A stretch of DNA of 31,493 bases from a virus (taxonomy: Duplodnaviria; Caudoviricetes), in the IMG/VR virus record IMGVR_UViG_3300021124_000496, positions 1-31,493 of that record. One strand, given 5' to 3'. Shown piece by piece: positions 1-31,493 of this stretch; positions within the stretch are counted from its first letter, which is position 1, and each line of letters starts with the position of its first letter. The notes beneath the pieces are model-generated. The model searched no databases. It saw only the letters and a program-made list of their open reading frames with translations, and was not told where the DNA came from. Made by a program: the position numbers and the translations under genes.

Positions 1-140
1 CCTTGATTTAACATAATGGCATCGGCATTGCCGCTACTTGTTTGTTCTACAAATATGTTATTGCTATCGCCTACTTGGTCAATATAAACACTGCCAGCCG
101 ATGCAGGTGTAATCCACAGTAAGAATAATAAACGTTTCAT
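1..140 (-). CDS. Second curlin-like (CsgA/CsgB-like) secreted protein, 5' part only (runs off window start)
   Basis: Not in the ORF track. ATG at 140 reads MKRLLFLLWITPASAGSVYIDQVGDSNNIFVEQTSSGNADAIMLNQ... It has a signal peptide, and VYIDQVG is shared with the 1178..1864 protein. Confidence 0.75.
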   Translation of the reverse strand, partial: MKRLLFLLWITPASAGSVYIDQVGDSNNIFVEQTSSGNADAIMLNQ

Positions 141-141
141 A

Positions 142-1254
142 CTAATTTCCTTGTATTATAGTTATTACACTGCCGCCAGGATGTTGAACATTTTGTGTCA
201 TATTAGTTCCTTCCTGATTTAAATTAAGGGTAGTTGGACTATCTTTATCGATGGTGATTTGTGTATAGCTATTACCACCTTGACGATATAAAGTTAAATT
301 AGTATCAATCTTAACATACTTTAATCCTGCTGCTTTATTGGCTGCATAATTTGGTAACATTTGGTTTTCACCGCCTAGCATACTTGCTAATAATGAAGCA
401 TTAGCAAGGTCTAACATATTATTTAAAAATTGAACATCTAACGCATTAAGATCTAATTTATTAAATGCGTCTAGATAATTCATATTAAGTTCATCATATT
501 TTAAAAAATCTTTATCAAGAAAATTTATATCAAGCGCAGTTTTTTGGTGGTTGTCTTCTTCTACTGCTTTTTTTGGCGGTTGCAAAATAAGCATGTTGTT
601 AATTTGTTCTGGGCTTAGTGCAAGAATAACGGGTTTGGCTGGATTCTGTTCTTTTGCACTGGTAGAAGTCGCTTGAAATGGTTTATCAAGATGCACTGTT
701 CCCATATCAGTTGTTACGTCAATTTTACCAGTTACACAATCTTTGTCAATGTTTTTATAACCTACGGGGCAGCTAGGCAGTAAAATAATAAGACTACGAC
801 CTAATTCATCAACTGTCATACTAAAATCTGTTCCACGCACACCAATTGTAGCAGTAGGCGTTTCAATTTTCACATTTTGTGGATTATCTTTGGCGATCTG
901 CCCACTTGCGTATCTAGCAGTTCCAATAGCAACTTTTAATCCTAACTTGCCAGCATCGCCGTGTGCAGGATCATAAACAAAATCATCAATTACAAGTTTA
1001 CTTTGTTCAGTTATTTCAACTTTTGTAGCATCTTCAAATGTAATACCAACTCGTGCTTTAGCAGTAACAACGGCGTCATTCATTTCGACGCCGCTGTTTA
1101 CATTACTTGGTATACTTTGTTTTTCACGCTGTATTTCTGCCATTCCGTTCTGCTCAGTTACCACACCAATAGCAGCATTAGTTACTTGTGGTGACAGTAA
1201 TATTATTGTTAGAACCAACACTTTTAATATTGACTGTGCTATCAATCGTGCCAT
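142..1254 (-). CDS. Secreted FecR-domain protein of the curli-like operon
   Basis: Signal peptide, then FecR-like motifs (ITFEDATKVEITEQSKLVID, IETPTATIGVRGTDF). C-terminus ends in curlin-like strands (LNLNQEG, SVITIIQGN). Confidence 0.8.
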   Translation of the reverse strand: MARLIAQSILKVLVLTIILLSPQVTNAAIGVVTEQNGMAEIQREKQSIPSNVNSGVEMNDAVVTAKARVGITFEDATKVEITEQSKLVIDDFVYDPAHGDAGKLGLKVAIGTARYASGQIAKDNPQNVKIETPTATIGVRGTDFSMTVDELGRSLIILLPSCPVGYKNIDKDCVTGKIDVTTDMGTVHLDKPFQATSTSAKEQNPAKPVILALSPEQINNMLILQPPKKAVEEDNHQKTALDINFLDKDFLKYDELNMNYLDAFNKLDLNALDVQFLNNMLDLANASLLASMLGGENQMLPNYAANKAAGLKYVKIDTNLTLYRQGGNSYTQITIDKDSPTTLNLNQEGTNMTQNVQHPGGSVITIIQGN

Positions 1255-1864
1255 TCTGTGTTACCGCCACGCTGTTACTTGAGCCATTAACATCAACTTT
1301 TGTATCAAATCCGTTGCTGCCTGCTGGTCCTGCTTGTTGAACATTAACTACGTTAGAATCACCTGTTTCTTTAATATCCGCACGTGCGCCAAGTAGATTG
1401 GTTGTAGCACTATTTATGGTTGTGTTATTTGTGCTTCCGCTTACAACTGCACTAACTGTGCTTTTTGCACCAGCAGTTATGTTAGAAGTATTTCCACCAC
1501 CAGTTACAGTTGCAGTTATAGCAGTATCATTGCAGCTTGTACTTGGTGAAGCACCGCAGTTAATTGTTGTTGTATTATTATCACCTGTTACAGTACTATT
1601 AATGTTACTATTTGTGCCTTCAACATTAACTTTATGCGTATTTCCGCTTCCAACTTGTGAAATACTTACAGTTTGTCCATTGCCATGCAAAATAGTAGCG
1701 GTGGTTTCGTTTCCAATTTCATTGTTTGAACCTTGTTGATTGAGCGTAATAGTGCTGCCACTACCTACTTGGTCGATATAAACGTTGTTAATCGTACCAG
1801 CAAAACTTTGACTCGCTAGCATTATGCCTGCAATTCCGATTGCAGCTTTCATAAAGTTTTTCAA
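1178..1864 (-). CDS. Curlin-like (CsgA/CsgB-like) repeat protein
   Basis: Signal peptide (SQSFA-G). N/G/S/T/Q-rich with x-Q-x-G-x-x-N repeats (LNQQGSNN, ISQVGSGN, VTQNG). Lies directly downstream of csgG. Confidence 0.75.
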   Translation of the reverse strand: MKNFMKAAIGIAGIMLASQSFAGTINNVYIDQVGSGSTITLNQQGSNNEIGNETTATILHGNGQTVSISQVGSGNTHKVNVEGTNSNINSTVTGDNNTTTINCGASPSTSCNDTAITATVTGGGNTSNITAGAKSTVSAVVSGSTNNTTINSATTNLLGARADIKETGDSNVVNVQQAGPAGSNGFDTKVDVNGSSNSVAVTQNGTIDSTVNIKSVGSNNNITVTTSN

Positions 1865-1886
1865 ATGCCTACTCCTTTACGGAGTT

Positions 1887-2708
1887 TTACGACTTCTTTT
1901 TTTCAGTAGTCGCATAACTCCATAGATTTTTTTGTGCACCCTGTTTAATCATATCCACAACGGCTGCTTCTGTTGCCAGCCGTACAGCATATGTAGTGGG
2001 TTCGTTGACATTTGCACCAGCCTCGACTTGTAAACTCATCGTGCTCTGATCTAGGAATGTGACCACTGTGCCACTTCCGCCTGTACTTAAGATTGTTTTA
2101 GTAGCACCAGCAGAGATTAGTACTTCTCCAGTATGTACGCTTATCAATCTTACAACTACAGTAACCTCGTCGGTTCTATATTGTTGATTTACTCCAATTC
2201 CTAACATGGCAGCACCACTGCCACCACTTTGCAGATTAGTATCATATCCTACGATACCACCCTCTACCATAATACCAGCAATTAACATTGGCGATAGCGG
2301 CTTAGCATCTTTCCCTTCATAAGTTTCACGTTGATTACGAATTAATTGACGTTCTTTAATAAGATCATCTAATCCAACACGCTCTACAACTTGAAACCAT
2401 TTACCATGACCTGCATCTTGCAGTGCCTTAATAAGAAATACTTCGCCACCTTGCGTTACAGCACTACTTAGCACTGAAAACTTGTCGTTTTCTTTGCGTT
2501 GACCAGTTTTATCACTAAATCCATACATTGCTATAGTGATTGGTGGTCCATGTGGAGGCGGCATATTTTCTAATTCATTGTAATAACTTTTAGTTACAGT
2601 TTGTGGTACAGTACTGGCCGCAGTTGGAATCTTTGCTGAATAAGGAGTCGATGTTCTGCATCCCACTAGTGCAAGTGCCGAAATACATAATACGATTATT
2701 TTAAACAT
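1887..2708 (-). CDS. csgG: Curli secretion channel CsgG (outer-membrane lipoprotein)
   Basis: Lipobox LVGC. Hallmark motifs FSDKTGQRK, SSAVTQGG, WFQVVERVGLDDLIKERQLIR, EGGIVGYDTN, QYRTDEVTV. Confidence 0.95.
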   Translation of the reverse strand: MFKIIVLCISALALVGCRTSTPYSAKIPTAASTVPQTVTKSYYNELENMPPPHGPPITIAMYGFSDKTGQRKENDKFSVLSSAVTQGGEVFLIKALQDAGHGKWFQVVERVGLDDLIKERQLIRNQRETYEGKDAKPLSPMLIAGIMVEGGIVGYDTNLQSGGSGAAMLGIGVNQQYRTDEVTVVVRLISVHTGEVLISAGATKTILSTGGSGTVVTFLDQSTMSLQVEAGANVNEPTTYAVRLATEAAVVDMIKQGAQKNLWSYATTEKKKS

Positions 2709-3157
2709 TAGAATTTGAAACTCCCTATTGGAACTGTGATATCTGTGCGGTTGCCAGTGGCATCAATTACCGTCAGTGCGATAGTTTGGGCAGTGCTATC
2801 TTTAATCCAAGAAATAGTGCTGCCTTCGAATTGCATAGTTCCAGTAGTTGATCCATCGCTAAACATAGCATTGCTAAGCTGTAAACTTAGCTGTGCGTAG
2901 ATGCGGCTTTCCAGATTGTTGAGAAATTTAGCTAAATTTGTATTTTGAGCGGCTGCGGCTGCGTCTGCGGCATCAGCTTTTTGCTGTGCAATCAGGGCTT
3001 GTTTACGAGTATATTCTTCGTTTTCAATAGTCAACACATGACTACTGAAACCATCACCACTAAATTCAGGATTTTTAAAGCCAAACGTCATCTCACTTGC
3101 GTGTGCAAGTGTAGGAACTGTCATTAAAAATACACAAATTGCGCTAATTTTACGCAT
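2708..3157 (-). CDS. csgF: Curli assembly protein CsgF
   Basis: Signal peptide AHA-S, then the CsgF N-terminus EMTFGFKNPEFSGDG and FLNNLESRIYAQLS. Stop overlaps the csgG start (TAATG). Confidence 0.9.
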   Translation of the reverse strand: MRKISAICVFLMTVPTLAHASEMTFGFKNPEFSGDGFSSHVLTIENEEYTRKQALIAQQKADAADAAAAAQNTNLAKFLNNLESRIYAQLSLQLSNAMFSDGSTTGTMQFEGSTISWIKDSTAQTIALTVIDATGNRTDITVPIGSFKF

Positions 3158-3163
3158 AATAAT

Positions 3164-3205
3164 ACCCTTGTAACTAATATTATTTAGTAGTTACAAGGGT
3201 GTCAA
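3164..3205 (-). promoter_or_regulatory. Promoter inside a 13-bp inverted repeat upstream of csgF
   Basis: ACCCTTGTAACTA/TAGTTACAAGGGT (3164-3200) with CTAAATA in the loop. TTGACA(3205-3200)-17 nt-TAATAT overlaps it. The SD-like AAGGG lies in the 3' arm. Confidence 0.65.
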
Positions 3206-3233
3206 AATATTGGCACTTTACTGTTTTTTGTAG

Positions 3234-3309
3234 TGGTTGGGGAGCCAGGGATCGAACCTGGAATCTCCTGAGTCAAAGTCAGGCGTATTGCCAATTATAC
3301 CACTCCCCA
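3234..3309 (-). tRNA. tRNA-Gln(UUG)
   Basis: Cloverleaf: acceptor TGGGGAG/CTCCCCA, anticodon arm CCTGA-CTTTGAC-TCAGG, T-loop GTTCGATC, encoded CCA. Confidence 0.97.
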
Positions 3310-3314
3310 ATAAC

Positions 3315-4049
3315 TCAATTTTCTATTGCTTGTCCATTTGGTGCTACTAAACCTTTAACACCAGTTCGGGCAAACTCTACTACATCCGCCTTTGGCAAGA
3401 ACTTATACCAAAGATGTTCAATATCTATATATCCACCGGCATTAACACGGTCTTGCATATGTTCAGTCATATCTTCAAGAAGTAGAATAAACTCTGCAAT
3501 ACGATTCGCACCAAAACTATAAACACGCAACATATGCTGTTGATCTACGCCAGTAACGCCTGGCACAAACTGACTTAGCATACGCTTACTTACAACATAT
3601 TTGTCACCAACGATATTGTTTTCATAATCTGCAGTGTTAAATTTATCTGTTAGAGTATAGCGACCGCTTACTTTAAAGATACGATCACAGCCATCAAACC
3701 AACCTTCTTGCTGTGCAGTCTCAAAGAAACTATGAACAACTGCAAGTTCAGTTAGATTCTTAACAACATCTTGAACTTCAATGTTGTCATGAATCCATAC
3801 TACGTTTTCATCCGTACTGAAATCCATAAAGTGATCAACATGTTTTACAAGTTGAGCCTTTACCTCATCACTTATGCCAGGTTGACTGCAATCTGTTAAG
3901 CAAATAACAGCATTAGGAATACGCTTACGAACACTAGCAATAGTTTCTAGTGTCTGAGCAAGTCGTTCCTCTGGCTTATATATTGAGAACTTGGCATTAA
4001 TGGCACTGGTTATAAAAACGCCGTATTTCTTTGTTTTCTTCTTAGACAT
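3315..4049 (-). CDS. Hypothetical protein, possibly glycosyltransferase-like
   Basis: 244-aa ORF overlapping the rmlB stop. Alpha/beta pattern (ITSAI, LTDCS, IFKVSGRY); function inferred from context only. Confidence 0.55.
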   Translation of the reverse strand: MSKKKTKKYGVFITSAINAKFSIYKPEERLAQTLETIASVRKRIPNAVICLTDCSQPGISDEVKAQLVKHVDHFMDFSTDENVVWIHDNIEVQDVVKNLTELAVVHSFFETAQQEGWFDGCDRIFKVSGRYTLTDKFNTADYENNIVGDKYVVSKRMLSQFVPGVTGVDQQHMLRVYSFGANRIAEFILLLEDMTEHMQDRVNAGGYIDIEHLWYKFLPKADVVEFARTGVKGLVAPNGQAIEN

Positions 4050-5076
4050 CTAGGTTCAACCAATCTGGACGAGCAAGAGTCCAATCAACCACTTGTTTGA
4101 TGCGTTCGGTTAGTTCAATCTTAGGTTCCCAACCGAGGCTCTTCATAAACTCACCGCTGAGTGAATAACGAAGGTCATGACCAGGACGGCTGCTATGGAA
4201 GTCAACCATTTCATAGTTAAGAGGTTTGTCTTGACTATCGGCAATAATCTGTGCTAGTTCTAGGTTATTGATTTCCTGTTTACCTACGATGTTAAACTTT
4301 GGGCATTTTGCTCCACCAAACTCTGGCGGCATTGTAAAATCTTTCAAGTCAAGAATAAACATTAGGGCTTCTGCTACATCCTTGGCATGGATATAGTGAC
4401 GAGAACCAGGAATAGTACGAGTCTTGTCGCTATGAACCGTAATTGTTTCGCCATCACGAGCCTTGCGAATACACATAGGAATAAACTTCTCTGGATGCTG
4501 ACGCTCACCAAATACGTTCATCGTATGCGTTACGTAGACAGGCAGACCATAGGTATTTTCATATGCTACTGCAAGTTCTTCGCCACCTGCCTTGGCTGCG
4601 CTATACGGATTGCCACTGTTATAGCGATCATACTCACCGTAATTCACGCCAACAGGTGCTGGTCCAAATACTTCATCAGTTGAGAAATATACAAAGCGTT
4701 CTAGATTATCACACTTACGAGCAAACTCAAGGATATTGCAAGTTCCAACCACATTATCCATGACAAATTCCATTGGATAGTCGATAGAACGATCCACATG
4801 ACTGCCAGCGGCAAGGTGAAGAATAATATCAACGTGACCAATACGAGTCTTCGTAAGGGGGTTAATTTCAGCCTTGAGATCATGGAAGATTACCTTTACA
4901 CGTGCTCGTGTTTGTGGACTATGGTCTTGCATCATATCGTTTAGGCGATTAAGATTGCCGCTAAAATCTAAACGATCAAGACTAATGATATTCCAGTCAG
5001 TAGTTTTAAGTATATGGTCGATAACATGAGTGGCAATAAAACCTGCACCACCCGTAATTAATACGTTCTTTGACAA
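4042..5076 (-). CDS. rmlB: dTDP-glucose 4,6-dehydratase (RmlB/RfbB-like extended SDR)
   Basis: ITGGAGFI, HLAAGSHVDRSI, STDEVFG, YSAAK, QHPEKFIP, RPGHDLRY. TTG start preceded by GGAG. Confidence 0.9.
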   Translation of the reverse strand: MSKNVLITGGAGFIATHVIDHILKTTDWNIISLDRLDFSGNLNRLNDMMQDHSPQTRARVKVIFHDLKAEINPLTKTRIGHVDIILHLAAGSHVDRSIDYPMEFVMDNVVGTCNILEFARKCDNLERFVYFSTDEVFGPAPVGVNYGEYDRYNSGNPYSAAKAGGEELAVAYENTYGLPVYVTHTMNVFGERQHPEKFIPMCIRKARDGETITVHSDKTRTIPGSRHYIHAKDVAEALMFILDLKDFTMPPEFGGAKCPKFNIVGKQEINNLELAQIIADSQDKPLNYEMVDFHSSRPGHDLRYSLSGEFMKSLGWEPKIELTERIKQVVDWTLARPDWLNLDV

Positions 5077-5110
5077 TTTGTTCTCCGATTATTGATATTA
5101 TTATATATGG

Positions 5111-5335
5111 TTACGATACTTTCGTCAATAAATTATTGATGATATCGTTACTAATTTTTCTAGAATGACCGTTTCTATCAACAAGCACCAGACCAATACC
5201 TGTTGGACTACTTTCATCGGGATAAAACTCTACAGTGGCTTCACTGTCCTTGCCACTATCACGCAAATAACGTTTTACCATCGTCATCATACGCATGTTA
5301 ATAAACATGTTTTCACAGTCAATTATATTGCTCAT
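5111..5335 (-). CDS. Hypothetical protein
   Basis: 74-aa ORF with AGGTG SD, downstream of a TTGACA (5392-5387) promoter-like sequence. Confidence 0.65.
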   Translation of the reverse strand: MSNIIDCENMFINMRMMTMVKRYLRDSGKDSEATVEFYPDESSPTGIGLVLVDRNGHSRKISNDIINNLLTKVS

Positions 5336-5393
5336 AGTTCACCTATAATAGTTGCTGATGATTTATAATAACACATTTATGAAGTTTGTCAAC

Positions 5394-5422
5394 AAAAAAG
5401 ACCGCCGTGAAGCGGTCTTTTT
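5394..5422. terminator. Rho-independent terminator (potentially bidirectional)
   Basis: AAAAAAGACCGC-CGTGAA-GCGGTCTTTTT; GC stem flanked by A and T runs. Confidence 0.85.
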
Positions 5423-5469
5423 AACGGACATCTTTAGTTTTGGCTCGTGCCGATGCCGCAGGTTCTTAA

Positions 5470-5889
5470 TTACTTTGCCTTTTTTGTCTTGGGAGTAGCA
5501 GCCTTCTTAGCACGAGGTTTCTTGGCTGGTGCCGCTTCTGCAGTAGTTTCTGATGTTGTCGTATCTATAGTTGCAGCTACAGTTGTTTCCGCTGTTACTA
5601 CAACAGGTGCAACTTCAACACGGTTTGGGTTTTGATCACTCATTGCCCATTCAGCGTCGCTCATGTTTTCTGGCTTAGTTGTTGCCTTTAGTGTTTCAGC
5701 GGCAGTTTCAGCAACATGCAATACTTCGTTCATTTTTGCCGCTACTGCCTTTTCTGCTTCTGCCAACTTTGCATTAGCATCTGCTTCCATCTGATCCAAT
5801 GGATCAGGCGTCTTATCTTTATGATTAATTAGTTTGTAAATTACTGCAATCAAAACAGCAAGTCCAAACAATACAATAATAGTATTCAT
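5470..5889 (-). CDS. Membrane-anchored protein with Ala/Thr linker and Lys/Ala/Pro-rich basic tail
   Basis: N-terminal TM helix; C-terminus APAKKPRAKKAATPKTKKAK; AAGGAG SD. Confidence 0.75.
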   Translation of the reverse strand: MNTIIVLFGLAVLIAVIYKLINHKDKTPDPLDQMEADANAKLAEAEKAVAAKMNEVLHVAETAAETLKATTKPENMSDAEWAMSDQNPNRVEVAPVVVTAETTVAATIDTTTSETTAEAAPAKKPRAKKAATPKTKKAK

Positions 5890-5909
5890 TAATATATCTC
5901 CTTTGTGGA

Positions 5910-5950
5910 TATTTACTATCTATAATATGACATTTAAATTAAAATGTCAA
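5910..5950 (-). promoter_or_regulatory. Sigma70-type promoter with palindromic spacer plus GTAAATA late-type motif
   Basis: TTGACA(5950-5945)-17 nt-TATTAT; palindrome TGACATTT-N6-AAATGTCA (5928-5949); GTAAATA at 5916-5910. Confidence 0.6.
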
Positions 5951-5951
5951 A

Positions 5952-6332
5952 TTATTTGTATGATGGGGAATAAAATTTAAATGCTTCTTTCCAGAAAGTG
6001 CTATACAGATCATTTGAAACCTGTTCTTGCATCTTCTTAAAATGCTTGCCAGCAGAAACTTCTTCAACTGACTTTGCCATTTCACTTGAGATAGTTCCCA
6101 TTGCACTTGCTGCTGCTTTAACAGCATCCTTTGTATAGGCAGTCTGTGCATCAACAAATGCATTTAGGCTCTTTGCAATAGTTTCATTCTGCACAAAGGT
6201 CTTGACCATTGTCTTCTTTGCATCTTGTACGGTATCAATAAATTCATCGGTATCAAACATTTCATTCTCCTTTGTAGTGGCGGTTGTGCCACGGTTAATA
6301 AATTCTAATTCTTCCACAGTGTACGGTTGCAT
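5952..6332 (-). CDS. Hypothetical all-helical protein (weakly phasin-like); start at 6332 or 6260
   Basis: ATG 6332 follows AAGGAAG and ATG 6260 follows AAGGAG. Ala-rich amphipathic helices. Confidence 0.6.
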   Translation of the reverse strand: MQPYTVEELEFINRGTTATTKENEMFDTDEFIDTVQDAKKTMVKTFVQNETIAKSLNAFVDAQTAYTKDAVKAAASAMGTISSEMAKSVEEVSAGKHFKKMQEQVSNDLYSTFWKEAFKFYSPSYK

Positions 6333-6343
6333 TATTACTTCCT

Positions 6344-6389
6344 TTGCTGCACTGCATATATTTATACTGCACTGCAGCAATTATGTCAA
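6344..6389 (-). promoter_or_regulatory. TATAAATA late-promoter consensus in the loop of a 13-bp inverted repeat, also forming TTGACA-17-TATAAA
   Basis: TTGCTGCACTGCA/TGCACTGCAGCAA (one mismatch) at 6344-6380; TATAAATA at 6366-6359; TTGACA at 6389-6384. Confidence 0.65.
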
Positions 6390-7409
6390 TATATTTGTTA
6401 ATTGTTCAAATAACTTTTGACTAGCAAGGTTCTTAGCTTTGCTCTCTACCTGAATGTCAAAATCATTCCACAGTTCACCAATATACTTGTTTACTTCACT
6501 ATTCCACATAAAATCACTGTGTGCTCGAAGTGTACCTTTCTTTTGACCATTTTCCATTAATGTGGATAGGTTAGGTCTACCAGTATCAGAGATACCCATA
6601 GATTCACGACTAAGAGAATAATGAAGAGTAGGGCGGACACCACGCCAACTATCTTTGACCATTTTAATACGGTCGTCAGACGGTGCAATGTATTCTCCAC
6701 TATGAATCCAGTGATGATGAGTGTCAAAAACGATAGGCAAGATATCACCCAAAGTGAGACAAGAATCAAGTCCATATGTATATTCCTCGTTTTCTATTGT
6801 GATAAGGTTTCTAGCTTCGGGCGAGAGGCGGGCATATACGGCTCGTATAGCCATTGGACCGCCTTTACCACTAATATGCACATTGATCTTAAAACCGTGA
6901 TCATGCCAACTAGAACCAAAACCCATCCACCTAGCCAAATCAGCATGATATTCAAACTCAGCGATAGAATTGGCAACAACACTCTCACGGTCACTAGCAA
7001 GGACGCAAAATTGGCCAGGATGAAAACTGACCCTAACATCAAGACGTTTAGCAGCCTCTCCAACTTTGGCCAGTCGCTTCGCAATGGTTTCACGAAGGTG
7101 TTTATCAGTCCAGAAATAGCCCCAAGTTGACTCAGTGTAAACAGGAAGTATGTCGCTACTAAGGCGTACCATTCGTAATTGCGGTGCAAGTGTTCCCACA
7201 CGCTCCACCAATCGTAATGTGGCATCTGTATTGTGCTCCATGATATCCCACAGACGTTGCTCGGCAACTGCCTTAGTCTGGCGGTTTAACCAAGCTACAG
7301 TCGTGGTTTTGTTGTTATAGCGGAGTGCATCATCCTTGGGCTTAAAGCCATCAAGTTGATCCACAGTGTCAATCCATTTGCAGCAAAAGCCGATACGTTT
7401 TTGTGTCAT
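6381..7409 (-). CDS. uvsE: UV damage endonuclease UvsE/UVDE
   Basis: RLSSDILP, SFHPGQF, IENEE, FDTHHH, AHSD, VESKAKNLA metal-binding TIM-barrel motifs. Confidence 0.93.
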   Translation of the reverse strand: MTQKRIGFCCKWIDTVDQLDGFKPKDDALRYNNKTTTVAWLNRQTKAVAEQRLWDIMEHNTDATLRLVERVGTLAPQLRMVRLSSDILPVYTESTWGYFWTDKHLRETIAKRLAKVGEAAKRLDVRVSFHPGQFCVLASDRESVVANSIAEFEYHADLARWMGFGSSWHDHGFKINVHISGKGGPMAIRAVYARLSPEARNLITIENEEYTYGLDSCLTLGDILPIVFDTHHHWIHSGEYIAPSDDRIKMVKDSWRGVRPTLHYSLSRESMGISDTGRPNLSTLMENGQKKGTLRAHSDFMWNSEVNKYIGELWNDFDIQVESKAKNLASQKLFEQLTNILT

Positions 7410-7443
7410 ATTAATAATATAACACAGAATAATCTATTGTCAA
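7410..7443 (-). promoter_or_regulatory. Sigma70-type promoter abutting the uvsE start codon
   Basis: TTGACA(7443-7438)-16 nt-TATATT(7421-7416)-6 nt-ATG; no SD visible. Confidence 0.55.
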
Positions 7444-8117
7444 GCAAATAATTCAGGAAAAAGCAGCGCAATATGAAATTCTTGATCAGAATTAATGTAA
7501 TTTTTAATATGTAAAACTATTTGATCTGATAAAATTCTATGCGCGCTTGAACTAAAATGATTAAGTCGGTCGTCATTAAAGTTTCCATCATTCCAATCTT
7601 TGTTTGTAGTTTTTTTAAAATCTGCCATGCAAAGTTCATTCAAACCACCATTTGAAAAAATCCATAAACCATAATTTTTTTCCATATGGTTATGTTCAAA
7701 TGCAGGCATATTAACTAATTTTATGTTTCTTTTTTTACATTGTTCTTGAATATCTCTTATTAATAAGATATCAATTGTTTTTGCAAAACTATCATCATAT
7801 AAATGATTATAATAATGTTGCGTAGCTTTTTTTAATTCAGGATTGGAAATAATATTAGCAAGCGCAGATTGAAATACTGTGTTTGTGCTAAGAGGATAAC
7901 GTTCGTTATATAATCTACTATAGCCTGTATAAACATATATGATTACATCAGGATTTAAATTTAAACAAGCTAAAAAACTTTTATATATTTTAAATTGGCT
8001 GTGTCCACGATGTCCAACATGAAATACAACATTAAAATTTAATTCTTTACATATATTTTCTATCCAAGTCTCATTATAGGTATATGTAAAACTATCACCC
8101 AATATTGCTACACGCAT
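7440..8117 (-). CDS. SGNH/GDSL-like hydrolase
   Basis: N-terminal ILGDSF (block I) and C-terminal D-R-L-N-H-F...AH (block V-like). Confidence 0.65.
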   Translation of the reverse strand: MRVAILGDSFTYTYNETWIENICKELNFNVVFHVGHRGHSQFKIYKSFLACLNLNPDVIIYVYTGYSRLYNERYPLSTNTVFQSALANIISNPELKKATQHYYNHLYDDSFAKTIDILLIRDIQEQCKKRNIKLVNMPAFEHNHMEKNYGLWIFSNGGLNELCMADFKKTTNKDWNDGNFNDDRLNHFSSSAHRILSDQIVLHIKNYINSDQEFHIALLFPELFA

Positions 8118-9580
8118 TAAAATACCTTTATATTGTGCAATTGACTAAATTGCTCTGCATCTGCTAAATTATTTACTAATGGTTCACCTTTTATATTCAA
8201 ACTAGTATTAAGTAACATTGGACAACGAGTTCTACTATACCATGCTTCTAAAATTTTATGTATAATACTCGGAGTAGGTTGGTCAATTGTTTGAACTCGT
8301 GATGTACCATCTACGTGACATATTGCTGGAAAATCACCAGGCGAAAGACAAGCATCTGCCCATTGCATATAGTCATGGTTTACTCGCATCTTACTATAAA
8401 AATATTCACTGAACCAAGGTTTGAGTATGATAGGAGCAAATGGACGAAATGGTTCACGTTTCTTTATTGCGTTTACACGATCTTTTACGTCGGGTCCACG
8501 AGGATCAGCTAGCAACGAACGATTGCCTAACGCTCGTGGACCAAATTCAGCACGACCATTGGCAATGCCTACAACTTGACCTGCTTCAAGCGCATCGACT
8601 ATTGCACGAACATCAACCCTACGATCAATGTTATAACCAAGAAACGCATGGTTCAGGTGCACATGCTTCTTGGTATGATAGGTAATTGCACCTAAACCTA
8701 AACCAGCATCACCAGGATTTGGTGGCACCCATATCTTATTAAATTCAGTAAATGTTTTTAATCTACTGTTTGCTACACAATTAAGTGCGCAACCACCTAC
8801 CAATACAAGATTATCGCTACCAATCACTTCACGAGCATAGCGACAAATTGCTTGTAAATATTGTTCATAAATTGCTTGTGCACTAGCTGCAATATCTTCT
8901 GGCTTCCAATCTTCATCTTTTGGTTTAGTCCACCAACGCATACCACGATGTAGATTATGCTTAAACTCTACATTAGGTGGCGACCATGCACCAAAGAACT
9001 CATTAAGCATTGCTTTAAGATGCTTTGGCTCACCATATGCTGCCATACCCATGACAATATATTCTTCTTCATTGGGCTTAAACCCAAGATAATCTGTGAT
9101 AGCACTGTAAAATAATCCAATACTTTGCGGATAAACATTGTGCCAAACTTTGTAAAGTTTGTGACCACGACCACGCCATATACTAGTGCAATCTAGTTCG
9201 CCAATAGCATCAATTACCACAATAGCAGCATCAGGAAATTCACTGGTATAGTATCCCATAGCAGCGTGTGCACCATGATGTGGTGTGGTCACAACTGGTA
9301 TCTTGCCTAAACCATATTTTTTAAGATAATTTTTTAAACTATAATGCAGTGGACGCTGCCCACTTACAAGATTACGAACTGCTCGTTTCCATGGCTGTTC
9401 ATACCATACTATTTTATCTGGAATACCATATTGAAGCGCATCATCAATAAGTGCTTCATTAAGATGTGGATCATTTTTTACTCTGCTATACCGTTCAGCG
9501 TGACCAGCAAACAGAATATTAGACCCATCAACAAGAGCGATACTTGCATCATGATTGTTAGCATTGATTCCTAATAACAT
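8117..9580 (-). CDS. Carbamoyltransferase (NodU/CmcH/TobZ family)
   Basis: NHDAS, HHGAHA, DAIGE, GGCALN, PGDAG, EFGPRALGNRSLLADP, HVDGTSRVQT, LNTSLN. Confidence 0.93.
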   Translation of the reverse strand: MLLGINANNHDASIALVDGSNILFAGHAERYSRVKNDPHLNEALIDDALQYGIPDKIVWYEQPWKRAVRNLVSGQRPLHYSLKNYLKKYGLGKIPVVTTPHHGAHAAMGYYTSEFPDAAIVVIDAIGELDCTSIWRGRGHKLYKVWHNVYPQSIGLFYSAITDYLGFKPNEEEYIVMGMAAYGEPKHLKAMLNEFFGAWSPPNVEFKHNLHRGMRWWTKPKDEDWKPEDIAASAQAIYEQYLQAICRYAREVIGSDNLVLVGGCALNCVANSRLKTFTEFNKIWVPPNPGDAGLGLGAITYHTKKHVHLNHAFLGYNIDRRVDVRAIVDALEAGQVVGIANGRAEFGPRALGNRSLLADPRGPDVKDRVNAIKKREPFRPFAPIILKPWFSEYFYSKMRVNHDYMQWADACLSPGDFPAICHVDGTSRVQTIDQPTPSIIHKILEAWYSRTRCPMLLNTSLNIKGEPLVNNLADAEQFSQLHNIKVF

Positions 9581-9586
9581 TTTTCC

Positions 9587-9694
9587 TCAATATACAAATG
9601 GATCACGCTTGCGCAATTCTTTGAGCAAACGACGACGCTTATATTTGTATATCATATCATCAAAAATATTATAAATCCACTTAAAAATACGCAT
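9587..9694 (-). CDS. Small basic protein (35 aa)
   Basis: Not in the ORF track. MRIFKWIYNIFDDMIYKYKRRRLLKELRKRDPFVY fills the gap between genes; start overlaps the upstream stop (TAATG). Confidence 0.7.
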   Translation of the reverse strand: MRIFKWIYNIFDDMIYKYKRRRLLKELRKRDPFVY

Positions 9695-10881
9695 TATAGA
9701 ATCTTCCCCCAACTAGTTTGACCTTGGCACCTGTATATAGCACTGCCATCATTCATGATAGCAATTTCGCCAGGTTCACCAACTCGTTCTGGAATACGAT
9801 CTACAATACTAATTAACAATCCACTAAATCTAACCGGCCCATTTAATTCTATAATTCCGCTAGTGCGTAAACCAATTTGTTCTTGATTATTGCTACCTAA
9901 TACAATATCAGTAATTCTTGTGCTGCCAGCATACATTGTTTTTGGGCTATGTTTAATTAAAGTAAATTCAGCATCTTGATCCCATACTGATAATGCACCA
10001 ATGGCACTTTCTGTATTAATACCAACTTTATTATTTGTAACCACTAGTGTTTCGTGAATTATTGCTTGACCTTCAACACTTAATTCAGTTAAATTTCCAA
10101 GTCGTCGTATATTGCTGTTGATAATTTGTGGACCAAGTGTATCACCATTTAATATTAATCTATCACCAAAAACAATATTACGATTTTGAAGGTCAATATT
10201 AGATAAATTATATGATTCTAATAAATTACCAGCGGCGTTGTTTGCGATACGCAAAATATAATTGTCAAATTGTGGTGTTGGTTTAATATTTCCAGTTAAA
10301 GAAAATTCACCTTCAATTTCTAAATCTTTAACAAAACTACTGCCAGCAATTAATAAATTTTCAGCACTTATATTATTAGTTGTAATTATGCCTTCATCAG
10401 TAATAGTTAATTGAATTTTGCTTGCCTGGTCATAAATTCCAGTGCTTGCAAAATTTGTTAATTTTCCTTCATTGATTGAGTCACCGTTAATGCTATTTGG
10501 CGGTATAGAAATGCTGGTAATAGGAATACTACCAACAGGAAATTCATAACTGCCAGCAACCTTGTGCACTTCTGTTTGAACACTGTTCATAATAAGCTGT
10601 TGCATATCTGTTCCACGAAGAACTTCTAACATTTGGTTTTTACCAACTGTGACAAGTTGATCATGAAGTATACCATTTATTAATGCACTAACTTCTGCGG
10701 ATAAATCACGCTTTCCTACAATATCATTAAATATTTTGCTAGTAAGATTCAAAACTACATTATTAATTTGTTTTTGTAGAGTTTCTGCAATAATAGTATT
10801 AAGATCAGTGTTTTGTAGATAATTTTCTACACTCGCACGTAAACTTTGCGCAATTGTTTCTTCAATATTAATATCGACCAC
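9694..10881 (-). CDS. Hypothetical protein, possibly virion structural (helical N-terminus, beta-rich fibre-like C-terminus)
   Basis: 395 aa, GTG start; VGINT..AIGALSV and GEPGEI...W segments resemble fibre-like proteins. Confidence 0.55.
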   Translation of the reverse strand: MVDINIEETIAQSLRASVENYLQNTDLNTIIAETLQKQINNVVLNLTSKIFNDIVGKRDLSAEVSALINGILHDQLVTVGKNQMLEVLRGTDMQQLIMNSVQTEVHKVAGSYEFPVGSIPITSISIPPNSINGDSINEGKLTNFASTGIYDQASKIQLTITDEGIITTNNISAENLLIAGSSFVKDLEIEGEFSLTGNIKPTPQFDNYILRIANNAAGNLLESYNLSNIDLQNRNIVFGDRLILNGDTLGPQIINSNIRRLGNLTELSVEGQAIIHETLVVTNNKVGINTESAIGALSVWDQDAEFTLIKHSPKTMYAGSTRITDIVLGSNNQEQIGLRTSGIIELNGPVRFSGLLISIVDRIPERVGEPGEIAIMNDGSAIYRCQGQTSWGKIL

Positions 10882-10890
10882 GTGTACACC

Positions 10891-11592
10891 TTAAAAAGTT
10901 AAGGTTATGATATGCTCATAACTTCTTTTATAGAAGCCACGATATAATAAGTTCTTTTGAACTGTAAATCCAGTGCCATTTAAATCGCTGCTGTATTTTG
11001 CAAGTTGTTTAAAATACATTGTGCGACGATTTTCAGCATCAAGAACTGTAAAATCTCGTTGATTCTCTATGAAGTATATATGTGTTTGCCAGTTCTGTCG
11101 ATTAATTTTGTCTAATATGTTTTGTTCGACGACAACATGATCATTGCTAGTTATAGAATCCACTGCGTTGCGTTTATGTGGAGCAGCATTTTTGTAATCT
11201 TGAAGGGTAGTTATAAGAGTTCCACCAGTAATATTTTTTAATTTAGCAAGCGCATCTCGCTGGTCTTGCTCACTGCTTGCATAGGTAAGATATTCATCTA
11301 GTGCAAGTACAATATCAACTGGTTCCGTAATATCATTAATACTATCAACAAAATCACTGCTGCTTTGCCAAGAATATTTTACGCTTTGGCTAGCAACTAC
11401 TGTGCATTTGTAATATTGCTCAAGTAATAGTATAATTGGATTAAAACTAGGGAGTACAATAGTTTCAACATGTTTAGTTTGTAAACTATCAAATAGTTTT
11501 TCAAAAATATCAACTTTTGCTTGTGCTTGTTCAATCAAACGAGTGTTTTCAGCAATATTTTGAATTTTTAACCAATAGTCATTACTAATCAT
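10891..11592 (-). CDS. Hypothetical protein, possibly a degenerate class I methyltransferase fold
   Basis: DIVLALDEYLTY...DALAKLKNITGGTLITTLQDY resembles MTase motifs IV-VI, but the glycine-rich motif I is absent. Confidence 0.45.
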   Translation of the reverse strand: MISNDYWLKIQNIAENTRLIEQAQAKVDIFEKLFDSLQTKHVETIVLPSFNPIILLLEQYYKCTVVASQSVKYSWQSSSDFVDSINDITEPVDIVLALDEYLTYASSEQDQRDALAKLKNITGGTLITTLQDYKNAAPHKRNAVDSITSNDHVVVEQNILDKINRQNWQTHIYFIENQRDFTVLDAENRRTMYFKQLAKYSSDLNGTGFTVQKNLLYRGFYKRSYEHIITLTF

Positions 11593-11599
11593 GCAAATT

Positions 11600-11631
11600 C
11601 CGATTCACTAGTATAATATTTAGTGAATCAG
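11600..11631 (-). promoter_or_regulatory. CTAAATA motif within an inverted repeat just upstream of ATG 11592
   Basis: GATTCACTA/TAGTGAATC (11602-11610/11621-11629); CTAAATA at 11623-11617. Confidence 0.6.
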
Positions 11632-11640
11632 AACTAGTTT

Positions 11641-11838
11641 TTACTTAATAAGAATACCTAACTCTTTAAGGTCTTCATACAAAGTATGGTCATTAGGAAT
11701 GGTCTCAGTTTTACCTTCCTTGACATTTTTGACAATCTTCTCAATGTCAGCGGCAGGCAAGTCTGTGCAACGTTTGAACGCAGCACGAACCTTTGACCAC
11801 TCTGGCTTATCTTTATATCCCATGATTAGCATTGTCAT
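11641..11838 (-). CDS. Small protein, possible ribosomal bL12 (L7/L12) C-terminal-domain-like fold
   Basis: 65 aa. Pattern LIMGY...KVRAAFKRCTDLPAADIEKIV...LKELGILIK parallels the bL12 CTD. Has its own TTGACA(11891-11886)-17-TATATT promoter. Confidence 0.45.
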   Translation of the reverse strand: MTMLIMGYKDKPEWSKVRAAFKRCTDLPAADIEKIVKNVKEGKTETIPNDHTLYEDLKELGILIK

Positions 11839-11895
11839 ATCTCTCTGTTTTGTTATTTTACTAATATAATATATAGTCTACGTTTTGTCAATAGT

Positions 11896-12097
11896 TTTTT
11901 AACGGGTGGGTTGCTATCCCCACGATGGTTTTAGGCTGGCCCTATAAGTTTCGGGCTTCGGTTGTCTGACACAACCACCATTACCTTGCACAGGTCTCTC
12001 ACCTGTCCAGTCCGCCCGATATGGTCTGCAGCCTTCACAGACGGTTTTTAGTTATACTCGCTCCAACCTATTAGCACAGCCGTGCCGCCGTTAAAAA
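11896..12097 (-). ncRNA. Unidentified ~200-nt highly structured RNA
   Basis: GC-rich intergenic island. 10-bp closing helix, two nested long-range helices, five hairpins and a possible pseudoknot. Three G-U pairs form only on the minus strand. Confidence 0.75.
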
Positions 12098-12100
12098 TTG

Positions 12101-12910
12101 TTATGTCCATAAACCTTTTCTTATACGAACAACAAGCATCAACATCGCAGTATCTTCTGCATCGTATGCTGCTTCAATTTCGTGAGACTTGTCTAATGCC
12201 GCACGGCTACGAGCACGTTCTTCATCGGTTTCTTTATCACGACTTTCAAAGAAATGATCACGTCCATACTTTTTGTCCATATCATCACAATACTGGCTCC
12301 AACCACTTGCGTCATGTGGGTCAGGACGCTGTGGACGCTCTGTTTTCCACCAGTTATAAAGTTTTAACACATCAATAGCACGTTGTGCTTGGTCAGTCAA
12401 TTCACCAAACTTTGGATCGCTTGGTTCCATTCCCCATGACTCGTCATAAATTAAACCCTTTTCCCATTCAAGATACTTCAATCCAAGTTCGGGGCAACGA
12501 CCGCTCTTCCACACAACTTTCTTGCTTTCTTCTGTGCTTAACCAACGGCTCTTCCACGCAAGTTCTTTTTCAACATAATCAACAATCCCTTGCATAATAC
12601 CGTGAAGAATACGCTCATCTAAATCATGATATTGTCCAACTGATAAACCTGTTGGAAGAATATGTGTTTGACGCCAGAAACGGTTGCGTAGATAATAACG
12701 AGCGTTATCAATATGACCAACGGTGTTGCGATCAATTTTATCAAGAATACGAGGAAAGGTTTCGGTTACCCAATAACCAATAGGATGTGCTGATTTGGTT
12801 TCACGCTTCCACACAGACCATTCGCCCCATTCAAGAGCAACTGGTTTGTTGATACCAAACTTCTTGCGAAGCCAATCAAATAGTGCTGTTTCAGACCAAT
12901 AACGACTCAT
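12101..12910 (-). CDS. Hypothetical Trp-rich phage protein (true start likely ATG 12910)
   Basis: The ORF-track extension to 12967 overlaps tRNA-Thr. MSRYWSE... follows a GGGGA SD. Confidence 0.75.
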   Translation of the reverse strand: MSRYWSETALFDWLRKKFGINKPVALEWGEWSVWKRETKSAHPIGYWVTETFPRILDKIDRNTVGHIDNARYYLRNRFWRQTHILPTGLSVGQYHDLDERILHGIMQGIVDYVEKELAWKSRWLSTEESKKVVWKSGRCPELGLKYLEWEKGLIYDESWGMEPSDPKFGELTDQAQRAIDVLKLYNWWKTERPQRPDPHDASGWSQYCDDMDKKYGRDHFFESRDKETDEERARSRAALDKSHEIEAAYDAEDTAMLMLVVRIRKGLWT

Positions 12911-12928
12911 TGCAATCCCCAAAGTAAA

Positions 12929-13003
12929 TGGTGCCCAAAGAGAGGATTGAACTCCCGACCTATGCATTACAAGTGCATTGCACTACCGCTGTGCTATTTG
13001 GGC
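12929..13003 (-). tRNA. tRNA-Thr(UGU)
   Basis: GCCCAAA/TTTGGGC acceptor, ATGCA-CTTGTAA-TGCAT anticodon arm, GTTCAATC T-loop, encoded CCA. Confidence 0.96.
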
Positions 13004-13004
13004 T

Positions 13005-13361
13005 TTATTCTTTTGGAACAGTATGCTTGATACCGTCCCAACTTCTATTTACTTTAGCAGATTCTGTAGAAAAGTCAATAACTAAATTGTAAAATTCATC
13101 AAGTTCTTTATTCCAGTGACCGAGCAATGCTGTTGCTAGGTCTATTGTTTTCTTCCAATCACTGCCTTTATAGGCAGTTATTAACTCTGCATGCATTACT
13201 TTAAAAAATTCAATTGTAGAGATATCAGCTATATCTACTTCAATCACAGCATATAAAGTAAGCGGCTCAGACATATCTGGTTGAATTACTGTATCAAGTT
13301 CCAATACAGTATACTTTTCTTTGAGTTGTTGCACAAGTTCTTGATTAAAAATAATATTCAT
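13005..13361 (-). CDS. Hypothetical protein (start likely ATG 13361)
   Basis: MNIIFNQE...; helical C-terminus Y..SDW...L..FY...WDG resembles the TPR-like tail of some class III adenylate cyclases. The longer ORF-track start overlaps the divergent gene. Confidence 0.6.
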   Translation of the reverse strand: MNIIFNQELVQQLKEKYTVLELDTVIQPDMSEPLTLYAVIEVDIADISTIEFFKVMHAELITAYKGSDWKKTIDLATALLGHWNKELDEFYNLVIDFSTESAKVNRSWDGIKHTVPKE

Positions 13362-13401
13362 GATACTATTATATATAATTACTACAGAAAGACAATAAAA
13401 A

Positions 13402-14178
13402 ATGCATTTTGATTTATATAGTGATTTGCACGATAATTGGTGGTCCAAAGAAAAATTATTGGATTACGATGGTATAGGAACAAGTTTAGTAGCAGTTATT
13501 GCCGGTGATATCAGCAATGATTGGAATTACACTTATGAAAAATTAGTAGAAATAAGCAATCATTATAGACATGTTATATTTGTTGATGGTAATCATGAGC
13601 ACAATCATAAAAATAATATAACACAGCATTGTGCTGAATTTAGTGAAAGAATTGCGCCACATCGTAATATCACATACTTACATAAAAGTTGTATTGTATT
13701 AGATGATACGGCTTTTGTCGGTTGTAACGGTTGGTGGACATATGATTTTTGTATGCCAGAAATGAGTAGTAGCGAATGTTGGGAACGTTTAGTTGTTGAA
13801 GGATTTGAAGAAGAAAAATTAAGTGAAATTTTTGTTGTTGCTAAAAATGAAGCCAAAATGCTTTATAATCAAATTGAAAATTTTAACGATGATCCTAGAA
13901 TCAATAATATAGTTGTTGTTACCCATACTGCGCCAATGAAACGATTTTCTTATTTGCCACCTGGTTATAATCCAGTTCATTATGGTCGCATAGGCAACAG
14001 TTTATTTCAAACTGCACTGCTTGCAAATACTAATCGCAAAGTTCATACATGGTGTTTTGGGCATGTTCATCACGAATTTGATGAGGTGATAGATGGCATT
14101 AGATATGTATGCCATCCACGTGGTCGTGAAGATGAAGGCATTGGAGAAATTTATTTTCCAAAATTAATAGAGGTTTAG
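13402..14178 (+). CDS. Calcineurin-like metallophosphoesterase
   Basis: SDLH, AGD, GNHEH, THTAP, FGHVH motifs. Confidence 0.9.
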   Translation: MHFDLYSDLHDNWWSKEKLLDYDGIGTSLVAVIAGDISNDWNYTYEKLVEISNHYRHVIFVDGNHEHNHKNNITQHCAEFSERIAPHRNITYLHKSCIVLDDTAFVGCNGWWTYDFCMPEMSSSECWERLVVEGFEEEKLSEIFVVAKNEAKMLYNQIENFNDDPRINNIVVVTHTAPMKRFSYLPPGYNPVHYGRIGNSLFQTALLANTNRKVHTWCFGHVHHEFDEVIDGIRYVCHPRGREDEGIGEIYFPKLIEV

Positions 14179-14498
14179 ACTTCTGGCTCAAGTTTTACAT
14201 TGAGCGGAAAATTATTTCCACGTGCGATCAGTGTAACTTCAACTGCTTTGGTTTCGGCAATTTCATGTGGCAGTATAGCTACGGTTGCTTGACCTTCTTC
14301 ATGAATTTTTACTGTTAAATTCTCTGCGGATTCAGTATTATGATCAAAAATTTGTTCTAGAACTGCCATAACAAACTGAACTGTGGTTACATTATCGTTC
14401 ATAAAGATAACTTTATAACGAGGCGGCGGTGTAAGGTCAAGATTAGGTGCAATCTTTACACGAGTTTTAGTGCCTGTTTCTGTGCTCATTTTACTCAT
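14175..14498 (-). CDS. clpS: ATP-dependent Clp protease adaptor ClpS (start 14498 or 14489)
   Basis: PPRYKVIFMNDNVTTVQFV..VL..IF, KIHEEGQA, EIAETK, FPL. Confidence 0.93.
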   Translation of the reverse strand: MSKMSTETGTKTRVKIAPNLDLTPPPRYKVIFMNDNVTTVQFVMAVLEQIFDHNTESAENLTVKIHEEGQATVAILPHEIAETKAVEVTLIARGNNFPLNVKLEPEV

Positions 14499-14511
14499 CT
14501 CTATTGTATTT

Positions 14512-14537
14512 ACACGGCGGGACAATTCCCGCCGTGT
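14512..14537. terminator. Strong 11-bp GC hairpin between hsp20 and clpS (terminator or stabiliser)
   Basis: ACACGGCGGGA-CAAT-TCCCGCCGTGT. No U-run on the minus strand; directly followed there by GTAAATA (14513-14507). Confidence 0.5.
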
Positions 14538-14550
14538 TTACTAGCGTAAA

Positions 14551-14991
14551 CTATTCTGAAATTACTGGAATTTTCTTTGGCTTCTTTTCATCTGGAACAA
14601 CATGTTCTAGTGATACGATAAGCAAGCCATTCTTAACCTTTGCAGCATTTACCACAACATCGTCACTTAGTGAGAATGTGCGAATAAACTTGCGAGCAGC
14701 AATGCCACGGTGAAGATACTCATTGGTATCCTCGTCGGTGTTTTCGCCAGTGATAACCAATTGATTATCAGTTAGGGTGATATCAATATCTTTTTCAGAG
14801 AAGCCACTAATGGCAATCTGAATTTCATAATTGGTTTCATCATTGCGGATGATATTGTATGGTGGATAATTTTGCTGAACATTGATGCTGTTTACACGCA
14901 ACATATCATCAAATAAACGATCAAAACCAATAGTGGTGCGATGAAGGTTATCAAAAAGTTTTTGGTCGAAGACCTGTAATAGGTTACTCAT
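14551..14991 (-). CDS. Small heat shock protein (Hsp20/IbpA family)
   Basis: IGFDRLFD, YPPYNI, EIQIAISGF, YLHRGIAARKF, NGLL, PKKIP. Confidence 0.95.
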   Translation of the reverse strand: MSNLLQVFDQKLFDNLHRTTIGFDRLFDDMLRVNSINVQQNYPPYNIIRNDETNYEIQIAISGFSEKDIDITLTDNQLVITGENTDEDTNEYLHRGIAARKFIRTFSLSDDVVVNAAKVKNGLLIVSLEHVVPDEKKPKKIPVISE

Positions 14992-15082
14992 GCTTGTTTC
15001 TCCTTTTTAAAGCGAGTATACTGTAGACGACCCATAATGGCATCGTCTATATATATTTAGTGATTCACACATCATTTGTCAA
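14992..15082 (-). promoter_or_regulatory. hsp20 promoter and ROSE-like RNA thermometer 5' UTR
   Basis: TTGACA(15082-15077)-17-TAAATA. 5' hairpin TAGACGA...TCGTCTA, then CUC-G-CUU pairing with SD AAGGAG with a bulged G (15016-15000). Confidence 0.7.
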
Positions 15083-15088
15083 GGGGTT

Positions 15089-15982
15089 TTATTCAATTAT
15101 TTCAAATAAATCTGGATTTAATTCTATTTTTTCAATTCTTTTTTTAGACAAATCTGTCATTACTTGCTTCCAATTAGGTCCATATTTTTTTTCAAATCCT
15201 TTTATTGTTGCATTTCTAACTTTTTCACGCCATTCGGGATTATTTGCTTTTTCTTGCATTACTTGCTTCCAATTAGGTCCATATTTTTTTTCAAGTCCTT
15301 TTATTGTTGCATTTCTAACTTTTTCACGCCATTCGGGATTATTTGCTTTTTCTTGGCTTGTTTTTTTAATTTTTAATTTTGCTTCTTCTGTATGAGTTCT
15401 ATTTCTATGAAATTCAGACATTTTAGCACGAGTTTCTATTGACCAATTTTTCTTTTTGCCTTTTTGTGAAGCACTCATTTTGGCAATAGATTCTTGTGTA
15501 TGTTTTTTTCCTTTATTGTGTGCTGGTCTGCCTTTGTTTGCAGCAGACAATTTAGCACGAATTTCTTCGGTAAATGCAATTGGTCTGCCTTTGTGTGCAG
15601 CAGACAATTTAGCACGAGTTTTTGCTGTTACTATTCTACCTTTATTTGCGTTACTTATTTTTTTCTTATGGTTTTCTGACATAACGATACCAGAGGTTCC
15701 CTCACCACCTAAAGTTTTATTATATAATACACCATTTTCTTCAATTCCCTTGCGACCATACCATTTAATAATTCGTCTTTCAATAGCAAACGCTCCTATT
15801 TCAGTCAGATTTGCTTCTAAAATTATTATTTTAGTTTGATCTTTCGGTGTTCTAGTATTATAATGTTTAGTCCATGCCCGATTTTTTCTACCTTTACCAA
15901 TATAGTAAGGTATTCCGTTTAATTTTCTAATATATGCATAAACATAAAAACCTCTCGGATTATTTGTAGAAGAATATGCCAT
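15089..15982 (-). mobile_element. Free-standing GIY-YIG-like homing endonuclease with NUMOD3 repeats
   Basis: FYVYAY...PYYIGKG..R, E...I..YGR, LYNKTLGGEG; NUMOD3-like H(T/S)EE..KMS/RAKLSAA.KG repeats. Start overlaps the guaC stop. Confidence 0.85.
15158..15355. repeat. Tandem 99-bp duplication (33 aa) at the endonuclease C-terminus
   Basis: Copies 15158-15256 and 15257-15355 differ at one base (QEKANNPEWREKVRNATIKG[L/F]EKKYGPNWKQVM). Confidence 0.95.
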
Positions 15983-17085
15983 TACTTTCCAAAAACATTA
16001 TTGACTTGATTATTCACACGGATAAATGTTGTGCGTTTGGACAGTTCTTTTAATGACTTACTACCCGTATAGGTAAGTGTAGAGCGAACACCACCAAGAA
16101 TATCTTGAACAGTATCGCCAACATCGCCACGATAAGGCACGGCTACTTCCTTGCCTTCGGCGGCACGGTATGATTTTAATCCACCACTATGCTTTTCATT
16201 GGCAGACTTTGAACTCATACCATAGAACTTTACAAACTGCTTGGTAGTAAAGATATCATCAGGAGTGCCATCGTCTTGAATCCATACCTGATTACTGCGA
16301 GTAGTTTGTGTGACAATATCACCGCCACCTTGATCATGACCAGCCAACATACCGCCAAGCATTACGAAGTCTGCGCCAGCCCCAAAAGCCTTAGACACAT
16401 CGCCAGGACAAGTGCAACCACCATCACTAATGATATGTCCACCAAGCCCATGAGCAGCATCAGCACACTCAATAATAGCACTAAGCTGTGGATAACCAAC
16501 ACCCGTTTTGAGACGAGTAGTACAGACACTGCCAGGACCAATGCCAACTTTAATAATATCTGCTCCTGCAAGCAACAACTCCTCTGTCATCTCACCAGTG
16601 ACTACATTACCAGCAATAATAATTAGGTCAGGATTTTCACTACGGAATTTTTTAACAAACTCTACAAATCGTTCTGTATAACCATTGGCAACATCAATAC
16701 AAACAAACTTGATATTATCCTTTGGCAACATTCTCTTAACAAGTTTGAAATTTTCGTATTCTTCTTGTTTAATGCCAAGACCATAAGCCCAATAGTCTTG
16801 TATTGCATAGCCAGTGCGCCCAATCCATAGGATAAGGTCTTCTGCTGTATAATTCTTACGTAAGCATGTAAACATCTTGTAAGTGGCAAGTTTTTCTGCC
16901 ATTTCAAATGTTCCAACGCCATCCATATTTGCCGCCATAATTCCTATGCCAGACCAATAACGATGACTATTACGAAATGTAAAAGTTCGTTCTAAGGATA
17001 CTTCCTCACGGCTTGTAAGTGTGGACCGTTTAGGCAAGATTAAAACGTCGGAGAAATCCAACTTTTGATCGTTGATTATACGCAT
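15982..17085 (-). CDS. guaC: GMP reductase (type 1)
   Basis: [65 protein letters not shown]. Confidence 0.95.
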
Positions 17086-17099
17086 TTTTTACCTATTGA

Positions 17100-17348
17100 T
17101 TATTGTGCGATGCCACTATTACGAAGTTCTTTTAACTTCTTTTGCCAACGTTTCTGGGCACGAGCCTTTGCTTTTTTGCGAGTCATGCTTGGTTGTTCAA
17201 AACGTTCACGCTCACGAAGAAGTTGAAAAATACCATCCTGTTGGAGAACCTTTTTCATCTTGCGAAGTGCCTTGTTTACATCATTATTGTGAACCTCTAC
17301 AAAAAATCCACGTTGACGAACGTTTTCAATTTCTGGTCTGTGTGCCAT
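17100..17348 (-). CDS. rpsU: Ribosomal protein bS21
   Basis: VEVHNNDVNKALRKMKK...GIF..LRERERFEQPS..RKK.K.RA..R; AAGAGG SD. Confidence 0.9.
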   Translation of the reverse strand: MAHRPEIENVRQRGFFVEVHNNDVNKALRKMKKVLQQDGIFQLLRERERFEQPSMTRKKAKARAQKRWQKKLKELRNSGIAQ

Positions 17349-17730
17349 TATTTTCCTCTTTTAAATAATTATTATATTGTAGCAGCATCCACGAATAAAT
17401 GTCAAATACATTTCTATGTATTGCTGAACCAATTTCATTTTGCCCTAATGCCCAAGTATTTTTTTGAGCAAGCAAATAACCTTTTAGTATTTCTTTGCTG
17501 CCAGTAAATCTGCAATTTACTATGGTAGCATAAGCATGTTTATTGGTGTTAATACACCATGTATCGTCTGTATCATTACTTCCATATAAAAATAGAGTAA
17601 TATTAGCATCTAATGAATTTATGCTAGTGCTTAGACGTTCAATATCACTCCACTCACAATCAACCAACAGTATCTTAAACCTAGCATCAAGGTCTAAGTC
17701 TGGTGCGGTTACTATTCTGCTATCATTCAT
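17326..17730 (-). CDS. Hypothetical protein
   Basis: 134-aa ORF coupled (ATGA overlap) to the upstream gene. Confidence 0.7.
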   Translation of the reverse strand: MNDSRIVTAPDLDLDARFKILLVDCEWSDIERLSTSINSLDANITLFLYGSNDTDDTWCINTNKHAYATIVNCRFTGSKEILKGYLLAQKNTWALGQNEIGSAIHRNVFDIYSWMLLQYNNYLKEENNGTQTRN

Positions 17731-19247
17731 ACATTTAACGTTTCTAGCGCAGTCTGTTCGGCAGTAGTCATTTCTTCAAACTCAATTTCTGCTCGCTGTA
17801 ATCTGCCCAACTGCCAATGTTTCCAACTGATATTATCAGTATAACCAGTATTTTGTTGTTTGTCAACTAAAATCCAACTATCACCGTTCCATTTGTACAA
17901 GTTATTTGGTTCATTGGTTATGATAAAAAGTTGTCCAACATATGGCGTTATGCCAGCCACACTTGGAAATTGTGGACCAACAATATCGGTATCAACGTCA
18001 AGTAAGTATGCCTTTTCATCAACTCCACCACGTTCTTCACGTAGAATTTCATTTTCTGCATGAAGTCTATGTATCTCATTATTTTTATTTTCTACTTCTT
18101 TTAAAAGTTGGTCAAGTGCAGAAGTTAAATCAAGTAGGGTTTTATTATCGGTATTATCTACCACTCGTTCAATTTCTTTAATTGTTTCAACAGGAACTTC
18201 AACAATCTTTTCTACTTCAACTATTTTTTCAATAACTGTGGTGGTTGGAATTTCTATTAATTTTTCAACAGTACGTTCTTCAAAAAAAGGCACAGCTTGC
18301 GTAATTATTGTTTCTACTACTTCGGGCGGACGGTTACGAAGTTCTTCAACTTCAAGTGCAAGCGCATCAGCACGAAGAATAGCATCATTATTATAAACTG
18401 TAACAACCTTTTCCACGGGAACTTCAACAATTTTTTCAACATATTCTACTCGTGTTTCTTTTTCTTTTCGTCTACCAGAGATACCCATTGTTGCGCCCAA
18501 CACCAAAGAAACAGCAAGGGGATCAAAAACAGCAACAATGAAAATAATAACCCAACGAACTGCTCGCTCAAGTAGTGATTTATCAACATTATCTCCGTAT
18601 ATTAATTGGGCAATATATTTAATTGGTCCAACTTCTGCCTCAACTTTTAACTGTGCTTGGTTAAGTTTAAGTTTTTGACTATTCAAATCCTGAATACGTT
18701 TATTGGTATCATCAATAGTTTTGTTAGCAGCCTCACGGTCTTTCTTTTGACTATCGCGCAACTTAGTTGCTTGAGTAGCAAGGGTTGCTGTGCGGTTGTT
18801 GTCTTTTGTAGCATTTGATGCACTGCCACTTAACAGTCCATTGACAGCATCATCCATTTGTTTGATAACAGCTTGGTTATCCTTAATACGTTGTTGTTCT
18901 ACACCAAGATTTTGGTCAATTTGTTCAATGAGTAGAGTATTATCACCAACACTACTAGTCGTTTCAATATGTGCCCGTGATAGGAATCCAAAGATGCCCA
19001 TACTTGTTACAAACATTAGCACAAGCACGGCAAGCGCCAGATACCATTTTACAAGAAAATTTATTCGTGTCCAATTTTGATGTAGCCATACGGTGGTAAT
19101 AATTTTACCAAATTCCAATACACCACCCATAATAATAATAGGAATAACTGCACCACTAAAGATTGCAGTAAGACCAGCAATACTATAATATGCTGCAACG
19201 CCACTGATAGAGATGGCACTTAAGAGTGCTAAAATGTTTAAGAACAT
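17727..19247 (-). CDS. Multi-pass membrane protein with coiled coil and VEKIVEVP repeats
   Basis: Three N-terminal TM segments, a long coiled coil, another TM (FDPLAV), then V/E/K/P-rich repeats. Confidence 0.8.
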   Translation of the reverse strand: MFLNILALLSAISISGVAAYYSIAGLTAIFSGAVIPIIIMGGVLEFGKIITTVWLHQNWTRINFLVKWYLALAVLVLMFVTSMGIFGFLSRAHIETTSSVGDNTLLIEQIDQNLGVEQQRIKDNQAVIKQMDDAVNGLLSGSASNATKDNNRTATLATQATKLRDSQKKDREAANKTIDDTNKRIQDLNSQKLKLNQAQLKVEAEVGPIKYIAQLIYGDNVDKSLLERAVRWVIIFIVAVFDPLAVSLVLGATMGISGRRKEKETRVEYVEKIVEVPVEKVVTVYNNDAILRADALALEVEELRNRPPEVVETIITQAVPFFEERTVEKLIEIPTTTVIEKIVEVEKIVEVPVETIKEIERVVDNTDNKTLLDLTSALDQLLKEVENKNNEIHRLHAENEILREERGGVDEKAYLLDVDTDIVGPQFPSVAGITPYVGQLFIITNEPNNLYKWNGDSWILVDKQQNTGYTDNISWKHWQLGRLQRAEIEFEEMTTAEQTALETLNV

Positions 19248-19612
19248 TATATATTTACCTTGTTTTCAACCACATACCAACCAATTTTTTTGAAATCTTC
19301 ACGAATTTCTTCGTCAACACTTCCTTCGGTAATATAATCGGCACTATCCATCATATTGCTCACGTAATAGCGCATATAATCGCCGTTAAAGGTGCCTTCA
19401 TACAACCCAGCAGCAATACCGCCAGCATGACGCCAAGAGCAAGACCAGTGTTCTGCTGCTAAAATTGACAATACTTCTGCCTTGATAAACTCATTATTGC
19501 AGAGCGTAGCATAAAGATGCTGACAATATGTGTCATTATTCCGTGCTTTATCACGGATATAGTGACTATCAAACAAATCTTGTTCAAGGTTTGGTTTAGG
19601 CTGATCCATCAT
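19247..19612 (-). CDS. Hypothetical phage protein
   Basis: 121 aa; YATLCNNEF, WSCSWRHAGGIAA, EGSVDEEIREDF..IGW. Confidence 0.75.
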   Translation of the reverse strand: MMDQPKPNLEQDLFDSHYIRDKARNNDTYCQHLYATLCNNEFIKAEVLSILAAEHWSCSWRHAGGIAAGLYEGTFNGDYMRYYVSNMMDSADYITEGSVDEEIREDFKKIGWYVVENKVNI

Positions 19613-20756
19613 ATAAGTCCTTATATAGTTCCCACAATTTTGAATAGCTAGTATTTTTTTGCAAACTTAGATACTTTAACAGGTCTGGTGCTACTTTAGC
19701 AATAATTTTCTTTTGCAAATTAGCATCCATCATTTGTTTTTTTATATCTTCATCATTCATACTTAATATTGTTGTAAGAATATTAATATCCTTATACGGA
19801 GTAAAAGTTAAAGTATTTCCTAAATGCCAGTGTTGATGATCATTTAAATTAATTTTAATAATCTTATCGCATAACTTTATCTTATCTTTTGTGTATAATT
19901 TTAACTTTGCATCAAAATTTATTTCTAAATTTTCTGGTTTTGAAAAATAAGTATAGTGATAATCACTATTTTTTATAATATCTGCAATTTTTAAACCACG
20001 ACTTGACAACCACAAATTAATGTTAAATGGTCCACGTAAGAAATTCTCATCACCCATTGACCCTGTTACTAACCAAGTTGGGTTTGTCCAATAATGTATT
20101 TGCCGATAAGCCCAATATTTTTTATTATTAAAAGTTGTATGAAAATTTGACATAAATTTGTCATATGTGATATACTCGTTCATTATTAAATTATGGTCAA
20201 TTTTTAAATGACGCAACATCGCAAGACACAATAACGTATCAATACCACCAGTAAAAAAAATTTGAGGCGTTGTTTTGCAATTGTTTTTTAACCAATTAAA
20301 TTTATTTACTAATATATCATATATTACTTGGATTGCATCGTCTTCACTCAGATTTTTTCCAACAGTATAATTTACAGGAAATTCAATGACATCTACTGCC
20401 GTTTGTGCAATTTTTAAATATGTGTTTGCATGAACTACTTTGTTCATCGGTAGACCAATATTTCCAAATGAAATAATATTATTCCATAATGAAAAAGAAC
20501 GTTCTTTATCGTGAGTTATTATGATTTCATCATTTAAATTAACGTATATTAAACAAAAATTGCCATTATGTTTTGGTGTGGGGTCATCAAATAGGCAATT
20601 ATAATCTTCAAAAGAATAACCTTTAAACCATGCTACTTTACATTTTTCATTTGTAATTTTTTGCCACCCATCATCACAATTTAAAATATATTTTTCAGTA
20701 AGAGTATGATTTACTGGAAAACGACTATCATGATGAGTGCTAATTAAAAAAAACAT
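19596..20756 (-). CDS. Asparagine-synthase-like / adenine nucleotide alpha-hydrolase (PP-loop) protein
   Basis: FFTGGIDT (SGGxDS variant), TGSMGDENF (TGxGGDExF), GNFC...HDKERSFSL (Ntn-like remnant, lacks the N-terminal Cys). Confidence 0.65.
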   Translation of the reverse strand: MFFLISTHHDSRFPVNHTLTEKYILNCDDGWQKITNEKCKVAWFKGYSFEDYNCLFDDPTPKHNGNFCLIYVNLNDEIIITHDKERSFSLWNNIISFGNIGLPMNKVVHANTYLKIAQTAVDVIEFPVNYTVGKNLSEDDAIQVIYDILVNKFNWLKNNCKTTPQIFFTGGIDTLLCLAMLRHLKIDHNLIMNEYITYDKFMSNFHTTFNNKKYWAYRQIHYWTNPTWLVTGSMGDENFLRGPFNINLWLSSRGLKIADIIKNSDYHYTYFSKPENLEINFDAKLKLYTKDKIKLCDKIIKINLNDHQHWHLGNTLTFTPYKDINILTTILSMNDEDIKKQMMDANLQKKIIAKVAPDLLKYLSLQKNTSYSKLWELYKDLYDGSA

Positions 20757-20757
20757 A

Positions 20758-20792
20758 AATGCCCCTATACTTTAATTTAGCATAGGGGCATT
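20758..20792 (-). promoter_or_regulatory. Hairpin covering the SD of gene 20756, with CTAAATTA at the loop (may double as terminator)
   Basis: AAUGCCCCUAUGCU-AAAUUA-AAGUAUAGGGGCAUU-U-AUG; one G-U pair on the minus strand. Confidence 0.6.
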
Positions 20793-20805
20793 ATCATTTC
20801 AATAA

Positions 20806-23800
20806 TTAAAATGCTAAGCTGTAGCTTATGCCTGCACCAGTTACATCTGGATTTGTAATTGATTTTTGTTGCCAACCAACATTTAAATTAATATGTTGAC
20901 CAGGTGCAACTTCATAACTTAATCCAGCGCCCAAACCAAATGATGTAGCATTATTAGATGAAAGTGGAGTGTTAATTGTTTTTGCATTAACAATGTCACT
21001 TGTTCCGTTAATACTACCAGGTGTTGCACTTATATTTTGTGTAATGCCAGCACTTAACGTAGCAGTTAATTCATCTGTAATTACCAAACTTAAAGTTGAA
21101 CCAGCAATAATATCAGTACTTTTTTGACTATATGAAGCCACGGTAAGTGGAAATACTGCGTTTGTTTCAGTATAACCACCAACATTTAAGTTAGTATAAC
21201 GAAGACCAGCATAGGGTGTTAAACTAATATCCGTCATAAGCGGTATAGTATACGCAGCCTTCACTTGATATGCTTGGCTATTAACTGAACTTGTACCCGT
21301 GCCGCTTTCAGCGTATGCAATAGTTGGACGAGTAATAGTGTATTGTCCTGAACCAACAGCAGCACTAGCAGTGATATCAAGACCTTCGCCATTATTATAA
21401 CCAACTGTTGCACCAATCACAGGCGCAGATGACTTATAAGTTACAGTATCAGTTTTAGGATCGGTAGATTGATCTGCAAATGCACCGATTCTGAAGTTAT
21501 CAGTAATATTTGTTGTTACAGTAATTCCACCGCTTTGTAGGCTACCTGTTCCAGTTTTATTAATACCATAGCTTACGCTTACACAGCCGCCATTTTCACC
21601 AGTGCTTGGGCAATCGCTGCCAACAGCACCGCTAACTTGACTAGAAATAATGCTATCTATTGTTTTTAGATCACCAGCAACCACATTAATACCTTGTTGG
21701 GTAGCAATACTACTTGGGGTGATATCAAGAGTAACACTGTTATTAGTATATGCCAATTCATAACCAAGGGGCGATAGATAATCATTGCTTAAACTAAGAA
21801 TATCATATTTTCCTGCAACAGAAGAAGCAGCTATAATAGGTAATCTGCTATAGCTATATGGTCCTACTGCAGTGTTTAAAGATAGAGTACCAGCAAGTGT
21901 TGCTGGTCCACTTATGTTAAACTTTTGAACCCCATTTGGAGTTAGATTAATAACAGTGGTACCAGAGTTTGTTTGAGTATATCCATTTAATGCAATAGTG
22001 TTGCCCCCACCTACTACATTATATGTTCCACTATTATTCACACTATTGACTGTGCCGCTATTATATGTTAGTGTTCCGCTGTTTGTAATATCACTTGCTG
22101 TGCCATTATTCATTGTAAATGTGCCGCTATTATTGACGGTACCTACTGTTCCACTGTTTGTATAATTACCGCTATTTGTACCATTTCCCATAGTTCCACT
22201 GTTTGTAATAGTGCCACCATTGGTCCAATCGCCAGTAGTTCCATTGTTTGTAAATGTTCCACTTGTATTTGTTACAGTAGTTGTGATAGTGCCCTCATTT
22301 GTTGCTGTTCCACTATTTGTTAAACTATTAATCGTACCATTTAATGTATTATCAAATGTGCCACTGTTTGTTACATCAGCCATTGTTCCACTATTTGTAG
22401 TTGTTCCATTCGTTGCAACATTTACTGAAGCAGTAGTTCCACTATTTGTGAAAGTTCCGCTCGTAATTGTGGTAAGGCCAGTAATAGTTCCGCTGTTTGA
22501 AGCAGTTCCTGTATTGGTTAAACTGCCAATCATGCCACTATTTGTAAATGAATTACTATTAGTTACACTGCCTGTAACAGTACCACTATTCGTTGCTGTT
22601 CCGTTATTAACTAAACTTGTAATTACACCAGTTGCATTATTATGTAATGTGCCACTATTAGTAACTGCACCCGTAGTTCCACTGTTTGTAAATGTACCAC
22701 TACTATTTGTAACGCTACCACTGATTGTACCTTCGTTTGTGGCAGTTCCACTATTAGTTAAACTTGTAATAGTTCCGCCTACGGCATTATCAAATGTATC
22801 ACTATTTGTAACATTGCCCGCAGTTCCGCTATTAGACACGGTACCAGTAACAATAGTAATATCACCAGCAGAACCGCTATTACCAAATGTGCCACCATTA
22901 ACAGTAGTTAAACCACTAATTGTGCCCTCATTGGTTGCAGTTCCATTTGTGTTTAATGTTAACAATGTTCCAGTTACTGAGTTATCAAGAGTTCCTGTAT
23001 TTGTTACATTTCCAGTTGTTCCATTATTATTGAATGTTCCGCTAGATGTTACTGTATTAAGTGTGCCGTTATTTGTAAGTGTGCCACTATTTGTTGTTGA
23101 GCCTAAAATAGTTCCAGTATTGTTTGTAGTGCCAATATTTGTGAGTGTTCCACTTATAGTTCCACTATTTGTAAGATTTGCGTTTATATTATTAGTGACA
23201 TTACCCGTAATTGAGCCGTTATTTGTTGCATTATTGTTATTTGTCAAACTTGCAATTGTTCCGCCAGTATTATTTGTAAGAGTTCCATTATTTGTAAATG
23301 CTCCAGTTGTACCACCATTATTATTTGTAAAATAGCCACTGTTGTTTACAGTTCCCGTTGTGCCAGTGTTTACAAATTGTCCTCCATTGTTATTAATGAC
23401 ATTGCCAGTAACTCCACCACTATTATTTGCAAAGCTGCCACTATTTGTTACATCGCCAGTAGTTCCGCTATTTGTAAAAGTGCCACTGCTGTTATTGGTA
23501 ACTGTTGTTACTGTTCCGCCACTATTATTTGTAAATGTGCCACTATTTGTTATTGCACCACCTGTACCATTATTAGTATAAATGCCACCACTGTTATTAG
23601 TTACATCGCCGGTTGTTCCGTTATTAGTATATGTACCATCATTTGTTACACCAAGTGTAGTCGTACCACTAGGGTTAGTAGCAGTTGTCCCACTTGCATT
23701 GTTAATTGCAACAGGTCCATTATTATTGTTATTGTTATTATTGTTATTATTGTTATTATTGTTATTGTTATTATTTCCACTACCAGGTGCGTTTGATACA

Positions 23801-24546
23801 TTCATAGTGCTGTTATAACCACCCGCTTGACCACTCGTTGTACCGCCAGTTGCGCTTGGTCCACCACCATTTTGGTTAGCCACAAGCCCTACTGTGCTTA
23901 CACCAGGTTGACCACTGCTATTTACAATACAAGCATTGCTTCCGCCCCAGGCACCTTGACAAGCACCTAATGCAGGACTTATTGACCAACCTTGTGCTTG
24001 TGTTCCATTATAGGGACCAAATTCTGGGTTATATGCTAAGTTACCACCGCCATTAAAAGTAAAAGTAGGTGCTTGATACCACGGACCATAATCACCTGCC
24101 CAGAAACTACCATCTACACCATATACACTAATTGTTGCGTATGCTACTGTTGCGGCTTGTGCTGCTGTAAGTGTTGCGCTTGTAGTAAGAGTTGTCCAAG
24201 GTACAGCAGGATCAATCTGTGGATTGCCGCCCAACGCATTTGGATTTGGTAGGTTATTGCTATAATTAGTATTAACGCTTGTTACGAGCGCATTGCTAGC
24301 CGTGTAAAATTGGATTTTAACGTTTGCAGTATCACTTTGATTTGCACGACCGCCACCATTGTGAGCAAGAACACTCAAGACAAATGTTCCACCAGCTTGC
24401 ATATTGCTATCAAAGACTACTGTTTGACTAATAGTAGTCGTAACATATGCCGTTGCTATCATATTGTATGCTTGTTGTGCATTTGCTTCAACAGCAAAAA
24501 AAGACATAACCGCACCCACTGCGGCTGTAATAAGTTTTCTGAACAT
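20806..24546 (-). CDS. Autotransporter (type Va): signal peptide, N-terminal domain, TNSGT beta-helix passenger, C-terminal beta-barrel
   Basis: ANA-Q signal; dozens of (V/L)TN(S/N)GT repeats; YTQ..SGT..I linker; barrel strands (LTPYAGLRY..L..GGYTE, GLGAGLSYEV); terminal aromatic residue (ISYSLAF). Confidence 0.85.
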   Translation of the reverse strand: MFRKLITAAVGAVMSFFAVEANAQQAYNMIATAYVTTTISQTVVFDSNMQAGGTFVLSVLAHNGGGRANQSDTANVKIQFYTASNALVTSVNTNYSNNLPNPNALGGNPQIDPAVPWTTLTTSATLTAAQAATVAYATISVYGVDGSFWAGDYGPWYQAPTFTFNGGGNLAYNPEFGPYNGTQAQGWSISPALGACQGAWGGSNACIVNSSGQPGVSTVGLVANQNGGGPSATGGTTSGQAGGYNSTMNVSNAPGSGNNNNNNNNNNNNNNNNNNNGPVAINNASGTTATNPSGTTTLGVTNDGTYTNNGTTGDVTNNSGGIYTNNGTGGAITNSGTFTNNSGGTVTTVTNNSSGTFTNSGTTGDVTNSGSFANNSGGVTGNVINNNGGQFVNTGTTGTVNNSGYFTNNNGGTTGAFTNNGTLTNNTGGTIASLTNNNNATNNGSITGNVTNNINANLTNSGTISGTLTNIGTTNNTGTILGSTTNSGTLTNNGTLNTVTSSGTFNNNGTTGNVTNTGTLDNSVTGTLLTLNTNGTATNEGTISGLTTVNGGTFGNSGSAGDITIVTGTVSNSGTAGNVTNSDTFDNAVGGTITSLTNSGTATNEGTISGSVTNSSGTFTNSGTTGAVTNSGTLHNNATGVITSLVNNGTATNSGTVTGSVTNSNSFTNSGMIGSLTNTGTASNSGTITGLTTITSGTFTNSGTTASVNVATNGTTTNSGTMADVTNSGTFDNTLNGTINSLTNSGTATNEGTITTTVTNTSGTFTNNGTTGDWTNGGTITNSGTMGNGTNSGNYTNSGTVGTVNNSGTFTMNNGTASDITNSGTLTYNSGTVNSVNNSGTYNVVGGGNTIALNGYTQTNSGTTVINLTPNGVQKFNISGPATLAGTLSLNTAVGPYSYSRLPIIAASSVAGKYDILSLSNDYLSPLGYELAYTNNSVTLDITPSSIATQQGINVVAGDLKTIDSIISSQVSGAVGSDCPSTGENGGCVSVSYGINKTGTGSLQSGGITVTTNITDNFRIGAFADQSTDPKTDTVTYKSSAPVIGATVGYNNGEGLDITASAAVGSGQYTITRPTIAYAESGTGTSSVNSQAYQVKAAYTIPLMTDISLTPYAGLRYTNLNVGGYTETNAVFPLTVASYSQKSTDIIAGSTLSLVITDELTATLSAGITQNISATPGSINGTSDIVNAKTINTPLSSNNATSFGLGAGLSYEVAPGQHINLNVGWQQKSITNPDVTGAGISYSLAF
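23719..23775. repeat. AAT/AAC microsatellite encoding a 19-Asn tract
   Basis: 57 bp of att/gtt triplets on the + strand between the N-terminal domain and the passenger repeats. Confidence 0.95.
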
Positions 24547-24610
24547 AATTTTTCCTTGGTTTGTTGACTGAATCGAATCGTTGAAAAACTACGTGTAATT
24601 GAATGTATGA

Positions 24611-24651
24611 TATTTAGTCCACCATTTATGACAAATCGGTTCCACTAAATA
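24611..24651. promoter_or_regulatory. Divergent pair of CTAAATA late-type promoter motifs
   Basis: CTAAATA on minus (24617-24611) toward the autotransporter and on plus (24645-24651) toward the lipase. Confidence 0.6.
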
Positions 24652-24673
24652 ATATTATAAGGGAGAATCAATT

Positions 24674-25432
24674 ATGTTAAAAGACCAAAGCCTACCCGAA
24701 TTAGCAGTAACTATGGCACAACTCGCTAGTGCTGCATACCAAGATGATAACAAGCAAATCTATAGTGATCTTGGATTTAAGAAATATAAGTTCCTTGACA
24801 ATGAAGGCGCACAAGGACATGTTGCTGCAAGTGATAGCGAAGTTATTGTTGCATGTCGTGGAACACAGCCTACACAACCAAATGATTTACTTGCTGACCT
24901 TGATACCATTCCAAAGCGTCATGGCAAGGGATGGGTTCATGAGGGTTTTCGCCGTGAAGCACGTAAGATTCTTGACGCAGTATTAGATTGGGCAAAGAAG
25001 AATAAAGGGAAAGATATATATGTTACTGGTCACAGTCTTGGTGCTGCAATGGCACTTTATATCACCCAAGAACTAGAATTTGCTGGTTATCCGCCAGTAA
25101 AACTTTTATCCTTTGGTCAACCACGTCTTGGTAATGCAGATTATGTTGCTGATATTAAAACAGAACATTATCGTTTTGTAAACTGTAATGATATGGTAAC
25201 ACACGTTCCGCCGCCAGTGTTGCTATTCAAGCACCACGGTCAACTATGCTATATCAATTTCTATGGTAATATTCGTCCATTGAGCCGTTGGCAACGTTGG
25301 AAAGATATGTTCCGTGCGCACAAGCGTAGTTGGAGCAAAGGTCAATTATTTGATGGCATTTATGACCACGGAATGGATCACTATATTGAAAAGCTAACCA
25401 ATATCCGTGATACTGGACAAAGCATCAACTAA
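24674..25432 (+). CDS. Lipase, class 3 (alpha/beta hydrolase)
   Basis: VACRGT, VHEGF, TGHSLGAA nucleophile elbow, FGQPRLGN, NDMVTHVPP, DHGMDHY; GGGAG SD. Confidence 0.92.
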   Translation: MLKDQSLPELAVTMAQLASAAYQDDNKQIYSDLGFKKYKFLDNEGAQGHVAASDSEVIVACRGTQPTQPNDLLADLDTIPKRHGKGWVHEGFRREARKILDAVLDWAKKNKGKDIYVTGHSLGAAMALYITQELEFAGYPPVKLLSFGQPRLGNADYVADIKTEHYRFVNCNDMVTHVPPPVLLFKHHGQLCYINFYGNIRPLSRWQRWKDMFRAHKRSWSKGQLFDGIYDHGMDHYIEKLTNIRDTGQSIN

Positions 25433-25899
25433 TTTGCATCCTTATAAAACCAGTGGTGTCCTATCTTTTTAATAAACTTGAACCCTTTATTCTTAAAAGG
25501 TTTATTATTAAAATATAGGGCACCATCGGTTGGATCAACCATATAGGTTGAATATAGTACCATCATCGCAATGCTGTAAAAATCATTGCGATTTTTATCT
25601 TGTTCAACTGGCTTGAATGGAAAGCAAATAAAAGTAAATTGGCAATCAATGCCGTGTTTTTCATATACAATTCTACACGGTGAACCTGGAAATTTGCCAC
25701 TTTCTAATCTGTTGCGAATTACCCAGGCAATTGCAACTTGACCTTCATAGTCTTCACCACCAGCTTCATTCTTGATAGCTTGGGCAACACACTCGCTAGG
25801 AGATTCAATAACGATTGGTTTTTGGGATTTTGTTTCTTTGGCTGTAACAGGATAACTCACTGTTAAGAGCAGTGCCAAAGATAATAAAAGTTTTTTCAT
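25429..25899 (-). CDS. SleB/Hydrolase_2 cell-wall hydrolase (start ATG 25899)
   Basis: Signal peptide MKKLLLSL; CVAQAIKNEAGGE, VIRNR, CQFT, DPTDGALYF, IGHHWFY. The longer ORF-track start lies within the tmRNA. Confidence 0.9.
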   Translation of the reverse strand: MKKLLLSLALLLTVSYPVTAKETKSQKPIVIESPSECVAQAIKNEAGGEDYEGQVAIAWVIRNRLESGKFPGSPCRIVYEKHGIDCQFTFICFPFKPVEQDKNRNDFYSIAMMVLYSTYMVDPTDGALYFNNKPFKNKGFKFIKKIGHHWFYKDAN

Positions 25900-25915
25900 C
25901 GCCCTCAATAAAAAA

Positions 25916-26170
25916 GTGGTGGGATTCTGTTGCCAAGTTCCCACCGAACTCCGATCAAGCCGCTAGGCGAAGATCATGTGCCATATTGTCGTTTGCACTT
26001 ACGATTTTTGGACTATAAGGCATCCAACCCACTATCTACTTCAACCTTTTCAATGCCAATCGATACCTACTTCGGGCCCAGAGTAAACACATCACTTTAC
26101 TAATGTGTTTATGGTGGACCCGCAGGGTGACGCTCCCTGGTCTTGACCATCTATTAGTCGCTATCAACAA
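25916..26170 (-). ncRNA. ssrA: Permuted two-piece tmRNA (alphaproteobacterial type); tag ANDNMAHDLRLAA; outer ends approximate
   Basis: Acceptor piece ends CGGGTCCACCA (CCA 26114-26112); 32-nt hairpin spacer; coding piece starts GGGCCCG (26079), giving G3-U70; tag frame 25996-25955; 3' hairpin GGTGGGAACTTGGCAACAGAATCCCACC. Confidence 0.93.
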
Positions 26171-26178
26171 TAGTATAT

Positions 26179-26209
26179 TATTTATAGCACTATTCAGGGT
26201 TTATGTCAA
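26179..26209 (-). promoter_or_regulatory. tmRNA promoter: TTGACA-17-TATAAA overlapping TATAAATA
   Basis: TTGACA 26209-26204; TATAAATA 26186-26179. Confidence 0.7.
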
Positions 26210-26345
26210 GGGTTATTTGCTGCTGCTTACCACAATGAGGGCAATATAGTTTTTTAGGCTTCCAATCGTCCATAACGGCGATACTAAACCACATTTTACA
26301 GAACTCACACGTAAAATGCCAGATTTTTTCTACGTTGGCTTTCAT
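26190..26345 (-). CDS. Small zinc-ribbon protein (51 aa)
   Basis: Not in the ORF track. MKANVEKIWHFTCEFCKMWFSIAVMDDWKPKKLYCPHCGKQQQITLDINPE has CxxC...CPxC; ATGA overlap with the upstream gene. Confidence 0.8.
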   Translation of the reverse strand: MKANVEKIWHFTCEFCKMWFSIAVMDDWKPKKLYCPHCGKQQQITLDINPE

Positions 26346-29300
26346 TTCTTTGTTGGTATATCATATTCGGCATCTGGTCCACTGCCGCCCCATGGCGAAA
26401 CAATATTACGATCACTGCCTGTTATATTTTGATTTAGAGTTCCACTCTGACCAAAATTCTGAATATTTTGACTTCCAACCACCGCTGATATTGGTATTAA
26501 AGTTTGATTTTGGTTATCACTTTGACTTAGTATTGATAAGTCTGATGCGGGATTATTATTCGTTTGTTGCACTATTTGCTTGAATACACTATTAATTTTT
26601 GTTAATAGACCAGATAATACAGAATCTCCAAGTAATGTACCTGCAAGAGCATCAATATTTGATGGAGTAATTTGTGATAGCATTTCTAATATACCATAAA
26701 TCATTTGATCAGTGCCAAATGGTGTATTATTTTTAGTAGTTCCTATATTGCCATAAAGAATTTTATTAACAATAGCAAAAGCTGTTGCTATAAACAAATC
26801 ATTGTTTGTTAAGAACAAGCCGTTTTTGTCTATCGTTGCAAATAAATTTTTATTTCCATCAAGACTTACTATGTAAATTGAATTTCCAAGTACGAATATA
26901 TTTCTTTCAATTGCTTGTTGCAATACGTTAAGCCCAATGCTTTCAAGTACTTGTGGATTTGTGCCCGCATGTTGCAGATCATAATAGGTTTGGTCTGCTT
27001 GTGCAGGCAGTAAAGTAGTAGGATCATAACCAGCATTTACAAGTGTTTGGTTACGAACTTCAATGTATGTGTCTTCTGGTGTTTGTGGTATTACTTGGTC
27101 TTGTAAATTCATTGGTACATACGGAATTTCGCCTGTATATGCTGCAAGATAAAAACCTTCAGGATCACGATAATATTGACTATGTGGTAGTTTAAATCGT
27201 TCAACATTAACGCCCAATGACCCTAATGCAACAGCATTTCGACCTTGACGCATTGCTGCTTTGATGGCATCGCCATAAATGTTATCCTGCGCAACACGCT
27301 CCAAATACTCGCCAATTTGACCATATCCAGTTTGTTGTCCATAATAAGGCAAACCATCTGCAAATACATATGCTTGTACTGGATTATTTTGAATTGGAGC
27401 AAAAATATCCATTCCAAAAGTAGTAACATGATGATTTTCTTTAAGTATGTGTGCACAACTTGCAGCATGAGCCATTTCACTAGCAGCAATTGCTGCTTGT
27501 ACAGTTGGATCGCTGCTGTTCTTTATTACCGTAAGTTGTGATTCGATAGCAGAAACTAGCGCAAGCACTGCATCGTCGAGTGTGGTATAAATGGTGTTAT
27601 TAATATTAATAAATCCAGTTAATGATGTTTGACCACCTCCACCAGAACTACTGCCAGGCGCGTGATATCCGCCAGAAAGCAAAGTTTGTAACTGCACAAT
27701 TAATCCGTTTAAAGTTTGTCCAGCGGGCGTTGCCATTATAACATTATTGGCATGCGTTATTGCTGGCAGTGTATCGTTATGCACATACCCTGCGGCAGTT
27801 CCAAGAAAATCTGCCATTGTTAATTCACCAATACTGCCACCACCATATCCAAATGTTTGATTAAGGGTATCTGCTGCTGGCGGATACATTGGAGTAGGCA
27901 TTTGACTTAAATGATTTAAATCAAAACCAGGATCAGTTTTGCTTAACGCAGTGCCAATTTCATCAAATGTTTTAGCTTTGGTAATTCCTAAACTTATAAA
28001 TTGTTGACCCAAATCTTTAAAATTTTTGCTAGGGCTTGTTGCAAGCAAATCTGGTGCCATCACGCTCATATCTGTAAGTTGTCCAAGATGATGAATGTTA
28101 GTGCTTAAATTAAATTGACTGCTTACTGCGCCTACAGCAGTATCATCAGTAATATTGTTTAGTATTTTTTGAACAGGTTCGTCATATATTGGATTATCCA
28201 CGCCTGCAACTGGAATGTTATTTTGGATAAGTTGTTTTGTTAATCCAGTGGTGGTTCCTAACCCTGCCTTTATTATTTGACCAGCAACATTCGCAGGTTG
28301 TTGCAATCGTAATAGGTTTTCTGTAGAAAAACTACCTAAATTTTGTAAATTGCTTGCTGCCGCAGGTATATTACTAGAAAGTGAAGTCATTCCAAAACTT
28401 ACAATGCTGTTATTATTGACAAAATTAGCACCTAATCCGCCTGGTATATTAGCACCAAAAGCTAGACCACTTGCTTCTGCTGCTGCGCCAACTACGCTAT
28501 TTGATATACCACTAAATGCGCTAGCCAAACCAATTTGTTGGACGAAAGCATTAGTACCGCCACCTACAGCACCAGCAACCATATTATTTGCAACACGATT
28601 AATAATACCATTTAATCCGCCGTTAGAAGCAAATTGTTGAATAGCATTTGGTAAACCAAGTGGATTTTGTAGTACACCATTAAGTGGACCTAAAAGACCG
28701 CCTACACCACCACCCAACGTATTACCAAGTATATTTGTTATACTACCTGGCAGAACACCGGTCAAACTTGGTAATATATTAGCACCAATTTGACTCAAAG
28801 CTTGCATTGCGCCACCTGTAAGTTGGTTAAGCGGGCCAGCAACTTGACCTAAAATATTGCCAAGACCGCCACCTAATACATTACCAAGCGAACCTAATGC
28901 GCCACTCATAGCACCCGTAATACCAGTTGCGCCCAATGCACCTAATGCACTACCAAGTGCACCATTAATTGCTGCACCAAGACCACCAAGTAATCCTGCA
29001 CCAGCTATTGCGCCTAATATACCAAGACCTGCGCCAGCACATCCACTGCCACTGCCTGTTGCCGCACCTTTTGTATTTTTTGGAATACTTTGGCTTGGTC
29101 CACCTCTGGTAACATTTTTTGGGTCTGCACCATGCATCATGTTTACACGATCAATATCACGTGCACAGTTATTGTTTTGATTAAGAACAGCATTATCAAT
29201 CGTTGCCTGATCACCAGTTTTGAAAGCATCAATAGTGGCTTGCGGAACACGACCAACGCCATAGTTTGCAGTAATATCACCTAATGCAACTTGTTGTGCT

Positions 29301-29563
29301 GGAGTTAAATTATTAAAATTATCAACGCCAACAAGACCAGCCGCTTGATTATAATAACCTGGTAATTGCTGAGATGCAAGTGTTTGTGCATCTGTTTGAT
29401 TTATTGTTTGACCCGCCGTAACTGGACTGCCATCTGCATTATAATGATTACCATAGCCAATTGCATAACCAGTTTTATCATAATATGCAGTAGCACTAAA
29501 TCCTTCATGAACTGTATAAAAAGTAGTAGCAAGTGATGTATCTTTAATTACTGCATTTGTCAT
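26342..29563 (-). CDS. Large putative virion protein with N-terminal GH24-like lysozyme domain and Gly/Ala/Leu-rich region
   Basis: HEGFSATAYYDKTGYAIGYG and LTPAQQVALGDITANYGVG match phage lysozyme; ~150-aa G/A/L-rich hydrophobic stretch follows; near PAAR. Confidence 0.7.
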   Translation of the reverse strand: MTNAVIKDTSLATTFYTVHEGFSATAYYDKTGYAIGYGNHYNADGSPVTAGQTINQTDAQTLASQQLPGYYNQAAGLVGVDNFNNLTPAQQVALGDITANYGVGRVPQATIDAFKTGDQATIDNAVLNQNNNCARDIDRVNMMHGADPKNVTRGGPSQSIPKNTKGAATGSGSGCAGAGLGILGAIAGAGLLGGLGAAINGALGSALGALGATGITGAMSGALGSLGNVLGGGLGNILGQVAGPLNQLTGGAMQALSQIGANILPSLTGVLPGSITNILGNTLGGGVGGLLGPLNGVLQNPLGLPNAIQQFASNGGLNGIINRVANNMVAGAVGGGTNAFVQQIGLASAFSGISNSVVGAAAEASGLAFGANIPGGLGANFVNNNSIVSFGMTSLSSNIPAAASNLQNLGSFSTENLLRLQQPANVAGQIIKAGLGTTTGLTKQLIQNNIPVAGVDNPIYDEPVQKILNNITDDTAVGAVSSQFNLSTNIHHLGQLTDMSVMAPDLLATSPSKNFKDLGQQFISLGITKAKTFDEIGTALSKTDPGFDLNHLSQMPTPMYPPAADTLNQTFGYGGGSIGELTMADFLGTAAGYVHNDTLPAITHANNVIMATPAGQTLNGLIVQLQTLLSGGYHAPGSSSGGGGQTSLTGFININNTIYTTLDDAVLALVSAIESQLTVIKNSSDPTVQAAIAASEMAHAASCAHILKENHHVTTFGMDIFAPIQNNPVQAYVFADGLPYYGQQTGYGQIGEYLERVAQDNIYGDAIKAAMRQGRNAVALGSLGVNVERFKLPHSQYYRDPEGFYLAAYTGEIPYVPMNLQDQVIPQTPEDTYIEVRNQTLVNAGYDPTTLLPAQADQTYYDLQHAGTNPQVLESIGLNVLQQAIERNIFVLGNSIYIVSLDGNKNLFATIDKNGLFLTNNDLFIATAFAIVNKILYGNIGTTKNNTPFGTDQMIYGILEMLSQITPSNIDALAGTLLGDSVLSGLLTKINSVFKQIVQQTNNNPASDLSILSQSDNQNQTLIPISAVVGSQNIQNFGQSGTLNQNITGSDRNIVSPWGGSGPDAEYDIPTKK

Positions 29564-30831
29564 GATGTACTCACATTTGCATTTGCTACGTAATTTACCA
29601 CACTTTGTTTAAATTGCGGTGGTGTCCAAGCAATATTGCCAGGCACATATGTATCAGCAACAGCGTTTAACAGACCTGGAATTGCTATTGGAGCACCAGT
29701 AGCTACTAATTTGCGTAACCCTTTTGCTTCTTTGCGTAAATTAATATTTTGATTTGCAGTAAAATTTGCAGGATTATCACGTAATGTTTGTAAGGGGCTA
29801 CTTTGATTAAAATATACTTTAGCTAAATCATGATTATCCGTTACGCGTGCAACGTTTGCACCTACAAAAGACGCCGAGTGATCTGCAGCAGTTACTGGTA
29901 TTAAATTTTTTATAATATCTGTATACATTTCAGCGTTACCTTTAAGCGCAGCTTCTTTAATGCTATAACTATTATTTAAACTGTCTAAAACATAAGAAGC
30001 ATCAGTTCCAAAAACATGTTGATTTGTATCAAAATCTTGTACAATAAAATCAGTTCCATCATAACTAAGCGAACTGCCTAGTGTATAGGTATTTGTAATA
30101 CTATTGCTTATTTTTTTATAAATGCTTGCTGGTAAATTAACCAACACACCAGTGACACTATCAAGAATTGGTGGATGATAATTATTTACTATAGAAACGT
30201 TGGGAATTAAACCGCTTTGCGCCCAATTATATAGCGGTGTATAAATGTTACTAACTCTATTATTTGGATTTGGATTACTTGACTGACTACCAAAACCACC
30301 ATATACTGAACCGCTTGTATAAGTTAGGGCAGTATTCCAATATTGTAAATTTGAAACATTGGCAAAAGCATTAGAACTTAAATACAAACTCGTATTACTT
30401 GTTACTAATTCTACTACACCAACTGCAACATTTGGTCCACTTGCATTTGCAATAGCCAAATTGGAAATATAAAGTGTATCTCCATAATTTATTTCAGTTG
30501 CAAAATGAGTACCAATACCAGTTACAACTTGACTATAAATGTTAGCAGTGATATTGCCACTTGTATAATATGTATACGTGACAGTATTAGATGTTACTGG
30601 ACGATATGTAAATGAATTGGCTATAATATTAATGGCACTTGCTGAAAACAAGGTTGCCGATGTGTCACTTGTAACAGTAGATATATAGCCAGCAAAATTA
30701 TTAGTAATATTGCCAATAACTGTGCCTGGTTTTAATTGACTTAGAAAACTTGTTCCACTACCAGTAACTGTGGTAGTTCCTGCTGATACAGTAATAGTTC
30801 CTGATCCACTTGTATAATTTCCTAGTGCCAT
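29560..30831 (-). CDS. Putative virion/tail-associated protein
   Basis: Two copies of a GTITV...VTG.GT.F...L..GD module typical of tail-fibre N-termini; lies between PAAR and the lysozyme-domain gene. Confidence 0.6.
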   Translation of the reverse strand: MALGNYTSGSGTITVSAGTTTVTGSGTSFLSQLKPGTVIGNITNNFAGYISTVTSDTSATLFSASAINIIANSFTYRPVTSNTVTYTYYTSGNITANIYSQVVTGIGTHFATEINYGDTLYISNLAIANASGPNVAVGVVELVTSNTSLYLSSNAFANVSNLQYWNTALTYTSGSVYGGFGSQSSNPNPNNRVSNIYTPLYNWAQSGLIPNVSIVNNYHPPILDSVTGVLVNLPASIYKKISNSITNTYTLGSSLSYDGTDFIVQDFDTNQHVFGTDASYVLDSLNNSYSIKEAALKGNAEMYTDIIKNLIPVTAADHSASFVGANVARVTDNHDLAKVYFNQSSPLQTLRDNPANFTANQNINLRKEAKGLRKLVATGAPIAIPGLLNAVADTYVPGNIAWTPPQFKQSVVNYVANANVSTS

Positions 30832-31112
30832 TATTGCCCTATCAATACATCTGATTCATGCGGTATCATGATATGGCGACACGCATCTAATACACTTAGA
30901 TAACCAAGTGGCCTACCACCAACTATTACATTATGACTACCAATAACAATTGGATTAGGTGGATGAGGATGTCGTGGATCAAAACCTGGATGACCTGTCA
31001 CGTAATCGCCAATACGACTCGCTGGTCTGCCATTAATTAATACTGAGGTATCGCCCATCATTGCTATTCCACCAGCAGTGTTACGACTTCCTAATTTGGT
31101 TGGAATAGGCAT
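30831..31112 (-). CDS. PAAR-domain spike tip protein (T4 gp5.4-like)
   Basis: SVLINGRPASRIGD..TGH...HPP...GSHNVIVGGRP...D.C.H. Confidence 0.9.
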   Translation of the reverse strand: MPIPTKLGSRNTAGGIAMMGDTSVLINGRPASRIGDYVTGHPGFDPRHPHPPNPIVIGSHNVIVGGRPLGYLSVLDACRHIMIPHESDVLIGQ

Positions 31113-31122
31113 ATGATCTCCT

Positions 31123-31419
31123 TTAAACAGTAGCTAATGTCAGACCTGTAGTTTTCTGCAGATACTGAGTAGCGATGTCACCTTCTGTTCTGCCAGAAAG
31201 CGCAACTGCTCTCTTATTTAACACTACAGGATCGGTAGGTGCAACGCTAAAGATAGCAGGTGCTAATCCAAAGCCACCGTTTGGGGTTGCAATCATTACA
31301 AGTGGTTTTAGTAAAGTATAGGTAGTAGCATTTTCTTCACTAACACGACTGATTATTTCTTCACCAGCAAAAGTTTTGAAGGTATACACGGTATTCTTAT
31401 CAGTTTTAGAGATTAGCAT
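31123..31419 (-). CDS. Hypothetical protein (possible Sm-like beta fold)
   Basis: 98 aa; TFKTFAGEEIISRV...LLKPLV...Y...TTGL. Confidence 0.65.
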   Translation of the reverse strand: MLISKTDKNTVYTFKTFAGEEIISRVSEENATTYTLLKPLVMIATPNGGFGLAPAIFSVAPTDPVVLNKRAVALSGRTEGDIATQYLQKTTGLTLATV

Positions 31420-31493
31420 TCTTTCTTTCCTGTAATTCGTTGAGTGACAATTTACTTAGTCCGCTATAACCGCCCTCTACTAAAAGTTTGTTA
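31406..31493 (-). CDS. 3' end of a glutaredoxin-like protein (partial)
   Basis: Reads NKLLVEGGYSGLSKLSLNELQERKNANL-stop; LVEGGY.GL matches the glutaredoxin GG motif; the active site is outside the window. Confidence 0.55.
   Translation of the reverse strand, partial: NKLLVEGGYSGLSKLSLNELQERKNANL

Follow-up and report, generated by a model that had tools for sequence, protein, structure and literature searches.

Stable RNAs made from the tRNA regions of phages have had unexplained jobs since rnaC and rnaD of T4, whose roles were given as unknown in a 2010 review (PMC3014915). Several other described RNAs lie close to these in setting or in shape. GOLLD and ROOL are phage RNAs often found near tRNA islands (10.1101/2024.12.08.627333), the HDV-like theta ribozymes are phage RNAs that lie beside tRNAs, often amber suppressors (PMC10879173), and the Y RNAs of the YrlA type are non-coding tRNA mimics that also occur in phages (PMC4201824). 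A screen of IMG/VR as a whole lists 8,495 unnamed RNA candidates of 29-151 nt (PMC10690425).

Here we analysed what we call the window, the whole 31.5-kb stretch of DNA under study, which is a piece of a large phage from a virus record that is ~9% complete. An earlier note made from its letters had singled out an interval of ~200 nt as a multi-junction structured RNA with a probable pseudoknot, acting as a stand-alone RNA or a ribozyme. Comparison with relatives indicates that this interval is a conserved, single-copy phage gene on the minus strand for a predicted structured RNA, uncatalogued so far, and its carriers are uncultured giant freshwater phages.

Results

The genes of the window include those for ribosomal protein S21 (17100-17348, minus strand), Hsp20, ClpS and CsgF/CsgG-like proteins, the last beside a FecR-domain gene (1887-3157, minus strand), together with two tRNAs and a permuted tmRNA (25864-26213, minus strand). 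The tmRNA, with the tag ANDNMAHDLRLAA and a non-canonical T loop, is of alphaproteobacterial type, which suggests an alphaproteobacterial host for the phage. Sequencing runs that contain the window's DNA are mostly freshwater or aquatic metagenomes, and none of the 21 runs listed is an RNA run. Four DNA sequencing runs compared over the RNA region gave close variants only; one of the four may be where the window's DNA came from. A complete relative (G427) is 338 kb long, carries one copy of the RNA in one syntenic place, and has 19 tRNA matches above the Rfam cut-off; no Ro60 (TROVE), CCA-enzyme or RNase P gene was found in it. Searches of two relatives found neither a CCA-adding gene (PF01743) nor RNase P RNA (RF00010). 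The features of the locus are collected in Table 1.

Table 1. The predicted RNA, its parts and its neighbours, by position in the window.
Feature	Position	Strand	Remarks
tRNA-Thr(UGU)	12929..13003	-	upstream of the 269-aa gene; promoter-like site at 13078-13051
269-aa gene, without known family	12101..12910	-	stop 3 nt ahead of the RNA
Gene for predicted ~200-nt structured RNA	11896..12097	-	23 distinct full-length versions; single copy in G427
Closing stem, 5' strand, acceptor-like, 7 bp	12088..12094	-	pairs with 11899-11905; 10 bp in the window
D-arm-like hairpin, 4 bp and 4-nt loop	12074..12085	-	23/23; three pairs swapped in L189
P3, 5' strand, anticodon-stem position	12063..12070	-	pairs with 11932-11939, encloses the insert
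Conserved motif AG(C/U)GAG-YRNAA-CU	12050..12062	-	whole in 22/23; GAG-YRNAA-CU in 23/23
Variable arm, closing helix 12044-42/12014-12	12012..12044	-	three pairs, each 23/23, all with changes on both sides
Palindrome CUGCAG, apical loop	12026..12031	-	predicted kissing or dimer site
T-loop hairpin, 5-bp stem, loop UG(A/U)GA-GA	11990..12006	-	23/23; C-G to U-A swap in three
P7 short helix, 5' strand	11983..11985	-	pairs with 11954-11956; 22/22, 22/22 and 20/22
Pseudoknot, 5' strand	11977..11981	-	pairs with 11925-11929
Optional hairpin	11961..11975	-	changes on both sides in 4/5 pairs; deleted in L017 and L170
Pseudoknot, 3' strand, variable-loop position of tRNA-like frame	11925..11929	-	
T-arm-like hairpin, 5 bp and 8-nt purine-rich loop RRURRCRN	11906..11923	-	T-like pairs 21-23/23
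Closing stem, 3' strand	11899..11905	-	AAA next, no CCA
Sigma-70-type promoter of the next gene	11863..11891	-	5 nt past the RNA; 11/12 matches; 23/26 flank contexts
65-aa gene, without known family	11641..11838	-	usual downstream neighbour of the RNA; independent of it

The 23 distinct full-length versions measure 180-222 nt and are 57-91% identical to the window where this was measured; they include a natural minimal version of 180 nt (L017) and three distant ones of 57-59% identity (L189, L190 and L194). Among loci found through the 269-aa protein the RNA was present in 18 of 18 (17 whole, one cut), and among those found through the 65-aa protein it lies directly upstream of the gene in all 19 close homologues. 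A profile of the 269-aa protein returned 46 further loci, and since only 22 of these, the three distant ones included, carry the RNA, it is optional to the phage. One metagenome scan returned 18 loci; its pattern had been tailored to the close group, so that distant members there would be missed. Among 12 close relatives compared, the six most distant have an RNA identity of 0.84-0.90, versus 0.54-0.62 at third codon positions of the neighbour gene, and ~50 bases of the pseudoknotted core are invariant.

Wider searches added no members. The covariance model (R2) scored 221.8 bits on the window's RNA, a figure high by construction, and over 30 whole records it returned five full-length matches, each previously known. 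A D-arm pattern gave 78 loci, all of them known close versions or chance, and a hairpin-only pattern gave 47 loci with no new full-length member. The T-loop hairpin was seen near position 1201 in L320, L338, L345, L353 and L356, a group that by eye resembles HDV/theta and has two members among tRNA genes, and in L322 and L330 the same hairpin sits near 1201 in a different, shared, small promoter-proximal fold; no Rfam family covers the hairpin at the six loci searched (L320, L322, L330, L338, L345 and L359). A pattern scan of GTDB gave 15 loci, ten of a Granulicatella-type repeat and five chance-like, none accepted as a homologue; the repeat was rejected on its 43-50 matches per genome, the presence of AGCGAG in 6 of 17 aligned copies, and a score of 6.9 bits. 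It is itself a dispersed, palindromic element of ~160-230 nt that is not in Rfam, with compensatory-looking changes and a AGGUGAGAGAC loop in most copies (L250:2443-2670; G001, G207, G214, G277).

The earlier note had not recognised the RNA as RNase P, SRP, 6S, a group I/II intron, a hammerhead or a riboswitch, and the catalogues gave no family for it. Rfam returned nothing for the window's RNA at gathering score or with a meaningful E-value (best E 6.7), and for the three distant versions only a 26-nt piece matching DUF805b (E 0.52). BLAST with the window's RNA and two distant versions found nothing meaningful in 50,697 GenBank phage records, nor did a tblastn search of the same records with two neighbour proteins, and a family search with the 65-aa protein matched no known family. 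We found no description of the RNA in the literature searched, and a piece of it may be among the 8,495 unnamed candidates of the IMG/VR-wide screen.

That the interval forms a GC-rich island was borne out (0.51-0.54 versus 0.27-0.35 just downstream). Its folding energy is modest (z scores: minus strand -2.8, plus strand -2.6), and elsewhere in the window two 202-nt tiles reach a similar stability; the case for the RNA rests on conservation and covariation. The earlier note had named covariation among homologues as one of several checks. Across the 23 versions, 15 of 37 core pairs show changes in both partners, a count in which registers were set by hand for five sequences (three distant, two short), most double changes come from the three distant, hand-aligned sequences, and L189 is excluded for P3 and P7, its register being ambiguous and its P3 bulged. 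An untouched MAFFT alignment gives 13 of 47 pairs with both partners changed, a number that 0 of 500 shuffles attain, and sliding the partners lowers pairing from 93% to 31-52%, in a control that ignores the relatedness of the sequences. Read on the minus strand, helix columns among the 20 close versions hold G-U in eight and A-C in two, which favours an RNA of the minus strand, as the earlier note had argued from wobble pairs.

Most of the helices proposed earlier are kept across versions, as are the hairpins at 11906-11923, 11990-12006 and 12073-12086. The 10-bp closing stem (11896-11905/12088-12097) retains its inner 7 bp, with six pairs present in every one of the 23 versions and the remaining one in 19; one A-U pair is swapped for G-C, and in L194, which has a swapped pair, the stem is exactly 7 bp long. 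In P3 (11932-11939/12063-12070) the inner three pairs form in 22 of 22 versions and two pairs have changed on both sides. The hairpin at 11960-11976 covaries, though it is deleted in 2 of the 23. The UGAGA motif, described as T-loop-like, recurs as UG(A/U)GA with GG/CC closure in all 23. Three of the five pairs of the proposed pseudoknot (11981-11977/11929-11925) change on both sides, the strands reading AUGGU/ACCAU, AGUGUU/AACACU or UGGGUU/AACCCG, and in each of the three distant versions the 3' strand has exactly one 6-bp upstream partner; L189 offers two possible pseudoknot strands. P7 shows only one-sided G-C/G-U changes and is thus more weakly supported.

Two other helices of the earlier note and its alternative fold are, on this comparison, particular to the window sequence. 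Five of the six positions of 11951-11956/12014-12019 pair in only 5-7 of the 20 close versions; the hairpin at 12025-12041 is partly kept, with outer pairs in only 10-16 of the 20; and the pairing of AUGGU with 12025-12021, offered in place of the pseudoknot, has its last pair in 5 of 20, its strand being absent by eye from the three distant versions. The bases of the unkept helices serve instead in 12044-42/12014-12 and 11985-83/11956-54. The comparison also brought out features beyond the earlier account, namely a tRNA-like layout, the AG(C/U)GAG-YRNAA-CU motif and a palindrome.

The layout follows the order of a tRNA: a 7-bp closing stem, a 2-3-nt link, a D-like hairpin of 4-5 bp, a stem in the anticodon position, a variable strand, and a 5-bp T-like stem. 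An insert of ~120 nt sits in the anticodon's place, the variable strand makes the pseudoknot, and both the 7-bp acceptor-like and the 5-bp T-like parts of a stack are present. A true tRNA was ruled out, since none of the 23 versions has a UUCRA T loop or a 7-nt anticodon loop, which the insert replaces; neither ARAGORN nor Rfam calls a tRNA. A 3' CCA is encoded in none of the 23 and would have to be added by the host. The D-like loop is 4 nt long in 22 of 23 versions, and this, together with the lack of an encoded CCA and of UUCRA, makes a true tRNA elbow doubtful. A kissing contact between D-like and T-like loops was rejected because the GCU-AGC match of the close group is gone in the three distant versions. 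The D-like loop of L189 is longer, and its arm resembles the D arm of a tRNA-Leu (L217), a likeness that hints at descent from a tRNA.

A palindrome of 6-8 nt occupies the tip of the variable arm in all 23 versions (CUGCAG in seven, AUGCAU in 13, then GUGCAC, CUUCGAAG and UCUAGA), and it survives three central tetramers, UGCA, UCGA and CUAG. Adjacent central bases cannot pair within one molecule, so their changes argue for pairing across chains, the same kind of evidence as was used for the palindromic loops of OLE and GOLLD (10.1101/2024.12.08.627333). Chance alone places a 6-nt palindrome in 35% (L190) and 30% (L194) of shuffled loops and anywhere in a shuffled arm 46-62% of the time, and the swaps among CUGCAG, AUGCAU and GUGCAC would equally fit a pair closing a UGCA tetraloop inside one molecule. 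We regard the evidence that the palindrome gives for self-pairing as moderate.

In the window no promoter was found directly upstream of the RNA, and the stretch from 11500 to 13500 showed no terminator on the minus strand, so here the RNA would need to be excised from the tRNA-Thr transcript, of which tRNA-Thr(UGU) is likely the first part and which likely also carries the 269-aa gene. A longer frame of 288 aa listed for this gene overlaps tRNA-Thr (12910-12967, minus strand); its homologues point to 12910 as the likely start, giving 269 aa. The mature RNA likely ends near 12094 and 11898. Its tRNA-like frame would permit such excision, for which a YrlA-type Y RNA that is cut by RNase P and receives CCA offers a precedent (PMC4201824).

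Some relatives are arranged differently. Of 26 distinct flank contexts, seven carry a TTGACA-17-TAnnnT site whose end falls 6 nt ahead of the 7-bp stem, a placement from which transcription would be expected to start at the first base of the stem, and in L189 the order is promoter, RNA, terminator, next promoter. These promoters and the L189 terminator indicate a stand-alone RNA, as had been proposed, and the promoter claimed earlier for the next gene was found as well (Table 1). tRNA-Thr lies upstream of the RNA in the window and the three distant relatives, and an amber tRNA does so in several relatives. This amber (CUA) tRNA is followed by a gene of 193-196 codons whose third codon is TAG and which lies immediately ahead of the RNA's own promoter (L189:6802-7555; also L011, L015, L017, L161, L170, L171 and L194, the upstream amber tRNA motif being unmatched in L171); that the TAG is kept in distant relatives suggests read-through dependent on the phage's suppressor tRNA. 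Relatives have insertions of 0.15-1.4 kb at the junction immediately 5' of the RNA (12098-12101), while the 5' border of the RNA is fixed. On the plus strand, the T-like hairpin (11906-11933) is terminator-like and lies downstream of two weak promoter-like sites, which may be chance.

Discussion

The reading of this RNA that we would place first, if only tentatively and at appreciably less than an even chance, is that of a putative self-pairing, stable, tRNA-shaped decoy or scaffold acting in trans on host tRNA-handling proteins during infection. Some phages would transcribe it from a promoter of its own, and in the window it would come last on the tRNA-Thr/269-aa transcript. The 7+5-bp stack may then let the host's RNase P and 3' trimming set the ends, a step for which we see balanced odds. 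Somewhat more probably, the T-loop hairpin would capture a purine from AG(C/U)GAG-YRNAA-CU, building a rigid core packed with the pseudoknot. The chances that the palindrome joins two copies as the predicted dimer seem to us about equal either way, and it is a more speculative step, tentative like the reading itself, that such a dimer would offer two tRNA-sized ends to host tRNA-processing or tRNA-attacking proteins. Against this reading, the RNA lacks the anticodon loop by which anticodon nucleases might be misled, the gene context points to no binding partner, and the RNA is optional to the phage. The covariation-backed fold, the 180-nt natural version and the three distant versions would allow in vitro tests without phage culture. 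If the predictions hold, giant phages would have, for their takeover of translation, either a natural RNA assembly of small size or a tRNA-binding RNA of a new sort.

Instead of acting on tRNA-handling proteins, the RNA could form an RNA-only assembly, a multimer or cage like OLE, ROOL, GOLLD and manA, in which the tRNA-like frame would serve only for processing or stability. The palindromic loop in 23 of 23 versions, the other conserved loops that are free for contacts, and the company that GOLLD and ROOL keep with tRNA islands all fit such an assembly, and natural RNAs below 200 nt can form cages and dimers (10.64898/2026.07.01.735769). It is nevertheless the less likely account in our estimation, as a single self-complementary site was found, the GCU-AGC match is lost in distant versions, and the raiA, GOLLD and ROOL models gave no match.

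A role in binding tRNA directly appears improbable. On this reading AG(C/U)GA and UG(A/U)GA would lock together into a platform of two T-loops, in the manner of T-box, RNase P and the L1 stalk, and the RNA would be a tRNA-derived, RNA-only dimer with its anticodon replaced by that platform, capturing or shielding tRNAs during infection; by clamping tRNA elbows, the dimer would protect or sequester tRNAs or aid their processing. It would add a fourth class to the RNAs that bind tRNA elbows, the first of phage origin. The double T-loop consensus of T-boxes is AGAGA with UGxRA (PMC7583486). UGxRA is found in 23 of 23 versions and AG(C/U)GA in 22, the third base being the variable one in both; the first five bases of the conserved motif resemble the AG bulge of T-box Stem I, and in one genome 3 of 15 T-boxes have AGCGAG as that bulge; and tRNA genes are among the neighbours. 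The exact AGAGA, however, occurs in 0 of 23 versions, and L003 reads AUCGA. The two loops lie ~50 nt apart, whereas one short helix separates them in real T-boxes, and UG(A/U)GA is closed by its own covarying stem, unlike UGxRA in real T-boxes; such a closing stem would hinder interlocking, on our reading of the stacking described in PMC4810234. The same hairpin also appears in unrelated phage sequences and a bacterial repeat, and may therefore be a generic module. For the core of the tRNA-shaped RNA, we accordingly prefer an ordinary T-loop that would capture one purine over a double T-loop.

The ribozyme half of the earlier proposal has gained no positive evidence, and we consider it slightly less probable still that the RNA cuts itself out of, or processes, a tRNA-containing transcript. 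It does sit in such a transcript, has a pseudoknotted core with ~50 invariant bases, and shares its T-loop hairpin with sequences that look HDV/theta-like by eye (L320, L338, L345). HDV/theta is the sole class at which this hairpin hints, and there the base immediately following P4 is the catalytic C (PMC10879173); a C stands within 4 nt of the T-loop hairpin in only 4 of the 23 versions, so that the RNA was rejected as a member of this class. No nested double pseudoknot was seen. No Rfam ribozyme matched the window or the three distant versions, and versions with their own promoter and terminator leave nothing to excise.

We think it very doubtful that the RNA is a cis-acting leader, either riboswitch or attenuator, of the 65-aa gene and its operon. 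Its position directly upstream in 19 of 19 close homologues is what a leader would show. In 23 of 26 contexts, nevertheless, a strong promoter intervenes between RNA and gene, the RNA of L189 is followed by a fixed terminator, L191 and L193 (both incomplete records) keep the gene and promoter without the RNA, and L168 keeps the RNA with different DNA downstream. An element acting as DNA (a miniature transposon with terminal inverted repeats, an origin or a protein-binding site) is highly improbable, for although the ends form a 10-bp inverted repeat and a multi-copy bacterial repeat shares two short motifs, there is one syntenic copy in the 338 kb of G427, G-U exceeds A-C by 8 to 2 on one strand, the pseudoknot covaries, a promoter is aimed at the first base, and the bacterial repeat reaches only 6.9 bits (E 3) with the RNA model.

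Returning to the RNA as a tRNA-shaped molecule, comparison with described systems places it among them without making it a clear member of any. Group I intron and RNase P cores were rejected on consensus motifs and Rfam, the latter giving no match with the conserved P4 core of RNase P RNA. Its AG(C/U)GA and UG(A/U)GA fit or nearly fit the AGAGA and UGxRA of the double T-loops of T-box, RNase P and L1 stalk; it differs from T-boxes in spacing and closure, and no specifier loop, T-box sequence or antiterminator was seen. A T-box leader was rejected, as RF00230 gave no match and a promoter lies between the RNA and the next gene. Compared with the theta ribozymes, the RNA is much longer. With tmRNA it shares tRNA-like ends and a pseudoknotted insert in the anticodon's place, but it has neither a GGGG start nor CCA (0 of 23) and no conserved tag frame by eye, and the window has its separate permuted tmRNA. 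The Y RNAs were set aside because the GNCGAAN0-1G motif occurs in 0 of 23 versions and G427 has no TROVE/Ro60 gene; unlike YrlA, this RNA keeps the normal, non-permuted order of tRNA arms, and it has no canonical T loop.

Like this RNA, OLE, GOLLD, ROOL, manA and raiA have large or intricate folds and no assigned function. Phages carry GOLLD and ROOL close to tRNAs, and OLE and GOLLD pair through covarying palindromic loops (10.1101/2024.12.08.627333); the present RNA differs from this group in its tRNA-like frame. The models of raiA (RF03072), GOLLD (RF02032) and ROOL (RF03087) gave no match in the record at E 10, the ROOL model working on known members, and the pair of core motifs is absent from five ROOL members.

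Among phage RNAs, the comparison with T4 is the closest. There rnaC (species 1) has 139 nt and rnaD (species 2) 119 nt, and the RNA described here is longer, pseudoknotted and without a canonical T loop. Neither nhmmer nor a covariance-model search matched the T4 region (L262), and rnaC has a canonical GGUUCGAAUCC T arm and lacks both core motifs. The 8-mer AGUAGCGU, which L003 and L041 have as their T-like loop, does occur at two places in rnaC, one of them a hairpin loop; this match is short and was noticed only afterwards. Within T4 itself (L262:609-872), GUAGCG is present at two sites in rnaC, and its exact complement, CGCUAC, in the first hairpin loop of rnaD, so that a kissing contact between rnaC and rnaD is possible. 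The RNA is thus a real, uncatalogued family, narrow in range, and nearest in kind to rnaC and rnaD of T4 and to the self-pairing ornate RNAs.
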